From assembly GCA_963779415.1 (NCBI GenBank), contig CAVZYA010000002.1, positions 416,001-480,000 on the forward strand: a stretch of 64,000 bases of DNA, read 5' to 3'. The translations under genes and the position numbers were made by a program. This stretch comes from an uncultured Acidobacteriota bacterium. Its GTDB lineage: Bacteria > Acidobacteriota > Thermoanaerobaculia > UBA5066. This document shows, piece by piece, positions 1-64,000 of this stretch; within the stretch, counting starts at the first letter, position 1; each line of letters begins with the position of its first letter. Under the pieces are notes generated by a model. The model saw only the letters and a list, made by a program, of their open reading frames with translations. It did not search any database and was not told the DNA's origin.

Positions 1-865
1 TCCTGTTCTCGCCCGAGGAGGCGCGCGCGGCCACCGGCGCGCCGGCGCTCGTCAGGACGACGTCGTCCCGGTGGGGGCCGGCGAGGCAGCGCCCGGCTCG
101 GCGCTCTTCGGCGGCACACTCGGCGAGGCGCGCCCGGAAGGCTTCCCGGATCGTCCCGACGTCCCCTTCCGCCGGAAGGTCGCTCGCGAGATCGAGGCGG
201 AGGTCACCGAACGGAGAGCGGAGTCGCGTCGCGTTCTCGATCAGAAGCCGGGAGACGGCCGAGAGCGCCTCGTGCCGGGCGGCGGCGACGCGCGCGCCCG
301 ATTCGGCCATCGCCTCTTCGTAAACCGCCAGCTCGTCCGCATCGAACCGGCTTCGCGCCGTGAGGAGCCGCGTCTTTGCGCTCCGGGCCTTCTCGTAGCC
401 CAGAAGCTCCCGGCCGAAGGCCGGATCGAGCGCCTGCGCGGCCCGGTCGAGCGCGCGGCGCCGCTCGGTCGGTGGTCCCGCGTAGCGCGTCAGGTCCCGC
501 GCCGTCAAGAAGACCACGGGGGCGAGCCGGCTCGCCTGGAGGCGCGAAACCCGAGTCCCGTTCCAGAACTGCTCGCGGGCGCCGGGCGCGAATCGCACGC
601 CAAGGAGCCCGTCCCGGTCCGCGGGGGCCGACTCGACCCTCCGGACCCTGGCGGTCAGCTGGCCGCGCATCTCCCCGGCCCGGATGACCTCGGAAAGATC
701 CGCGGTCCGAAACGAGATCCGCCCCGTCACGACGGCGAGGGCCTCGAGCAGGTTCGTCTTCCCCTGTCCGTTGTCACCCACGACGAGGTTGAGGCGCGGG
801 TGAAACTCGATTCGGCCACCGGCGAGGTTCCGGAAGCCCTCGGGGTTCAGAGAGAGAATCTCCAC
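1..865 (-). CDS. recF: DNA replication/repair protein RecF (3' end outside window)
   Basis: Manual translation from GTG 865: MEILSLNPEGFRNL..GDNGQGKTNLLEAL (Walker A) ... GPHRDD..SSGE; directly downstream of dnaN. Confidence 0.93.
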   Translation of the reverse strand, partial: MEILSLNPEGFRNLAGGRIEFHPRLNLVVGDNGQGKTNLLEALAVVTGRISFRTADLSEVIRAGEMRGQLTARVRRVESAPADRDGLLGVRFAPGAREQFWNGTRVSRLQASRLAPVVFLTARDLTRYAGPPTERRRALDRAAQALDPAFGRELLGYEKARSAKTRLLTARSRFDADELAVYEEAMAESGARVAAARHEALSAVSRLLIENATRLRSPFGDLRLDLASDLPAEGDVGTIREAFRARLAECAAEERRAGRCLAGPHRDDVVLTSAGAPVAARASSGENR

Positions 866-874
866 GAACGACCG

Positions 875-2002
875 CTACATCCTCATCGGCATCACGACAT
901 AAAGGTAGTTCCGGATGCCGGCGAGTGGCTCGCCGGGGCGGCCCTGACATTGCGCCTGTTCGTCTTTTACGTAGAGATGGACGTCCTTCGTCTCGGCCAC
1001 CTCCAGAAACTGCTCGAGGTAGCGTGCGTTCAGCCGGAGCGACAGCGGCTCGTGCTCGAACACGATCGGCAGCTCCTGGCTCCCGTCGCCGACGTCCTGG
1101 CTCTCCGACGAGATGACGAGCTGTCCCGATCCGAACGCGAGGCTCACGGCCTTCGTCCGCTCTCCGGAAAGGAGCGCGATCCGTCGGACGGCGCCGAGCA
1201 GCTCCTCGCGAGAGACGACGGCCTTCTTGTCGTTCTCCTTGCTGATCACCTTCTCGTAGTCGGGAAAGCGCCGCTCATCCAGCTTCGCGTAGAGGCGGCG
1301 CGGGCCGATCGAGAAGCCGAGGTGATTCGTCCCGCGGACGAGAGAGACCGGGGTGTCGTCCGCGGCGTCGAGCTTGCCGAGTTCGTCGAGGATCTTTTTC
1401 GAGACGAGGACCGGCTCGAAGCCGGCCTCCACCTTCACGCCATCGATCTCCACGAGCGCCAGACGATGGCCGTCCGTCGCCACCATCTCCGCCGTTCCGG
1501 CTGCCTTCGCCTTCAGCAGCGCCCCTTGCAGCTGCAGGCGCATTTCCTCGGTCGATACGGCAAACCGGATCTTCTCCACCATCCGTCGCAGCGCGCCGAA
1601 CGTCAGCGTCAGTGTCGGGCCGCCCCCCGCTTCCGGCCGGGTCGGATAGTCGGTCGCCGGCAGGCCGTTCAGCCGGATCCGGATCTTCGGCTCCTTGCAC
1701 GAGAGGACGACATGGTGGTTTTCCAGAACCTTGATTCCCAGCTCCGCAGAGGTCGGCAGGTCCCGGACCACGTCATAAAGGCGTCGTGCGGGGACCGTGA
1801 CCGCTCCGCCCGTTTTCACCGTGACCGGCTGGATCTCCGACACGAACGTCGTGTCGAGGTCCGTCGCGGTGAGCGTCAGCCTGGCGTCCCGCGCTTCCAG
1901 GAGGACGTTGCCGAGAATCTGATGGGTCGTTCGCCGCTCCACGACCCCTTGCAGGAGGCCGAGTTCACGCGAGAAATTGGCTGCCGAAACGTACAGCTCC
2001 AC
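875..2002 (-). CDS. dnaN: DNA polymerase III beta clamp
   Basis: LTATDLD, VATDGHRL, FPDYEKVI and C-terminal YVVMPMR motifs; GTG 2002 preceded by SD AAAGGAG. Confidence 0.96.
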   Translation of the reverse strand: MELYVSAANFSRELGLLQGVVERRTTHQILGNVLLEARDARLTLTATDLDTTFVSEIQPVTVKTGGAVTVPARRLYDVVRDLPTSAELGIKVLENHHVVLSCKEPKIRIRLNGLPATDYPTRPEAGGGPTLTLTFGALRRMVEKIRFAVSTEEMRLQLQGALLKAKAAGTAEMVATDGHRLALVEIDGVKVEAGFEPVLVSKKILDELGKLDAADDTPVSLVRGTNHLGFSIGPRRLYAKLDERRFPDYEKVISKENDKKAVVSREELLGAVRRIALLSGERTKAVSLAFGSGQLVISSESQDVGDGSQELPIVFEHEPLSLRLNARYLEQFLEVAETKDVHLYVKDEQAQCQGRPGEPLAGIRNYLYVVMPMRM

Positions 2003-2237
2003 AACGGCTCCTTTACGATTCAAATATTAGCATTAGAAGAGCTTAGAACCGAAGAAGTAGTCGTAGGAGGGGGTAGAATGTGAACTTCAACGTAAATGAT
2101 TAACACAGAATTATTTAAACACACAGAATGGGTGTGTATGACGGGCATGTGTTCCTGTGAAGAAAGCAGAGAGTCTTCCGGCCGGAAGAGAGGATTCCAG
2201 AGACTGGTGAAAATCGGTGGAGAACGCCGTGAAAATC
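2003..2237. other. Putative oriC (dnaA-dnaN intergenic region)
   Basis: AT-rich island in GC-rich DNA; trio-like GAAGAAGTAGTCGTAG 2051-2066; degenerate DnaA-box-like 9-mers at 2079, 2156, 2206, 2216, 2228. Confidence 0.75.
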
Positions 2238-3550
2238 TCAGTGAAGCTGCGCCAGGAAGCCGGACAGAAGACGATCCAGGTCTCGGTCCTCTTCGCGAAG
2301 AGCCGCGATCTTCCGGATGGAATGGAGCGCCGTCGTGTGGTGCTTGTCGCTGAAGAGACGGCCGATCTCCGGAAGCGAAAGGTCCGTCGCCTCCTTGAGA
2401 ACGTACATCGCGACCTGACGCGGAAAGACGATCTGACCTCGCTTCGACCTGGCCCGGAGATCGCCCGGCTTCAACCCGTAATGCGCCGCTACGGTCCGGA
2501 TGATCTCGGCCGGCGACGCGCTCTGCTCGTCGCCCCGGAAAACGTCCCGGAGCGCCTCGCGGGCCAGGTCGAGGGTCACCGCCTCCCCCTTGAGCGACGC
2601 GAAGGCGACGACGCGGTTGAAGTACCCCTCCAGCTCCCGGATGGAGGACTTGATCTTTCCGGCCAGGAAGAAGGCGACATCGTCGTTCAACGCCATCTGA
2701 AGGCCGTCCGCCTTTTGCCGGAGGATCGCGACCTTTGTTTCGAAGTCCGGCGACTGGATGTCGACGATGAGCCCCCCCTCGAACCGGCTCTTCAGCCGGT
2801 CCGTGAGACCGGGGATCTCGCGCGGCGGCACGTCGGACGAAAAGACGATCTGGGTTCCCTCGTCGTAGAGCGCGTTGAAGGTGTGGAAAAGCTCGTTCTC
2901 GGATGCTTCCTTCCCGACAACGAACTGCACGTCGTCGAGAAGGAGGATGTCGGCTGCCCGGAGCCGCTGACGGAGGCTCTCCATCCGGTTGAACCGAACC
3001 CCCTGCACCACCTCGTTCACGAAGCTCTCGGAGGTCAGGTAGATCACGCGCTCCCCCCTCTCCGCGAGAGGCGGCGATGCCCGATTGCCTGCATCAGGTG
3101 TGTCTTGCCGAGACCCGTCCCGCCGCAGATGAAGAGGGGGTTGTACTGCCGCGAGGTCTGATCGGCCACGCGAAGCGCGGCGGCGTGGGCGAGACGGTTT
3201 GATTCGCCCGTGACGAAGTTCTCGAAGGTGTAGGCCGGGTTGAGGCCGCCGGCGCGGCGGCGCGGTTCGGCCGGCACGCGGAGGGGCTCGGCGGCCGAGG
3301 CATAGTCGCCGTCGGCGACGAACCGGATCTCCCGGTTGCCGTACCCGGCCTTCTGGGCGGCCTCGGCGATCTGGGGGCCGAACGCCTCCGGAATGTAGTT
3401 GACGTAGAGCGGGGCCCGGACGTGGACGACGATCGCCTCGGCCGATTCGGCTCGCTGACGAGAATCTCGAAACCAGGTCTCGAAGTCGCGCTCGTCGACG
3501 CGGCTCCGGAGGTGCTCGAGGATCTTGGTCCAGGCGTTGGTCTTTTCCAC
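2238..3550 (-). CDS. dnaA: Chromosomal replication initiator DnaA (frameshift at a G run near 3052-3058, probably an assembly error)
   Basis: ORFs 3044-3550 ([23 protein letters not shown]) and 2238-3047 ([22 protein letters not shown]) join into a full DnaA. Confidence 0.95.
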
Positions 3551-3704
3551 AGGATCTTCAGCGCTGTGTAAATCGTCCCCGGGAGGCGGGCGGGCGATGC
3601 TATCAGCGCTCCGGGTGGCCGCAAAGGGCCCGTCAATTCGCCCCCGGTTGACAGGGGACGGCGCCTCCCCGAGAATCGCCCGCTCCCTTCAGGGGGGTGA
3701 TGGT

Positions 3705-3839
3705 ATGAAAAAAACGTTCCAGCCCAACAATCGCCGCCGCAAGACGACGCACGGCTTCCTTGTCCGGATGAGGACGAAGAGCGGGCGCGCCGTCCTCGCG
3801 CGTCGTCGGGCCAAGGGCCGCAAGCGGCTCTCCGTCTGA
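3705..3839 (+). CDS. rpmH: 50S ribosomal protein L34
   Basis: [22 protein letters not shown]...[10 protein letters not shown]. Confidence 0.97.
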
Positions 3840-3880
3840 CCAGCGGACGGACCGCCGGCCGGCCTAAAGCCGCCCCGCCG

Positions 3881-4270
3881 ATGGCCGCCGAGACATTGCG
3901 CGAAACCTCACCTGCCCGGCCCGAGGGCCACCCTCGCGGGCGGCGGCTTCGAAAGCGCGCCGATTACCTCCGGATCTACGAAGAAGGCCGTCGTCTGCAC
4001 GGGCGCCTCCTCGTGATCTTCGTGTCGCCAGGCGTCGGGAGCAGCCCCAGGCTCGGGATCACGGTGACGCGGAAAGCGGGGGGCGCGGTCGTCCGGAACC
4101 GACTGCGCCGTCGTCTCCGGGAGGCGTTTCGCCGGGCGGGCGCGACCGGGGCGCCCGGAACCCTCGACGTCGTCGTGAACGTCTCTCCGCGCGCCGCCGA
4201 AGCGTCCTACGAGGAGCTGAAGAACGAGCTCGGTCGTCTTCTCGCCCGCGCGGCGGAAGCGGCGTCGTGA
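3881..4270 (+). CDS. rnpA: RNase P protein component
   Basis: [33 protein letters not shown]; synteny with rpmH. Confidence 0.95.
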
Positions 4271-4512
4271 GCGCACCCGTGCTCTCCGCCGTACCCGGCA
4301 GGGGGAGCCGTGCCGCCGCCGCGATCCTTCTCGCCTACAAGAAGATCGTTTCGCCTCTCCTGCCACCGGCCTGCCGGTTCCACCCGACCTGCTCCGAGTA
4401 CGCTCGAGAAGCCATCCTGCGCCACGGACTCCTCCGCGGGACGGGGCTCTCCCTTCGCCGGTTGGCGCGTTGTCACCCCTTCCATCCGGGGGGAATCGAC
4501 CCGGTGCCTTAA
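4267..4512 (+). CDS. yidD: Membrane protein insertion efficiency factor
   Basis: [24 protein letters not shown]. Confidence 0.95.
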
Positions 4513-4537
4513 GCTCCCACCCTTTCGAGGAGATCCC

Positions 4538-6205
4538 TTGGACACGAAACGCCTCGTCATCGCCCTGACGCTATCGGCCGCCGTCCTGATTCTCTGGACG
4601 TTGGTCTTCCCCCCGCCTCCCCCTCCGAAACCGGCGGCCCGTCCCGCGCCGACGGCGGCGGCAGAGGGCGTCGCGACGGCGACGCCGGCGCCCGCCGCGG
4701 CGAGCGTCCCGGCCCCCGCAGCGCCGGTCGCGCGGAACATCCCCCCGATCGAAGCGGCATCCGAGTCGCTGATCACGGTGGAGTCCGGTCTCTACCGGGC
4801 CACCCTCACGAATCGGGGCGGGGCGGTCCGGGCGTTTACGCTCAAGGCCTACAAGGATTCCACGGAGCACCCGCTCGACCTCGTCCGGGAGAGTCCGGGC
4901 TTCCCGGGCGTCACGCTCACGCTCGATCCCGCCGATCCGTTCCTTTCCCGTGCGGCGCGGGCCCTCTTCACCGTCGAAAAGGAGGAGAAGGACGCGACGG
5001 TGACGCTCCGCTTCCGGTACCGCGAAGCCGACGGAGCCGGCCTCGTCCGGACATACGTCTTCCGGAGCGGCTACGTCGCCTCGATGCGGGTGGAGCGGGA
5101 GGGCCCCGGAAGCCTCCCCGTGGGAGTCGTGGCCGGGCCCGGAATCGGGAATCCATCCGCCGACGAGATGAAGAGCCGCTACACGCGGCCCGGCTCCGCG
5201 GTCGCCCTCTTCGGGACGGGCTCCGTCACGCGGAAGGCAAGCGGCAGCCTGAAGGAGCCGGAGAGCGTCGGACCCGGCCTGACCGCCGTCGGCCTCGAAG
5301 ACAACTATTTCCTCACGGCGTTTCTTCCCGATGCCCGGGCGACGGCCCTCCTCCGGCCGGAGGCCGTCGCGGCTCCACCGGGGCCAGACGGCAAGCCCGA
5401 GCCGCCGGAGATCGCCGTGGTTCTCGAGGGAGCGGGAGTCCTCGCGGCCGACCTCTATTTCGGTCCGAAGGAAATCTCCATCCTCGAGAAGGTCCGACCG
5501 GGGATGGAGAAGCTCATCGACTACGGCTGGTACGCGATCCTCGTGAAGCCTCTCCTCTGGACGCTGAAGGAGATCCAGAGCGTGGTGAAGAACTGGGGCG
5601 TCGCGATCCTCGTCATCACCTTCCTCATCAAGGTCCTCCTCTATCCGCTGACCCACAAGCAGCTCGTCTCGATGAAGAAGATGTCGGCGCTGCAGCCGAA
5701 GATGGAGGCGATCCGCGCGAAGTACGCGACGAAGGTCAAGAGTGACCCGACCGCGCGGATGAAGATGAACGAGGAGACGATGGCGCTCTACAAGCAGGAG
5801 GGGGTGAACCCCGCCGGCGGGTGCCTTCCGCTCCTTCTGCAGATGCCGATCCTGATCGCCTTCTACAACCTCCTCGCGCATTCGATCGAGCTGCGCCACG
5901 CTCCGTTCATGCTCTGGATCACCGACCTCTCGGCGAAGGATCCCTACTACGTCACGCCGATCCTGATGACGCTGACGATGTGGATCCAGCAGCAGATGAC
6001 CCCCGCCACGGGCGAGCCGGCCATGCGGCGGATGATGAACATCATGCCGTTCGCGATGGGGTTCTTCTTCAAGGACATGCCCTCCGGCCTCGTCCTCTAC
6101 TGGCTGATGCAGAACGTCCTGACGATCGTCCAGCAGCTTCTTCTCAACCGATACACGGATCTCGGCCCGACCTCGATGAAGAGGGCGTCGGCCCGGACGG
6201 GCTGA
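4538..6205 (+). CDS. yidC: Membrane protein insertase YidC
   Basis: NWGVAIL, GCLPLLLQMP, WITDLSAKDPYY, PSGLVLYW; TTG start with SD GAGGAG. Confidence 0.95.
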   Translation: MDTKRLVIALTLSAAVLILWTLVFPPPPPPKPAARPAPTAAAEGVATATPAPAAASVPAPAAPVARNIPPIEAASESLITVESGLYRATLTNRGGAVRAFTLKAYKDSTEHPLDLVRESPGFPGVTLTLDPADPFLSRAARALFTVEKEEKDATVTLRFRYREADGAGLVRTYVFRSGYVASMRVEREGPGSLPVGVVAGPGIGNPSADEMKSRYTRPGSAVALFGTGSVTRKASGSLKEPESVGPGLTAVGLEDNYFLTAFLPDARATALLRPEAVAAPPGPDGKPEPPEIAVVLEGAGVLAADLYFGPKEISILEKVRPGMEKLIDYGWYAILVKPLLWTLKEIQSVVKNWGVAILVITFLIKVLLYPLTHKQLVSMKKMSALQPKMEAIRAKYATKVKSDPTARMKMNEETMALYKQEGVNPAGGCLPLLLQMPILIAFYNLLAHSIELRHAPFMLWITDLSAKDPYYVTPILMTLTMWIQQQMTPATGEPAMRRMMNIMPFAMGFFFKDMPSGLVLYWLMQNVLTIVQQLLLNRYTDLGPTSMKRASARTG

Positions 6206-6212
6206 CAAGGGC

Positions 6213-7565
6213 GTGGGCGCGCTCGTCGCCGATCCCGAAGGGACGGGCGACGTCATCGTCGCTCCCGCGACACCGCCGGGCGCGTCCGCCCTCGCGATCG
6301 TCCGGCTGAGCGGGCCGAAGGGCGCCGCGTTCGCCGTGGCCCGGCGGCTCGTTCCGTCGCTCCCGGAGCGCCCCGAGGAGCGCCGGGCGCTCGTTTCCCG
6401 GTTCGTCGACGGGGACGGGCGTCCCGTCGACGAGGGGGTCGTTCTGCCGTACGAGGCGCCCCGGTCAGCGACCGGCGACGAGGTCGTCGAGCTCTTCTGC
6501 CACGGATCGCCCGCGATCGTGGCGGCACTCCTTTCGGCGGCGTGCGTCGCCGGGGCCCGTCCCGCGCGGCCCGGCGAATTCACGCGACGCGCGCTCGCGA
6601 ACGGAAAGCTCGACCTCGCCGAGGCCGAGGGGATCGCACGCCTCGCGGCGGCCGAGAGCCGCGGGGCGGCGCGGCGGGCGCTCGGGCTCGTGGAGGGGGA
6701 GCTTTCGCGCCGCGTCCGCGCCGTCCGGGAGGAGCTGCTCGACCTTCTCGCGGAGATCGAGGCCGGGCTCGATTTTCCCGAAGACGTCGGGCCGCTCTCG
6801 GCGGACGCGCGCCAAGAGGCGCTGGGCCGGACCCTCGCGTCCCTGGCCGCGCTTCTTTCAGCCGCCGAGGGGAGCGCGGCGAGGGAACGGATCCCGACCG
6901 TGGCGATCGCGGGGCGGCCGAACGCGGGGAAGTCGACGCTCTTCAACGCCCTCCTCGGAGCGGACCGGGCCATCGTCACGCCCCACCCCGGCACGACGCG
7001 CGACGCCGTCTCGGAGGCTGCAGACCTTCTCGGCTTCCGGATCCGCCTCGTCGACACGGCGGGGCTCCGGGAGGCCGAGAGCGAGGTGGAGAAGATCGGC
7101 GTCGACGTCGCCCGTCGGACGGCCGGCCTCGCGGACCTCGTGCTTCTCCTCGTCGACGGCTCTTCTCCTCCCTCGGCGGAGGATGAAGCCGTGGCCCGGG
7201 TGCTCGGAGAGCGGGCGCTCGTCGTCCGGACGAAGGCCGACCTGCCGGGCGTCATGCCGTGGAACCTCCCGGTGGACGCCGCGGTCTCCGCGCGATCCGG
7301 GGAGGGACTCGACGCGCTCCGGGCGCTCGTTCGTCACCGGCTCGGCGGCGCGGAGAGCGAGGGGGAAATCCTGGTCCTCGACCGCCACCGCGACGCCCTC
7401 CGCCGCGCCGCGGCCGCGACCGCCGCGGCCACGGAGGTGTCCGGGGACGAGATCGCCGCCTCGTCGCTCCGGGAAGCTCTCCACGCGCTGGGGGAGATCA
7501 CGGGCGAGACGGCGAGCGAGGAGCTCCTCGACAGGATCTTCTCGACGTTCTGTATCGGAAAATGA
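6213..7565 (+). CDS. mnmE: tRNA modification GTPase MnmE
   Basis: GEFTRRA, GRPNAGKSTLFN, GTTRD, DTAG, C-terminal FCIGK. Confidence 0.96.
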   Translation: MGALVADPEGTGDVIVAPATPPGASALAIVRLSGPKGAAFAVARRLVPSLPERPEERRALVSRFVDGDGRPVDEGVVLPYEAPRSATGDEVVELFCHGSPAIVAALLSAACVAGARPARPGEFTRRALANGKLDLAEAEGIARLAAAESRGAARRALGLVEGELSRRVRAVREELLDLLAEIEAGLDFPEDVGPLSADARQEALGRTLASLAALLSAAEGSAARERIPTVAIAGRPNAGKSTLFNALLGADRAIVTPHPGTTRDAVSEAADLLGFRIRLVDTAGLREAESEVEKIGVDVARRTAGLADLVLLLVDGSSPPSAEDEAVARVLGERALVVRTKADLPGVMPWNLPVDAAVSARSGEGLDALRALVRHRLGGAESEGEILVLDRHRDALRRAAAATAAATEVSGDEIAASSLREALHALGEITGETASEELLDRIFSTFCIGK

Positions 7566-7596
7566 GGAGCCGGCCCGCGAGGCCGGGAGGAGAGGG

Positions 7597-9513
7597 ATGC
7601 GCGCGCGATACGAGGTCGTCGTCGTCGGGGGCGGGCACGCCGGCTGCGAGGCCGCGCTCGCCTCGGCGCGTCTCGGGCGCGATACGCTCCTTCTGACCCA
7701 CGACCCGGCCCTGCTTTCGCGGATGAGCTGCAATCCGGCCGTCGGGGGGCTCGCGAAAGGGCAGGTCGTCCGCGAGATCGACGCGCTCGGGGGGGCGATG
7801 GGGCGCGTCGCGGACCGGACGGGGATCCAGTTCAAGGTCCTGAACGCCTCCCGCGGCCCCGCCGTCCGGGGCCCGAGGGTCCAGTCTGACAAAGTACTTT
7901 ACAGCGAAGAGATGTCGCGAACGGTCCGGGCCACCCCGGGACTCACGCTCGCGGCGGGCGCGGTCGCCGCGCTCCGGTGCGAAGGCGGCCGCCTTTCGGG
8001 ACTCGTCCTGGAAGACGGAAGCAGGATTTCCTGTGCGGCCGCCGTCGTGACGACCGGGACCTTTCTCCGGGGCCTCGTCCACGTCGGCGACGAACGGCGC
8101 GAGGAGGGGCGCTGGGGCGAGCCTCCGGCCCGCTCCCTCTCGGAGAACCTCCGCTCGTTCGGGCTTCGGCTCGGCCGGATGAAGACCGGGACCCCGCCAC
8201 GAGTCCGCGCGGCGAGCCTCGACACGGCGAAGATGAGCGCCTCGCGCGGGGACGAGCGCCCGGTCCCGTTTGCCTTCGCCTCGCGGGGCGAGCCGTTCCC
8301 GCGGCTCCCGCAGGTCGACTGCTTCCTCACCCACACGACGGAGCGGGTCCACGACCTGATCCGGAAGAACCTCTCGCTCTCGCCGCTCTACTCCGGCCGG
8401 ATCACGGGGCGCGGGCCCCGCTACTGCCCGTCGATCGAGGACAAGGTCGTCCGGTTCCCCGAGCGGCCGCGCCACCAGATCTTCGTGGAGCCGGAAGGGC
8501 TCGCGACCGACTGGACCTACCTGAACGGCCTTTCGATGTCGCTCCCGGCCGGAATCCAGGAAGAGATCGTCCGGGCGATTCCCGGGCTGGAGCGGGCGGA
8601 GATTCTCCGGCCGGCCTACGCGATCGAGTACGACGTCGTCTTCCCGGAGCAGCTGGGCGACACGCTCGAGCTCCGGGCGCTCCCGGGGCTCTTCCTCGCC
8701 GGCCAGATCAACGGGACCTCGGGGTACGAGGAGGCGGCCGGGCAGGGGATCGTGGCCGGGACGAATGCGGCTCTCGCGGCCCGGAGAGGAGAGCGCGCGC
8801 CCCTCGTCCTCGGCCGCCACGAGGCCTACATCGGCGTGATGATCGATGATCTCGTCACGCTCGGAACGGAGGAGCCGTACCGCCTCCTCACGTCGCGGGC
8901 CGAGTACCGGCTCCTCTTGGGCGCCGAGACCGCCTACGCCCGTCTTACCCCGAGGGCCGTCGAGATCGGCCTCGTCGACGAGAGGACGGCGGACGAGATC
9001 CTTGAGCGCGAAGCCCGCCTTCGAAGGGTCCGCGGCGCCCTCGAGGAGACGGTCGTGACGCCGGACCGGGAGACCGTGGCCCGGCTCGCCGCCCGGGGCG
9101 TGGCGCTTTCGGAAGAAGCGACCCTGGCCGGCCTTCTCCGCCGGCCGGAGATCTCGGCGGAGTCGTTCCGGGCCGTCGCGGAGGGGCGGATCGAGGATCC
9201 GCGCGTTGCGGCGGAGTTCGAGGCCATGGACGCAGGGGAGATCGATCGACTCGCCGCGGAGATCCGCTACGCCGGGTTCCTGACCCGGGAGGAAGAGACC
9301 GTCCGTCGCCTCTCCCGTTCCCTGGAGCTTCCGATCCCGCGCGACCTCGAGTTCCGGGGAATTCCGGGGCTCTCGGCTGAAGCGGCCGAGAAGCTGGATC
9401 GCCACCGCCCCCGGACGCTCGGACAGGCGGGAAGGATCCCGGGCGTCACGCCGGCCGCGGTCACCCTCCTCCTCGCCCGCCTGACGCTCCGGAAGAGGAG
9501 AGACGCCGCGTGA
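7597..9513 (+). CDS. mnmG: tRNA U34 carboxymethylaminomethylation enzyme MnmG (GidA)
   Basis: GGGHAGCEAA, SCNPAVGG, GPRYCPSIEDK, AGQINGTSGYEEAAGQG. Confidence 0.96.
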   Translation: MRARYEVVVVGGGHAGCEAALASARLGRDTLLLTHDPALLSRMSCNPAVGGLAKGQVVREIDALGGAMGRVADRTGIQFKVLNASRGPAVRGPRVQSDKVLYSEEMSRTVRATPGLTLAAGAVAALRCEGGRLSGLVLEDGSRISCAAAVVTTGTFLRGLVHVGDERREEGRWGEPPARSLSENLRSFGLRLGRMKTGTPPRVRAASLDTAKMSASRGDERPVPFAFASRGEPFPRLPQVDCFLTHTTERVHDLIRKNLSLSPLYSGRITGRGPRYCPSIEDKVVRFPERPRHQIFVEPEGLATDWTYLNGLSMSLPAGIQEEIVRAIPGLERAEILRPAYAIEYDVVFPEQLGDTLELRALPGLFLAGQINGTSGYEEAAGQGIVAGTNAALAARRGERAPLVLGRHEAYIGVMIDDLVTLGTEEPYRLLTSRAEYRLLLGAETAYARLTPRAVEIGLVDERTADEILEREARLRRVRGALEETVVTPDRETVARLAARGVALSEEATLAGLLRRPEISAESFRAVAEGRIEDPRVAAEFEAMDAGEIDRLAAEIRYAGFLTREEETVRRLSRSLELPIPRDLEFRGIPGLSAEAAEKLDRHRPRTLGQAGRIPGVTPAAVTLLLARLTLRKRRDAA

Positions 9514-10169
9514 CGACGGAGGAGATCGCCGAACGGATACGGGGAGCGCTCCCACGTCTTGCGGAGGGGGACCGCGCCGCGATCGAGAGCGAGATCCCGG
9601 CGCTCGCGCGGTACCTCGCGCTTCTCCTTTCCGCCAGCGCGCGGATGAATCTGGTCTCCGCGGCGGCCGCAAGCCCCGGGGAACTCGTCCAGCGACACCT
9701 CATCGACGCGCTCCTGGGACTCCCGCTTCTCCCTCCGGTCCGGAAAGGGGGAGGGGCGCTCCTCGACGTCGGCTCCGGGGGGGGCTTCCCGGCCCTTCCG
9801 CTCCTGATCGTCCGGCGGGACCTACGGGGGACGCTCGTCGAGTCGACCGGTAAGAAATCCCGCTTTCTCGCGGAGGCCTTCTCCGAGCTCGCGTTGACCG
9901 GAGACGTGGTGAACGCTAGATTCCCAATCTCCTTTCCGATGAAACGTCCCGACCGATTCGACGTCTTCACGAGCCGCGCCGTGGCGGGGGGGGGCCTCCT
10001 CGTCCGGGCGGCCCGCCCCCTCTTCGCAAAGGGAGCGAGAGCTCTTCTCTGGACGACCTCCGCGCTCTTTCCGGAAATCGTCCGGACGAGCCGGTGCGGG
10101 GAGAGCGCGTTCCACCCTTCTCCGGGTTCGGAGAGGCGGGGGATCGCCCTCCTCGGATGTTTCACGTGA
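9510..10169 (+). CDS. rsmG: 16S rRNA m7G527 methyltransferase (GidB)
   Basis: RHLIDAL, LDVGSGGGFP, SRAV; synteny. Confidence 0.92.
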   Translation: MTTEEIAERIRGALPRLAEGDRAAIESEIPALARYLALLLSASARMNLVSAAAASPGELVQRHLIDALLGLPLLPPVRKGGGALLDVGSGGGFPALPLLIVRRDLRGTLVESTGKKSRFLAEAFSELALTGDVVNARFPISFPMKRPDRFDVFTSRAVAGGGLLVRAARPLFAKGARALLWTTSALFPEIVRTSRCGESAFHPSPGSERRGIALLGCFT

Positions 10170-10173
10170 AACA
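10158..10173. promoter_or_regulatory. parS centromere-like site
   Basis: Perfect consensus palindrome TGTTTCACGTGAAACA overlapping the rsmG stop codon, just upstream of parA. Confidence 0.93.
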
Positions 10174-10192
10174 TTCCTCTCCGGAGGGGTCC

Positions 10193-10990
10193 GTGGCGGG
10201 GGGAGCGATCGTCCTCGCCGTCGCGAACCAGAAGGGGGGAGTCGGGAAGACGACGACGGCCATCAGCCTCGGCGCCGCGCTCGCGGCGCTCGAGAAGCGC
10301 GTCCTCCTGATCGACTTCGACCCGCAGGGGAACACGACCGGCGGGCTCGGCGTAGACAAGAAGGCGCTCGGCGCCACGGCGTACGGCTGGCTTCTCGGGA
10401 GCTCGGGCTTCGGCGAGACGGTCCGGGCGACCGAGCTCCCGTTTCTCTCGCTCCTTCCGTCGAACCGGGACCTCGTCGGGGCCGAGGTGGAGCTCGTCGC
10501 CGCGGAGCGCCGCGAGCACCGCCTTCTGGAAAAGCTCCTGCCGCTTCGCGCCGGGTACGACTTCATCCTGATCGATTGCCCGCCGTCGCTCGGGCTTCTC
10601 ACCGTCAACGCCCTCACGGCGGCGGACGGGGTCCTGGTACCGGTCCAGTGCGAATACCTCGCCCTGGAAGGGGTCAGCGAGCTCCTCTCGACGGTCGAGC
10701 GGGTTCGCGAGAGCCTCAACACCCAGCTCGAGGTGACGGGAATTCTCCCGACGATGTGGGACGACCGGACGAATCTCTCGAGGCAGGTTCTCGACGAGAT
10801 CCGGCGCTACTTCGGCGAGAAGGTCTTCCGGACCCCCATTCCCAGAAACATCCGCCTGGCGGAAGCGCCCTCCCATGGAAAGCCGATCCTCCTCTACGAC
10901 ATCCGTTCGAAGGGCTCGGAGGCCTATCTGGCGGTCGCGCGGGAGCTGCTGGAGCGGACATGTAAAGCGGAACTCATTGAAAATGAATAA
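10193..10990 (+). CDS. parA: Chromosome partitioning ATPase ParA/Soj
   Basis: NQKGGVGKTTT, DPQGN, DCPPSLG, IPRNIRLAEAPSHG. Confidence 0.96.
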   Translation: MAGGAIVLAVANQKGGVGKTTTAISLGAALAALEKRVLLIDFDPQGNTTGGLGVDKKALGATAYGWLLGSSGFGETVRATELPFLSLLPSNRDLVGAEVELVAAERREHRLLEKLLPLRAGYDFILIDCPPSLGLLTVNALTAADGVLVPVQCEYLALEGVSELLSTVERVRESLNTQLEVTGILPTMWDDRTNLSRQVLDEIRRYFGEKVFRTPIPRNIRLAEAPSHGKPILLYDIRSKGSEAYLAVARELLERTCKAELIENE

Positions 10991-10999
10991 GATACAGCC

Positions 11000-11860
11000 A
11001 TGACGAAGAAGCCGGCACTCGGCCGGGGCCTCTCGGCGCTGATCCCCGGAAAGCGGGACGGAGAGCCCGCGATGGGCCTTCTGACCGTCCCGCTCGACCG
11101 GCTCGACGCCAATCCGCGGCAGCCGCGACGCCGCTTCGACGAGGACGGGCTCGAGGAGCTGGCGAAGTCGATCCGGAAGGCCGGAATCCTCCAGCCGCTT
11201 CTCGTCACGCGCGTCGGCGAGAGGTACCGGATCCTCGCCGGCGAGCGCCGCGCCCGCGCGGCGCGGGCGGCCGGCCTCTCGGAGGTCCCCGTCGTCGTCC
11301 GCGAGGGGCTCCAGGACCGGGACCACCTTCTCCTGGCCCTCATCGAGAACCTCCAGCGCCGGGACCTCACCGCTCTCGAGGAGGCCGAGGCGTACCACCA
11401 CCTTCGCGGCGAGTTCGGCCTGACGCAGGAGGAGATCGCCGAACGGGTCGGGAAGGACCGGGCCACGGTGGCAAACGCGCTCCGGCTTCTCAAGCTTCCC
11501 GCGGAGGTCCGTGTGGCGCTCGAGGCCGGAACACTCTCGGCCGGGCATGCGCGTGCTCTTCTCTCCCTCGGATCGGCGGCTGACCAGGAGAAGCTGGCGC
11601 GCGAGTTCGTCCGGCGCGGCCTTTCGGTTCGTGCGGCCGAGGCGCGCGTCGCGTCTCTCGTGAAGGGAGAGTCGACGCGCCGGCGGAGCGACCGGAGCGT
11701 GGACGCCGACACGCGGGACGCGGAGCTCCGCCTCTCCCGGGCCCTCGCGACGCGCGTGGAGATCCACCGGCGGCGTCGCGGCGGTGACGTCCGCGTCTTT
11801 TTCTACTCGGAGGAAGAGCTGATCGGCCTCTTCGACCGGCTCGTAAAGGGGGCGAAGTGA
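11000..11860 (+). CDS. parB: Chromosome partitioning protein ParB/Spo0J
   Basis: LGRGLSAL, NPRQPR, AGERRARA, ENLQRRDL, HTH. Confidence 0.96.
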   Translation: MTKKPALGRGLSALIPGKRDGEPAMGLLTVPLDRLDANPRQPRRRFDEDGLEELAKSIRKAGILQPLLVTRVGERYRILAGERRARAARAAGLSEVPVVVREGLQDRDHLLLALIENLQRRDLTALEEAEAYHHLRGEFGLTQEEIAERVGKDRATVANALRLLKLPAEVRVALEAGTLSAGHARALLSLGSAADQEKLAREFVRRGLSVRAAEARVASLVKGESTRRRSDRSVDADTRDAELRLSRALATRVEIHRRRRGGDVRVFFYSEEELIGLFDRLVKGAK

Positions 11861-12249
11861 CCCAGAGACCGAAGACCGGGGCGCTGAACGGATTTCTCGA
11901 CAGCGGCGCCCGTTTCGAAGGGACACTGACGTTCGAGGACGTCTTCCGGATCGACGGGCACTTCCGGGGAGTCGTCATCTCGGAGAGCGAGCTCGTCGTC
12001 GGGGACCGTGCGGTGATCGAAGGGGAGATCCGCGTCGGAAAGCTCGCCGTCTCGGGGACGATCCGCGGCGTGATCCACGCCCGCGAGCGGGTGGAAATTC
12101 ATGCCGGCGCCCGGATCTATGCCGAGATCCACACGCCGGCCCTCGTCGTCGAGGAAGGCGCCGTCCTGCAGGGACCCGTCGAAGCGGGGGCGAAGCCCGT
12201 TCCCGAGGAGCCGCCGCGCCAGGACGCCGTACCGGGGATACACGCATGA
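11857..12249 (+). CDS. Bactofilin (polymer-forming cytoskeletal protein)
   Basis: Beta-helix pattern FEGTL..RIDG..G..L.VG..A.IEGEI..LVVEEGA. Confidence 0.88.
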   Translation: MTQRPKTGALNGFLDSGARFEGTLTFEDVFRIDGHFRGVVISESELVVGDRAVIEGEIRVGKLAVSGTIRGVIHARERVEIHAGARIYAEIHTPALVVEEGAVLQGPVEAGAKPVPEEPPRQDAVPGIHA

Positions 12250-12378
12250 GAACCGAAACGATTGACCGGGCTCGATCCATGTGGCATAAACCGGCGGCTC
12301 GTCCGGGTCCCGAAGATTCTCTCTCTTCCGCTTGGCAAACGAGGCCCTTCTGAGTTCACCGGGCGCGCCGGGCTCCAG

Positions 12379-12810
12379 ATGATTCAGCTGCCGGACCTTT
12401 CGCTCCTCGTCATCGCCGCTCTCTTCTGGGCGACCTACTGGGTACTCCGCCAGAAGGTCTTCAAGCCGCTCGGAGGGATCCTGGACGGGCGGGAGAGGGC
12501 CATCTCCAGCGCGTCCTCCGCGCTGACGAAGGCGCTGGAGAGCGAGAAAGAGACCCTCGCCGAGATCGACCGGCGGATGACGGAAGCCCGCCGCCAGGCG
12601 ATGGCGGCGAAGGACGCGACGCGGCAGGCCGCCGCGCGCCGGCGGCAGGAGCTGCTCGACGCCGCGCGCGAGAAGGCGAGGGGGTGGATGACCGAGGCGC
12701 AGCGAGGCCTCGACACGGACATCGCCTCGGCCCGCGAGCAGCTTCGCCTCCAGGCGAGCGCGCTCGGCGCGGAGATCGCCTCCCGGGTGCTCGGGCGGAG
12801 AATCGCGTGA
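12379..12810 (+). CDS. ATP synthase F0 subunit b'
   Basis: N-terminal TM ending FKPL followed by a long charged helix; first gene of the atp cluster. Confidence 0.85.
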
Positions 12811-13355
12811 GCGCGCTCCTGCCTCCGGTCGCCTTCCTCCTCTTCGCGGAGGGAGGCCACGCGGAGACGTTTCTCGGCCTCCCCGTCGTCCTCTGGAAGA
12901 CGGCGAACCTTCTCCTCTTCTTCGGTCTCATGTGGTGGCTCCTGAAAAAGCCGTTCACGAGCTTCTTCCGCGAGAGGCGCGGCGAGATCGAGAAGGCCCT
13001 CGCAAAGGCCGAAGAGGACCGGGCCCGCGCCGAGGCCCTGGCCGCGCAGCTCTCCTCCCGCCTCGCACAGATCGAGACGGAGCTCGAGAAGCTGAAAGAG
13101 GCGGCCCACAAGGACGCCGAGGCCGAGCATGCGGCCCTCCTCGCGGACGCGGAGGCCGAGGCCGGACGGATCGTCGCCCGGACGAAGGGGGAGATCGAGA
13201 GCCGGATGCGGCACGCGCGCATCGAGCTGACGGAGTACGCCGGGGACCTCGCCGTCGAGATGGCGCGGGAGATGCTCGCCCACAGCGTCACCGCGGAGGA
13301 CCAGAAACGCCTCGTCTCCGCCGGCATTGCCGCCGTGGCGGAACGGAAAGGCTAG
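12807..13355 (+). CDS. atpF: ATP synthase F0 subunit b
   Basis: [20 protein letters not shown] plus coiled coil. Confidence 0.88.
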
Positions 13356-13370
13356 ACGGGGAGGCGACGA

Positions 13371-13919
13371 ATGGCTGCGGCCTTCACAAAGCCCTACATC
13401 GACGCGCTCCTCGCCGTGGCGGGCTCCGCGGAGGCGGCGGGCGCCCTCCTCGCGGACCTCGACGCCCTGGATCGGACGCTCGGCTCCTCGCCGGAGCTTC
13501 GGGAGCTCTTCCGGAATCCGGCGGTCGAGCGCTCCCGCAAAGCGGGTCTCCTCGGGGCGGTCACGGCGAAGCTCGGGACCGCGCCGCTGGCCGCGCGGCT
13601 CTGCTCGGTCCTCCTCGTGAACCGACGGCTGCCGCATCTCGGCGAGGTGATCGCGGCCCTCCGCGAGCGTCTCGACCGCGACCGGAACGTCGTCGAGGCG
13701 CACGTCCGGGCGGCCCGGCCGCTCGCGGACGCGGAGGCGGAGGAGATCCAGAAGTCGCTCGAGGGGCGGACCCGCCGGACCGTCCGGCTCCGGACGGAGA
13801 CGGAGCCGGCGCTTCTCGGGGGATTCGTCATCCGGATCGGCAGCGAGGTCTACGATGCGTCGCTCGCCACGCGCCTTTCGCGCGTGCGTGCGTCGCTTCA
13901 CGAGGAAACGGGTCACTGA
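13371..13919 (+). CDS. atpH: ATP synthase F1 delta
   Basis: [18 protein letters not shown]; operon position. Confidence 0.93.
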
Positions 13920-13960
13920 AGGTGGCGCCGGGCTCCACCGGCGCACGTGAGAAACGGACT

Positions 13961-15496
<1,536 letters not shown>

Positions 15497-15503
15497 GAGT
15501 GGC

Positions 15504-16382
15504 ATGGCGAACCTGATCGACCTCCGCCGCCGGATCCGCAGCGTCAAGAGCACGCAGCAGATCACCCGGGCCATGAAGATGGTGGCGGCCTCGCGCCTGC
15601 GCCGCTCGCAGGAGCGCGTCCTCGCGGCCCGACCCTACGCGGCTGCCCTCGAGGCGACGCTCGCGTCGGTGGCCCTGCACGTCCCGCCGAAGGAGGACGG
15701 CTCGCCGCTCCACCCCCTCCTCGTGCAGCGCGAGGAAAAGCGGATCGTCCTCATCGTCGTCGCGGGCGACAAGGGGCTCTGCGGCGGCTTCAACGCGAAC
15801 ATCAACCGGGCCGTGGGCGCCTTCCTCCGGGATGCGAAGGAGCGGGGTGTCGAGGAGGTCCGGCTCGTCACCCTCGGACGGAAGGCCGTCGATTTCTGGA
15901 AGCGGCGGAGCCTCCCGATTCTCGACGCACGCCCCGGCCTCTTCGCGCGCTTCAGTTACGACACGGCCGTCGAGATCATCCGGAAGGTGGCCGACCTCTT
16001 CGTCGCGGGAGAGGTCGACGCCGTCCATGTCATCTACAACGAGTTCAAAAGCGTCATCTCGCAGGTGATCCGGACGAAGCGGCTCCTTCCGGTGGAGCTC
16101 CCCGCGGGCGCCTCCGCTCCGGAGATCGATTATCTCTACGAGCCGTCGGCGGAAATCATCCTCGGGCGGCTCGTCCCTCGGCACCTCGAGTTCCAGGCCT
16201 ATCGGATCCTCCTCGAGTCGAACGCCGCGGAGAACGCCGCGCGGATGACGGCGATGGACGCCGCCGCGAAGAACGCCGGGGAGATCATCGATTCCCTCAC
16301 GCTCACGTACAACCGCGCCCGGCAGGCGCGGATCACCAAGGAACTGATCGAAGTCGTCTCGGGCGCCGCGGCGGCGAAATAG
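15504..16382 (+). CDS. atpG: ATP synthase F1 gamma
   Basis: QITRAMKMVAA, GLCGGFN, YNRARQARITKELIE. Confidence 0.98.
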   Translation: MANLIDLRRRIRSVKSTQQITRAMKMVAASRLRRSQERVLAARPYAAALEATLASVALHVPPKEDGSPLHPLLVQREEKRIVLIVVAGDKGLCGGFNANINRAVGAFLRDAKERGVEEVRLVTLGRKAVDFWKRRSLPILDARPGLFARFSYDTAVEIIRKVADLFVAGEVDAVHVIYNEFKSVISQVIRTKRLLPVELPAGASAPEIDYLYEPSAEIILGRLVPRHLEFQAYRILLESNAAENAARMTAMDAAAKNAGEIIDSLTLTYNRARQARITKELIEVVSGAAAAK

Positions 16383-17837
<1,455 letters not shown>

Positions 17838-17838
17838 C

Positions 17839-18248
17839 GTGGCGTCAGGCCGGCTCTCCCTGACGATCGTGACCCCGGAGCGCGCGCTCGTGAGCAAGAT
17901 GACGTGCGACGAGGTCACCCTCCCCGGGGAGCGCGGCGAGCTCGGCATCCTCCCGTCACACACCCCTCTCATCACGCTTCTCGGTATCGGGATCGTCCGG
18001 TGGACCGGAGGGGAGAGTTCCGGCCCGATCGCCGTCCGGGGGGCTTCGCCGAAATCGCGGGCGACGTCGTCCGGATCCTGGCCGACGCGGCCGCGACGAA
18101 GGAAACGATCGACACCGCGGCGGCGGCGCGCGACAAGGAAGCCGCCGAAAAAGCGCGTGCCTCCGTGCAAGGCGAGGAGCAGCTCGACGCCGTCAACGCC
18201 GACGCGGCGTACGCCGAGGCCCGCCTCAGGATCGCTTCCCCCGGCTGA
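17839..18248 (+). CDS. atpC: ATP synthase F1 epsilon (frameshift at G run ~18038-18043, probably an error)
   Basis: IVTPE..LPG..GELGILPSH in one frame, GGFAEI..VRILADAA in the next. Confidence 0.9.
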
Positions 18249-18399
18249 GGCGGCTTCTGGCACGACGATTGCGATACAGAGGCGGGTGGCGCCCCGGTGA
18301 CGCCAGAACGAGACGACCCAGGAAGCCTCCTCTCCTCCTACCGGGAAAGGGCCTCGCATTCGCGGGGTCCTTTCCTTTTTCCCCCTATCATTCTCCGCG

Positions 18400-19989
18400 G
18401 TGACCGGTTTCGCTGACGCCCTTCTCCCCCTCGCGTCTGTTCCAGGCATCCCCGATCTGGCGCGCGAGTTCGCGGAGGGCTCTTCCCGGGTCGTGCGCTT
18501 TCTTCCGGACGCCGGGGACGCCGGCGCCGTGGCGGCCCGTGCCCGCGAGGTCCTCGGGCGCTTCCGGCCCCGGAGCCCGGGGCAGGCCGATCCGGCGCTC
18601 GTGGAGCTGACGTCGGGACGGGCGGCGGCGATCGTGGCCGGCCAGCAGGTGGGGTTGTTCGGGGGCCCTCTTCTGACACTGGTCAAGGCATTGGCTTCCA
18701 TTCAGCTCTCCCGCGACGTCTCTGCCCGCGGCGTCCCGGCCGTCCCCCTCTTCTGGTGTGCGTCGGAGGACCACGACCTCGTCGAGGTGACGCGCTTCGC
18801 GATTCCCGCCGAAGGGGGCGCCGTCGAGATCGGTCCCGATCCCGCGTCGCTCCGCTCGAATCGCCGGCCCGTCGGGAATCTGCCGATCGCGGAGAACGCA
18901 GCCGCTCTTCTTTCACGAGCCGCCGAAGGCCTTTCCGAAGTCGGCGCCGGCGACCGGGAGGCTCTCCTCGCCTTCCACGAAGGGCGAACCTATCGCGAGG
19001 CTTTCGTCAGGACCCTGACATGGCTGGCGGACGAGCCTGCCCTCCTTTTCGCCGACGCGGCGCGCTCCGGCGACAAGCCCGACCTCGTCGCCCTCGCGGT
19101 GCGGCTCGTCCGGGAGCGCCGGGAGGTCCGAGGGATCCTCGGAACGCGCGGGGCCGATCTCGCCTCCTCGGGGTTCTCCCTGCAGGTGACGAACGAACCC
19201 GAGGTCCTCCCCCTCTTCGCCGTCGTCGCCGGGGAGCGGTTCGTCCTTCGCGAGGAGGGGTCCGGGAAGCTCCGCCTGAAGGGAGCCGCCGACGACCGGG
19301 CGTTCGATGCCGAAGAGGTCGTCGCGAATTTCGAGAGCGGGCGCTGGGCGCCGTCGTTCTCGGCCCTCTCGCGACCTCTCGCGACGTCGCGCCTCTATCC
19401 CGTCGCGGCCGTGGTCCTCGGGCCCGCCGAGATCGCCTACTGGGCGCAAAGCCATCCTCTCTTCGCGTGGGCGGAGCTCCTCCCGCCCGTTCTCGTTCCG
19501 CGCCCCATGGTCGCCCCGCTCTCCCCGGCGGCACGGCGGGCTCTCTCGAAACTCGGGCTCGGCCTTTCGGACGCGCTCGCGGGGGAGGAGGCCTTTCGCG
19601 CGCGCGCGGGCGCGATCCGTTCGGGCGCGGCGCTCGACCGGCTCCGGTCGGTCCGCGATCGGGCGCTCGGCGAGGTCGGCACGCTCGCCCCGGAGCTTCT
19701 CGCGATCGACCCCTCCCTCGCGCGGGCGCTCGAGGCGACGCGGCAGAACGTCGCCTTCGCCTTCACGAAGCTGGAGGAGAAGTCGGTGCAGGCGGCCGCG
19801 CGAGCCGATGCGACCCTCGACGCCTGGATTCGCCGGGTCGCCGGGGAGGTGGCGCCGGGTGGGACGCTCGCCGAGCGCGTTTACACGGCGGTGCCGTGGA
19901 TTCTCCGCCACGGCCGGGAGGGTCTCGTCGGGCCGCTGAAACATCGTCTCCGCTGGGACGTACCCGGGCTTCAGGTGGTGGAGCTGTGA
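18400..19989 (+). CDS. bshC: Bacillithiol biosynthesis protein BshC
   Basis: AGQQVGLFGGPL..KA, FWCASEDHD, GPAEIAYWAQ, PRP. Confidence 0.9.
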   Translation: MTGFADALLPLASVPGIPDLAREFAEGSSRVVRFLPDAGDAGAVAARAREVLGRFRPRSPGQADPALVELTSGRAAAIVAGQQVGLFGGPLLTLVKALASIQLSRDVSARGVPAVPLFWCASEDHDLVEVTRFAIPAEGGAVEIGPDPASLRSNRRPVGNLPIAENAAALLSRAAEGLSEVGAGDREALLAFHEGRTYREAFVRTLTWLADEPALLFADAARSGDKPDLVALAVRLVRERREVRGILGTRGADLASSGFSLQVTNEPEVLPLFAVVAGERFVLREEGSGKLRLKGAADDRAFDAEEVVANFESGRWAPSFSALSRPLATSRLYPVAAVVLGPAEIAYWAQSHPLFAWAELLPPVLVPRPMVAPLSPAARRALSKLGLGLSDALAGEEAFRARAGAIRSGAALDRLRSVRDRALGEVGTLAPELLAIDPSLARALEATRQNVAFAFTKLEEKSVQAAARADATLDAWIRRVAGEVAPGGTLAERVYTAVPWILRHGREGLVGPLKHRLRWDVPGLQVVEL

Positions 19990-20724
19990 TGGCCGTCCCG
20001 GTCGACGTTCTAGCGTTCGGCGCGCACCCGGACGACGTGGAGCTCGGCTGCGGCGGGACGCTCGCCGCGCTCGCGATACGGGGCTACCGAATCGGGATCT
20101 GCGATCTGACGCGCGGGGAGGCGGGAACGCGCGGAACGCCGGCGACCCGCGCCGCCGAGGCGAGGCTTGCCGCGGAGATTCTCGGTGCCGCCTTCCGGGC
20201 GACGCTCGATCTCGGCGACGGAAACCTCCGGACCGACCGTGCCGCGGAACTCGACGTGATCGCGGTCATCCGGGCTGCGCGCCCGCGAATCGTTTTGGCG
20301 CCCTGGGTGACGGCCCGGCACCCGGACCACGCCCGCGCCTCGAAGCTCGTTGCCGAGGCGGCGTGGTACTCGGGCCTCCGTAGCCTCGACACGGGCCTCG
20401 CCGCCTGGCGCCCCCAGCAGGTTCTCTACTACGCTTCCTCTCCGGTCGCCAATGTGTCGTTCCTCGTCGACGTGACGGCGGTCTTCGAGACGAAGCTCCG
20501 GGCGATCGGGGCCTTCCGGAGCCAGTTCCACGACCCGGGCTCCACCGAGCCGGAGACCTACATCTCGACGGCAGGATTCCGGGATGGGATCCGGGCCCGT
20601 GCGCAGGCGCTGGGACAGATGGCGAACGTCGCGTACGCCGAGGCGTTCCTCGCCCACGTCCCACCCCGGGTCGACGATCCCGTCTGCGGCGTTCGAAGGA
20701 TACGAACCGGGATTTCCGAAATGA
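19989..20724 (+). CDS. bshB1: Bacillithiol deacetylase BshB1 (likely 1-nt error near 20685; corrected end ..AAFEGYEPGFPK*)
   Basis: AHPDDVELGCGG, LTRGEAGTRG, HPDH, SQF; lies between bshC and bshA. Confidence 0.9.
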
Positions 20725-20736
20725 AGATCGGAATTG

Positions 20737-20810
20737 GCTCGCCGGGGGGCTTGCCTGCAACGACGGGGCCCCACCCCGTCGTTCCCCCGGACCCCCTAAA
20801 GGAGTAGCTG
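20737..20810. repeat. REP-like palindromic insert between duplicated bshA 5' ends
   Basis: Hairpin AACGACGGGG/CCCCGTCGTT inside CCGGGGG/CCCCCGG; flanked by ATGAAGATCGGAATTG (20721) and GTGAAGATAGGTATTG (20811). Confidence 0.6.
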
Positions 20811-21929
20811 GTGAAGATAGGTATTGCCTGTTACCCAACTTTTGGGGGGTCGGGGGTCGTCGCGACGGAGCTGGGGCGCGAGCTGGCGCGGCGCGGGCAC
20901 CATGTCCACTTCATCACGTACGCCCCTCCCTCGCGTCTGACGGCCTTCACCGACCGGATGAGCTACCACGAGGTGTCGGTCCCGTCGTATCCGCTCTTCC
21001 AGTACGCGCCGTACGACCTCGCTCTCGCGACGCGGATCGTCGACGTGGCGGAGCACGAGGGCCTCGACCTCCTGCACGCCCACTACGCTCTCCCGCACGC
21101 GATTTCGGCCCATCTCGCCCGCGAGATGCTGGCGCCGCGGCACCTCGGCGTCGTGACGACGCTCCACGGCACCGACATCACGATCGTGGGCCAGGACCGG
21201 TCGTACCTCCCGATCACCCGTTTCGGGATCGACCGCTCCGACGCCGTGACCGCCGTCTCGAAGTACTTGCGGAAGGTGACCGAGGACGTCTTCCGCCCCT
21301 CGCGCGCGATCGAAGTGATCCCGAACTTCATCGACCCCGAGCGATGGAAGCCCCACGCCGACGGCACGGTCTGCCGAGTGGCGCCGGCGGGACGGAAGGT
21401 CCTTCTCCACGTCTCGAACTTCCGACCGGTCAAGCGAGTCCTCGACGTCGTCGAAATCTTCGACCGGGTGAACCGGATCGTTCCGTCCTGGCTCGTGATG
21501 GTGGGCGACGGCCCGGATCGTCCGGCGGCGGAGGAACTCTGCCGCGCCCGCGGACTCGCCGGCTCGGCGACCTTCCTCGGGAACATGCCGTTCCTCGAGG
21601 CGATCGTCCCCGGCGCGGATCTCTACATTCTTCCGTCGAACTCGGAATCGTTCGGACTCTCGGCCCTCGAGGCACAGGCCAGCGGCGTCCCCGTCCTCGG
21701 CTACGACGTCGGAGGCCTCCCGGAGGTCGTCGAGAAAGGGCGGACCGGCTTCCTCCGGGCGGTGGGCGACCTCGACGGCCTCGCGGGTGACGCCATCGCG
21801 ATCCTGTCTGATCCCGCGCGCTATGACGCCATGTCGAAAGCCTCGCGGGAGCGGGCCGTCGGCCTCTTCAACGCGGAGTCGATCGTCCCGTTCTACCTCG
21901 AGGTCTACGAGCGGGTCCTCGCGCGCTGA
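20811..21929 (+). CDS. bshA: N-acetylglucosaminyl L-malate synthase BshA
   Basis: MKIGIACYPTFGGSGVVATELG, HAHYALPH, TLHGTDIT, SNFRPVKR, ESFGLSALEA. Confidence 0.96.
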   Translation: MKIGIACYPTFGGSGVVATELGRELARRGHHVHFITYAPPSRLTAFTDRMSYHEVSVPSYPLFQYAPYDLALATRIVDVAEHEGLDLLHAHYALPHAISAHLAREMLAPRHLGVVTTLHGTDITIVGQDRSYLPITRFGIDRSDAVTAVSKYLRKVTEDVFRPSRAIEVIPNFIDPERWKPHADGTVCRVAPAGRKVLLHVSNFRPVKRVLDVVEIFDRVNRIVPSWLVMVGDGPDRPAAEELCRARGLAGSATFLGNMPFLEAIVPGADLYILPSNSESFGLSALEAQASGVPVLGYDVGGLPEVVEKGRTGFLRAVGDLDGLAGDAIAILSDPARYDAMSKASRERAVGLFNAESIVPFYLEVYERVLAR

Positions 21930-22888
21930 AGGGCGGCGCGGCGCGACGCGCGGGCGAGGGCCGCAAGCTCGGCTTCCGTCAGGCCCGCTGCCGCGAGCGC
22001 TCGATACTCGCCGAGAAGCGTCGTCCCGAAGAGGCCGGGGTCATCGGTGGAAATCGTCACGGCGACCCCGGCCGCGAGAAGAAGACGGACCCGGGAGGCG
22101 ACGTCGCCGATCGAAGCGAGCGCGCCCGTCGCGATGTTGGACGTCGGAGAGACGTCGAGGACGACGCCGCGCGCCGCGAGCCGACGCATTAACGCGGGAT
22201 CCTCGGCGGCGCGGATGCCGTGGGCGATCCGAACGGGTCCGAGCCAGCGGAGCGCGGACGCCACCGACTCGGGGCCGCTCCACTCCCCGGCGTGGACGAG
22301 CGGCGCGAGCCCGAGTTTCCGGACGCGGGCGTAAACCGTCGCGAAGTCGCGCGCCGGGAGAGCCGTTTCGTCGCCGCCGAGGCCGAAGCCGCAGGCGCGA
22401 GGCCACGGGCGCCGCTCGTGGTGGTCGAGGACGCGGTGCGCGGCTTCGGGTCCCCATTGCCGGACCGAGTCGTAGAGGACGACGATCCGGCCGCCGCCGC
22501 GGCGCTCGTGGGCCGAGAAGACGTCTTCGATCGCGTCCCGAACGGGATCCCACGGAAGGCCGATCCGCTCCACGACAGCGGGAGAGACGTAGAGTTCGGC
22601 GTGACGGATCCGCTCGCGGCGGAGGCGGCGGACGAGGTCGCGGGCGACCGCGGCGTAGTCGCCGGGGCCGGTGAGGCAGCGGCAGACGTCTCGGTAGAAG
22701 TCGAGGAATGCCCGGAAATCTCCCCGCAGGCGACGCCGTGCACGGACGGAGGAAAGGTCGGCGAAAATAGGACGAGGGGAGCGGCAGGAGAGCGCGACGA
22801 GCGTCGCGGGCGAGATGGATCCCTCGAGGTGCAGGTGGAGTTCGACCTTCGAAGAGGAACGGAAGCGACGGAGAAAGCGGGTGGACAA
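21905..22888 (-). CDS. Adenosine/adenine deaminase family protein
   Basis: LHLHLEGS, HAGE, RIAHG, STDDPG. Confidence 0.88.
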   Translation of the reverse strand: MSTRFLRRFRSSSKVELHLHLEGSISPATLVALSCRSPRPIFADLSSVRARRRLRGDFRAFLDFYRDVCRCLTGPGDYAAVARDLVRRLRRERIRHAELYVSPAVVERIGLPWDPVRDAIEDVFSAHERRGGGRIVVLYDSVRQWGPEAAHRVLDHHERRPWPRACGFGLGGDETALPARDFATVYARVRKLGLAPLVHAGEWSGPESVASALRWLGPVRIAHGIRAAEDPALMRRLAARGVVLDVSPTSNIATGALASIGDVASRVRLLLAAGVAVTISTDDPGLFGTTLLGEYRALAAAGLTEAELAALARASRRAALQRARTRS

Positions 22889-22891
22889 GGC

Positions 22892-23329
22892 GTTCCATCC
22901 TACGGCGTCCTCCCGCCGGGAATACCCCCTGTCGAGCGGGTCTGGCTCCGTGCCGCGGCGTACGGGGTCGATCTCCTGATCCTGGCCGGGGTCCCTCTCC
23001 TCGTCTCGACCGTTGCGATCGTCGCGGTTCTGCTCGTGGTCGACGACCCGCCGGCATCGCTTGGCGCCGCCTTCCTCGCGGCGCAGGCGCTCTTCGGAAT
23101 GCTCTTCCTCCTTCGGGATGTCGGTGGCCAGAGTCCTGGCAAGCGCCTTTTCGGCCTTCGGCTCGTCCGGGAAGGGGGCCGGCCCGTGGGACTTTTCGCC
23201 TCCATCGCGCGAAACCTCCCGATGCTGATACCCGGCTGGAATCTCCTTGAGCTGCTTGCGGTTATACGGCGGGCGGACGGCCGCCGCGGCGGCGACCGCA
23301 TGGCCGGGACGACCCTCGTCGAGTCCTAG
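22892..23329 (+). CDS. RDD family membrane protein (start unresolved)
   Basis: R..AYGVD, GQSPGKRLFGLRLV, GD.MAGT. Confidence 0.8.
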   Translation, partial: VPSYGVLPPGIPPVERVWLRAAAYGVDLLILAGVPLLVSTVAIVAVLLVVDDPPASLGAAFLAAQALFGMLFLLRDVGGQSPGKRLFGLRLVREGGRPVGLFASIARNLPMLIPGWNLLELLAVIRRADGRRGGDRMAGTTLVES

Positions 23330-23391
23330 AGTCCCGGGGCGGAAACTTTTTCATCGGAGTTTTCGTTCAGGATGAACGGGAGCCCGAAACC

Positions 23392-24213
23392 ATGCGAGGA
23401 GAGTTCTTCTACCCCCGACGCCTCACGGCCATCGCCACGGCGGTCGCTGCGGTTCTCGTCTTTGCTGCCGGACCCGCCCGGGCAGCCGATGACCGGGAAG
23501 AGCGGATCGAGAAGACGCTCGATCTCGTCGGCATCCAGAAGGTCCGCGTCGAGAACGTCAACGGCTCCGTCCGGGTCGACTCGTGGGAAAACCCGACGTT
23601 GTCTCTGGTCGCGGTGAAGAAGGCAAAGGGCTCGAATGCGGCCGAGACGCTCGCGCAGACGGACGTGAAGATCCAGAAGACTGCGACGACGATCGAAATC
23701 GAGACCGTCCTTCCGAAGAATTCAGCCTGGAGCTTTTTCTCGTGGTGGGGCCGCGCGTCTGCCGAGGTGAGCTACGAGCTGAAGCTCCCGCCGTCGGTCG
23801 CGGTTCAGGTGGAGACCGTGAACGGCCGGATCGTGGCCGAGCGCCGCACCGGACCGCTCGTCCTCAACACGGTGAACGGTTCCATCCACGTCTCCGGTCA
23901 CGAGGGGGAGGTCCGGGCGACGACGGTCAACGGATCGGTCGAGGTGACCTTTGCCGGGAACGCTCGAAAATCCAGCCTCGAGACTGTGAACGGCTCGGTC
24001 ACGCTCACGGCCGCGCGGCAGTCGTCCATCCGGTACAGTCTGCAGACGGTCAACGGCCGGATCCGTTCGGAGTTCGCCGACCTGAAGGTCGAGGGGAAAT
24101 GGGGCCCGAAAGAGGCGCGCGGCGAGCTGAACGGCGGGCGCGAGGCGGTCTCGGTCGAGACGGTGAACGGATCGGTACGCCTGCAGGTAGCCGAGGCCTC
24201 GCCGCCTCACTGA
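23392..24213 (+). CDS. Secreted DUF4097-like beta-strand repeat protein
   Basis: Signal peptide and repeated TVNGS/TVNGR units. Confidence 0.8.
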   Translation: MRGEFFYPRRLTAIATAVAAVLVFAAGPARAADDREERIEKTLDLVGIQKVRVENVNGSVRVDSWENPTLSLVAVKKAKGSNAAETLAQTDVKIQKTATTIEIETVLPKNSAWSFFSWWGRASAEVSYELKLPPSVAVQVETVNGRIVAERRTGPLVLNTVNGSIHVSGHEGEVRATTVNGSVEVTFAGNARKSSLETVNGSVTLTAARQSSIRYSLQTVNGRIRSEFADLKVEGKWGPKEARGELNGGREAVSVETVNGSVRLQVAEASPPH

Positions 24214-24270
24214 GCCCGAAGGGGGATTTGACCCGTCCGTCGTAGACTCACGGGACGAAAGGAGTCTGCG

Positions 24271-24639
24271 ATGTCGAACGAAGGCGTTCCCCCGCCCCCG
24301 GCTCCGCCCGCTCCACCGCCCTCGGCTCCGTCGGGGCAGAGAAACACCGGGATGCTGGTGCTCTGCTACCTCGGTCTTCTCGCCCTGATCCCGCTCCTCG
24401 TGGAGAAGAACGACCGGGAGGTGCAGTGGCACGCCAAGCACGGACTCGTCATCACCGGTCTTTTCTTCGTCATCTGGTTTGCGATCGCGGCCCTCGGCTA
24501 CATGATGCCGTTCTTCTTCCTGCTTCACCCGCTCTCGTGGCTCGCGTGGCTGGCGATCACGATCCTGTGCATCGTGAAGGCCGTGAACGGCCAGCGGTTC
24601 CTGATTCCGGGAATCTCGGAGTTCGCGGACAAGTTCTGA
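24271..24639 (+). CDS. DUF4870-like small membrane protein
   Basis: LCYL..LIPLLV..V.WHAK.GL, three TMs, KA.NG.RF.IP. Confidence 0.75.
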   Translation: MSNEGVPPPPAPPAPPPSAPSGQRNTGMLVLCYLGLLALIPLLVEKNDREVQWHAKHGLVITGLFFVIWFAIAALGYMMPFFFLLHPLSWLAWLAITILCIVKAVNGQRFLIPGISEFADKF

Positions 24640-24662
24640 GAGGATCCCCCGCGGGGAAATCG

Positions 24663-24692
24663 AAAGGGGGGGGCGGCGCCCCCCCTTTTTTT
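24663..24692. terminator. Bidirectional intrinsic terminator
   Basis: AAAGGGGGGG-(GCGGCG)-CCCCCCCTTTTTTT between convergent genes. Confidence 0.85.
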
Positions 24693-24703
24693 CAGGATCT
24701 GTA

Positions 24704-24788
<85 letters not shown>

Positions 24789-24840
24789 ACGAGCGCGAGG
24801 GACGGGGATGATAACTCTCCCCCGCCCGTAATCAAGAGCC

Positions 24841-25209
24841 CTACTTCGTCGCGGGAGCGGGAGCCGCGGGGACGGCCGGGGCCGCCTGCTGCAGCGGTGC
24901 CGGAGCGGCGGGAGAAGCGGGGGCCGGGGCTGCCGGGGCGGGGCGGGCGCCTTTCTGCGACTGGAGGACGGCCGACTTCGGCCTGGCCTGGAGAAGCGAG
25001 ATCGCGACCGCGAGAACCGAGAAGGCGACGAACGACCAGGTCGTGATCTTCTCGAGAAGCGTCGTCGCCCCCCGGGCGCCGAACGTGGTCTGGGAGGAGG
25101 AGGCGCCGAAAGCGCTCGCTACGTCGGCTCCCTTCCCCTGCTGGAGAAGGACGACGAGGATCAGGAAGATGCAGACGAGAACGTAGATGGGAACGAGGAC
25201 GTAGATCAT
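24841..25209 (-). CDS. secG: Preprotein translocase SecG
   Basis: VLLQQGKGAD..AFGA..FGARG..LEKIT. Confidence 0.94.
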   Translation of the reverse strand: MIYVLVPIYVLVCIFLILVVLLQQGKGADVASAFGASSSQTTFGARGATTLLEKITTWSFVAFSVLAVAISLLQARPKSAVLQSQKGARPAPAAPAPASPAAPAPLQQAAPAVPAAPAPATK

Positions 25210-25308
25210 CGGTTCGGGTCCTCCGGTCGGTCCCGCCTAAAGGAGCCGGACCGGCCCGGCGGGGCCGCAGAGAATAGACGAAAAGACGGGTCTTGGCGAG
25301 TTCCGGCC

Positions 25309-26067
25309 TCAACCGGCGGCCCGGACGATGGCGGCAAACCCTCCCGGATCGAGGGACGCGCCCCCCACGAGACCTCCGTCGATCTCCGCCTCCGCGAAGA
25401 GCAGCGGGGAGTTGGCCGCGGTGACCGACCCGCCGTAGAGGATCCGGAGCCCGTCCGCGGCGGCGCGCCCGAAGCGGGCGGCAAGGCCGGCGCGGAGGAC
25501 GGCATGGGCTTCGGCAGCCATAGGCGGCGTCGCGGCGCGGCCGGTCCCGATTGCCCAGACGGGCTCGTAGGCGAGGACGAGACCGGGGTGCGGGGCCGAC
25601 AGGCCGTCGAAGGCGGTCAGTTGCCGCGCGAGGATCCGCTCCGTTGCACCGGCCTCCCGCTCCTCCAGACTCTCGCCGACGCAGTAGACGGGCGAGATCC
25701 CCGCTTCCACGAGGCGCTCCATCTTCTTCGCGAGGTCGGGCTCCGTCTCCCGCCGGTACCGGCGCCGCTCGCTGTGCCCGACTAGACAGAAGACGACGCC
25801 GAGGTCCTTCAGCATCCCCGACGAGACCTCTCCCGTGTAGGCCCCCTCCTTTTCGCCGTAGACGTCCTGCGCCCCGAGAAGAACGGGAGTTTCGCGGAGG
25901 AGAGCCCGGCCGACGCGCTCGAGGGCTGGAAAGGCCGGCGCGAGGCCGATCCCGACGCGGTGCGGGAGGGAGCCGAGCTCGCCCCGGAAGGCCGTGACGA
26001 ACCGCTCCGCCGCCGACGGCGCGAGATTCATCTTCCAGTTGCCGATGACGAGGCGGGCCCGGCTCAC
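25309..26067 (-). CDS. tpiA: Triosephosphate isomerase
   Basis: [34 protein letters not shown]. Confidence 0.97.
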
Positions 26068-27254
26068 CGCAAGGCCTCGATTCCCGGGAGCTTCGCGCCG
26101 CTGACGAGGTCGAGCGAGGCGCCTCCGCCGGTCGAAACGTGCGAAATCTTCCCGGCGACACCCGCCGCGTGGACGGCCTCGACGCTCTCTCCGCCCCCGA
26201 CGACCGTGAACGCCGTCGACGTGGCCAGCATCCGTGCCACCTCCATCGTCCCTTCGTCGAACGGCCGGGTCTCGAAGACGCCCATCGGCCCGTTCCAGAA
26301 GATCGTCCTCGCGTCCTTCGTCATCCGGCGGAACATCTCGAGCGTCCTCGGGCCGACGTCGAACGCCGAGGCGCCGGCCGGGATGGCGTTCATCGCGACG
26401 GCGCGCGCCTCGGCGGCCCTTTCTAGCGACGGGGCGACGATGAAGTCGGACGGCAGAACGAGCGAGACGCCGCGCTCGCGGCAGCGGTCCATCACCTTCC
26501 GGGCGATCGGGACGCCGTCCGGCTCGAGGAGCGAGGTTCCGATCTCGAGACCGAGCGCCTTGACGAAGTGATTCGCCATCCCGCCGCCGACCAGAACGGT
26601 GTCGGCCCTCTCGACGAGCGCCTCGAGCGCCGCGATCTTTCCGAGGATCTTGGCGCCACCGAGGATCGCGGCAAAGGGGCGGTCGATCGAGTCGACGACG
26701 CGCGAGAGGGCCTTCAACTCCTTCTCCATCAGGAGGCCGACGCCGCGGGCCTCCTTCGGGAAGAAAGCCGCCATGCCGGCCGTGGAGGCGTGGGCCCGAT
26801 GCGCCGTGCCGAAGGCGTCGTTCACGTAGACGTTCGCGAGCGAGGCGAGCTGTTTCGCGAAGGCCGCGTCGTTCTTCTCCTCGCCGTCGTGGAAGCGGGT
26901 GTTCTCGAGGAGGAGGACGCCACCGGCCGGGAGCGCCTTCACGCCGGCTTCCGCCGCCGCTCCGACGCAGTCGGCGGCGAAGGCGACCGGCGAGCCGAGA
27001 AGCTTCTCGAGCGTCTTCGCGACGGGGGCGAGCGAGTACTTCGGGTCCGGGGCTCCCTTCGCCTTCCCGAGATGGGAGGCGAGGAGGACGCGGGCCCCCT
27101 TTTCCCGCGCGAGGCGGATCGTGGGAAGGGCCTCGGAGACGCGCGTGTCGTCCTTGACGACGCCGTCCTTGATCGGGACGTTGAAGTCGACGCGGAGAAA
27201 GAGCGTCTTTCCCGCGAGCGAAAGGTCGCGGATGGAGGTTGGAAGGGCGGACAT
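26064..27254 (-). CDS. pgk: Phosphoglycerate kinase
   Basis: [41 protein letters not shown]. Confidence 0.97.
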
Positions 27255-27331
27255 GGTCGCTCCTTTTGAGGAGGAATGTCCCGCGAAGGCGGGTGGGGGC
27301 GGATCTCCCGGAAGGATTCTATAGTCGGCGC

Positions 27332-28429
27332 GTGACAGGAAGCCCGCTCGAAACCCGCGTCGTCCCCTGGTCGTACCGTGACGGGCGGCTTCTGCTTCTC
27401 GACCAGCGCCGGCTTCCGCACGAGGAGCGGCTTCTCGAGTGCGAGAGCGCCGCCGAAACGGCCGAGGCGATCCGCTCCCTCGCCGTCCGGGGCGCCCCGC
27501 TCATCGGCGTCGCGGCCGCGTTCGGGCTCGCCGCAGAAGCTCGCCGCGTGGCGGAGCGCGTTCCCGAGGACCTCGACGCGGCGATCGAGATCGCGGCACG
27601 GCGGCTCGCGGGCGCCCGTCCTACGGCCGTGAACCTCTCCGCCGCCGTGGCGCGGATGCTTCGCGCCGCGGCCGCGACGGCTGGCCGCCCGGCGGGAGAG
27701 CGGGTCGCGGCGCTGGAGCGGGAAGCGGCCGCGATCGCGGCGGAGGACCGCGAGGCATGCCTCCGGATCGGACGGCTCGGAGCCACCTGGATCCGGAGCC
27801 GGAGGAAGGACCGCCCGGCCGGAAAGTCCCTGACCCTCCTGACGCACTGCAACGCGGGGGCGCTCGCGACGGCAGGGATCGGAACGGCCCTCGGCATCGT
27901 CCGGGCGCTCGCGGCGGATGGGCCCGTCACCGTTTTCGCCGACGAGACGCGCCCCTTCCTTCAGGGGGCGCGGCTGACCGCGTGGGAGCTGATGCAGGAC
28001 GGGATCCCCGTGACGCTCCTTCCCGATGTCGCGGCCGCCGCGACGATCGGCTCCGGGCGGGTCGACGCGGTCGTGGTCGGGGCGGACCGGATCGCGGCCA
28101 ACGGGGACGTCGCGAACAAGGTCGGAACGTACGGCCTCGCCCTCGCCTGCCGCGCGCACGGAGTCCCCTTCGTCGTCGCGGCGCCGACGACGACGCTCGA
28201 CCCGGACTGCCCCGACGGAGCGGCGATTCCGATCGAGATCCGCCGGTCGGAGGAGGTTCTCTCGATCCCGACCCCGGCCGGCAGGACGATCCGCCTCGCC
28301 CCCGAAGGAGTCGCCGCTCTCTATCCCGCCTTCGACGTCACCCCCGCGGCGCTCGTCGACGCGATCGTCACGGAGCGGGGCGTGAGCGAGCCGCCGCATG
28401 TCGAGGCGCTGAGAGCGCTCCTCTCGTGA
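27332..28429 (+). CDS. mtnA: Methylthioribose-1-phosphate isomerase
   Basis: [50 protein letters not shown]. Confidence 0.94.
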
Positions 28430-29505
28430 CCCTCGTCCTCGGGATCGAGACGTCGTGCGACGAGACGTCGATTGCCCTCCTCGACGGCGACGGGCGCGCG
28501 GTCTCTTCGGTCGTCGCCTCCCAGACCGTCGCTCACGCGCGGTTCGGCGGCGTCGTCCCGGAGATCGCGGCCCGCGCGCACCTGACGAATCTCCCCCCTC
28601 TTCTCGACCGGACGCTCGCCGGGGCGGGAGCCTCCCTCCACGACGTGACGCTCGTTGCGGCGACGGCCGGGCCCGGGCTCGTCGGCGCGCTTCTCGTCGG
28701 TCTCTCCGAGGCCAAGGGGATCGCCTTCGGCCTCGGCGTTCCGTTCGTCCCGGTCCACCACATCGAGGCGCACGCGCTTTCGCCGTTCCTCGGCCCGGAT
28801 CGGGAGCCGGCGCGGCCGGTTCCCGAGGAGTTCTCCGCCCTCGTCGTCTCCGGCGGGCACACGCACCTCTACCGGTTCCACGGCCGGCGAGTCGCGCTTC
28901 TCGCCCGGACCCGTGACGACGCCGCCGGCGAGGCCTACGACAAGGTGGCGAAGATGGCCGGCCTCGGCTATCCGGGAGGGCCGGTCGTCGACCGCCTCGC
29001 CCGGAGCGGCCGGCCGTCTCGACCGTTCACAGTCCCGCGATTCTCCGACGGGTCGCTCGACTTCAGCTTCTCGGGGCTCAAGACGGCGGTCCGCGACCGT
29101 CTCGCGGCGCTCGGCCTCCGGCCCCAGACGGGGATTCCCGACGCCATCCGGACGGTCGAGGAAAACGAGGCCCCGGCGCCGCTTCGGGATCTCCTCGCGG
29201 AATTCCAGGAGGCCGTCGTGGCGCAACTGGAGGAGAGGCTCTCCCGCGTCCTCTGCGAGGAGCCATTCGTCACGCTGACCGTCTCGGGGGGCGTGGCGGC
29301 CAACTCGCTCCTCCGGGAGAGGCTGGTCGCGTGGGGGCGGAAGCGCGGCGTCGAGGTTCTCCTTCCGGACGATGCCTTGACGGGCGACAACGCAGTCATG
29401 GTCGCCTTCGCCGGCCTCCGCCGCCATCTCGCCGGGCAGAGCGGCGAGGGATTCGCCGCCGTCGCCCGGTCGCGCTGGCCGCTGGAATCGCAATCGGGCT
29501 CCTGA
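28426..29505 (+). CDS. tsaD: tRNA t6A threonylcarbamoyltransferase TsaD
   Basis: LGIETSCDET, GGVVPEIAARAH, HHIEAH, SGGHT, DDAAGEAYDK, GGVAAN. Confidence 0.96.
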   Translation: MTLVLGIETSCDETSIALLDGDGRAVSSVVASQTVAHARFGGVVPEIAARAHLTNLPPLLDRTLAGAGASLHDVTLVAATAGPGLVGALLVGLSEAKGIAFGLGVPFVPVHHIEAHALSPFLGPDREPARPVPEEFSALVVSGGHTHLYRFHGRRVALLARTRDDAAGEAYDKVAKMAGLGYPGGPVVDRLARSGRPSRPFTVPRFSDGSLDFSFSGLKTAVRDRLAALGLRPQTGIPDAIRTVEENEAPAPLRDLLAEFQEAVVAQLEERLSRVLCEEPFVTLTVSGGVAANSLLRERLVAWGRKRGVEVLLPDDALTGDNAVMVAFAGLRRHLAGQSGEGFAAVARSRWPLESQSGS

Positions 29506-29569
29506 GAAGACCGGAGTGAACGGAGCGGCGAGCCTTTGGGACCGGCAGCCGGTGCTACCCTTCGCCGCC

Positions 29570-30268
29570 ATGCGATCGGCGTACGAGGTCCGTTTCGTCG
29601 GCCCGCCGGGGTGGCGGCGCCTCCCTCCGGTGACGCGCGCGACGCTCGTCCTTGCGGCCGCCGGCTACCTCGCGTCGCTTCTCTTTCTGGAGAAGGCCCT
29701 GTGGCTCGCGGCCGTGCCCGAGCAGGTCTGGCCGGGCCTCGAGCTCTGGCGCCTCGTCACCTATCCGCTCGTGAACGTCGGGATCGTCTCGATCCTCTTC
29801 GCCCTCCTCCTCCTCTGGAGCTTCGGATCCGAGCTGGAGCCGGAGTGGGGCTCGCGTGGCTACGCCCTTTTTCTCTTCCTCGCCACGATCTCGGGCGGGG
29901 CGCTCGGCGTCGGAGCGGCGCTCCTCCTCGGCGGAGGCTTCGGGACGGGTTACGGCCTCGCCGGCCCCCTGACGGCCGTCATCGCGGCGTGGACGTTCGA
30001 GGGCCCGTCACGGCCGACGAATTTCTTCGGCGTTCTTCCGATGACGAGGCTCGTCTTTGGGGCGATTGCGGTCCTCGTCGTCGCATTCGGAGAGCTCGAG
30101 CAGACGCACTCGCTCGCGAGGCTCGTCTTCGTGCTCGGGGGATTACCCGTCGCCTGGGCTTTCGCGCGGCGACGGCCCGGAGGCGGTCGCCCGACACCGA
30201 GAATCCCGCGCTTTCTCCGCCGCCGGCGCTTCCGTGTCGTGGGGGGCGGCAACGGGCGCATCCACTGA
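29570..30268 (+). CDS. Rhomboid-like membrane protein (catalytic Ser apparently absent)
   Basis: WRLVTY, LWSFGSELE..WG, multiple TMs; GLAG where GxSG is expected. Confidence 0.7.
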   Translation: MRSAYEVRFVGPPGWRRLPPVTRATLVLAAAGYLASLLFLEKALWLAAVPEQVWPGLELWRLVTYPLVNVGIVSILFALLLLWSFGSELEPEWGSRGYALFLFLATISGGALGVGAALLLGGGFGTGYGLAGPLTAVIAAWTFEGPSRPTNFFGVLPMTRLVFGAIAVLVVAFGELEQTHSLARLVFVLGGLPVAWAFARRRPGGGRPTPRIPRFLRRRRFRVVGGGNGRIH

Positions 30269-30286
30269 CCGCGTAGAATGGGCCGC

Positions 30287-30802
30287 ATGAGGCCTACGAT
30301 CAGCCCTCTCGAAGTCCGCAAGCGGAGCTTTTCCCGTGCCTTTCGCGGCTTCGACCGCCCGGAGGTCGAGCACTTTCTCGAGGCGCTCGCCGAGGACCTC
30401 GAGGAGCTGTTCCGCGCGCTCGACGAGCTGGAGCGCGAGAACGCGCGGCTCGGTGAGGAGGTCGCCCGGCACCGCGACACCGAGGCGACGCTGAAGGAGA
30501 CTCTCGTCCTCGCCCAGCGGTCGGCTGAGAACCTCCGCGCCACCACCGAGCAGGACGCCGAGCGGATCCTCCGCGAAGCCGAAAACAAGGGAGATGCGAT
30601 CCTCCGCCAGGCGATGGAGCGCGTTTCGGAGATGGAGCGCGCCATCCGCGAGCTTCGGGTCGAGCGGAAGAACTTCCACCTGAAGCTGCAGGGGATGATC
30701 GACATGTTCCAGCAGGTCCTCAACTTCGACAAGCAGGAGGACGAGCAGGACAAGTCCGTCTCGCTCTACCGGCCGAAGAAGCGCGAGGGGGATCCCGGCT
30801 GA
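30287..30802 (+). CDS. DivIVA domain protein
   Basis: ISPLEV..RSF..FRGFD..EV..FL plus coiled coil. Confidence 0.9.
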   Translation: MRPTISPLEVRKRSFSRAFRGFDRPEVEHFLEALAEDLEELFRALDELERENARLGEEVARHRDTEATLKETLVLAQRSAENLRATTEQDAERILREAENKGDAILRQAMERVSEMERAIRELRVERKNFHLKLQGMIDMFQQVLNFDKQEDEQDKSVSLYRPKKREGDPG

Positions 30803-32073
30803 AGACCTCGGTCCGGCATCTCTCCGAGCTCGCGACGCCCGAAGGGGGGGCCGCGCGGGCGGGGACGGTGCAGGGAGCCGTTCGGCGCGTCCGGGACGCG
30901 GCCCTCCGGATCGAGAACGGGACGATCGTCTTTTCGGGGACGGACGAGGAGTTCGTCCGGAACTTCGGGGAAGAGCCCGCGGCGGGCGAGACGGTCCTCG
31001 ACGGGCGGGGGAAGACCGCCATCCCCGGCTTCGTCGACTCTCACACGCACCTTCCGTGGGCGGGCTTCCGCGAGGAGGAGTTCAACGAGCGGCTGAAGGG
31101 GCGGAGCTACGCGGAGATCGCTGCCTCCGGCGGGGGGATCGTCGCGACGGTCGCCGCCACGCGGCGCGCGACCGAGGAGGAGCTCGCGGCGAACGTCCGC
31201 GCCCGCCTCGACCGGATGCTTCTCCACGGCACGACGTTCTGCGAGGCGAAGACCGGCTACGGTCTCGAGCGGGGAGCCGAGGAGAAGCAGCTTCGCGCGA
31301 TCTTCCGCGGAAGCGAGGGGCACCCGGTCGGCGTCGTCGCGACGGCTCTCCCCGGCCACGAGGTCCCGCCGGAGCGCCGTGGCAACGCGGCCCTGAAGCG
31401 CCGGTACGTCGACGAAGTCGTCCAGGAGATCCTCCCGGCTCTCGCCGCCGCGGGGGCCCGCTTCGTCGACGTCTTCTGCGAGACGGGGGTCTTCGACCTC
31501 GCCGAGTCGCGCGAGATGCTGCTGGCCGGGAAAGCGCACGGGCTCCGTCCGCGCCTCCACGCGGACGAGCTTTCGCCGCTCGGCGGGGCCGAGCTGGCCG
31601 CCGAGGTCGGCGCTCTCTCGGCCGATCACCTCCTCTTCGTGACCGGGCGCGGGATCGACGCGTTGGCGGGCGCGGGAGTCGTCGCCACGCTCCTTCCGGG
31701 GACGTCGGTCTTCCTCCGGATGAACCGGTTCGCGCCGGCGCGGGCCCTCGTCGCGGCCGGCGTCCCGGTCGCCCTCGCGACGGACTGCAACCCCGGGTCG
31801 TCGTACACGGAGTCGCTCCCGGCCGTCGCGTTTTTCGCGGCCCTCGGGATGGGCCTCACCGTCGAGGAGACGCTCACGGCGATGACCTTGAACGGGGCGG
31901 CCTCGGTCGGCGAGGCGGCCGTCCGCGGCTCCCTCGAGAGCGGAAAACGGGGCGACGTCGTCCTCCTCGACGCCCCGACGGTCGCTCACCTCGTCTACCA
32001 CTACGGCGTCAATCCCGTCTCCGAAGTCCTCGCGGCGGGACAGCCGGTCGTCGTGGGCGGCCGGCGCGTCTAA
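30799..32073 (+). CDS. hutI: Imidazolonepropionase
   Basis: PGFVDSHTH, Y.EIA..GGGI, EAKTGYGL, DVFCE, HADE, SADHL, ATDCNPGS; N-terminus appears to extend to CTG 30799. Confidence 0.92.
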   Translation: MKTSVRHLSELATPEGGAARAGTVQGAVRRVRDAALRIENGTIVFSGTDEEFVRNFGEEPAAGETVLDGRGKTAIPGFVDSHTHLPWAGFREEEFNERLKGRSYAEIAASGGGIVATVAATRRATEEELAANVRARLDRMLLHGTTFCEAKTGYGLERGAEEKQLRAIFRGSEGHPVGVVATALPGHEVPPERRGNAALKRRYVDEVVQEILPALAAAGARFVDVFCETGVFDLAESREMLLAGKAHGLRPRLHADELSPLGGAELAAEVGALSADHLLFVTGRGIDALAGAGVVATLLPGTSVFLRMNRFAPARALVAAGVPVALATDCNPGSSYTESLPAVAFFAALGMGLTVEETLTAMTLNGAASVGEAAVRGSLESGKRGDVVLLDAPTVAHLVYHYGVNPVSEVLAAGQPVVVGGRRV

Positions 32074-32097
32074 CCCGCTCCTGCTAGTCTCGACGGC

Positions 32098-32736
32098 GTG
32101 AGCACGCTCGCCTCTCTTCCCGTCGCCGGATTCGCCGCCGCCCTCGCCTCCGATGCCCCCGCCCCGGGGGGCGGCTCCGCGTCCGCCGCCGCCGGCGCCT
32201 TCGGGGCAGGTCTCCTCGCCATGGTCGTCCGACTGACGCTCGGAAAAGAGAAGTACCGGGAGTCGTGGGAGACGCTGGAGGCCCTCCTTCCGAAGCTCGA
32301 CGAGTCCCGGACACGGCTCCTCGAGCTGGTCGACGAGGACACGAAGGCGTACGACGCGATCGTCGCGGCCCGGAAGCTCCCGAAGGAAAGCGACGCGGAG
32401 AAGGTGGCCCGGAAGAAGGCGATCGACGAGGCGACGATCGCCGCCACGACCGTGCCGATGCAGACGGCCTTCTTCGCGGAGCAGGCGCTCCGGGCCGGCC
32501 GGACCGTGGGCGAAAAGGGAAACCCGAACGCGGCTTCCGACGCGTGGGTCGCCGCTCTCCTCCTTTCGGCCGCCGTCGACGGGGCCCTCGCGAACGTCCG
32601 GATCAACCTCGGCGGGGTCGTCGACCCCGATCTGAAGCGGGGCTTTTCCGAAGACGCGGACGATCTCGCCAGAAAGAGCGCTCTCTCGCTGGAGGCGTGC
32701 CGGGCGCTCGCCCGGTCCCGCGGCCTCGCCGCGTGA
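32098..32736 (+). CDS. Formiminotetrahydrofolate cyclodeaminase family protein
   Basis: LASDAPAPGGGSASA, GNPNAASD, NVRINL. Confidence 0.9.
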   Translation: MSTLASLPVAGFAAALASDAPAPGGGSASAAAGAFGAGLLAMVVRLTLGKEKYRESWETLEALLPKLDESRTRLLELVDEDTKAYDAIVAARKLPKESDAEKVARKKAIDEATIAATTVPMQTAFFAEQALRAGRTVGEKGNPNAASDAWVAALLLSAAVDGALANVRINLGGVVDPDLKRGFSEDADDLARKSALSLEACRALARSRGLAA

Positions 32737-33788
32737 AGCGGCGCGTCCCCCTCGCGGCGGCCGTCATGGTCGTCGTCGCCGCGGCGCTTCTCCCGCATCT
32801 CGTCCTCGCGGCGCCCTTTCATCTCGGCCCGGCCCGCGAGCTCTTCGAGGCGCCGACGGGCTTCCACCTTGACACCGGCATCGAGAGCGACGAGCCGCCG
32901 ACTCCGGCTCCCGTCCGGGCCGAGGCGACGCTTCCGGCCCCGAAGAAGCTCTTCGACGGGAAGACGACGCTCTTTACCGCCGGGGTTCTCGTCGCGACGC
33001 CGATTCTCGGCTACTTCACCTGGTGGAGCTCCGACTGGACCGGCCACTTCAAGACCGTTGACGAAGGGTGGTTCGGCGAGGAGACCTACGCCGGCGGTGC
33101 CGACAAGGCCTCGCACATCACCTTCGGCTACATGTTCACACTCGCGTTCCAGTCCGCCTACCGGAGTCTCGGGAAGACACCGACCGAGGCGCGGGGCCTC
33201 GCCTTCGGCCTGACGGTCCTCTCCGGGTTTCTCATCGAGATCGGGGACGGGTTCTCGCGGTACGGCTTCTCGTGGCAGGACGCCACGACCAACACGATCG
33301 GGGCCGGAATCGCGACGCTCGTCGATGCGTACGGCCTGAAGGAGACCTTCGGGCTCCGCTTCGGCTGGGTCCCGAACTCGATTCCGCCCCCCTGCTGCCG
33401 CTACGCCGGCTACGGGAGCGACTATTCGGGGGAGATCTACACGGCGGACCTGAAGCTTGCGGGACTGCTTCCCCGGATGGGCGTCTCGCCGGGACTCTTT
33501 CGTTTTCTTCTGGTCGGGATGACGTACAGCAGCAAGGGCTACCGCCACTCCCCTCCCGACTACCGGCAGCGGCAGCTCGGCGTCGAGGTCGGCCTCGCCC
33601 TGTCACCGATCCTTCGCGCCGTCGGCGTCCGCGACACCACCTGGTGGGGGAAGTCCCTTCTCGTCTTCTTCGAGTACTTCCGCGTCCCCTACACCTCGTT
33701 CGGCTGGCAGTACGACCTGAACCACGGAAAGTGGTACGGGCCGAACACCGGCGGGACGTACGACCCCGGCTACATCATCTACGACTGA
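32733..33788 (+). CDS. DUF2279/YfiM-like secreted or outer-membrane protein
   Basis: Signal peptide, GGADKASH, EIGDGFS.YGFSWQD..N..G, DY.G. Confidence 0.7.
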   Translation: MKRRVPLAAAVMVVVAAALLPHLVLAAPFHLGPARELFEAPTGFHLDTGIESDEPPTPAPVRAEATLPAPKKLFDGKTTLFTAGVLVATPILGYFTWWSSDWTGHFKTVDEGWFGEETYAGGADKASHITFGYMFTLAFQSAYRSLGKTPTEARGLAFGLTVLSGFLIEIGDGFSRYGFSWQDATTNTIGAGIATLVDAYGLKETFGLRFGWVPNSIPPPCCRYAGYGSDYSGEIYTADLKLAGLLPRMGVSPGLFRFLLVGMTYSSKGYRHSPPDYRQRQLGVEVGLALSPILRAVGVRDTTWWGKSLLVFFEYFRVPYTSFGWQYDLNHGKWYGPNTGGTYDPGYIIYD

Positions 33789-34885
33789 GCCGACCCGCGC
33801 GCCGAAAGCCACGCGCCGAACCGCTCGGCGGGCCAGGCGTTGACCACCCGGTCGGGCGGGATCCCGACGAGGCGCGCGACGGCGAGGCCCCACGTGACGT
33901 GCGTCAGGTGGCGCGCGGCGTGGGCGTCGCTGGCGATCGTGAAGAGGCACCCCGCATCCGCCGCGAGACGCGCGAGCGAAGGGGAGAGGTCGAGCCGCTC
34001 CGGGCAGCCGTTCAGCTCGATGGCGACGCCGCGCTCGGCGGCGCGCGAGAAGACGCGCGGCCAGTCGGCACGGACGCCCGGGCGGATGTTGTAGAGACGT
34101 CCCCGCGGATGGCCGAGGACGGCGACGCCCGGCGTCTCCACCGCGCGAACGAGCCGGGACGTCTGGTCGCGCGGGTCGCGAAGCTCCGTGTGGACCGAGG
34201 CGACGACGGCCGCGATCTCGGGGACCCGCGACGGGAGGATGTCGATCGTCCCGTCCTCCGCGATGTTCGCTTCGGCCCCGAGGAACATGACGAGGCCACG
34301 GTCGGCCCGTTCGTTCGCCCGGTCCACCTCCCGCCGCTCGGCGCGGAAGTCGCCCGGAAAGAGCCCTCCCGCCACGGCACAGTCCCGGGCGTGATCCGTC
34401 AGGAGGGCATAGCCGTCGCCGCGCGCGTCGAGGGCGCGGTGAAGCGCGGCGAGCGGCATCCGCCCGTCCGACCGGTCCGAGTGGAGATGGACGTCTCCCC
34501 GGAGGTCGGCCATCGAGATCCCCTCCGGGGCGGCGAGGATCCGGTCGACGTCGGCCTGCGAGAGGAAGTCCGCCTTGACGTTTTCGCGCGGGTCTTCGCG
34601 GTCGAGGATCGCCGCGAGCTGTTCGGAGATGATCTCGTCCGAGCCGCAGGAGAGAAAGCCTCCGATGGCGTCCGCGGCGCGCGTCGAGACGCCGGGGAGG
34701 GCGACGATCGCGAGGCGCCGCCCCCAGAGATCGACGTCGAGCTGCCGGAGGGTCCGGGCGGCGTCCCGGTACTCGGCCGCCGGGCGCGCCCCCGGCTCCT
34801 CCGCGTCCGCAAGGGCGAGAAGAGCAGATGCGATCCGTGTGTTCGTGACCGGCGGCGCCGGCCTCGGCTGCGGATTCGACGACAT
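33779..34885 (-). CDS. PHP-domain protein with PolX-like N-terminal helical domain and no polymerase core
   Basis: N..IA..L..Y..AA..L, LPGV; PHP motifs GDVHLHSDRSDG, TDH, GHP.GR, ELN..PERLDL, SDAH. Confidence 0.8.
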   Translation of the reverse strand: MSSNPQPRPAPPVTNTRIASALLALADAEEPGARPAAEYRDAARTLRQLDVDLWGRRLAIVALPGVSTRAADAIGGFLSCGSDEIISEQLAAILDREDPRENVKADFLSQADVDRILAAPEGISMADLRGDVHLHSDRSDGRMPLAALHRALDARGDGYALLTDHARDCAVAGGLFPGDFRAERREVDRANERADRGLVMFLGAEANIAEDGTIDILPSRVPEIAAVVASVHTELRDPRDQTSRLVRAVETPGVAVLGHPRGRLYNIRPGVRADWPRVFSRAAERGVAIELNGCPERLDLSPSLARLAADAGCLFTIASDAHAARHLTHVTWGLAVARLVGIPPDRVVNAWPAERFGAWLSARGSAQS

Positions 34886-34936
34886 CGCGAGGCCCCGCCC
34901 GATTGTAAGGGGCGCTCCGGCCGTAGACTTCTCGGA

Positions 34937-37635
34937 ATGCCCCCGACGCTCGCCCTCGTCGACGCCTCGAACTACCTCTACCGCGCCTTCTACGCGATCC
35001 GCGGCCTGACCGGCCCGGGAGGAAGGCCGACGAACGCCGTCTTCGGCTTCGCGACGATGCTCCGGAAGCTCCTCGCGGCGCGGAAGCCCGACGCCGTAGC
35101 CATCGCCTTCGACCGCGCCGAGAAGACCTTCCGGCACGCGCTCGACGAGACGTACAAGGCGCAGCGTGCGGCGATGCCGGACGACCTCGTGCCGCAGGTC
35201 GAGGACGCCAAGCGCCTCTGCCGGGCGATGGGGCTGGCCGTCGTCGAGGAGCCGGGATACGAGGCGGACGACCTGATCGCGACCCTCGCCGAGCGGGCGA
35301 AGAAGGAGGGGCTCCGGGTCGAGATCGCCTCGGCCGACAAGGACCTCTTCCAGCTCGTGGACGAGGGCCATGTTTTCGTCTGGCATCCCACGAAGGAGGA
35401 GTTGCTCGACGCGAAGGGAGTCGAAGCCTTCTTCGGCGTCCCGCCGGAGAAGGTCGTCGACGTCCTCGCCCTGATGGGAGACGCCTCGGACAACATCCCG
35501 GGCGTCGCCGGGATCGGCGAGAAGGGGGCGCGCGAACTGATCGCGGCGTTCGGCTCGCTCGACGGCGTCTACGCCCGCCTCGGCGAGGTGACCGGGAAGA
35601 AGCGCGAGGCGCTGGAGAAAGGGAAGGAAGACGCCCTCCGGTCCCGCGTCCTTGCGACCGTGGCGCGCGACGCGCCCGTTCCGGAGGGAGAGGTCCTCTC
35701 GCTCTTCCGGATCCCGCCCCCGACGCCTTCGCGGACACGGGAGCTCGCGGCCTTCTACGAGGAGCTCGGCTTTTCGAAGCTCAAGAAGGAGCTGCTCGAC
35801 AGCGCCGGGAGACGCGGAGGAGTCGCCGCCTCCCGTGTCGGCGTCATCCGGGACGGGGGCGCTCCGATGGGTGACGGAAGCGGCCGCACTTGCGGCCTTC
35901 ATGGCCGCGGCCCGAAGGGAGGGACGTGTGGGGATCCACGTGGAGTGCGCGCCGCCGCACCCGTTCCCCGCTGAGCCGCTCGTCGCCGCTGCGTCGCTTC
36001 CGTCGGGTGACGGCATCGCCTTTCCGCTCACCTCCTCCGAAGGGATTGAGACCCTCGCCTCGCTCTTCCGGGAGGTGCCGGTCGTCGCTCACGACGCCAA
36101 GCGGCTTTTCCTCGCCGCGGCGGCTCTCGGAATCGCCCCGCCTTCGCGCGTCGTCGACGTCATGCTCGAAAGCTACGTCGTGTCGCCCGGGATCCACGCC
36201 CACGACCTCTCTGGCGATGCGCGTGGCGTCCTCGACCTCCCCCCGGAATCGATACCGTCGCTCAAGGAGCTGGCCGGGAAGGAGGGGCTCTCGTCGGCCG
36301 AGCCTCTCGCGTCGGAAGCGGGGCTTGCCTACCTCGCGCCCCGGGCGCGCCTTCCGCTCGCTCTCGAGACGGCGCTCGGCGGGAAGCTCGCAGCGGCGCC
36401 CGCTCTTCGGACGATCCTCGCGGAGATCGAGCAGCCGCTCATTCCCGTTCTCGCGCGGATGGAGATCGCCGGGATCGCCGTCGACCGGGGGACGCTCGCG
36501 ATCCTCTCGAAGGAGTTCGGCGAGCGGCTCGCGGCCCTGGAAGCGAATATCCACGAGGCGGCCGGCGAGGCTTTCAACATCGGATCGCCGCAGCAGCTCG
36601 GACGGATCCTCTTCGAGAAGCTCGCGTATCCGTCGCTCAGGAAGACGGCCAAGACGAAAGCCTACGCGACGGGATCGGACGTCCTCGAGGAGCTGGCCTC
36701 CCTCGAGACGGGGCCGGTGCCGGGCCTCGTCCTCGAATGGCGCGAGCTTTCGAAGCTGAAGGGGACGTATCTCGACGCGCTCCCGGAGTTCCTCGCGAAG
36801 GACGGCCGGATCCACACCCGTTACGACCAGGCCGTCGCGGCGACAGGTCGGCTCTCGTCGAACGACCCGAACCTGCAGAACATCCCCGTGAGAACGGAAG
36901 CGGGGCGGCAGATCCGCCGCGCCTTCGTCGCGCCGAAGGGGCGGCTTCTCGTGACGGCCGACTACTCCCAGGTCGAGCTTCGGATCCTCGCCCACCTCTC
37001 GGGGGACGAAGCGCTGATCGACGTCTTCCGGCGCGGAGAGGACATCCACCGCGCGACCGCCGCGAAGATGTTCGGAATCCCGCTCGAGAAGGTGACGGCC
37101 GATCAGCGGCGGAGCGCCAAGACGATCAACTTCGGAATCCTCTACGGCATGGGGGCCTTCGCCCTCGCGGGGCAGCTCGGCGTCCCGCGCGCCGAGGCGA
37201 AGGAGTTCATCACGGCCTACTTCGACCGCTTCCCGAAGGTGCGCGCCTGCCTCGACGGCGTCCTCGAAAAGGCACGCGAAACGGGAAGGACCGAGACGAT
37301 CTTCGGCCGCGTCCGCCCGATCCCGGGACTTTCCGACCGGAACCACGCCGTCCGGGCGAACGCCGAGCGGATGGCGATGAACGCGCCGTTCCAGGGCTCG
37401 GCAGCCGACCTGATCAAGCGCGCCATGATCACGCTCGACGCCGCGCTCTCCCGCGAGATTCCATCGGTGCGGCCTCCTCCTTCAGGTGCACGACGAGCTG
37501 GTCCTCGAGTGCGACGCGAAGGACGCCGACGAGGCCGCGGCCCTCGTGCGTCGGACGATGGAAGGCGCCGCGTCGCTCGCCGTCCCTCTCACGGTCGACG
37601 TCGGGCGCGGCGCGAACTGGGCCGAGGCGAAGTGA
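34937..37635 (+). CDS. polA: DNA polymerase I (two frameshifts ~35800 and ~37470, probably errors)
   Basis: YRAFYA, EADD, GDASDNIPGV; TGRLSSNDPNLQNIP, ADYSQVELR, AKTINFGILYG, QVHDEL. Confidence 0.95.
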
Positions 37636-37670
37636 CGCGCGCGGGGCGTCCCGCCCGTAGAATGGCCCTC

Positions 37671-38603
37671 GTGCTCCCGAATGGCTCCCGGCTCCTCGCC
37701 GCCCTCGCCGCGGCCGGAGCCTCCGGCCTCCTTTCGGCTCAGATGCCGCCGCCCACCCCCATCCCGGTGGCCCCCGGAACGGTCGTCCTCCGGCCGATCG
37801 AGGCGATACCGGAGAGCTGGCGGCCGCCCCCCCAGGAGCTTCCTTACGCCCACCCTCTCTACCGCCCCCTCGACGCGCCGCCGAAACTCCCCGAGAGGCC
37901 GCCGCTCGAGGATTTCGAGGCCCGGACCTGGCTCTGGACCTGTGTGAAGGTGGGGGAGAACGGGCGGGTGACCGAAGGAGCTGCCGTCGAGCCGCCACTC
38001 AAGGGACTGACGGCTCCGCTCGCGGCGCTCTTTCCGCGGTGGCGTTTCGCGCCGCCGCGAAAAGAGGGGAAACCAGTCACGACGTGGGCCACCCTCGGCC
38101 TCAATCTCGCCGTCTCCCTGGAGAAGGGGCTCTTCAGCTCCTTCGACCTGAAGCCCCTCGCGAAGGAGGACCCGATCCCGTCCGTCGTCCGCGAGATCCC
38201 CCCCGAAGATTTTCTGAAAGGCTTCCCGAACGAGATCGCGCCGCCCGAACCGGGCGTTCTTTCGGTGGAAGAGTGCGACGCGTTCCCGGCGCCCGACTCG
38301 ATCAAGTGGAGCTTCGACGCCGCGAGGAGCCGCTCCCGGATCACGGCGCTCGTTCTCGTCTCCGAAGAAGGAAAAGTGGCGCGGATCCTTCCGACGGGGG
38401 AGACGAACGAGCCGCTCGTCCTCGACTGGCTCCGGAAGAACGCATCGACCTGGAAGCTGACGCCGGGGATGGCAGCCGGAAAGCCCGTCGCTTCGTGGAT
38501 GTCGCTCGACGCTGCCCTCGACTACACGATCGACTCCGCGAAGAAGAAGGCCGAGCGCGCCGTCCGGAAGAACCTCCGCGGCACCCGGACGGACTCTCCC
38601 TAG
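37671..38603 (+). CDS. Secreted protein with two TonB C-terminal-like domains
   Basis: Signal peptide, Pro-rich linker, V.ENGRV..WRFAP..GKPV and V.EEGKV..WKLTPG..GKPV. Confidence 0.55.
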   Translation: MLPNGSRLLAALAAAGASGLLSAQMPPPTPIPVAPGTVVLRPIEAIPESWRPPPQELPYAHPLYRPLDAPPKLPERPPLEDFEARTWLWTCVKVGENGRVTEGAAVEPPLKGLTAPLAALFPRWRFAPPRKEGKPVTTWATLGLNLAVSLEKGLFSSFDLKPLAKEDPIPSVVREIPPEDFLKGFPNEIAPPEPGVLSVEECDAFPAPDSIKWSFDAARSRSRITALVLVSEEGKVARILPTGETNEPLVLDWLRKNASTWKLTPGMAAGKPVASWMSLDAALDYTIDSAKKKAERAVRKNLRGTRTDSP

Positions 38604-40530
38604 TCGACTTTCCGGAGGTCCCCCACCCGCCGGGTCCGTCTCTTTCCATCGAGATACTCGAGGAGGGGGATGAGGGTCTTCCGCGTGAGGCCCCAGAGAT
38701 CGCGGAAGGCGGCGACGGGGACGGTCTGCCCCTTCAGGGCGTCGAGCTTCTTCTCGGCCGCCGCGAGAACGTCGCGGTGGACGACGAGATCGGGGGCGAT
38801 CCGGACGAGAACGCCCCCTTTGATCAGGTGTCCGACGAGCCCGTCGATCACCTGCGGCTTGGCCCCGATCTTCGGGGCGAGATCGGCGCTCTTCGGCGGC
38901 TCCCAGAGGGCGGCGCGGTACCCTTCGGCGACACGCGCCGAGAGCCCCTCGGCTTCCGGTGAGAGGCCGGATGCCGCGGCCCCGGGCGGAGCGACGCGGT
39001 CTCCCGAGATCGAGAGCTTCCGTCCCTTTTCGAGAAGGGCGAGCCATCCGTCCGCCGTTTCGCGCGGGAGCCCTCGTCCGAGCTTCTCGAGGAACTCGCC
39101 CCGCGCGACGGAGAGCGAGGCCGCACCGCTCGCTTTCTGATCCGAGAAGAGCGCCGTGGCCCGTCGGGACATCTCGTCGACCGTTCGCGAGTGGACGTAC
39201 GTCCCGGCGGGGAGCTTCAGCGCGGATCCGGCCGAAGCCAGCGCCTCGAGCCGCTCGCGCGCGATGCTCTCCGGGACGCCGAGCCTCTGGCCGAGGCCGG
39301 AGGAGGTGAGGCCGGCGGCCCCCGCTTCGCGCAGGAGGAGATCGGCGATCCGTGCTTCGTCGCGGGCGGCGAGAAGAGCGAGCGCCTCGGGCAGCTCCTT
39401 CGTCCCGAACGACTTCTTCCGGATCCGCGGCCGCCCGGTGTCGAGAACCCTCCCGCCCCCGAGAGTCTCGACGGGAGAGGGGCGACGGAGGATGAAGCGG
39501 TCGCCGGGGCGCGCCGGAAGGGACGATTCGAGGACGAGCTGGGCGAAGCGAGTCGGAACCGGGGGTCAGTTCTTTCGCCTCGGACCGGCCGGCGCCGGGG
39601 ATGAGATGGATCTTTCCGGCGACGTCGGCCGTGCCGTGATGGACGCGGACGCGGGCGCCGTCGGGGAGCGGCGAGGCGACCTCGGGAAGGAGGGCCGCCT
39701 CGACCGTGAGGAGAGACGCGGGGCGAAGAGCGTCCTTCGGCACGAGCGCCTGCCCGCGCCGGAGCTCGGCCCGCTCGATCCCCGCGAGGTTCAGGCTCGT
39801 CCGCTCTCCGGCGAAGGCCTCGCGGCGCTCCTCGCCATGGACCTCGACGCGCCGGACGCGCACCTCGCTCCCGTCCGGAAGAAGCGTCAGCCGGTCGTCG
39901 ACCGCGATCCGCCCGCCGTCGAGCGTCCCGGTCACGACGGGGCCGAAGCCCTTCATCGTGAAGGCGCGGTCGAGGAAGAGGCGCGTGGGGCGGCGGTCCC
40001 GGGCCGACCGGTCGAGGCGCCCCGCCGCCTGGGTGAGCGCGCTCTTCAGTTCCGGAATCCCCGCTCCCGTCACGGCCGAGACGGGGAGGACGGGAGCCTT
40101 TTCGAGGAACGTCCCCTTCACGAGGTCCGCGGATCTCCTCCTCGACGACGGCGCCGGTCTCGGCGTCGACGAGGTCGCTCTTCGTCCGCGCGATCACCCC
40201 GCTCCTCACGTCGAGCAAGGAGAGAATCGCGAGATGCTCGCGCGTCTGGGGCATGACCGAGTCGTCCGAGGCGACGACGAAGAGGACGACGTCGACCCCC
40301 TGCGCCCCGGCCACCATCGTCCGGACGAACTTCTCGTGGCCGGGGACGTCGACGAAGGAGAAGACGATCCCGTCCCACGCCGCGTGGGCGAAGCCGAGGT
40401 CGATCGTGATGCCGCGCTCCTTCTCCTCCGGGAGCCGGTCGGGATCGGTTCCGGTCAGCGCCTTCACGAGCGCGCTCTTGCCGTGGTCGATGTGTCCGGC
40501 GGTGCCGACGAGGATCCTTCGATCGGCCAT
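38600..40530 (-). CDS. selB: Selenocysteine-specific elongation factor SelB (frameshifts ~40125 and ~39555, probably errors)
   Basis: [39 protein letters not shown]-terminal [11 protein letters not shown]. Confidence 0.93.
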
Positions 40531-40532
40531 CG

Positions 40533-42207
40533 TCAGTACTCCGGCGCCGAGACCGGCGCGGGGCTCTCGGGGATGGGGGTCTCGCCGGCGAGGCGCGCGC
40601 GGACGGCGCGGGCGACGCGAAGGCCGTCGAGGGCGGCCGAGACGATCCCTCCCGCGAAGCCGGCCCCCTCGCCCGCGGGGAAGAGCCCGGGGAGAGACGG
40701 ACTCGCACGAAGTCGTCGCGCTCGATCCGGACGGGCGAGGAGGTTCGCGATTCGGGGGCGATCAGGACCGCCTCGTCGGAGACGAACCCCTTCATCGTCC
40801 GGTCGAACGCGAGGATCCCCTCGGCGAGCGCGTCGAGATAGGGGGGCGGATAGAGCGAGTCGAGGCGGCCGCGGGACGGCGGCAGGGCCGTACGTCGTCG
40901 TCGGGAGGTCGCGCGGCTGGGCCGGCGCGTCCGGCTGTCAGGAAGTCCGTCACCCGGATCGCCGGCGCGGCGTACGTCCCGCCGGCGAGGTCGAAGGCCG
41001 CGCGCTCCACCCGCCGCTGGAAGGCCTGGCCGCGGAGGACGTCGGGGCCCGGCTCTCCCGTCGAAGTCGCTCGCCCGCGTCTGGACGACGAGGCCGGAGT
41101 TCGCGAAGCCCGACTCGCGCTTGTACCGGGACATCCCGTTCGTCACGACGCCCCCCGCTTCCGACGAGCAGGCGATCACCTCGCCGCCGGGGCACATGCA
41201 GAAGGTGTAGACGCCGCGCCCGTTCGAGGCTGGGTGCGTCTTCTTGTAGTCGGCCGGCACGACGCCGCAGGACGCGGAGAGCCGCCCGTACTGGATCCGG
41301 TCGATCGCGTCCTGCGGGTGCTCGATCCGCACCCCCATCGCGAACGCCTTCGGCCGACATCGCGACGCCGCGGCGGTGAAGCGTCTCGACCGTGTCGCGC
41401 GCCGAGTGGCCGAGGGCGAAGATCGCGAGCGTCGCACGGGATCTCCTCGCCGCTCGAGAGGACGAGAGCGCGCGAAGCCGGCCCGGCCTCGCCCTCCGCG
41501 GAGGACGTCGACGACCTTCGCCCGGTAGCGGAGCTCGGCCCCGCGATCGAGGAGGTGCCGCCGGATGTTCCGGAGGACGACGACGAGCCGGTCGGTCCCG
41601 ATGTGGGGCCTGGCGTCGAAGAGGACCGTGTCGGGGGCGCCGAAGCGGTGGAGCGTCTCGAGGACGACGGCGATCTTGTCGTGGCGCTTGCCGCAGGTCA
41701 GCTTGCCGTCGCTGAAGGTCCCCGCGCCCCCCTCGCCGAACTGGACGTTCGACTCGGGGTCGAACGCGCCCCCCTTCCAGAAACGCATCACCTTCCGGTA
41801 GCGCTCCTCCGCCGGGTCGCCCCGCTCGAGGACGAGCGAGCGAGAGCGCCGGCGTCGGCGAGGGCGAGGGCGGCGAAGAGGCCGGCGGGGCCGGTCCCGA
41901 CGACGGCGACGCGCGCCTCGCGGTCGGGGACGGCGGGAGGAGGAGCTCCGGAGCCCGTGGCGGCGGGGCCGCTCCAGCGCAGCGGCGCGGCTGCAGCGGC
42001 GGCGCCGTGGCAGCGGTCGCCGAGCATCGAACTCGACGGCGCATCTCGTAGAAGAGGTCGGGCTTCTGCCGCGCGTCGAGGGACCGGCGGACGAGGGCGA
42101 AGCGCGAGATCGTCCGCGGCGCGACGCCGAGGAGCCGCGCGACGAGCGCGCGCGTCGGGAAGCTCCGGCGCGCGGGTCCGGACGCCCGAGAGGCGGTAGC
42201 TTGGCAC
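40533..42207 (-). CDS. FAD-dependent oxidoreductase (multiple frameshifts)
   Basis: [61 protein letters not shown]. Confidence 0.85.
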
Positions 42208-42228
42208 GGCGGCTATTCTAGGGACGCG

Positions 42229-42807
42229 ATGGGGGACGGCGGTCCGCGCGAGATCGAGGCGAAGTTCCGGCTCGTCGACCGCGCGCGCCTTCGAGGCGCG
42301 CGCTCGCGCGCTCGGCGCCGCGGGCGAAGGGCCGAGGAGCGGGAGCGGAACGTCCTCCTCGACGACGACGCCGGGACGCTTCAGGCGCGGGGGTGCGCGC
42401 TTCGCGTCCGGACGACGGAGAACGGCGCGGCTCCTCACCTTCAAGGGGAAGGCGGAGTTCTCGAGGGGGCGTGAAGTCGCGCCTCGAGCTGGAGACCGGG
42501 GTCGACGACCCGGACCGGATCGAGGCGCTCCTCGCCGAGCTCGGCTACGTGCCCCGCTTCGGCTACGAGAAGCGCCGGACGACGTGGCGCTTTCGCCGAC
42601 GCGGCGCGCCCGCTCGTCGTCGTCGACGAGACGCCGCTCGGCCTCTTCGCCGAGGTCGAGGGGGACGCCAGGAGGCCGTCCGGGCCCTCGCGGCGGAGCT
42701 GGGCGTCGCGGAAGGAGCCTTCATTCCCGAGTCCTACGCGGCGCTCTGGATGAAGGCGCGCGAGGCGGATCCCGCGCCTCCCGCACGACATGGTCTTCCC
42801 GACGTGA
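42229..42807 (+). CDS. CYTH / class IV adenylate cyclase family protein (frameshifted)
   Basis: EIEAKF, LRVR, R.ELET, YEKRR, DETP.G.F.E.E pieces spread across frames. Confidence 0.75.
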
Positions 42808-43521
42808 TCGCGTTCGTCCTCGGCCGCCGGGTTCGGGACCCGCTTCCGCCCCGCGACGCTCACGACGCCGAAGCCGCTCCTTCCGCTCCTCGGCGGCCCG
42901 ATCCTCTTCCGTCTCCTCGACCACCTGCTTTCGCAGGGGACCGACCGGTCGTCCTGAACACCCACCATCTCGCCGAGGCGCTTCGCGCGGCCGTGGGCGA
43001 GCGATACGGCGGCGTCCCGGTCGCCTGGTCGTTCGAGGAAGAGATCCTCGGAACGGCCGGCGGGATCCGGCGCGCGGCGGAGCGGGGGCTCCTCGGCGAC
43101 GCCGTTCGTCGTCGTGAACGGCGACCTCTTCACGACGCTCCCTCTCGGGCGGCTTCTCGCCGCGAGGCGGACGCGGCCGGCGTCGTCTCGGCCCTCGCCG
43201 TGATCCCGAACGCGAGGCCCGAGGTCGACACGCCGCTCTGGGGCGACGCGGCCGGGCGCCTCGTCGCCGTCGGCGGCGAGCGAACCCGGAGGAGGACGCG
43301 ACGGGCCCGTGGCTCTTCACCGGCATCCAGGTCGCGCGCCGCGGCGCTCGTCGAGCGGATCCCGCCCGGCGTCTCGGAGCTGGCGCGCGACGTCCTCGCG
43401 CCCGTCGGCGCGAGAAACGGGACGGCGCCTTCGCCCTCGTCCCGTACCGCGTCCCCGAGGACGGTCTCTGGTTCGACCTCGGAACGCCGGAGCGGCTCGC
43501 GGCAGCCGAGGAGGCGATTAG
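42804..43521 (+). CDS. NDP-sugar pyrophosphorylase / nucleotidyltransferase family protein (frameshifted)
   Basis: GFGTRFRP.T..TPKPLLP, LNTHHL, EEEILGTAGGI, NGD, WFDLGTPE. Confidence 0.75.
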
Positions 43522-45029
43522 GGCGAACGGGGGGCGGGACTGACCGAAAGCGGGATAAGACGCCCGTTCTCGAACCTGTAGAGACGGACCTCTTCGGCTT
43601 CGGAGAAGACTCCCCACGGTTCGACTTCGGCGAGGAGCTGGTCGAGTTCCTTTGGTACCGGGTGGTGCGGTGTCCGGACGACCCAGCCGCTCCCGAATCC
43701 CGCCATGGTGTCGCGGAGGACGGAGACGTTGTCCACGATCCTCGGAATGTCGATCGGACGAGAAAGGCGCAACGTCTGAAACCGGAGGGAAAGGTAACTC
43801 CACCCGTCGGCGGCGATCACCGTTCCTCCGCGCCCTTTCGAGAACTCCCAGTCGAGCCAGGCGGCCGGTCGCCTCCAGTCGGGGCGCGACGCGCGGGCGT
43901 TTTCGGCGAGAGCGGGCGCTTCGATCGCCGCGGTCAGGGCGAGGAGCAGGGCGAGAAGAACGCCTCCGGCGCGGCCGGCCCGGACCCCGAGAAAACCCAC
44001 CCCCTCGCCGAACGACTCCGAGAGCGGCAGAACGGCGAGAAGGACGTACCGGAGATTCCACCAGTGATCGATCCCCTGGAGGAAAACGAGGGGGAGGACG
44101 AAGGCCGCGGCGAGCTGCGTCAGGATGTCGGCACGAGACCCTGATGCGGTCGCCATCCCGAACAAGGCAACACACCAGACGAACGCGGCCGGCACCGCCC
44201 GGGCGAGCGACTCCTTCCGGTCGGCCGCGAGGCCCACGGCGAGTTCCGCTACCCGGCTGACCGTGACGGGAGGTGCCGGCATCTCAGGGGCGCGGCGCGG
44301 CTGGCGCGACAACGCGACGACCCACGGGAGATAGAGGACGAAGACGGCGACTGGGGCGAGAAGGGCCCACCGGAGCCTGCCGGCGCGTCCGTCCCGGAAG
44401 CGGAGCGCGGCGAAGAGATCGAAGAGGAAGCCGGCCGTCACAGGAAAGACGGCGAAGTAGAGCGTGTAGACCGCGCCCGCCGCGAAGAGGACGTACGCCG
44501 CGAAGGCCCGGCGGTTCCCGGTCCCGGTGAACCGTCGGCGTGAGGACTGCGCGAGCGCGACGAGAAGGAGGGCGAGAGCGTAGGGGCGGACCTCCTGCCC
44601 GTAATAGACCGCGGCCGGAAGGAACGCGAAGAGCGCCGCCGAGGCGTACGCGGGACGGAAGCGCCGCCATCCGCCCGATCCGAAGAAGAGCGCGACGACC
44701 GTCCCGGCGCCGAAGAGGATCGACGGCAGCCGGAGGGCAGCGTCCGTCGAGGAGAGCCGGACGACCAGAGCGGTCACGAGGTAGGAGAGCGGGGGGTGCG
44801 CCTGGTCCCAGAGTGCAACGCCGGGAATCTCGAGGAGCGGTCGCCGCGCGTAGTCGACCTGCATCGCCTCGTCGAGCCAGAGGCTCCAGTTTCCGATCCC
44901 CCACGTACGGAGCAGAAGCGCGAGGAGAACGAGGAGGCCGAGAAAGACGACATGCCGGCGCGGAGCCGGCGTGTCGTTGCGGAACGTCTCGGGCCGCGGG
45001 GGCTCCGGAGGCACGTCCCTATTCTGCAT
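43518..45029 (-). CDS. GT-C (PMT/GT39-83-like) membrane glycosyltransferase
   Basis: SLWLDE, HPPLSY, LRLPS, QEVRPY; many TMs. Confidence 0.8.
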   Translation of the reverse strand: MQNRDVPPEPPRPETFRNDTPAPRRHVVFLGLLVLLALLLRTWGIGNWSLWLDEAMQVDYARRPLLEIPGVALWDQAHPPLSYLVTALVVRLSSTDAALRLPSILFGAGTVVALFFGSGGWRRFRPAYASAALFAFLPAAVYYGQEVRPYALALLLVALAQSSRRRFTGTGNRRAFAAYVLFAAGAVYTLYFAVFPVTAGFLFDLFAALRFRDGRAGRLRWALLAPVAVFVLYLPWVVALSRQPRRAPEMPAPPVTVSRVAELAVGLAADRKESLARAVPAAFVWCVALFGMATASGSRADILTQLAAAFVLPLVFLQGIDHWWNLRYVLLAVLPLSESFGEGVGFLGVRAGRAGGVLLALLLALTAAIEAPALAENARASRPDWRRPAAWLDWEFSKGRGGTVIAADGWSYLSLRFQTLRLSRPIDIPRIVDNVSVLRDTMAGFGSGWVVRTPHHPVPKELDQLLAEVEPWGVFSEAEEVRLYRFENGRLIPLSVSPAPRSP

Positions 45030-45053
45030 TCTGCGGGACCGGACGAAGAAGTC

Positions 45054-45656
45054 TCAGAGCCTCCTGATCCACTTCTTCTTTTTCGCCTGCCAGTCGAAGA
45101 CCTGGATCCTTCCGCTCGCGGGAGAGACGCGGACGACCGACTGCCGGTCCCGTCCGTCCGAGAGGTAGACGGAGCCGGGAGAGGCGCCGCAGTCGGGGGC
45201 GAACGAGCAGATGTCGCTCCGACCGAACCGGATCGGGTCGGAGAGGTTTCCGATCGGATTCCCCGAGGGGTCCAGCCCCTTGAAGTCCGGCAGGAACGAG
45301 AAGGTGATGTGCGGGTATTTCCCGCGCATGAAGTAGGGGCCCGCGTAGATGCGGTCGACCCCCTTCTTGATGTCCTCGGTGAGGACGCCGTTCCCGTTCC
45401 GGTCCTCGTAGACGGTCAGGACGACGTCACCGTCCTTCGAGAACCATTTCACCCCCGTGTTCCGCCCGCTCTGGATGGCCCGGTCGCGGGCGATGGTGAA
45501 GACGAGGGCCACGTCCGTCGTGGCGGCGTCGATGGCGCTCTTCCGGTAGAGGTTCGAGAGGGCGGGGAGGGCCATGGCCGTGACGACGCCGAGGAGGGAG
45601 AGGGCGACGAGCGACTCGAGAAGGCTGAAGCCGCGTCGGTGAAGAGAAGGGCGCAT
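45054..45656 (-). CDS. Prepilin-type (FimT/GspH-like) protein
   Basis: RRGFSLLESLVAL class III signal; SD AAGGAG. Confidence 0.82.
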   Translation of the reverse strand: MRPSLHRRGFSLLESLVALSLLGVVTAMALPALSNLYRKSAIDAATTDVALVFTIARDRAIQSGRNTGVKWFSKDGDVVLTVYEDRNGNGVLTEDIKKGVDRIYAGPYFMRGKYPHITFSFLPDFKGLDPSGNPIGNLSDPIRFGRSDICSFAPDCGASPGSVYLSDGRDRQSVVRVSPASGRIQVFDWQAKKKKWIRRL

Positions 45657-45729
45657 GGTCGTCTCCTTCATCGAGAACGGCGCGGGGCGGCAACGCGGAA
45701 AGCGCTCCGCCCCGCGCCTCTCTCACTTC

Positions 45730-46173
45730 TCAGGCGCCTTCCTTCGGATAGGGGGTGGCGTTCTTCGCGTTCTTCGGCGTCTTCGCGGGGCGAGCGGCCT
45801 TCACACCCGACTTCGAGCCGCCGCGGCTCCCTTTCGAGCTGACCTTCTCGGCGAGGGTCGTCGGGCCGGAGAGGGCGAGGTAGGGCTTGAGGGTCTGGAA
45901 CATCTTCTCGCCCACGCCCTTGACCTCCATCAGGTCCTCGGCGCGACGGAAGGCGCCGTTCTTCTGCCGGTGGTCGACGATCCGCTGGCCGAGCTTCTCG
46001 CCGACGCGCGGCAGGCGCGCCAGCTCGGCGGCAGTGGCGGTGTTGATGTTCACGACCTTCTTCGCGGTCTCGGCCGGCGGGGCTTCCGCCGCGGCGGTCG
46101 CGGCGCCGAGGCCCGAGAGAGAAAGGCCGAGGACGGGGACGATGAGAGTGCGGGCGAGCGGACGGAGAGTCAT
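45730..46173 (-). CDS. comEA: ComEA-like helix-hairpin-helix DNA-binding protein
   Basis: Signal peptide; VNINTATAAELARLPRVG..IVDHR..GAF..EDLMEVKGVG. Confidence 0.88.
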   Translation of the reverse strand: MTLRPLARTLIVPVLGLSLSGLGAATAAAEAPPAETAKKVVNINTATAAELARLPRVGEKLGQRIVDHRQKNGAFRRAEDLMEVKGVGEKMFQTLKPYLALSGPTTLAEKVSSKGSRGGSKSGVKAARPAKTPKNAKNATPYPKEGA

Positions 46174-46594
46174 GAGGAACTCCTTTCTTCGTTTTTCTGT
46201 CTGTTTGTTGATCGAACGGGTGACGGCGAACCGGGAAACGGGGAATGGATCGTTCCTTCCGTGTCTGCCTCCCGGCGCGTCCGGGTGCGCGTGACATCTC
46301 AGCTCATCAGCAGCCCTCCTTCGTTCTTCGCTCCTGTCATGCCGGGGGGAGCGCACGAGGACGTGCCGGAGCAGGCCGGAACCTTCGAAATCTCTTCGAA
46401 TGAAAGAGATAGACGCGGGTCGGGAGGGGGCCTCGCGCGCGCGAGTGACAGATCTTTCTGTCACCTTCTCGAAGAACGCGCGGCGAAGCCGCGCGCAGAA
46501 GTCGGTTCCTTCCCTCGACGATTCCGGTCGGGACCGTCAGGAAAAGCTGTCGCCCCAAAAGGGGCCGCGCCCGTGGGGTGCGAAACTAGGCGCC

Positions 46595-47209
46595 GTGAGC
46601 GAACGCCTTCCGCTGATTCTCGGTGTCTCGGGCGCGAGCGGCGCCCGACTCGCCCTCCGCGCCCTCGGCCTCTTCTCCGCCTCGCCCGACGTGCCGTCGC
46701 TTCACTGCGTCGTCACGGCGCGGGCGCTCCTCGTGGCCCGCGGCGAGGTGGACGGGAAGATCCGGACCGTCCGGGACTACGTCGCGGCGGCGGGCCTTTC
46801 GCGCGCGGACCGGTCGAAGGTCGTCCTCCACCCGGAGGAAGCCGTCGACGCGTCGATCTCCTCCGGCTCGTTCCGGACCCGGGGGATGGCCGTGATCCCC
46901 TGCTCGTCGGGGACGCTCGGCTCGATCGCGCACGGTATCTCGCGCGGCCTTCTGGAGCGCGCGGCGGACGTCTGCCTGAAGGAGAGGCGGCGCCTCGTCC
47001 TCGCCTTCCGTGAAACGCCGATCTCCCTCGTCCACGCCGAGAACATCGCGGCAGCGACGCGCGCCGGTGCCATCGTCGCGCCGCCGGTCCCCGCCTTTTA
47101 CGCGGCGCGGACAGCCGAGGAGATGCTCGACGCATTTCTCCTCAGGGTCGCCGACCTTCTCGGGATTTCGGTCGCCGTCCCGGACCTCCGGTGGAGCGGC
47201 TCGAAGTGA
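46595..47209 (+). CDS. ubiX: Flavin prenyltransferase UbiX
   Basis: GVSGASG, ISSGSF, PCS, RAADVCLKERR, RETP, PAFY. Confidence 0.93.
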   Translation: MSERLPLILGVSGASGARLALRALGLFSASPDVPSLHCVVTARALLVARGEVDGKIRTVRDYVAAAGLSRADRSKVVLHPEEAVDASISSGSFRTRGMAVIPCSSGTLGSIAHGISRGLLERAADVCLKERRRLVLAFRETPISLVHAENIAAATRAGAIVAPPVPAFYAARTAEEMLDAFLLRVADLLGISVAVPDLRWSGSK

Positions 47210-48123
47210 GCGCGGGTCCGGAGGCACGGGGGAGCGTTCTCTTGCCCGGCGCCGCGGCGCCGAGGCCGCACGCGATCGTCGCGACGCTCTCGATGATCAA
47301 GTTCGCGCACACGGTCTTCGCGCTGCCGTTCGCGCTTCTCTCGGCCGTCCTCGCGGCGGGCGGGATTCCGCCGCTTCCGAAGCTCTTCTGGATTCTCGTT
47401 GCGATGGTCGGGGCCCGGTCGGCGGCGATGTCGTTCAACCGGATCGCCGACCGGGACGTCGACGCGCAGAACCCCCGCACCGCCTCGCGCGAGCTGCCGT
47501 CGGGGGTCCTTTCGGTCCGGTTCACAGCGTTTTTCTGCGCGGCTTCGGCGGCTCTTTTCGTCTTCGCGGCCGCACAGCTCAACCGCCTCTGCCTCGTTCT
47601 CTCGCCCGTCGCCCTCGCGATCGTCCTCGGCTATTCCCTCACGAAACGCTTCACCTCCCTCTCGCACGTCGTCCTCGGCGTCTCGCTCGCGATCGCTCCG
47701 GTCGGCGCCTGGATCGCCGTCACCGGGACGCTTTCGCCCCTTCCGGTAGCCCTCGCCCTCGCCGTCGTCTTCTGGGTGGCGGGCTTTGACGTCATCTACA
47801 GCCTGCAGGACGAGGCGTTCGACAGGGAGCAGGGGCTGAAGTCGCTTCCGGCGCATCTCGGAAACCGCCGGGCGCTGCTCTATTCGGCTCTGTTCCACGC
47901 CGCGGCGCTCGTGTTCCTCCTCGCGGCGTTTCTTCTCTCCGGGGGAGGTCTCCTCTTCGGCCTCGGAGTCGTTCTCGCGGGCGTCTTCCTCGTCCGGCAG
48001 CACGCCATCGTGAAGCCGGGCGACCTCTCCCGCGTCGACGCGGCCTTCTTCACCGCGAACGGCTGGCTCTCCATCGTCTTCTTCGCCTGCGGCGCCGCGG
48101 ACGTCCTCTCTCGCGGGAGGTGA
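47206..48123 (+). CDS. UbiA-family prenyltransferase (MqnP-like)
   Basis: IKFAHTVFALPF, NRIADRDVDAQNPRT..RE, FDVIYSLQD. Confidence 0.9.
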   Translation: MSAGPEARGSVLLPGAAAPRPHAIVATLSMIKFAHTVFALPFALLSAVLAAGGIPPLPKLFWILVAMVGARSAAMSFNRIADRDVDAQNPRTASRELPSGVLSVRFTAFFCAASAALFVFAAAQLNRLCLVLSPVALAIVLGYSLTKRFTSLSHVVLGVSLAIAPVGAWIAVTGTLSPLPVALALAVVFWVAGFDVIYSLQDEAFDREQGLKSLPAHLGNRRALLYSALFHAAALVFLLAAFLLSGGGLLFGLGVVLAGVFLVRQHAIVKPGDLSRVDAAFFTANGWLSIVFFACGAADVLSRGR

Positions 48124-48201
48124 CCGTCGAGCAGACTACAGATATGAGACCTGACCCCGGTTTTCCGCGTTTTCAGCATCCCGGGTAGAAGGGAGACGAC
48201 G

Positions 48202-48556
48202 ATGGCCCGAATCGCGATCCTGTACTGCAAGAAGATCCAGGACACTTCCTGCGTCGCCTGCGCCAAGTGCTTCAAGGGGATGGCGGAGAAGGCGGGGGAG
48301 TTCGCCCGCCACGACACCATCGAGCTCGTGGCCATGACCCACTGCGGGGACTGCCCGGGGCTCACCGTGCCACGGGTGAAGCTTCTCAAGGAGATGGTGA
48401 AGGGCCTCGGGCGCGACTTCGACGTCGTCCATCTCGGGACGTGCGTGAAGGTCGCGATGGAGACCGCACAGTGCCCCATCGACTACGACTCTCTCGCGCC
48501 GCTGCTCGGGCAGAAGTTCGGCGTCGAGGTCGATTCTGGGAACGCACCCTTACTGA
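48202..48556 (+). CDS. CGGC-domain metal-binding protein (1-nt error near 48532; corrected end ..GTHPY*)
   Basis: C..C..KC, CGDCPG, VHLGTC, CP, GTH. Confidence 0.8.
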
Positions 48557-48607
48557 AGAAGACGAGACCATCCGGGAACGGGGGAAATCGAGAGGGCGAC
48601 GGGCTCG

Positions 48608-49840
48608 TCAGGTACCGGGAGCAGGCCGTTCGCGCGCCAGAAGCTCCGGGTGCGAAGCCCGAAGACGGGCCTCGGCCTCGGAGATGACATCGGCCTGAAC
48701 CAGGGCCGCCAGCGATTCCTCCATCGTCACCATTCCGAACCTCTTTCCGAGCGTCATCTCCTGGTGGAGCTGATGGAAGGAGCCGCGCCGGATGTGGGCG
48801 CGGAGCGAGTCGGTCGCCACGGCGATCTCCACGGCGAGGGCGCGGCCCGACCCGTTCTTCTTCGGGACGAGCTGCTGGCAGACGATGGCCGCGAGCGCCA
48901 GCGAGAGCTGCTGCCTCACCTGCACCTGCTGCTCGGGGGGGAAGATGTCGAGGATCCGGTTGATCGTCTGCGGAACGTCGTTCGTGTGGAGCGTCGTCAG
49001 GACGAGGTGGCCCGTCTCGGCCGCGGTCACCGCGGTGCGCGTCGTCTCGAGGTCCCGCATCTCGCCGACGAGGATCACGTCCGGGTCCTGACGGAGCGCC
49101 GAGACGAGCGCGGCGGCGAAGCTCGGGGCGTCGACCCCGACCTCCACCTGCTCGACGAGAGACTGCGCGTGGGCGTGCTCGTATTCGACGGGGTCCTCGA
49201 TCGTCACGATGTGCCGCTTCTCCGTCCGGTTCATCCGGTCGACGAGGGCCGCGAGAGTGGTCGTCTTTCCGGAGCCGGTCGGGCCCGTGACGAGGACGAG
49301 GCCCCGCGTCGACTTCGTCAGGTCGTAGAGCATCTCCGGAAGCCCCAGCTCGGAAAGGGGCGGGATCCGTTTCGGCAGGACGCGCAGCGCCGCCGCCGCC
49401 CCCCGGCGCGTGTTGTGCAGGTTCACGCGGAAGCGGCCGAGGCCGGCGACCCGGAGGGAGAGGTCGACGGCCCCCGTTTCGAGGTAGCGGCGGTGCCGTT
49501 CGGCCGAGAGCGAGGGCGAGAGGAGGTCGAAAGCCCCCCGAGCGGAGAGAGCCTCGTCTCCGCCCGCCTTCTCGAGCGAGCCGTCGATCCGGAGGACCGG
49601 CCCGGCTCCGGGGACGAGGAGGAGATCGGTCGCACGACGCCGCACGGTCTCGGAGAGAAGAGCCGAGAGGATGGGGGAGACCGTCCCCTCGAATCCGGGA
49701 GAGAGGACCGGAGAGCGCTCCGCAGCGGGCGCGGGCTCCTCGGAACGAACCAGCTCCAGCTCGGGCTCGGCCGGTTCGCGCGGTCCGGCCTGGCCTCTGT
49801 TCAACGCGCGGATCAACTGGTTCAGCTCGTTGGTATCCAC
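48608..49840 (-). CDS. pilT: PilT/PilU-family type IV pilus ATPase
   Basis: GPTGSGKTTT, TIEDPVE, LRQDPDVILVGEMRD, AETGHL..TLHT. Confidence 0.9.
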   Translation of the reverse strand: MDTNELNQLIRALNRGQAGPREPAEPELELVRSEEPAPAAERSPVLSPGFEGTVSPILSALLSETVRRRATDLLLVPGAGPVLRIDGSLEKAGGDEALSARGAFDLLSPSLSAERHRRYLETGAVDLSLRVAGLGRFRVNLHNTRRGAAAALRVLPKRIPPLSELGLPEMLYDLTKSTRGLVLVTGPTGSGKTTTLAALVDRMNRTEKRHIVTIEDPVEYEHAHAQSLVEQVEVGVDAPSFAAALVSALRQDPDVILVGEMRDLETTRTAVTAAETGHLVLTTLHTNDVPQTINRILDIFPPEQQVQVRQQLSLALAAIVCQQLVPKKNGSGRALAVEIAVATDSLRAHIRRGSFHQLHQEMTLGKRFGMVTMEESLAALVQADVISEAEARLRASHPELLARERPAPGT

Positions 49841-49944
49841 GGCGAAAACTATACGGGGATCGACGGCACCGCGTCCCGGAATCGTCGACGCGCGGAGGCG
49901 GGCCGTCGCGGATCGCCGCGGTTCCGCGCTAAGCTCTCGCTGCC

Positions 49945-50607
49945 GTGCCGGCCCCCACCCCGAAGGAATTTCCGCTCCGGTACATCGCCGTCGAAGGCCC
50001 GATCGGCGTCGGGAAGACGTCCCTCGTGGGCCTCCTCGCCAAGCGGTTCTCGGGGACGCAGATCCTCGAGGACGTCACGAACCCCTTCCTCTCCGACTTC
50101 TACGCGGGACGGAAAGGGGCGGCGTTCCAGGCCCAGATCTACTTCCTCCTCTCGCGCTACCAGCAGCAGCAGGAGATCGGCCAGATCGACCTCTTCCGGA
50201 ACCTCGTCATCTCGGACTACACCTTCCCGAAGGACAAGATCTTCGCCTACCTGACGCTGAACGACGCCGAGATCGCCCTCTACGACAAGCTCTACGCGTC
50301 GCTCACCGCGGCGGTGCCGCGCCCCGACCTCGTCATCCACCTGACGGCGTCCGTGGAGACGTGCCTCACCCGGATCAGGAAGAGGGCCCGAAGCTTCGAA
50401 AAGGGGATCTCTCCCGACTACCTGAAGAGCCTCGTCGAGGCCTACAACTACTTTTTCTACCACTACCGCGACAGCCCGCTCCTCGTCGTCGAGACGAACT
50501 CGATCGACTTCGTCGAGCGGAAAGCGGACCTCGAGGACCTGATCGCCCAGATCGTCCGCCCCTTCCGAGGGACGCAGATCTACGTCCCCCGCTCCTCGAA
50601 GAGCTAG
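49945..50607 (+). CDS. Deoxynucleoside kinase
   Basis: IAVEGPIGVGKTS, NPFL..FY, Q.YFL..R, PDL, RIRKR.R. Confidence 0.92.
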   Translation: MPAPTPKEFPLRYIAVEGPIGVGKTSLVGLLAKRFSGTQILEDVTNPFLSDFYAGRKGAAFQAQIYFLLSRYQQQQEIGQIDLFRNLVISDYTFPKDKIFAYLTLNDAEIALYDKLYASLTAAVPRPDLVIHLTASVETCLTRIRKRARSFEKGISPDYLKSLVEAYNYFFYHYRDSPLLVVETNSIDFVERKADLEDLIAQIVRPFRGTQIYVPRSSKS

Positions 50608-50609
50608 CG

Positions 50610-50957
50610 ATGGAGCTTCTCTCCGTCCCGGCCGGGCCCGTGCCGCGGGAGGCGGACGGGCTCCGCGCCGATCCGGTCAACGCGCTCCTCTCTCCCGCGG
50701 AGCGGCGCGCGGCCCCGGCGCTCTTCCGCGCCCTTCTCGCCGGGCAGCTTCTCTTCAGTCTCGGGGAGAAGGACGCCCGGAAGCTCGTCTCGATGGTGGC
50801 GAAGGCCCTTTCGGCCGAGCCGGCCTTCTCCGTCGAGGCCGTCGGGCTCGCCGACGCGGCCACCGGCCGGGCGCTGAAGAAGGTCGACCGGCAGGCTCTC
50901 CTCGCGGCGGCAGTCCGGCTCGGGGAGCACCGGCTCGTCGACGCCGTCCGCCTCTGA
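50610..50957 (+). CDS. Stand-alone PanC C-terminal-like domain protein
   Basis: READGL..N.LLS..ER..A..L.RAL ... AAVRLG..RLVD resembles the pantothenate synthetase C-domain; no HIGH domain. Confidence 0.65.
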   Translation: MELLSVPAGPVPREADGLRADPVNALLSPAERRAAPALFRALLAGQLLFSLGEKDARKLVSMVAKALSAEPAFSVEAVGLADAATGRALKKVDRQALLAAAVRLGEHRLVDAVRL

Positions 50958-51244
50958 CCTTCCATTTTTCTCTTGATTTTTCGCTCTTAAGTCCCGTCAA
51001 ATACGGGAAACACCGTCGGTTCCGTGGTCACATCCCCCGGAATGGCCGGTCCGAGGATTTCCGTCTCAAGGAGGTTTCCACCCATTCCGATCTTCCCGGG
51101 GCCCATCAGGGAAACGGCCCCACCGAAGCCTCCTGACGTCCCGGAGCCGGCAAACGTTTCCCGCGACAAATTCCCGGCAGCCGCCGCAATGTCGGTGTCT
51201 GCGAATTTCACCCCGGTCGTTAAAGGCGACCACGGAGTTTCCTG

Positions 51245-51535
51245 ATGTACACGGACAAGACCATCGCTTGCATCGATTGCGGCGCCCCCTTCATCTTTTC
51301 AGCCAACGAACAGGAGTTTTACGCGCAGAAGGGGTTCTCCAACGAGCCGAAGCGCTGCAAGGTGTGCCGCGACAAGCGGAAGACCGGCGGCTTCGGCGAC
51401 GGCGGCGCGCGCCAGCTCTACAACGTGACGTGCGACGCGTGCGGCAAGGCCACGCAGGTCCCGTTCAACCCGACGAACGGCAAGCCCGTCTACTGCCGCG
51501 ACTGCTACCGCGACCGCCGCACCGGCGGGCGCTGA
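51245..51535 (+). CDS. Zinc-ribbon / CxxC-x17-CxxC protein
   Basis: C.DCG..F.F...EQ.FY..KGF.NEPKRC..CR; C..CG...QVPF.P....PVYC.DC. Confidence 0.9.
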   Translation: MYTDKTIACIDCGAPFIFSANEQEFYAQKGFSNEPKRCKVCRDKRKTGGFGDGGARQLYNVTCDACGKATQVPFNPTNGKPVYCRDCYRDRRTGGR

Positions 51536-51546
51536 GCCTTTCCTTC

Positions 51547-51587
51547 AGAGCCCCGGAGCCCGCAAAGGCCCCGGGGCTTCTTGTTTC
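51547..51587 (+). terminator. Intrinsic terminator
   Basis: AGCCCCGG..CCGGGGCT stem followed by TCTTGTTT. Confidence 0.65.
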
Positions 51588-51642
51588 TCCCGGGGAGCGC
51601 CTCCGCGAGGGCGGTCGCTTTCCGTTTGGGCGATGAGGTTCC

Positions 51643-52821
51643 GTGGCCGATAAGCCCGCCTCCTTCGACACCCTCTGCATCCACGCGGGGCAGGAGCCCG
51701 AGCCGGCGACCGGCGCCGTCGCCGTCCCGATCTTCCAGACCTCGACCTACGTTCAGGAGGCGTTCGGCAGGCCGCGGGGCGGTTACGAGTACGCCCGGAC
51801 GAAGAACCCGACGCGCCTCGCCCTCGAGCAGCTCCTCGCGGCGCTCGAAGGAGGGGCCGCCGCGCACGCGTTCGCCTCGGGGATGGCCGCGATCACGACG
51901 ACGATGCTCGCCCTCGTGAAGGGGGGCGACCACGTCCTCGTCGGCGCGGACATCTACGGCGGGACCTACCGCTTCTTCTCGAAGATCCTCGCCCGGTTCG
52001 GCGTCCTCTTCGATTACGTCGACACCTCCGACGTCGCCGCGGTCCGCGCCGTTCTCCGCCCCTCGACGCGGATGATCTGGGCCGAGACGCCGACGAACCC
52101 GACGATGGGAATCGCCGACCTCGCGGCGCTCGCCGCGATCGCGCGGGAGGCCTCGGCGGCGCACGGCGCGAAGGTCCGCCTCGTGATCGACAACACCTTC
52201 GCGACCCCGTTCTTCCAGAGGCCGCTCCCCCTCGGCGCCGACGTCGTCGTCCACTCGACGACGAAGTACCTGAACGGCCATTCCGACTCCATCGGCGGAG
52301 CCGTCGTCTCGGCCGACCCGGAGGACGGAAAGAAGATCGGCTTCGTCCAGAACGCGGCCGGCGCGATCCTCTCCCCGTTCGATTCCTTTCTCGTCATGCG
52401 AGGCGTCAAGACTCTTCCGGTCCGGATGCGTGCGCACGACGCCGGCGGGCGGGCGGCGGCGGCGTTTCTCGCGGCGCACCCGAAGGTGAAGCGCGTCTTC
52501 TACCCGGGCCTTCCGAACCACCCGGGGCACGCTCTCGCCTCCCGGCAGATGACCGGCTTTTCCGGGATGATCTCGTTCGATCTCGGCTCGGAGGGGGCGG
52601 CCCGGCGGATGCTCGACAGGGTGAAGCTCTGCGCCCTCGGCGAGTCGCTCGGCGGCGTCGAGACCCTCATCTCGCACCCCGCCACGATGTCGCACGCCTC
52701 GGTGGAACCGGCCGAACGGGAGCGGCGGGGGATCGGGCCGGGGCTCGTCCGGCTCTCCGTCGGGATCGAGGACGTCGCCGACATCCTCGCGGACCTCGAC
52801 ACGGCCCTCGCCGCCGTCTAG
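51643..52821 (+). CDS. Cystathionine gamma-synthase/lyase (Cys/Met PLP enzyme)
   Basis: PIFQTSTY, YAR..NPT, ETPTNP, DNTFATP, HSTTKYLNGHSD, SLGGVETL, RLSVGIE. Confidence 0.94.
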   Translation: MADKPASFDTLCIHAGQEPEPATGAVAVPIFQTSTYVQEAFGRPRGGYEYARTKNPTRLALEQLLAALEGGAAAHAFASGMAAITTTMLALVKGGDHVLVGADIYGGTYRFFSKILARFGVLFDYVDTSDVAAVRAVLRPSTRMIWAETPTNPTMGIADLAALAAIAREASAAHGAKVRLVIDNTFATPFFQRPLPLGADVVVHSTTKYLNGHSDSIGGAVVSADPEDGKKIGFVQNAAGAILSPFDSFLVMRGVKTLPVRMRAHDAGGRAAAAFLAAHPKVKRVFYPGLPNHPGHALASRQMTGFSGMISFDLGSEGAARRMLDRVKLCALGESLGGVETLISHPATMSHASVEPAERERRGIGPGLVRLSVGIEDVADILADLDTALAAV

Positions 52822-53207
52822 CGCGGTTTCTTCGCCGGCTTCTTCTTCCGCGCCGGAGCGGGCCGCCGCGACGTCGAGGAGTCGAGGACCCACTTCGCGA
52901 AGAGGGGATCGGCGCACGCCGTCGCAAAGCCGAGGACCTCGGGAAGGTCGTAGACGTTGAGCCGCCGGATCGCTTCCCGCAGGGCGTCGAATCTCTCCGG
53001 CGCCGTCTTGACCAGGAGCATCCACTCGGTGTCGTCGTTCACCTTCCCTTTCCAGAAGAAGACCGACCGGATGCGGGGGACGATGTTGATGCAGGCGGCG
53101 AGATGCTTGCCGACGAGTTCGTGCGCGATCTCGAGGGCCTGCTGCTCGGTCCCGACGGTCGTGAAGACGACGAGAACGGAAGAGGGGTGGCCCTTGACGC
53201 TCTTCAT
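52818..53207 (-). CDS. cutA: Divalent cation tolerance protein CutA
   Basis: LV..HLAACINI, S...WKG, KT, YDLPE. Confidence 0.9.
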   Translation of the reverse strand: MKSVKGHPSSVLVVFTTVGTEQQALEIAHELVGKHLAACINIVPRIRSVFFWKGKVNDDTEWMLLVKTAPERFDALREAIRRLNVYDLPEVLGFATACADPLFAKWVLDSSTSRRPAPARKKKPAKKPR

Positions 53208-53313
53208 GGCCCAGACGTTAGGGACACGTGCGGAGGAGCGTCAAGGGAAGCGGATGCACCATTCCCCGGCCTCCGAGCCTCCGGTTGATCCCCGTGCTAC
53301 CCTTCAGGGGAGT

Positions 53314-53674
53314 GGGGGCGCACCGGTTTCGACGGGGCATCCTGCGATCGAGGAGCACGCCGAGCATGCCGTTTGACTCGTAAAAACGACGGCAAAATTT
53401 AGCTGCCAACAACAGCGAACTCGCTCTCGCGGCCTAATTAGAGCCGTGACGGAGGTCGGGGGGCTCGCCCGAGGCACCTCGGACTCTGGCGCGAAAGTCG
53501 GGCTGGGAAAGGTCCCGCCGCCTGAAGGACCGATCCGAGATGTTCAGGCTCGCCGCCCGCCCGGTCGCCCGGACCTGACGACGGCGCGGTTAAACAAATA
53601 AGTTCGGGCTGAGCGTGGAGAATCTCGACGTACGGTTACTTCGGACGGGGGTTCGACTCCCCCCGCCTCCACCA
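53314..53674 (+). ncRNA. ssrA: tmRNA; tag (A)ANNSELALAA* at 53405-53437
   Basis: 5' GGGGGCG pairs with 3' CGCCTCC-ACCA including G3.U70; TTCGACGGG near the 5' end; T arm GGGGGTTCGACTCCCCC; Ala-ending tag ORF. Confidence 0.97.
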
Positions 53675-53770
53675 CTCTTTCCTCCCTTGCGCGGCGTTAT
53701 CCCGGGGCCCCGGCATCGCCGCCGCCGGACGCCTCTATCTTTCGCCCTCCGGGAGGAACGGGCTCCTGTC

Positions 53771-53792
53771 ATACACGGTATCCGTGTATAAT
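53771..53792 (+). promoter_or_regulatory. higBA operator palindrome overlapping a -10 box
   Basis: ATACACGG-TAT-CCGTGTAT; TATAAT 53787-53792, 8 nt before the GTG start. Confidence 0.75.
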
Positions 53793-53800
53793 GTTCTCCC

Positions 53801-54091
53801 GTGATCCGGTCGTTCGGCGACACGGCCACGGAACAGGTCTTCTATGGGGAGGAAGGCCGGGTCGCTCGCCGGCTTCCGAAGGAGTTGTGGGCCTTGATTC
53901 GTCGAAAGCTTGACGCCCTTCAGGCGGCGAAAGCGCTGGCCGACCTGCGTGTGCCTCCCGGGAATCGCCTGGAGGCCCTGAAGGGCGATCTGAAGGGGCG
54001 GCACAGCATCCGCGTCAACGAGAAATATCGCATCACGTTCCGGTTCGAAGATGGCCATGCATGGGAGGTGCGCTGTGAGGACTACCACTGA
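53801..54091 (+). CDS. higB: HigB (RelE-family) toxin
   Basis: MIRSF, DLRVPPGNRLEALKGD..G.HSIRVN..YRI.F, C-terminal DYH. Confidence 0.93.
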   Translation: MIRSFGDTATEQVFYGEEGRVARRLPKELWALIRRKLDALQAAKALADLRVPPGNRLEALKGDLKGRHSIRVNEKYRITFRFEDGHAWEVRCEDYH

Positions 54092-54383
54092 CTCGCCCGT
54101 CGACGTCCGCCGGATGAAGCGGCCGCCCACACACCCCGGCGAGATGCTGCTGGAAGAGTTTCTCAAGCCGCTCGGAATGAGCCAGGCCAACGCCGCGCGC
54201 CGAATGGAGATTTCGACGAACCGGCTCAACGAGCTGATCCGGGGAAAGCGTGGCGTCACGGCCGACACCGCCCTTCGCCTCGCCGACCTTCTGGGTACGT
54301 CGCCCGAGTTCTGGCTCAATTTGCAGACGGGCTGGGACCTCTGGCACGCCTACCGCGCGGAGCGGTCCATCTCGGCAGCTTGA
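54075..54383 (+). CDS. higA: HigA antitoxin (HTH-Xre)
   Basis: PTHPGEML.EEFL.PL, GKRGVTADTALRL, FWLNLQ; GTG with SD GGAGGT. Confidence 0.93.
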   Translation: MRTTTDSPVDVRRMKRPPTHPGEMLLEEFLKPLGMSQANAARRMEISTNRLNELIRGKRGVTADTALRLADLLGTSPEFWLNLQTGWDLWHAYRAERSISAA

Positions 54384-54480
54384 TTCCGCGCCCTGGGCGC
54401 GCGGCCGCGAGGCGGCTCACGACGATGGCCGGCAGATCGCGATCCCGCGCCAGCCGGGCGTAGGTCTACGATCGCCGGCG

Positions 54481-55762
54481 ATGAGGGTGCTGCTCATCTC
54501 GTCCAACACCGAGCGGATCAACATGGTGACGATCCCGCTCGGGCTGGGGCTGGTTGCGGCCGCCACGCGGCGCGCCGGGCACACCGTGACGTTCCTCGAC
54601 CTCCTCTCCGAGGCCGACCCGGTCGCCGCGGTCCACCGCGCCGTGGGCGACTTCGCGCCCGACGTGATCGGAATCTCGGTGCGCAACATCGACGATCAGA
54701 CGAGAGAGGCCCCGCGCTTTCTCCTCTCCCAGGTCCGGCCGGTGGTCGAGGCTTGCCGAAGCTGCACGGACGCCCCGGTCGTCGTGGGGGGCGCGGGCTA
54801 CTCCATCTTCCCGGTCGCCGCCCTTCGCTACCTCGGCGCGGACCTCGGGGTGGCCGGTGACGGGGAAGCCGTCTTTCCCGCGCTCCTCGAGCGGCTCCAT
54901 GCGGGACGTGACCCTTCCGGGCTCCCCGGCGTTCACGTGGCGGGGCGGACGGGAGCCGCGGAGCCTTCCTTCTCGGAGGATCTGGGGACGCTCCCCCTGT
55001 GGGACGACGCGCTCCGCGCCGGGGCCGACCCGGCGCGCGAGGATCTCTGGATTCCGGTCCAGAGCCGGCGCGGCTGCCCGAACGACTGCTCCTACTGCTC
55101 GACGTCGCGCATCCAGGGGCGGCGCATCCGGACGCCGCCCGGCGCGGGAGGTCGCGCAGCACGTCGGCGCTCTCGCCGCCGCCGGCTATCGACGGATCTA
55201 CTTCGTCGACAACTCGTTCAACATCCCCGAACCGCACGCCCGGGAACTCTGTCAGGCGCTCGGCGGGATCGAGCCCCGCGTCGAGTGGCGCTGCATCCTC
55301 TATCCGCATCTCGTCCGGGAGGAGCTGGTCCGGGCCATGGCCGAGGCCGGATGCGTGGAGGTCTCGCTCGGCTTCGAGAGCGGCAGCCTCGCGGTCCTTC
55401 GCGAGATGAACAAGCGATTCACCCCGGCCGACGTCCGGGAGATCTCGGGCCTTCTCGCCGCCCACGGCATCCGGCGGATGGGCTTTCTCCTTCTCGGCGG
55501 GCCGGGCGAGACCCGGGAGACGGTCGAGGAGAGCCTCGCCTTCGCCACGTCGCTGAACCTCGAGTCGCTCCGGATCACGGTCGGGATCCGCATCTACCCG
55601 GGGACGCCGCTCGCCCGGCGGGCCCTCGAGGAAGGGGTCATCTCGGCGGACGACGATCTCCTCTTCCCCCGCTTCTACCTCGCGCCCGGCCTCGAGCCGT
55701 GGATTCACCAGCGCGTGGCGGCTCATGCCGCAACCGGCCGGGAGGCCGTTCAGAAACCATAA
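54481..55762 (+). CDS. B12-binding radical SAM protein (frameshift ~55140)
   Basis: PLGL, PDVIGISVRNID, RGCPNDCSYC (CxxxCxxC), VDNSFN, GFESGS, GGPGET, IYPGT. Confidence 0.88.
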
Positions 55763-55812
55763 CCGTAAGGAAGGCGGGCGCGTCATCAGCCCCGACGATG
55801 TCGCGTGACGAG

Positions 55813-55829
55813 TGCTATCAGTGATATCA
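55813..55829 (+). promoter_or_regulatory. FitA-type operator
   Basis: TGCTATCA-G-TGATATCA; TGCTATCA is the Neisseria FitAB half-site. Confidence 0.6.
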
Positions 55830-55853
55830 TCACGGATCGACGGAGGTGCCTCG

Positions 55854-56087
55854 ATGTCCCAGCTGATCGTCCGAAACCTCCCCGAGGACGTCGTGCGAGG
55901 GCTCAAGCTCCGGGCCGCCCGCCACGGCCGGTCTGCCGAGGCAGAGCACCGTCTGATCCTGGAAGAAGCGCTCCGCCCGAAAGCGAGGTCGAAGAGCCTC
56001 AAGGACGCGCTCCTGGCCCTTCCCGAAGTCGGTGACGATGCGGATTTCGCCCCCAGACGCGAGCGCGGACGCAGGACCCGGCTGTGA
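55854..56087 (+). CDS. FitA-like ribbon-helix-helix antitoxin
   Basis: MSQLIVRNL...V..LK.RAARHGRS.EAE.R.IL; SD GGAGG. Confidence 0.88.
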   Translation: MSQLIVRNLPEDVVRGLKLRAARHGRSAEAEHRLILEEALRPKARSKSLKDALLALPEVGDDADFAPRRERGRRTRL

Positions 56088-56518
56088 AGGTCCTCATCGA
56101 CACGAATGTCATCTCCGAGTTGCGAAAGGGGGCGCGCTGCGATCCGAACGTGGCGGCGTGGTTTGCCGCCTTGCCGGCCGACGGCATCTATCTGAGCGCC
56201 CTCGTCGTCGGCGAGATCCGGCAGGGGATCGAACGCATTCGGCGCCGGGACGCAAAGTCCGCGCGCTCTCTGGACGCATGGCTTCGGAGGCTCGTCGCCG
56301 CTCACGACGAAAGAATCCTCCCCGTGGACCGAAGAGTGGCGGAGGAATGGGGGCGAATGAACGTCCCGGATCCGGTGCCGGTCGTCGACGGCCTCATGGC
56401 CGCCACCGCAAAGGTCCACGACCTGATCCTTGCGACCCGGAACGTGAAGGACGTTTCCGGAACCGGCGCACGGGTCGTCAACCCCTTCGAGCTGTCCCCG
56501 GGCGTGGCGTCCCCATGA
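56084..56518 (+). CDS. vapC: PIN-domain VapC/FitB toxin
   Basis: LIDTNVISELRK, EI..G, DGLMAATA, TRNVKD, NPF. Confidence 0.92.
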   Translation: MKVLIDTNVISELRKGARCDPNVAAWFAALPADGIYLSALVVGEIRQGIERIRRRDAKSARSLDAWLRRLVAAHDERILPVDRRVAEEWGRMNVPDPVPVVDGLMAATAKVHDLILATRNVKDVSGTGARVVNPFELSPGVASP

Positions 56519-56536
56519 AGTACGGTCAGCGCCAGA

Positions 56537-56673
56537 GAAGGGGATGAAGACCCCGCCTTCCCGCTGCGCAGAGGAACCGGGCTGGTGGCACCCAGATGGC
56601 GGCTCGTCTACCAGGTTCTCGAGAAGGGGCGAACGGTGAAGACGCTTCGGATACTCGCGCACTACGAATGGCG
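56537..56673 (+). pseudogene. Internally deleted yefM-3'/yoeB remnant
   Basis: Matches 57210-57279 joined to 57456-57530 at a CGGCTCG microhomology. Confidence 0.85.
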
Positions 56674-56741
56674 CCGTCATTCTATTTTCCCGGTCCGGTT
56701 CGGCCGGCCGGATCTTTGCGCCGCCGTGTAGCATTCCTCTC

Positions 56742-56930
56742 ATGGGCAAGCCGCAGAAATCCTCCTTCGATCTCGCGATGGAACGGCTCGACGCCGCCGA
56801 TGGCGAGTCAGGGACAAAGAAGGCACCGCTGAGCCCCAGGCAGAAAGAGGAGATCGCCGAGGTCCGGCGCATCGCCTCTTCCAGCCTCGCGGAGCGGGAG
56901 ATCAAAGCGATCCGGAACCGCACGGAGTAG
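56742..56930 (+). CDS. Small hypothetical protein, probably a truncated conserved protein
   Basis: KSSFDLAMERL..PLS..QK.EIAE.R..LAEREI; TAGCAT box 7 nt before ATG; ends at repeat copy A. Confidence 0.55.
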   Translation: MGKPQKSSFDLAMERLDAADGESGTKKAPLSPRQKEEIAEVRRIASSSLAEREIKAIRNRTE

Positions 56931-56966
56931 CGCCGTCGCCTCCAACCGCGTCGCCGGCCCTGGCCG
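56931..56966 (-). repeat. Array repeat copy A (MBL-gene fragment, degenerate ssrA-like core)
   Basis: CGCCTCCAACCGCGTCGCCGGCCC; minus strand reads GPATRLEA. Confidence 0.75.
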
Positions 56967-56971
56967 GAACC

Positions 56972-57000
56972 TTGCCAATCCGTACGCTTTTCCGTACGAT
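56972..57000 (+). promoter_or_regulatory. yefM-yoeB promoter and operator
   Basis: TTGCCA-17-TACGAT; CGTACG palindromes at 56981 and 56993, 12 bp apart like the E. coli yefM TGTACA cores. Confidence 0.75.
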
Positions 57001-57018
57001 TCGAGCCGCGAGGTCCTC

Positions 57019-57261
57019 ATGCCCACCATTCGAGCCACCGAAGCGCGCGCCCGGCTCTACGGCCTTCTCGACGAGGCGGCCGAGACGCACGAACCGATCC
57101 GGATCACGGGACGCCGGAAGAACGCCATCCTCGTATCCGAGGAGGACTGGGACGCGATCCAGGAGACGCTCTACCTTCTGTCGGTTCCGGGGATGCGCGA
57201 GTCGATCCGGAAGGGGATGAAGACCCCGCTTTCCCGCACCTCGAAGGAACCGGGCTGGTGA
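57019..57261 (+). CDS. yefM: Phd/YefM antitoxin
   Basis: TEARARLY.L.D....HEPI.IT....AIL.S.EDW.AIQETLYLLS.PG. Confidence 0.92.
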   Translation: MPTIRATEARARLYGLLDEAAETHEPIRITGRRKNAILVSEEDWDAIQETLYLLSVPGMRESIRKGMKTPLSRTSKEPGW

Positions 57262-57527
57262 CGGCCGGCTGGCGGCTCGCCTTTACGTCCCAGGCCAGGA
57301 AGGACGCGAAGAAGATCGCAGCCGCCGGGCTCCGGCCGCAGACCCAGAAGCTCCTCGATCTCCTCGCCAAGGACCCTTTCGCTTCCCCCCCGAGGTTCGA
57401 GAAGCTCGTCGGCGACCTTTCCGGGGCGTACTCGCGGCGGATCAACATCCAGCACCGGCTCGTCTACCAGGTTCTCGAGAAGGAGAGGACGGTGAAGGTG
57501 CTTCGGATGTTCACGCACTACGAATAG
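57258..57527 (+). CDS. yoeB: Txe/YoeB toxin
   Basis: EKLVGDLSGAYSRRINIQHRLVY, C-terminal HYE. Confidence 0.94.
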   Translation: MTAGWRLAFTSQARKDAKKIAAAGLRPQTQKLLDLLAKDPFASPPRFEKLVGDLSGAYSRRINIQHRLVYQVLEKERTVKVLRMFTHYE

Positions 57528-57586
57528 CGTTCTCCCCGCCTCCACCGGCGTCGCCGGCCCCGACCGCACGCTCGTTGAGCGCGGAT
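57528..57586 (-). repeat. Array repeat copy B
   Basis: CCCCGCCTCCACC 57534-57546 then GGCGTCGCCGGCCCCGACC..GCGCGGAT; minus strand reads PRSTSVRSGPATPVEAGRT. Confidence 0.85.
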
Positions 57587-57606
57587 CCGAGGGTTGATAA
57601 TCGCTG

Positions 57607-58089
57607 GTGATGATGGAGTTCGGTGAGCTGAAGAGGATTCTCGCGGCGTTCGAGAAGGAAAGCGTCCGATACGTCCTCGTCGGCTCGATGGCCATGGCCG
57701 CGCAGGGGCTGGTCCGCGCAACCAGGGACGTGGATTTCTTCGTCGCACCGGATCCGGAGAACGTCGATCGACTTCGTCTGGCGTTGAGAACCCTCTTCGA
57801 AAACGACCCGAACATTGATCAGATCTCGGCGGCCGACCTTGGGGGCGATTACCCGGCCGTTCAATACACCCCCCCCGACGCCCGCTATTCGATGGACATC
57901 CTCTCGCGGCTCGGCACCGCATTCCGCTACGAGGACCTGGAGTGGGAGATCGTCACCGTGGACGGGGTTTCGGCTCGGGTTGCCACGCCCCGTATGCTCT
58001 ACAGGATGAAGAAAGATACGGTCCGCCCCCAGGACCGCATGGACGCCGAGACGATCCGAAGCCGATTCGGGATTGAGGAGCAGCCGTGA
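57607..58089 (+). CDS. Nucleotidyltransferase-fold protein (putative TA component)
   Basis: Y.LVGS.A...QG..RATRDVDF (hG[GS]x..DxD), L..MK....R.QD..D. Confidence 0.75.
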   Translation: MMMEFGELKRILAAFEKESVRYVLVGSMAMAAQGLVRATRDVDFFVAPDPENVDRLRLALRTLFENDPNIDQISAADLGGDYPAVQYTPPDARYSMDILSRLGTAFRYEDLEWEIVTVDGVSARVATPRMLYRMKKDTVRPQDRMDAETIRSRFGIEEQP

Positions 58090-58583
58090 GCGTCCGGAAG
58101 TTCCGCTCGGCAGACGAGATGCCGGCACCGCCGCCGCTCACCCCACTCGATCCCGAGAACCTGCGGATTGCCTGCGAGCTCTCGAGCCTGGAGCTGCTCC
58201 GTCCCGTCCGGCGCACCCCCGGCGTGCGTAAATTCCGCTCGGTGGACGAGATGTCCCGGGCTCAGGAGCGGTCGGAAGCGGAATCGACCCCAGTGAACCG
58301 ACAACCACTTCCCCCGGAATCGCACGACCTCATTCGGCGGATCGCCGCAAGGTACGGAGTCCGGGACGTTCGTGTATTCGGCTCGTTCGTCCGGGGCGAG
58401 CAGCGGCCCGAAAGCGACCTCGATCTGCTGATTCATCTCGAAAAAGGCCGCGGCTTTTCCGATCTTCTCGGTTTCTGCGAGGAGGTCGAAAGCGCCCTCG
58501 GCAGGCACGTCGATGTCGTGACCGACGACGGCCTCAGTCCCTTCATTCGCGACCGGGTCCTGGCCGAAGCCGTGCCACTGTGA
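58086..58583 (+). CDS. VRKFRS-repeat small protein fused in frame to a MntA-like minimal nucleotidyltransferase (internal GTG 58293)
   Basis: Two VRKFRS.DEM motifs, then VFGSFVRGEQRPESDLD (GSx10DxD), LGRHVDVVT, EAVPL. Confidence 0.82.
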   Translation: MSVRKFRSADEMPAPPPLTPLDPENLRIACELSSLELLRPVRRTPGVRKFRSVDEMSRAQERSEAESTPVNRQPLPPESHDLIRRIAARYGVRDVRVFGSFVRGEQRPESDLDLLIHLEKGRGFSDLLGFCEEVESALGRHVDVVTDDGLSPFIRDRVLAEAVPL

Positions 58584-58912
58584 AGGACGACGGACTCTAC
58601 CTTCGACACGTTCACGAGGCCATCGTCCGGATCCAGGAGTTCACCTCCGAAGGCGAAGCGGCCTTTCGACGAGATCTGAAGACCCAGGACGCGGTCATCC
58701 GCAACCTTCAGGTGATCGGTGAGGCGGCGAAGAAGGTCTCCGCCGAGACTCGGGCCGCCCATCCCGACGTCCCCTGGAAGAGCATGACGGGAATGCGGGA
58801 CCGGATCGTTCACGACTACTTTGGCGTCTCGCTCGAAATCGTCTGGGACGTCGTGGCGAATCACCTTCCGCCGATCCGCATTCAACTTCAGAAGCTGATC
58901 TCTGCCGGTTGA
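58580..58912 (+). CDS. hepT: HepT (DUF86 HEPN) RNase toxin
   Basis: QDAVIRNL.VIGEAA, VPW, RDRIVHDY (Rx4HxY). Confidence 0.9.
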   Translation: MKDDGLYLRHVHEAIVRIQEFTSEGEAAFRRDLKTQDAVIRNLQVIGEAAKKVSAETRAAHPDVPWKSMTGMRDRIVHDYFGVSLEIVWDVVANHLPPIRIQLQKLISAG

Positions 58913-59140
58913 CGTCTCCCTCCGCCACCCCCCGCCCCGCGTCCACCAGAACCCGCGCCATCCCCGCCTCCACCCGCGTCGCCGGCCCGGACCGCGCGCT
59001 ACTCGGCCGCGGGTTGCCGGTGCCGAGAAGCGTGATGCGGAGGGACCCCGGCGGGGGAGGCGCCTACGCGGCCACGAGCCGCAGGTCGGCGAATAGCGCG
59101 ACCACGGCTCCTAACCGCAGCGATTTCATGGGGAGGGGGT
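58913..59140 (-). pseudogene. Array repeat copy C: 5' fragment of an RNase Z-like MBL hydrolase gene with a premature TAG
   Basis: ATG 59129: MKSLRLGAVVALFADLRLVAA*APPPPGSLRITLLGTGNPRPSSARSGPATRVEAGMARVLVDAGRGVAE. Confidence 0.85.
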
Positions 59141-59230
59141 CTGGGGCGCGGGAGCCGTACTCTCTCTCCGATCGCTCGGCTCCGAATCCCAAGGTGCAGG
59201 AGTAAAGTAGCCGGGAAAGAAGGCGAGGCG

Positions 59231-59458
59231 ATGTCCCAGACGAGGCTCTTGACCGCAATCATCGAAAAGGAAGGCGACGGATACGTCGCCCTGTGCCCGG
59301 AGGTCGACGTCGCCAGCCAAGGCCAGAACGTCGAAGAGGCACGCTCGAACCTCAAGGAGGCCCTCGAGCTCTTCTTCGAGTCGGCCGATGCCTCGGAAAT
59401 CGCCCAGCGCTTCGGCAGCGAAGTCTTCATAACGCAGGTCGAAGTCGCCGTTGGGTAG
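59231..59458 (+). CDS. hicB: Short HicB antitoxin
   Basis: IIEKEGDGYVALCPE.DVASQG..VEEA..NL.EALELF. Confidence 0.9.
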   Translation: MSQTRLLTAIIEKEGDGYVALCPEVDVASQGQNVEEARSNLKEALELFFESADASEIAQRFGSEVFITQVEVAVG

Positions 59459-59672
59459 GCTGCGGGTTCTGTCGGGAAGAGATGTCTGCGCGATCCTTTC
59501 CCGGCACGGATTCGAGCTGGTTCGGCAGCGAGGGAGCCACGCTGTGATGCAGGCTCGCGATACTTCGGGAACAGTGACTGTCCCCGTTCCCCTGCACTCC
59601 GAGCTGAAGATGGGGACGCTGCAGTCGATCATCAGGCAGTCCCGCCTGCCGCGGTCCCTCTTCGAAATCTGA
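59451..59672 (+). CDS. hicA: HicA toxin
   Basis: L..HGF...RQRGSH, VP.H.EL..GTL.SI. Confidence 0.92.
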   Translation: MGRLRVLSGRDVCAILSRHGFELVRQRGSHAVMQARDTSGTVTVPVPLHSELKMGTLQSIIRQSRLPRSLFEI

Positions 59673-59866
59673 GCGTCGCGTCGTCCCCGCCTCCACCAGC
59701 GTCGCCGGCCCCGACCTCGCGCTCGACGGGCGCGGATTGCCGGCGCCGAAAAGCGCGATGCGAAGGGACGCCGGCGGGGGAGGCGCATCCGCGGCAAGAA
59801 GCCCGGAGGCGGCGAAAAGCGCCACCATGATCCTCGCCCGCAGCGATTTCATGGGGAGGGAGTTTA
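59673..59866 (-). repeat. Array repeat copy D: MBL 5' fragment with its own -10 box and a perfect 14-nt ssrA 3' core
   Basis: ATG 59852: MKSLRARIMVALFAASGLLAADAPPPPASLRIALFGAGNPRPSSARSGPATLVEAG; CCCCGCCTCCACCA 59685-59698; about 81% identical to copy C over 177 nt by hand alignment. Confidence 0.88.
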
Positions 59867-59888
59867 GGAGTCGGGGAAGTGGCAGGAG

Positions 59889-59942
59889 TTGACTTGCTTT
59901 GAATGTTTACTATAATTAGAGCGTTTACGGAAACGTAAACAT
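59889..59942 (+). promoter_or_regulatory. Sigma70 promoter plus inverted-repeat operator of the AbiEi-like gene
   Basis: TTGACT-16-TATAAT (59911); GTTTACG-GAAA-CGTAAAC 59923-59940 and a further GTTTAC just before the -10. Confidence 0.75.
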
Positions 59943-59949
59943 AGACCTT

Positions 59950-61077
59950 ATGGCGAACGAATCGGATCTGGAGCAGCGAGGGCGACGAGCGCTGGAGAAG
60001 TACTTCTCAGACTCCGGCATTGCCGTGCGCTGGCTGAGGAGCCAATCCCGTGAGGGCTGGAGGCCGGACGCGGAACTCGACCTCGCACTCCCGAACGGGG
60101 AGCGGCGGCGGTGCATCGTCGAGTTTCAGTCGAATGCCCGCCGGCTGCCGATCGAACACGCGCTTCTTCAGCTGAGAAACCAGCTGCTGCGCTCCTCGCA
60201 AATCGCGCCGGTCTCTTCCTCCTGGCGGGATCTGTCCCGGATCGCCCAGCCTGTGGTGGTCGCGGAGCATCTTGGCCGGCCGATGCGTGACTGGCTTCGC
60301 CGTGAGGGAGTCTGGTTCGGGGACCTCTCGGGAAACCGGTTTTTCTCGGCGCCGGGCTTGCTGGTGGACCGGGAGGTCGCGGAGAAGTCCGGCAAGAGCC
60401 GGGAGCCTGCCCCGAGCGTCTTCGCCGACAGGAACTCGCGTCTCCTTCGCTATCTTTTCCTGCGAGGGCGGCAGGAGATCGGAGTGCGGGAACTTGCCGG
60501 GAAACTGGGAATCAGCGCCTCATCCGTGTCGAACGGCCTGAAGAAGCTCGAAGAGATGAGCTACCTGGAGCGAAAGAGCGGGGACATCCGCCTCCTGGCC
60601 CGGGAGGACCTCCTCGAGGAGTGGGTCTCGTTCTACCGGCCGCGATTTCGTCGCCAGGTCGAATCCCGCTACTACGTCCATGCCAGAAGCGCGGAAGCCG
60701 TGGTGGAGAAGATCCGCTCCAGCCCGCTGGCGCGCGATCCAGGTTACGCACTCGGCCTTCATGCCGGCGCGTCGCTCGTCGCGCCGTTCGTTCAGTTCCA
60801 GGAGGCGCACGCCTACGTTCCGCCGGAGTCGGGGAGTCTCGAACAGCGTCTGGTAGCGGCTCTGGGCGCAAAGCCTGCGGAAGCCGAGGCGAATCTGGTC
60901 TTCCTCGAGCCTTTCTACAAACACTCCGTGCTCTTCGAGGCGCGAGACGTCAAGGGCGTCCGCGTGGTCAGCGACCTGCAACTCTATCTGGACCTGATGT
61001 GCTACCCGCGGCGGGGAAAAGAGCAGGCCGAGGTTGTCCTCGAGCGACGGCTGAGGCCCGCCTGGTCGAAATCGTGA
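59950..61077 (+). CDS. AbiEi-like (type IV TA) antitoxin/regulator with wHTH
   Basis: D.SGN, GVRELA..LGIS.SSVS HTH, LLEEW, ANL, VS.LQLYLDL...PRRG.EQAE. Confidence 0.75.
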   Translation: MANESDLEQRGRRALEKYFSDSGIAVRWLRSQSREGWRPDAELDLALPNGERRRCIVEFQSNARRLPIEHALLQLRNQLLRSSQIAPVSSSWRDLSRIAQPVVVAEHLGRPMRDWLRREGVWFGDLSGNRFFSAPGLLVDREVAEKSGKSREPAPSVFADRNSRLLRYLFLRGRQEIGVRELAGKLGISASSVSNGLKKLEEMSYLERKSGDIRLLAREDLLEEWVSFYRPRFRRQVESRYYVHARSAEAVVEKIRSSPLARDPGYALGLHAGASLVAPFVQFQEAHAYVPPESGSLEQRLVAALGAKPAEAEANLVFLEPFYKHSVLFEARDVKGVRVVSDLQLYLDLMCYPRRGKEQAEVVLERRLRPAWSKS

Positions 61078-61390
61078 AACTCGGCGGATTCGTCCATGCG
61101 CTGAAAGCTCTCGAACCCCGCCTCGCCGATATCGTCATCGTCGGCGGGTGGGCCTGGTTCCTGTATCGAAAGTACCTGGGCGGCGCGCGGAAGCTGCCCG
61201 GCGAATTTACCCTCGACGTCGATGTCGTCCTTCCGCGGCCGCTTCTGCCCGGGCCTGATCTGTACGACCTGCTGAAACGGGCCGACTTCGAGTACGAGCA
61301 ATCCGGGGACGACACGCCTCCGGTTACGCGGTACGCATGGCCTTCCAGACAGGAAGCAAAGGTCACCGTCGACTTTCTGACACCGGCACG
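61074..61390 (+). pseudogene. Truncated AbiEii/GSU2403-like nucleotidyltransferase toxin
   Basis: GTGA overlap with the upstream gene; IVIVGGWA..T.DVD..VDFLTP, then an abrupt switch to HEPN sequence. Confidence 0.7.
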
Positions 61391-61633
61391 AGCAGGGTCC
61401 TCCAGCTGGCTCTTACACGTCTGGTTGAGATCGTCGGCGAGGCTGCCTCCCAGATCCCCAGAGAAGATCAGCAGCGGTTCTCAGATGTCCCGTGGCCGGC
61501 AATCATCGGAATGCGCAACCGGCTGGTTCACGCGTACATTGATGTCGATCTCGACGTGCTCTGGAGTACGGTGACGACGGACTTGCCGGCTCTGATAACG
61601 CTCCTGGAGCGGGCAGCCGGCTCGGCGTCGTAG
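61391..61633 (+). pseudogene. 5'-truncated HepT (DUF86)
   Basis: LQLALTRLVEIVGEAA..VPW..IIGMRNRLVHAY.DVDLDVLW. Confidence 0.82.
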
Positions 61634-61774
61634 ACACAGACTGTTTCCGGAGTTCGAAGCTGCCGCAAGGCCGCGGGTGTTCCGATCGAAGCCGGTTTCG
61701 AAACGAACCGCCGTAGCGGTTGTGTGTCGGGAAGGGAGCCTGCGAGGGAGCCTGAAGGGTAAGATCAGCGCGAT

Positions 61775-62097
61775 ATGGAATCGGCCCGAATCGACCTGAC
61801 GAAGCGGATAGCGGCCTCGCCGGAGATGATCGCCGACTTCTGCCGCCGGCACCGGATTCGCCGGCTGTCGCTGTTCGGGTCGGTGCTGAGGGAAGACTTC
61901 CGGGCGGAGAGCGACATCGACGTGCTCGTGGAGTTCGAGCCGGACGGGGTTCCGAGTTTCTTCGAGCTGGTCGGAATGAAAGAGGAACTGGTCTGATCTT
62001 CTCGGCCGCAATGTGGACCTGAAGACTCCGAAGGGTTCAGCCCTTATTTCCGTGACCAGGTGCTTCGGGAGGCTCTCCGCTCCATGTCGCGGCATGA
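61775..62097 (+). pseudogene. MntA-like nucleotidyltransferase, frameshifted near 61991 and 62038
   Basis: IADFCRRH.IRRLSLFGSVLREDF..ESDIDVLVEF; after the shift LLGRNVDLKT..SPYFRDQVL.EA. Confidence 0.8.
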
Positions 62098-62191
62098 CGA
62101 GCTGATCGGTCGATCTTGACGTCGCTCGATCCGCGACGAATGGGTGGACCTTCCCGCTCTGATTGCGCAGCTCCGCCGGACCTGCCGATGA
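62084..62191 (+). pseudogene. Internally deleted HepT remnant
   Basis: MSRHD start overlapping the mntA end, then VDLDV and DLPALIAQL resembling the HEPN C-terminus at ~61544-61610. Confidence 0.6.
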
Positions 62192-62909
62192 CGGATGCCG
62201 ATGGCGCTGGAAGGCCGTACCTCTCGGCGAGGCGGCCTGCATCTCAAGACTGTTGCCGCTCCAGCCGTCGCGGACGCCGGGGTTTCCGCAGGTAGTACAG
62301 ATGGCGGCAAGAAGAAATCCATGTCCGCAAGCGTGTTGTATGCCTTATAGGGCATTGCTAGTTGCGGTCCGGAAACGAGGCTAGGGTGAGGGATCGGATG
62401 TGGTTGCATCTCGGCAGCGGTCGGGCTTTCGGTGGACGCTGAGGCTTAATCGTTCACCCCGATCGCGCATGGGTCCGGACGATCCGGTCGGCTTTGCCAC
62501 CGCTGGACTACGGGTGGCGGACGGGTCGATGGAGCCGAATCTCCTCGCCGTCGCTCGTCATGCTGGCGGTGAACTTTTCATCTCGCGGAATCAAAACCTT
62601 TCAAATGGCCGTCCACAAACCTTGCGATTAGCCGCACAACATCGAACGGGGTCGCGTCTTGCATCTCTATTATAGGTGGCGAACGCGCGGCGCGGCGGGG
62701 AGTGGCTGCAGCGGAGGAGGATCGAGGGCGCGGCCCGGCGGGCTCTTCATGTTTCGGAACGCGAACAAAAGTTCCGGTTCCTTTTCCGCCGCACCCTTTT
62801 CGACCGGTAGCTCGCTCTTCCGGTTCCGTTCGCTCTACGGGCCGTCGTAGAGGTGGGCGGTGTCGCCGGGCTTGATCCCGGCGGCCTCGATCGCCACGCG
62901 ACCGAGAAG

Positions 62910-62930
62910 GTATATACTTGGAGTGTATAC
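62910..62930 (+). promoter_or_regulatory. Putative vapBC operator
   Basis: GTATATAC-TTGGA-GTGTATAC imperfect inverted repeat 15 nt upstream of vapB. Confidence 0.55.
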
Positions 62931-62945
62931 AGGGGGTGACTTGAC

Positions 62946-63179
62946 ATGCGGACCACCAGGATCTTCAAGAGCGGAAACTCGCAGGCCGTTCGCCTGCCGA
63001 AGGACTTTCGGTTCAGCGTCCGCGAGGTCGAGATCCTTCGAAGAGGAGAAGAAGTGGTGCTGAGAAGGAAACCTCACACCGCCGGCGATCTCTTCCGGGC
63101 GCTGAGCGCCATCCGCCTGCCGGAAGACTTTCCCGACACGATTGAGGACAAGTCGGCCGAAAGCCGCCGGGCGCTCTGA
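62946..63179 (+). CDS. vapB: AbrB-type VapB antitoxin
   Basis: IFKSGNSQAVRLPKDFRF...EVEI.R.G..V.L. Confidence 0.93.
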   Translation: MRTTRIFKSGNSQAVRLPKDFRFSVREVEILRRGEEVVLRRKPHTAGDLFRALSAIRLPEDFPDTIEDKSAESRRAL

Positions 63180-63583
63180 TGCGCTATCTCCTCGACACCG
63201 ACACGCTCATCTACATCCTGAAGCGCCGGCCACCGGACGTCGCGGCGCGCTTCGAGAAGATGTCTCCCGAGGATGTGGCGATCTCGATGATCTCGATGGC
63301 TGAGCTTATGTTCGGTGCGGAGAAGAGCGGGAGTCCAGCTCGTGCGCGCCGAGCGGTCGAGAAGATCGCCGAGGTGCTTCGTGTGCTTCCGCTTGACGAA
63401 GGTGCGGCCCGGGTTTACGGGAAGTTGCGGGCGCAGCTCGAGAAGCGCGGAACGCCCATTGGCGCCTTGGACACCCTCATCGCCGCCCATGCATTGTCTT
63501 TGCGGGCCACGCTCGTCACGAACAACACGAGGGAATTCGCAAGGGTTCCGGGCCTTCAGGTGGAGAACTGGGTCGCTGGTTGA
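63179..63583 (+). CDS. vapC: VapC PIN toxin (tRNA-fMet endonuclease-like)
   Basis: YLLDTD, EL.FGAEKS, IG..D.LIAAHA, LVTNN.REF.RV.GL..ENW. Confidence 0.94.
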   Translation: MRYLLDTDTLIYILKRRPPDVAARFEKMSPEDVAISMISMAELMFGAEKSGSPARARRAVEKIAEVLRVLPLDEGAARVYGKLRAQLEKRGTPIGALDTLIAAHALSLRATLVTNNTREFARVPGLQVENWVAG

Positions 63584-63680
63584 CCGGCGGGGGACACGGG
63601 TTCATCAGAGGCGGCCAGACGAAGAAGGCATGATCAATCGATACGCATGGAACCTCGCCGCCCGGTACGATTGAGGAAAT

Positions 63681-64000
63681 ATGGCGATTTCGATCCACTC
63701 CGGAATGGGAGCCGTGCCGTATCCCGGCGGCGCCGGCTTCCGTCTCTGGGCGCCCTTCGCGTCGGGCGTGGCGGTGGCGGGATCGTTCAACGGCTGGAGC
63801 CCGACGGCCGCGCCGCTTTCGCCCGAGGGGAACGGCTTCTGGTCGGCGGACGTGCCGGGCGTGGGCGTCGGGGATGAGTACAAGTTCGTCGTCACGAATG
63901 TGGCGCGACCCGCGCCGCTCTGGAAGAACGACCCGTACGCCCGCTCCATGACGAGCTCGGCCGGCAACGGGATCATCGCCGCCACGGACTACGTCTGGCA
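63681..64000 (+). CDS. GH13 / CBM48 glycogen branching enzyme-like protein (runs off window)
   Basis: Manual translation: GMGA..FRLWAPFA..V.VAGSFNGW..G.W..V.G..GDEYKF..DPYAR. Confidence 0.85.
   Translation, partial: MAISIHSGMGAVPYPGGAGFRLWAPFASGVAVAGSFNGWSPTAAPLSPEGNGFWSADVPGVGVGDEYKFVVTNVARPAPLWKNDPYARSMTSSAGNGIIAATDYVW

Follow-up and report, generated by a model that had tools for sequence, protein, structure and literature searches.

A co-oriented toxin–antitoxin array in a variable, recombinase-less interval downstream of ssrA in an uncultured Acidobacteriota bacterium

Directly downstream of ssrA in an uncultured Acidobacteriota soil bacterium (4.36 Mb, 3-contig assembly, 92% complete), eleven toxin–antitoxin (TA) modules, intact and decayed, follow one another on the same strand, forming the first 10 kb of a variable interval that extends from ssrA to HIRAN/amiC. 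The region is of a known kind, in an unusually pure TA form. We read the interval, with modest confidence, as a long-lived horizontal-transfer hotspot without a recombinase of its own, a graveyard of genomic islands in which addictive TA operons have been kept. The window referred to below is the whole 64,000-nucleotide stretch that was analysed.

Anatomy of the array

Pfam and NCBIfam profiles, together with an ARAGORN and Rfam call for the tmRNA, confirmed the TA array that an earlier note had described behind ssrA, with all eleven modules in the window on the + strand (Table 1). Six operons are intact (HigBA, FitA-VapC, YefM-YoeB, MntA-HepT, HicBA and VapBC), and are accompanied by a short AbiEii-like nucleotidyltransferase (NTase), an AbiEi gene paired with a truncated NTase, and three TA remnants. 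The "VRKFRS partner" previously listed as a separate ORF is instead the in-frame N-terminal part of the MntA ORF, some 70 extra residues that include two VRKFRS repeats (repeat D12). The short NTase scores 21.5 bits against PF08843, below the cut-off, with an Atlas feature score of 0.97 to AbiEii/DUF6036 clusters. VapBC exceeds the cut-offs of NF047863 (155.5 bits) and, narrowly, NF040493 (TA_anti_VapB; 61 against 60 bits), while its NF047862 score of 66.6 bits is below the 100-bit cut-off. The 62-aa ORF has no match in Pfam, NCBIfam or PADLOC; Atlas places its 99-aa paralog in clusters of hypothetical proteins. The stretch preceding vapB gave no Pfam match in 12 frames; it contains a 117-nt element found in two copies in the congener G003, and one copy of a 55-nt repeat, the other being at window-equivalent 65594-65648.

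Upstream of HigBA, a palindromic operator and a -10 box occupy 53764-53800, and the AbiEi_2 module is preceded by a strong sigma-70-like promoter (59889-59916, 11/12 positions matched). Since the six intact pairs have their own promoters the array is not merely debris, which is a counterpoint to our reading of the interval.

Table 1. Features of the ssrA-proximal part of the interval, in window positions
Feature	Position	Strand	Evidence and remarks
ssrA (tmRNA)	53314-53674	+	ARAGORN; Rfam RF00023, 153 bits; left anchor of variable interval
HigB, HigA	53801-54091, 54114-54383	+	PF05015 3.7e-20; TIGR02607 113 bits
B12-binding radical SAM gene	54475-55762	+	Cargo; two frames, break near 55130
FitA-like antitoxin, PIN VapC	55853-56087, 56084-56518	+	PF22513 2.9e-18; PF01850 1.8e-11
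yefM'/yoeB' remnant	56537-56673	+	Repeats D4/D5
62-aa ORF	56742-56930	+	Truncated paralog of 99-aa ORF at window-equivalent 66651-66950 (-)
Repeat copy A	56931-56966	+	Degenerate, ~30-36 nt; family D3; MBL fragment on - strand
YefM, YoeB	57019-57261, 57258-57527	+	Intact; PF02604 5.7e-20; TIGR02116 88.6 bits
Repeat copy B	57527-57586	+	60 nt; starts 6 nt past yoeB stop
Short AbiEii/DUF6036-type nucleotidyltransferase	57607-58089	+	160 aa
MntA, HepT	58086-58583, 58580-58912	+	PF01909 2.4e-15; PF01934 1.5e-31; NF047752, NF047751
Repeat copy C	58913-59152	+	ORF 58695-58973(-)
HicB, HicA	59231-59458, 59451-59672	+	PF07927 2e-18; HicB weak, PF21748 3.9e-4
Repeat copy D	59677-59875	+	199 nt; first 58 MBL codons on - strand
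AbiEi_2-type regulator, N-terminal half of NTP_transf_8	59950-61077, to 61400	+	PF09952 5.4e-11
HepT fragment	61337-61633	+	Profile 22-119 of 120
MntA fragment	61775-61996	+	Tail runs on in two other frames
~0.8 kb without recognisable gene	62117-62945		
VapB (AbrB/MazE-type), VapC (tRNA-fMet-type PIN)	62946-63179, 63179-63583	+	
GH13/CBM48 glucan-branching-type gene (start)	63681-64000	+	607 aa, to window-equivalent 65504; cargo, not right border

Extent, enrichment and decay

The ssrA gene itself is 91-93% identical to those of five congeners. Beyond it the variable interval spans about 24 kb and passes the end of the window; the GH13 gene, to which the earlier note had drawn the interval, is neither its right border nor the end of the array, as the interval continues to HIRAN/amiC and a - strand VapBC and a second HicBA lie further on, at window-equivalent 65794-67612. 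No DNA match to the GH13/CBM48 gene was found in the congeners' ssrA regions. The distance between amiC and ssrA is 0.25-1.6 kb in G008, G009, G011 and G012, 11 kb in G002 and 16 kb in G003. Approximately 14 kb of the interval hold 3/23 of the genome's PIN hits, 2/4 of those to HepT and 2/3 of those to HicA; with seven of the 30 pooled matches in 0.3% of the genome, the TA cluster is real and beyond chance.

Decay is evident in the three TA remnants, the truncated NTase, which covers positions 3-115 of the 218 in PF12281 (NTP_transf_8), and the radical SAM gene, which matches TIGR04072 over profile positions 1-205 and 208-411 in separate frames. The yefM'/yoeB' remnant joins the 3' end of yefM to that of yoeB through a 173-nt internal deletion and has a mutated stop codon, and the stretch 61337-62116, 74-76% identical to two MntA loci in G003, comprises the HepT and MntA fragments, the latter with a frameshifted tail, and no more than about 10 codons of the next HepT. 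In addition, an AcrB/HlyD pump within the interval is fragmented over at least five frames. Some of the frameshifts may be assembly errors, although the GH13, M20 peptidase and amiC genes, all intact within the interval, speak against this. For the radical SAM gene, where one contig (run X4) is 1 nt shorter at 55135, the reading frames point to a probable pseudogene, with an assembly indel as the alternative.

Two readings had previously been offered for the array. The remnants, the frameshifted radical SAM gene and the fragmented pump fit better with the addictive residue of decayed islands; the dedicated accretion site or defence library fared less well, given only one candidate and one weak match from PADLOC and a junction repeat seen nowhere else in the collections scanned. 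It is plausible that foreign segments entered beside ssrA, some probably by site-specific integration of the tRNA/tmRNA type, as still occurs in relatives (G010, G022 and G018), and others probably through homologous or illegitimate recombination. Later, cargo and recombinase genes would have decayed or been deleted, while TA operons would have been retained, since after loss of an active pair the toxin, being longer-lived, poisons the cell. Such a ratchet would enrich the interval in TA modules, which may subsequently have been duplicated, truncated and reordered in place. Their uniform direction fits better with directional insertion than with random decay.

Mobility genes

The reported lack of an integrase or transposase held when five families were searched genome-wide. 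PF00589 (tyrosine recombinase) has six matches, the closest lying 78 kb upstream of ssrA, and PF00665 (rve) has five, none near the locus; the serine recombinase families PF00239 and PF07508, as well as PF01609 (DDE_Tnp_1), have none. A recombinase might still be encoded in the part absent from the assembly, which is 92% complete. Hotspots of this sort are familiar: the figures quoted from Oliveira, Touchon, Cury and Rocha (2017, PMC5635113) are 45% encoding an integrase and 27% without any mobility protein. In the features described there, the present locus resembles recombinase-less hotspots in its variable interval between conserved flanks (ssrA and HIRAN/amiC), its fast turnover among relatives and its want of a mobility protein, and differs in being unusually TA-pure, in the strict co-orientation of its first 10 kb and in its internal direct repeats.

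Direct repeats at module junctions

YefM-YoeB, NTase-MntA-HepT and HicBA are delimited by four direct repeats, each derived from the 5' part of a metallo-beta-lactamase-fold (MBL) gene on the - strand and denoted MBL'. A full-length homolog of this gene (PF12706) is present in G004. Copy B opens with CCCCGCCTCCACC, the last bases of ssrA, and its junction is bridged by contigs from runs X1 and X3. On its - strand copy C retains the MBL start codon, a signal peptide interrupted by a single TAG, and sequence as far as LVDAGRGVAEG; an X1 contig (58760-59079) bridges the HepT stop and this copy. In copy D the match to the ssrA 3' end is 14 nt long and precedes the MBL codons. Copies B, C and D each open with 13-14 nt shared exactly with the 3' terminus of ssrA, in the same orientation and 6-48 nt from a toxin stop codon. 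The repeats would mark duplication and recombination junctions, and the core resembling ssrA is perhaps a relic att site, a reading that is suggestive only.

This core raises the possibility, which we consider rather unlikely, that the array is a tandem of integrative or cis-mobilisable elements that entered site-specifically at the ssrA 3'-terminal core, with the repeats as displaced att sites and the integrase lost or acting from another place in the genome. The position of the core near toxin stops and the co-orientation of all modules speak for such elements. Moreover, the 16-mer recurs only once genome-wide at one mismatch or fewer, and the 11 intact MBL orthologs that were examined agree with the core at just 9-12/14 positions, against 13-14/14 here. 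Relatives have ssrA-specific tyrosine integrases, which in G010, G022 and G018 immediately adjoin a 28-nt duplicate of the ssrA 3' end, and a 38%-identical homolog is encoded at C1:37957-39072. The identity block here, however, is 13-14 nt rather than 28 nt, and lies inside MBL coding sequence (LVEAG), where a same-genus ortholog already matches at 12/14. On its left side copy C reaches 45 nt deeper into the MBL gene than the other two, so the left edge of the repeat is not constant; the sequence after ssrA differs from that after the repeats; and a related TA array in G003 is without the ssrA-core repeat. The 14-mer has a BLAST E of 0.043, and an unrelated 14-mer match also exists.

A precedent both for such a tandem and for our hotspot reading is the set of ssrA islands in Dehalococcoides (McMurdie et al. 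2011, PMC3146451), where several units downstream of ssrA are separated by direct copies of its 3' end and 15/31 are without an integration module, as here. Those islands have 20-bp repeats, a serine recombinase (DsiB) module in 16/31 and dehalogenases as cargo, whereas the present locus has a 13-14-nt match inside a gene fragment, TA operons, and a genome without a serine recombinase. Islands in tDNA with a tyrosine integrase, as outlined for Islander (PMC4383910), have the ssrA anchor and empty sites in relatives in common with this interval, and G010, G022 and G018 hold the classical form. The present interval lacks the integrase, and what candidate tDNA fragments it has are short. [quoted passage not shown]

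Sedentary chromosomal integrons and CALINs are TA-rich, with small co-oriented cassettes each followed by a related repeat. The resemblance invites a reading of the array as an integron-like or dedicated gene-capture platform, or as an adaptive defence or anti-addiction library, selected as a whole, which we regard as very improbable. Consistent with the earlier remark that no convincing attC was visible, 53675-79000 contains no R''/R' box pair, whereas 100 shuffles averaged 1.9, and the repeats fold no better than shuffles (z -0.8 to +0.6), in contrast to the hairpin-forming attC of integrons. Nor is an IntI nearby: the closest match to PF00589, the family that includes IntI, is the one 78 kb away noted above, and all six genome-wide matches, whether IntI or other tyrosine recombinases, lie elsewhere. 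PADLOC found no established defence system, only the candidate PDC-S09 (MntA-like) and a weak AbiEii match, and many modules are broken. The junction pattern had no match in 185,579 species genomes and two unrelated ones in metagenomes, making the repeat private to one genome among the collections scanned.

Repeat-flanked toxin loci

Flanking repeats also occur at toxin loci elsewhere in the genome. Of 30 toxin loci, six have flanking direct repeats (30 nt or longer, within 2.5 kb), against 4/200 random loci, counted irrespective of repeat quality; a seventh toxin locus, HicA, was spotted by eye. Individual cases are VapBC at C1:1138634-1139541, whose 74-nt repeat (96% identity) corresponds to the 5' end of a GAF-PP2C gene and for which G007 and G004 have one-copy empty sites, VapBC at C1:372580-373508 (71-nt repeat) and BrnTA at the 3' end of GGT (72-nt repeat); in G003, a 54-nt repeat accompanies MntA-HepT at the HIRAN 3' end. 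Such loci might be explained by recombinase-free mini-cassettes, TA circles carrying a short copy of host sequence that insert by a Campbell-type single crossover, stacked here on an MBL' landing pad and each left flanked by a 46-199-nt duplication. The circular permutation of the order [yefM-delta-yoeB][HigBA] between G003 and the studied genome would accord with this. We think it improbable. The loci in the ssrA interval are not independent, and outside it only about three of roughly 22 are flanked, one by a weak repeat (46 nt, 80%). Furthermore, G005 carries the GAF-PP2C-site VapBC without a second repeat, and neither a circular form nor a skipping joint was seen in the short, low-depth contigs of the runs.

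Variation among relatives

The hotspot reading draws on the comparison of the ssrA-downstream interval among relatives, in which both module content and order vary. Identical content and order, the outcome named in the earlier note as contrary to its claim, is not what the same genus presents: in the four genomes with at least 3 kb past ssrA (G002, G003, G006 and G007; G005 has only 600 nt), the sequence right after ssrA differs in each, and the congeners carry different modules, some of them common and reordered. HigBA, which in G003 is situated 4.5 kb from ssrA, is 91% identical in nucleotides to the G003 copy, compared with 82% in the core sequence alongside. G003 and the studied genome also share an identical yoeB deletion junction, while the order of modules differs between them.

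Gene content of the array

The first ~10 kb of DNA downstream of ssrA, the tmRNA gene, is a real and unusually pure cluster of toxin-antitoxin (TA) operons within a recombinase-less hotspot anchored on that gene. The genome under study (G000) comprises 4.36 Mb in three contigs and is 92% complete, the window being positions 416001-480000 of its contig C2. When the ORFs behind ssrA were scanned with Pfam and NCBIfam, they matched, almost entry by entry, the modules that an earlier note had read from the sequence. The tally is six TA pairs that are intact, three remnants, and two NTase-type modules whose state is uncertain; all lie on the + strand. Families of types II, IV and VII (HigBA, VapBC, YefM-YoeB, HicAB, AbiE and MntA-HepT) are represented by adjacent toxin and antitoxin genes over the model cut-offs, with HicB, the 160-aa NTase and one VapC (on NCBIfam) falling below them. 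The "VRKFRS partner" listed in the note as a gene of its own instead extends the MntA ORF in frame at its N-terminus; it may once have been a small gene, partner to the upstream NTase, before an in-frame fusion to MntA. Within this extension a 32-nt repeat, present twice, encodes VRKFRS(A/V)DEM.

Features of the array and of the variable interval (window positions, extended past the window end where needed)
Feature	Position	Strand	Support or remark
tmRNA gene ssrA	53314-53674	+	
HigB/HigA	first module downstream of ssrA	+	Pfam, NCBIfam
B12-binding radical SAM gene, split over two frames	near 55130	+	Pfam, NCBIfam
FitA/VapC	VapC at 56084	+	Pfam; VapC below NCBIfam cut-off
yefM'-yoeB' remnant		+	
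62-aa ORF	56742-56930		truncated paralog of 99-aa ORF
Repeat A	56931-56966		
YefM/YoeB		+	Pfam, NCBIfam
Repeat B	57527-57586		
Short AbiEii/DUF6036-type NTase, 160 aa		+	Pfam below cut-off; assigned by Atlas, a protein-cluster resource
MntA/HepT		+	Pfam, NCBIfam
32-nt repeat	58090-58121, 58222-58253		inside MntA extension
Repeat C	58913-59152		
HicB/HicA		+	HicB score below cut-off
Repeat D	59677-59875		
AbiEi_2 regulator, then half of NTP_transf_8 NTase		+	
HepT fragment		+	
MntA fragment with frameshifted tail		+	
Stretch with no recognisable gene	62117-62945		
117-nt element	62452-62567		
55-nt direct repeat	62642-62696, 65594-65648		84% identity
VapB/VapC		+	Pfam, NCBIfam
GH13 gene	beyond window end		
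VapBC	beyond window end	-	
99-aa ORF	beyond window end		
Second HicBA	beyond window end		
M20 peptidase	beyond window end		
Sortilin/BNR gene in split frames	beyond window end		
AcrB-type RND pump and HlyD partner	72585-76877		extracted locus L053 9585-13877; at least five reading frames
HIRAN gene and amiC-type amidase	77.8-80.6 kb		conserved right neighbour

The variable interval and its counterparts in relatives

When 35 kb surrounding ssrA in G000 was compared with the corresponding regions of 14 relatives, the HIRAN and amiC genes emerged as the conserved right neighbour. The ssrA-amiC distance is 0.25-1.6 kb in four relatives (G008, G009, G011 and G012), 11 kb in G002 and 16 kb in G003, and on this spacing the variable interval in G000 amounts to ~24 kb. 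The GH13 gene, taken in the earlier note as the end of the interval, is cargo, the true border being HIRAN/amiC, past the window end. The AcrB/HlyD pair looks like a heavily decayed pump, and the GH13, M20 peptidase and amiC genes near it are intact.

All four same-genus genomes with at least 3 kb downstream of ssrA differ directly after the gene, a fifth (G005) having only 600 nt there. In G003 ssrA is followed by YefM-ParE, a Ser/Thr kinase, MntA and a split HepT, yefM with a deleted yoeB, and HigBA, after which come WYL, HNH, HIT, AbiEii and BrnTA; in G002 by cystathionine synthase, Phd-VapC and MntA-HepT, then metabolic genes; in G006 by PEP-utilising enzymes; and in G007 by a lipoxygenase. 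In G021, which belongs to another genus, HigBA comes directly behind ssrA, and a VapC is also present. No TA domains were found among the Pfam-scanned ORFs of six relatives (G006, G007, G013, G017, G019 and G024; up to 12 kb each, 3 kb in G007), a scan from which ORFs failing a GC3 filter had first been dropped and which may have missed small or foreign genes. Modules are common to G000 and G003, yet reordered: HigBA is 91% identical between them, against 82% for the flanking core, and the two share the junction of a 173-nt yoeB deletion, yet HigBA abuts ssrA in G000 and is 4.5 kb away in G003. None of the conclusions depends on the unpublished genomes G025 and G030.

Absence of recombinases and origin of the array

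A whole-genome search of G000 gave six matches to PF00589, all of them elsewhere and the nearest 78 kb upstream of ssrA, and five to rve, all far from the locus. The tyrosine recombinases of G000 that are not of the Xer type lie at C1:37957-39072 and C2:1591982-1592584. DDE_Tnp_1 had no match in the whole-genome search, nor had the serine recombinase families PF00239 and PF07508 across the 92%-complete genome, so that a serine recombinase module of the Dehalococcoides DsiB/DsiA type was not found in G000. Likewise, the PF00589 search revealed no IntI integrase adjoining the array, as an integron would have. Under the Islander concept of tDNA-integrated islands, as set out in PMC4383910, sporadic occurrence with an empty site is seen in the four relatives with a short ssrA-amiC distance; a tyrosine integrase inside the interval was found neither by PF00589 nor by tblastn, which at E values up to 10 recovered no remnant of the integrases of relatives' ssrA islands. 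No R''/R' box pairs occur in 53675-79000 (25.3 kb), against 1.9 expected, and the repeats described below fold no better than shuffles (z -0.8 to +0.6). An integron or CALIN, with no attC boxes and with repeats that fold like shuffles, was consequently rejected, as was a defence system, for which PADLOC gave only the candidate PDC-S09 and a weak AbiEii match.

The family and box searches agree with the earlier note, which from sequence saw no integrase, transposase or convincing attC in the window. Identical content and order across divergent relatives, or ordinary attC sites, would by that note's own terms have told against it; neither was observed, the modules differing and being reordered among relatives and the box pairs being absent.

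The array is best explained as the accumulated, reshuffled remains of transferred segments, in which predicted addictive operons persist. Across relatives a variable gene set lies between conserved flanking core genes, as in recombinase-less hotspots of horizontal transfer, a kind known from PMC5635113. Precedents also exist in the tandem ssrA islands of Dehalococcoides, some of them integrase-less (PMC3146451), and in the Islander concept. No account of a TA-only array at ssrA was found in the main texts of the literature searched. The locus illustrates cleanly that a transfer hotspot can come to be dominated by addictive genes after its recombinases and cargo have decayed, and it would escape island finders that depend on an integrase.

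Direct repeats and the ssrA-like core

Four direct repeats (A-D), unnoticed in the earlier note, lie directly after toxin or ORF stop codons and delimit YefM-YoeB, NTase-MntA-HepT and HicBA. Their mutual similarity is 79-90%, and within G000 they are confined to this locus, the 199-nt repeat occurring nowhere else in the genome. On the - strand, C and D encode the N-terminal portion of a secreted protein of the metallo-beta-lactamase (MBL) fold, with its start, its signal peptide and the initial ~58-72 codons; A and B derive from this gene region too but are shorter. We call these fragments MBL'. A full-length homolog (323 aa, Lactamase_B_2) lies in the congener G004 between pirin and gamma-glutamyltranspeptidase (GGT) genes; G000 has no full copy of the gene.

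Three soil-metagenome runs from a single study, which may represent the source sample (X1-X3), have contigs that match the array at 99% identity or more and bridge yoeB-repeat B-NTase and HepT-repeat C, so that both junctions also exist outside this assembly; the run contigs are short and of low depth, none spans the array, and gaps in their cover carry no weight. These contigs gave nothing reliable on excision: the skipping joints carry no weight, and all have a short side of 21-29 nt apart from one X1 contig with a 110-nt skip within hicBA. A 27-nt junction pattern had no match in 185,579 species genomes (genome_contigs), and a 23-nt pattern had two in metagenome_contigs, in unrelated contexts and without homology to G000. 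A joint in a further run, X4, which connects the HicA stop with position 58935 upstream of it, gives no more than a lead.

Copies B, C and D open with CCCCGCCTCCACC(A), the last 13-14 nt of ssrA. Candidates for displaced ssrA 3' fragments, another Islander criterion, are thus three 13-14-nt copies and one degenerate copy in direct orientation, which are short and overlap MBL coding sequence. It is plausible but unproven that this core is an old att scar of the ssrA 3' end. Its orientation is correct, the match covers exactly the ssrA 3' end, and it lies on or close to the left border of the repeats; that border is not constant, however, since copy C extends 45 nt deeper into the MBL gene, to the HepT stop codon. 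All 11 intact MBL orthologs examined carry CTCGTCGAG at the core site with 9-12 of 14 positions matching, the G000 copies reaching 13-14 of 14, although the core is itself MBL coding sequence (LVEAG) and the same-genus ortholog already matches at 12. In three relatives (G010, G022 and G018) a 397-aa tyrosine integrase directly adjoins a 28-nt ssrA 3' copy. Conversely, the core match has a BLAST E value of 0.043 and an unrelated 14-mer match occurs within the same interval, the DNA following ssrA itself is unlike that following the repeats, and the related TA array of G003 lacks ssrA-core repeats. In the ssrA regions of the 14 relatives, no copy of the core was found besides the tmRNA gene itself.

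Repeat-flanked TA operons elsewhere

Matches to toxin families are concentrated at the locus, ~14 kb (0.3% of the genome) containing 3 of the 23 PIN, 2 of the 4 HepT and 2 of the 3 HicA matches in G000. Outside it, several TA operons lie tightly between duplicated host-gene ends. A VapBC at C1:1138634-1139541 (L074 1235-2142) has a 74-nt direct repeat (96% identity; copies at C1:1138634 and 1139468) corresponding to the 5' end of a GAF-PP2C gene. This site is empty, with one repeat copy, in G007 and G004; it holds the same VapBC without the second repeat copy in G005, and other inserts of 1.6-2.9 kb in G001, G002 and G003. A - strand VapBC at C1:372580-373508 (L075) has a 71-nt repeat (84.5%) of an aminotransferase gene 3' end, where no empty site is definable because the DNA on its right is part of a multi-copy family. 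A BrnT/BrnA-like pair at C2:1706647-1707425 (L076) lies at the 3' end of GGT, flanked by a 72-nt duplication of that end. The MntA-HepT that follows HIRAN in G003 has a 54-nt duplication (94%) of the HIRAN 3' end (L040 1-54 and 834-887); in G000 amiC comes directly after HIRAN. In a crude test, flanking repeats of at least 30 nt were found at 6 of 30 toxin loci versus 4 of 200 random loci, the ssrA loci counted not being independent and one outside case being weak.

These operons are the base not of our main reading but of a second one, in which TA operons of this Acidobacteriota-like lineage may be small cassettes that move although they carry no recombinase. Insertion would be by single crossover at short homology, leaving 46-199-nt duplications of the neighbour gene's end. 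Behind ssrA the cassettes would stack on a captured piece of the MBL gene, its edge imitating the ssrA att core, an integron-like landing pad made by ordinary recombination. Taken whole, with both recombinase-free TA movement and a stack of insertions on MBL' at ssrA, this proposal seems to us improbable, and we continue to prefer the accumulation of remains of transferred segments. The main texts of the literature searched gave no account of TA cassettes flanked by duplicated host-gene ends; such ends, if widespread at TA operons, would point to a recombinase-free route for TA spread. To our knowledge, the movement of chromosomal TA loci is still poorly explained.

Additional features of the region

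The radical SAM gene shifts frame at 55125-55135 without loss of profile positions, which indicates a single-base indel; it may be either a real pseudogene or an assembly error. A contig from run X4, from a related organism, has one base missing at 55135. The 3' side of ssrA (53675-53800) is devoid of a T-run terminator, with the higBA promoter and an operator palindrome ~90 nt downstream, so that read-through from ssrA into higBA is possible; most relatives' ssrA regions examined, unlike that of G000, have a clear GC-rich hairpin terminator after the gene.

The ~0.8-kb stretch with no recognisable gene gave no Pfam match in 12 frames, and Rfam found nothing except the tmRNA. The 117-nt element, without Rfam or Pfam match, is present once here and twice in G003 (L040 5980-6096 and 7338-7454) at 91-92% identity, well above that of the flanking DNA. 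The 55-nt direct repeat flanks VapBC plus GH13 and carries a promoter-like TTGC..TATA motif, a tandem 22-nt duplication preceding its second copy. Beyond the 5' end of GGT, where G004 has the MBL gene, G000 has low-GC, foreign-looking DNA.

The tyrosine integrase found at ssrA in relatives reads toward its 28-nt ssrA 3' copy in G010 (L068 71-1264), G022 (L073 66-1259) and G018 (L072 83-697). G010 moreover has contigs whose first 54 nt come from the ssrA 3' end, a sign of possible tandem islands breaking the assembly.

Follow-up and report, generated by a model that had tools for sequence, protein, structure and literature searches.

How did four diverged copies of one short sequence come to lie directly behind the stop codons of four different genes on a bacterial chromosome? 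The question is raised by a stretch of 64,000 nucleotides (the window) in the metagenome-derived genome of an uncultured Acidobacteriota bacterium, where the copies alternate with small gene modules. The features needed for the argument are listed below; MBL denotes the hydrolase gene from which the repeats derive.

53314-53674, + strand: ssrA (tmRNA gene), with the 14-nt core at its 3' end (...GGGGGTTCGACTCCCCCCGCCTCCACCA), the left edge of a variable island
53801-54383, + strand: higB-higA module (Pfam HigB-like_toxin E 3.7e-20, HTH_3 E 7e-11)
55812-56518, + strand: fitA/vapB-like antitoxin and PIN (vapC) toxin (Pfam FitA-like_RHH E 2.9e-18, PIN E 1.8e-11)
56537-56673, + strand: a second yefM-yoeB module, reduced by internal deletion to a remnant (D4 and D5 direct repeats, 84-88% to 57210-57282 and 57456-57529)
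56675-56720: A', candidate fifth, degenerate repeat copy, without statistical support and missed by the nhmmer profile
56742-56930, + strand: copy of a conserved gene (99 aa) cut short to 62 aa; homology stops at 56903, no Pfam match
56931-56966, + strand: repeat A; core variant CGTCGCCTCCAACC, then ~20 nt of MBL-derived arm (repeat search, BLAST, alignment)
56972-57527, + strand: module M1; promoter-like site with CGTACG-N6-CGTACG, yefM 57019-57261, yoeB 57258-57527
57527-57586, + strand: repeat B; core CCCCGCCTCCACC (57534-57546), then ~40-45 nt of MBL arm
57607-58912, + strand: module M2; AbiEii-like gene 57607-58089, fusion ORF 58086-58583, hepT 58580-58912
58913-59152, + strand: repeat C; longest MBL 5' fragment, beginning 23 nt ahead of the ATG and ending at codon 72; in-frame TAG 59064-59066, core 58962-58974, second core-like site CCCCGCGTCCACCA at 58935-58948 (LVDAG codons)
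59153-59672, + strand: module M3; hicB-like antitoxin 59231-59458, hicA toxin 59451-59672
59673-59875, + strand: repeat D; MBL 5' fragment whose start codon, at 59850-59852 on the minus strand, is intact; exact 14-nt core 59685-59698
59889-61077, + strand: strong promoter-like site (11/12 matches in the promoter scan), then an AbiEi-family antitoxin gene

Four hydrolase gene fragments and their cargo

The four diverged direct repeats A-D were confirmed by repeat search, BLAST and nhmmer. The repeat search returned a four-copy, 30-nt family at 56937, 57537, 58965 and 59688 (83-90% to the reference), a three-copy, 60-nt family consisting of B, C and D (80-87%), and a gap-free match of C to D at 79% over 199 nt. 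With D as BLAST query against its own genome, the matches were C (83% identity, 187 nt, E 7e-47), B (87%, 60 nt, E 7e-14) and A (92%, 24 nt, E 0.017). When the four copies were combined in an nhmmer profile, they scored E values of 8e-15 to 2e-11, which are circular because the profile was built from these copies; the next match in the genome had an E value of 0.23. Independent short-read contigs bridge the junctions of the 62-aa gene with A, of yoeB with B and of hepT with C (X2 record 14; X1 records 4 and 6; X4 record 27; X3 record 21), so that the repeats are not assembly artefacts, as the preliminary description had also held, although the bridging runs may stem from the same sample as the genome assembly.

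Each repeat begins 0-8 nt from an upstream stop codon: A directly after TAG 56928-56930, B directly after the yoeB TAG (57525-57527) and D directly after the hicA TGA (59670-59672), and in C the MBL homology begins ~8 nt after the hepT TGA (58910-58912). In the alignment, the break lies 7 nt past (left of) the core in A and in B, and 7-12 nt past it in D. A and B thus have one and the same left break, from which D departs by at most 5 nt, despite unrelated upstream genes; C, which breaks at 52 nt, is an outlier in crossover position. Repeat lengths are very unequal (36-240 nt).

The origin proposed for the repeats was likewise borne out. A-D are minus-strand 5' fragments of a gene for a secreted MBL-fold hydrolase, whose orthologues (320-400 aa) are intact in relatives. 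Read on the minus strand, D gives MKSLRARIMVALFAASGLLAADAPPPPASLRIALFGAGNPRPSSARSGPATLVEAG, and C gives the same block plus the in-frame TAG, running on to ...VLVDAGRGVAEG. Both span everything between the break and a point 23 nt ahead of the ATG, including the start codon and 56-72 codons. At the protein level, C and D agree at 43 of 59 residues, D and the full-length JGI protein P0001 at 45 of 59, and C and P0001 at 57 of 70 (81%). The differences between C and D fall on 14, 8 and 14 sites at codon positions 1, 2 and 3 (of the codon differences, 10 are synonymous and 16 non-synonymous). This looks like neutral decay after the fragments lost function, so the array probably represents an old fossil. 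No intact orthologue was found in the bacterium's own genome (92% complete, three contigs) or at either end of the array, which extends to the whole genome what had been noted for the window.

Fragments of the same gene also occur on metagenome contigs. P0003, a JGI protein of 79 aa, breaks directly after LVDAGR, that is, at the paralogous VDAG motif. It apparently adjoins the intact gene for P0001, as both are recorded on an 11,177-bp JGI contig, a co-location read solely from the equal size. P0005 (86 aa, another JGI contig) retains the same upstream block of ~7 codons and stops directly after VEAG, which may be a mere contig edge.

Between the repeats lie units of 520-1330 bp that contain only a promoter-like site and predicted toxin-antitoxin (TA) genes. 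Adjacent small genes match both families of a pair, and the cargo is predicted to be type II and type IV modules. M1 carries a promoter-scan match (TTGCCA-17-TACGAT) ahead of genes matching PhdYeFM (E 5.7e-20) and YoeB (E 9e-11). In M2, the matches are AbiEii (E 2.5e-4, under the curated cut-off), NTP_transf_2 (E 2.4e-15) and HepT-like (E 1.5e-31); its fusion ORF joins a small partner gene to an MntA nucleotidyltransferase, and the homology of relatives to the first two genes stops at ~58288. M3 matches HicA_toxin (E 2e-18) and UPF0150 (E 3.9e-4, under cut-off). Upstream of A, many relatives match the 62-aa gene only to query position 204 (56903), and a full-length paralogue lies at window-equivalent 66651-66950 (minus strand). 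Downstream of the AbiEi gene, and as far as 63583, lie a vapBC pair and decayed pieces of TA modules; Pfam matches from 59889 to that point are AbiEi_2 (E 5e-11), HepT-like (E 2.6e-19), NTP_transf_2 (E 3.5e-8), MazE (E 1e-7) and PIN (E 2.9e-21).

The tmRNA gene end and the variable island

The preliminary description had raised a link to ssrA and overlooked the gene itself, which aragorn (tag ANNSELALAA) and Rfam (RF00023, 153 bits, E 5e-61) identify 3.3 kb upstream of A. The link was found. The terminal 14 nt of ssrA, CCCCGCCTCCACCA, are identical to the repeat core in D and match it at 13 of 14 positions in B and in C (one mismatch each); in A just 8 nt agree with the ssrA end. Read as its reverse complement, this core spells the L-V-E-A-G codons, beside which A, B and D break. 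Within 4.36 Mb, the exact 14-mer occurs at three sites, namely the ssrA end, repeat D and one unrelated site. Allowing one mismatch gave 17 sites, five of them between ssrA and D and all five on the same strand. The LVEAG codons of intact orthologues differ from the 14-mer by 2-5 nt in 22 of 22 cases, and by 0-1 nt in none.

Homology with four genomes of the same genus (G003, G002, G005 and G006) stops exactly at 53674, the last base of ssrA, and synteny returns at about 77.8 kb (G003) or 79.2 kb (G002). The variable island is thus ~24 kb long (C2:469675-493800), and the core common to the ssrA end together with the synteny break at ssrA places the array in an ssrA integration hotspot. The higB-higA module (BLAST 53764-54364 versus L057) recurs with 91% identity in the ssrA island of G003, next to other genes. 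In the single ssrA island examined in the family, a 14.4-kb island of the relative G167 with an integrase remnant, a displaced ssrA fragment shares 28 nt with ssrA, T-loop included. B, C and D match the ssrA end, on the same strand, over 13-14 nt, and the identity ends short of the T-loop; the repeats thus do not look like displaced ssrA ends of the ordinary kind.

Recombinases, joints and relatives

No recombinase gene was found in the ~24-kb island, either by PF00589 search (all six matches in the genome lie outside) or by ORF inspection, which fits the earlier inference that the recombinase would have to act in trans; serine recombinases were found nowhere in the genome. Elsewhere, the genome encodes a phage-type integrase (C1:37696-39180) and, ~1.12 Mb from the array, an IntI-like integron integrase (C2:1591937-1593103) adjoined by an 80-nt GCCTAAC...GTTAGGC site. 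Repeat-to-repeat joints or circles were not seen in the contigs of four runs; as only assembled contigs were examined, this is weak evidence. The 175 genomes of the order, a 401-genome sample of the class and pattern scans contained no second array, no copy of the repeat and no other modules between such repeats. Homologous TA modules in relatives sit elsewhere and lack the repeat. One suggestive case, in G169, was not significant (p 0.06-0.11), nor was the likeness of the G003 spacer ahead of yefM to A-D (p at least 0.05).

Origin of the array

We regard A-D as attachment-site scars from small elements that integrated site-specifically one after another, a reading to which we assign a probability of about 0.5. 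Each scar would be the displaced 5' end of the hydrolase gene, and each incoming element would have brought its own copy of that 5' end, in the manner of dusA islands, with a crossover beside the 14-bp core identical to the tmRNA gene 3' end. A crossover core equal to the ssrA end would also explain why the stack lies in the ssrA hotspot. The elements may later have been reduced, or have been minimal from the outset, leaving self-stabilising TA modules and their promoters between the scars. We infer that a tyrosine-type integrase made the junctions, that the ssrA end and the MBL site were both targets of this enzyme, and in what order the events took place. What is left is probably an old, largely immobile fossil without a recombinase of its own.

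The mechanism itself has precedents. The dusA-specific islands replace, and thereby regenerate, the 5' part of the gene they target (PMC4482086). The shape of the C and D blocks resembles the displaced 5' end in those islands, a fragment with the start codon and tens of codons at the element boundary; a conserved break point and copies forming imperfect direct repeats are further likenesses (PMC4482086). Unlike the dusA islands (PMC4482086), our array has four fragments in series with neither a regenerated gene nor an adjacent integrase, its target encodes an MBL-fold hydrolase, and its core is the ssrA end. In Dehalococcoides, tandem islands at ssrA are bounded by repeats of the ssrA end, and those that lack an integrase are interpreted as cis-mobilisable elements that arose by accretion (PMC3146451). 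The array shares with them a variable region starting at the ssrA 3' end, tandem units, direct repeats with some ssrA terminal sequence (B, C and D) and units without integration genes. In contrast to those islands (PMC3146451), the ssrA identity here spans just 13-14 nt without the T-loop, and the remainder of the repeat is protein-coding; the units measure 0.5-1.3 kb and hold TA genes only, rather than many kb; and where at least one unit would be expected to carry an integrase, the whole island has none.

The repeated site-specific insertion put forward in the preliminary description thus gains from the recurrent break, the ssrA link and a known mechanism, but an intact, regenerated gene at the end of the array did not turn up. 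P0003, apparently sharing a contig with intact P0001, is consistent with regenerating insertion. Several observations run against the scar reading. The genome has no intact regenerated MBL gene and the 24-kb island no integrase gene; the array was seen in no other genome searched; and three repeats start within 0-8 nt of a toxin stop codon, which random reductive deletion does not predict. Since MBL sequence stands on both sides of the core in C, a crossover there does not explain the left junction of C, and since A and B lack a start codon, their elements would have been unable to restore a functional gene, unless trimming came later.

It is unlikely, by comparison, that site-specific recombination played no part, and that an MBL pseudogene fragment was duplicated locally while TA modules inserted illegitimately or via microhomology. 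The ssrA match would then be a by-product of GC-rich LVEAG codons, which in a genome of 69% GC easily yield CTGGTGGAGGCGGGG, but none of the 22 intact orthologues comes within one mismatch of the 14-mer. Some TA modules do adjoin without a repeat (fusion ORF 58086-58583; vapC/yefM-remnant junction 56518-56537), and C and D, no closer to each other than to P0001, fit decay from one ancestor. Such duplication sits poorly, however, with the identical left break of A and B next to differing neighbours, with fragments on two other metagenome contigs that break at equivalent codons, and with the joint chance of an exact match, an adjacent break and a same-strand position no more than 6 kb downstream of ssrA, which rough arithmetic rather than a formal test puts at ~1e-4 to 1e-3.

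The active cassette system mobilised in trans, as first proposed, appears rather unlikely. A recombinase encoded at another locus would excise the unit, comprising MBL-derived arm, promoter, TA module and core, as a circle and insert it at the 14-bp core, be it the ssrA end or a copy already resident, giving an integron-like platform at ssrA. The appeal of this reading lies in the very compact promoter-and-TA units, the identical left junction of A and B, the closeness of toxin stop codons to the repeats, the core common to ssrA, the two integrases elsewhere in the genome, and higBA and yefM, which are 87-91% identical to the G003 ssrA island in another order, with flanks at ~82%. Yet the arms are decayed (C-D 79-83%, the TAG in C, A and B truncated), the modules of relatives lack the repeat, and the searches yielded no attC-like structure, no repeat joints and no module variation in relatives; as a novel, active integron-like system the proposal was not sustained. 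Doubtful, too, is the joint proposition that the ssrA end and the MBL look-alike site served as interchangeable docks for recombinase-less mini cassettes stacked and reshuffled at ssrA in trans, each a TA module with a portable arm of up to ~200 nt from the MBL 5' end. Integron cassette arrays and CALINs (arrays lacking an integrase) consist of co-oriented ORFs with a repeat just past each stop codon, and may carry TA genes; the array is alike in these respects, any recombinase acting on it would do so in trans, and the genome has the IntI-like integrase with its adjoining site. That A-D are attC sites of a CALIN is nevertheless highly improbable, and was contradicted by the structure tests: none of eight single-strand folds of A-D (both strands) was more stable than shuffles (z -0.75 to +0.23), no RYYYAAC...GTTRRRY pair brackets any repeat in 53.6-64 kb, the integrase is distant, and the repeats, of 36-240 nt, are plainly MBL coding sequence without attC hairpin or R''/R' boxes. 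The pdif modules of Acinetobacter plasmids are small, often encode TA systems and are flanked by dif-like Xer sites in alternating orientation. They resemble our units in sub-kilobase size and frequent TA content, and would do so in short recombination sites served by a recombinase encoded at another locus, whereas the repeats here are direct and by inspection lack a dif-like inverted-repeat structure.

Collectively, the array looks like a known process, repeated site-specific insertion, in unusually miniature form, and the present evidence is a single decayed example from one metagenome-derived genome. If the scar reading is true, integrative elements can shrink to half-kilobase units of one addiction module and an attachment site, and an integrase target may jump from the end of an RNA gene to a protein-coding gene via a 14-bp look-alike made by codons. 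Were the two sites interchangeable docks, an integron-like gene-capture platform would have arisen from tyrosine-integrase att sites instead of attC. The locus offers a concrete case for how TA modules travel in compact form within chromosomal hotspots and from one to another, and for why they accumulate beside tmRNA and tRNA genes.

Repeats at the gene ends of a toxin-antitoxin run

Between 53.3 and 63.6 kb the window carries a run of + strand genes, nearly all of them toxin-antitoxin (TA) components by Pfam, and four diverged direct repeats, A-D, lie within it.

Features from the tmRNA gene ssrA through the array (window coordinates; genes numbered in order after ssrA)
53314-53674, + strand, ssrA (aragorn; Rfam, 153 bits)
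Gene 1, + strand, higBA (Pfam)
Gene 2, 54250-55762, + strand, frameshifted radical-SAM gene
Gene 3, + strand, fitA/vapC (Pfam)
Gene 4, 56537-56673, + strand, internally deleted yefM-yoeB remnant
Gene 5, 56742-56930, + strand, small truncated gene of 62 aa, ahead of repeat A
56931-56966, direct repeat A
Gene 6, + strand, yefM-yoeB (Pfam)
57527-57586, direct repeat B
Gene 7, + strand, AbiEii-like gene, then a fusion ORF ending in an MntA nucleotidyltransferase, then hepT
~58913-59152, direct repeat C
Gene 8, + strand, hicB-like gene and hicA (Pfam)
59673-59875, direct repeat D
Gene 9, + strand, AbiEi, then decayed nucleotidyltransferase, hepT and mntA pieces (Pfam)
Last of the run, + strand, vapBC pair (Pfam)

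As the preliminary description had noticed, the repeats start at stop codons, each 0-8 nt past that of its left-hand gene. It had also held that C and D are no assembly copies, and this was borne out by their identity of 79-83% (79% over 199 nt, ungapped, in the repeat search; 83% over 187 nt by BLAST) and by contigs built independently from four public runs, which may share their sample with the genome's own assembly. These contigs span the junctions of the 62-aa gene with A, of yoeB with B and of hepT with C, and the structure is therefore no assembly artefact. Repeat-to-repeat joints were not seen in the contigs of the four runs (depth ~2-5), a result that, coming from contig data, carries little weight either way. 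The single strong joint, from 57215 to 57432 at depth 13, is a 216-nt skip on the intact yefM-yoeB and corresponds to the internally deleted remnant at 56537-56673. A genome-wide check with BLAST and an nhmmer profile returned A-D as the only significant copies, and we reject a dispersed repeat on these grounds; a BLAST match of D at C1:1198458-1198510 on another contig (78% over 53 nt, E 0.005) was backed by neither nhmmer nor tblastn.

Some genes of the run are themselves irregular. The radical-SAM gene, of the B12-binding type, extends across two reading frames amid the TA modules, reflecting a frameshift or a sequencing error. The 62-aa 'hypothetical' gene, which lacks a Pfam match, is a shortened copy of a conserved 99-aa gene, whose full version lies on the minus strand at C2:482651-482950 (equivalent to window 66651-66950); here and in several other family genomes that gene lies downstream of ssrA, at a distance of 13-30 kb. 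The 165-aa ORF at 58086-58583 combines the N-terminal part of a small gene, which in relatives comes after the AbiEii-like gene and whose homology stops at ~58288, with a complete MntA nucleotidyltransferase domain; it looks like two TA modules joined without a repeat between them. A promoter scan placed promoter-like sites immediately after A (56972-57000) and D (59889-59916).

Derivation from an MBL-fold hydrolase gene and identity with the ssrA end

The reading of the minus strand as the start of a secreted MBL-fold hydrolase was confirmed by translations and by intact genes in relatives. Repeat D has a start codon, then a signal-peptide-like stretch and the hydrolase's N-terminal strands, and finishes ...GNPRPSSARSGPATLVEAG; in C this block recurs, interrupted by a single in-frame TAG, and runs on to ...VLVDAGRGVAEG; B and A keep just the final ~20 and ~12 codons of the block, respectively. 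Intact genes with this N-terminus (320-400 aa) were present in 17 of 60 relatives and, across the order, in 30 of 174, for example at 9067-10017 of locus L041 in the same-genus genome G002. The closest full-length proteins, P0001 and P0002 from JGI metagenomes (320 aa each), bear the source name 'ribonuclease Z' and precomputed MBL Pfam domains; P0001 is 81% identical to C (57/70 aa) and 76% to D (45/59), and C and D share 73% (43/59). No intact copy was found in the array's own genome (92% complete, three contigs). In G002 the MBL gene adjoins a gamma-glutamyltranspeptidase gene, and the own orthologue of the latter (C2:1707358-1709155) has no MBL gene alongside. Differences between C and D fall on codon positions 1, 2 and 3 in 14, 8 and 14 cases (10 synonymous and 16 non-synonymous codons); this even spread implies that most of the divergence arose after coding ceased, which points to an old array.

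The link to ssrA lies in a 14-nt core. The final 14 nt of ssrA, CCCCGCCTCCACCA, are the core of D and recur at 13/14 in B and C, all on the same strand; on the opposite strand the core reads (C)TG GTG GAG GCG GGG, the L-V-E-A-G codons, beside which A, B and D break. The preliminary description had suggested checking whether the intact MBL gene lies near ssrA; ssrA does stand upstream of the array with its end identical to the D core, in a genome with no intact MBL gene. The shared break point of A, B and D in the preliminary description was upheld. Read on the + strand, both A and B open with GCGYYNT straight after TAG, at 7 nt to the left of the core, and D has the same heptamer behind a 5-nt duplicate (GCGTC GCGTCGT); the MBL sequence of C runs 52 nt further left, past a second core-like site at 58935-58948 (13/14) that encodes LVDAG. 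The right-hand MBL-derived arm measures ~20 nt in A, ~45 nt in B and ~190 nt in C and D, stopping in the latter two 23 nt upstream of ATG. Genome-wide, the exact 14-mer occurs at three sites and 17 sites have at most one mismatch, five of which fall between ssrA and D, a stretch of 6 kb. At the same codons, 22 intact orthologues from relatives differed from the 14-mer by 2 nt (three genes), 3 nt (four), 4 nt (10) or 5 nt (five), and never by 0-1.

DNA homology with four same-genus genomes stops exactly at the final ssrA base and picks up ~24 kb further on, which places the array within a classical ssrA integration hotspot. The ssrA hotspot of one of these genomes, G003, has the higBA (91%) and yefM (87%) modules as well, arranged in another order. 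The remainder of the variable region, 63681-77800 in window coordinates (C2:479681-493800), contains, with names taken from translations, a glycoside-hydrolase/branching-enzyme-like gene, more vapC and hicA, an M20-type peptidase gene, and genes in pieces, e.g. an efflux-pump gene and a BNR/sortilin-like gene. In a further relative, G167, a 14.4-kb island at ssrA (locus L162, G167:C3:447000-466900; positions 752-1109 and 15509-15553) has at its boundary a displaced piece of the ssrA 3' end with 28 nt of exact identity to the ssrA end (45 nt aligned), and an integrase remnant lies ~180 nt before it. Short partial tmRNA-model matches at L163-L165 (G021, G012 and G172) were dropped, having no similarity to the own ssrA.

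Searches for a second array and for a recombinase

Module variation at the repeats in relatives, as the preliminary description had envisaged, was not borne out, as no relative with the repeat turned up in the genomes searched. The D peptide, searched against 61 relatives and all 175 genomes of the order, revealed no second array; the matches listed were open frames of at least 231 aa, apart from the own copies and two weak chance-level matches, one in G139 (E 7e-4) and one at G036:C7 that was shown to be unrelated. Five unpublished genomes (G042, G037, G277, G307 and G310) enter only the tallies of the D-peptide and P0001 searches, G042 supplying one intact MBL orthologue, and no individual conclusion depends on them. 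With P0001 against a 401-genome class sample, an N-terminal-only match occurred in the own genome alone among the matches listed (all but 289). An exact DNA pattern scan of one genome per species gave 36 single matches, only one of which (L068) was an MBL gene, and no array. Likewise, JGI metagenome scans yielded 597 stretches with the protein pattern, none confirmed, and one chance match with the DNA pattern; viral contigs gave three distant, irrelevant matches to P0001 (31-32% identity). The nhmmer repeat profile found nothing below E 0.48 in the ssrA islands of the four same-genus genomes. By eye, the hepT-yefM spacer of G003 and the region downstream of yoeB in G169 were repeat-like; neither was significant. 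TA modules homologous to those of the array are widespread in the family, at other sites and without the repeat.

Two small proteins encoded on other metagenome contigs show, at the protein level, the break geometry of the repeats. P0003 (79 aa) follows the MBL sequence as far as LVDAGR and then has 13 divergent residues to the stop; its contig, at 11,177 bp, is the same size as that encoding P0001. P0005 (86 aa, 5,472-bp contig) ends one residue past VEAG and retains ~7 homologous codons upstream of the lost start codon.

In agreement with the preliminary description, no recombinase gene was found in the island. As tyrosine recombinases the genome has a XerC-like and a XerD-like protein, an integron integrase 1.12 Mb off, a phage-type integrase on another contig (C1:37696-39180) and a fragment by a tRNA-Gly gene; serine recombinases were not found in the genome. 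The fragment, a truncated integrase gene at C1:804800-805276 adjoining tRNA-Gly(ccc), is probably a decayed tRNA-linked island. The gene at C2:1591937-1593103 (- strand; locus L161) we take to be integron-integrase-like, as by eye it has the IntI-type extra segment of IntI1. An 80-nt attC-like site, GCCTAAC...GTTAGGC, lies ~600 nt past its 3' end (C2:1591258-1591337), and the two look like a small integron unrelated to A-D. Also in L161, at 14200-19700 (C2, ~1602200-1607700), long arrays of diverged 225-490-nt repeats look, by eye, as if they belonged to a very large gene for a multihaem cytochrome and encoded, in antisense, its repeated CxxCH haem-binding units.

Origin of the array

According to PMC4482086, dusA islands integrate at the 5' end of a protein-coding gene and supply a new 5' end in its place, the displaced original persisting as a fragment at the outer boundary; the shape of that fragment is exactly that of C and D. 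PMC3146451 describes ssrA islands stacked in tandem between direct repeats, some without integration genes and explained as cis-mobilisable elements gathered by accretion. Most likely, dusA-type replacement of a 5' end and tandem accretion at ssrA would jointly account for most features of the locus. The 14-bp identity suggests that one recombinase specificity may serve both the ssrA end and the MBL site, and such a shared specificity would bring MBL-type attachment sites into the ssrA hotspot of an MBL-less genome.

Several features stand outside this origin: the regenerated gene is absent, MBL sequence flanks the core of C to the left and to the right, the start codon is missing from A and B, the ssrA identity is 13-14 nt here versus 28 nt including the T-loop in the displaced fragment of G167, and three unrelated toxin genes end 0-8 nt from a repeat. 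This last feature is the best argument for the bolder proposal of the preliminary description, insertion of the units in the form of compact cassettes. Its reading as a repeated-insertion array was supported in part: A-D fit known island processes as probable insertion scars; attC features, a second array and repeat-to-repeat joints were not found in the repeats, genomes and contigs searched. Specifically, an integron attC array was rejected, given that none of eight single-strand folds was more stable than shuffles (z -0.75 to +0.23) and no R''/R' box pairs bracket A-D; we keep insertion as compact cassettes as a rival, though an unlikely one. Purely illegitimate recombination, with the ssrA match a coincidence, is likewise unlikely.

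TA modules are self-stabilising, and their survival as the genes of the array fits this property. Collectively, we would class the locus as a tandem stack, decayed and without an integrase, of very small integrative units that carry TA genes only and occupy an ssrA hotspot; its putative attachment repeats are 5' ends displaced from an MBL hydrolase gene, with a core mimicking the end of the tmRNA gene.
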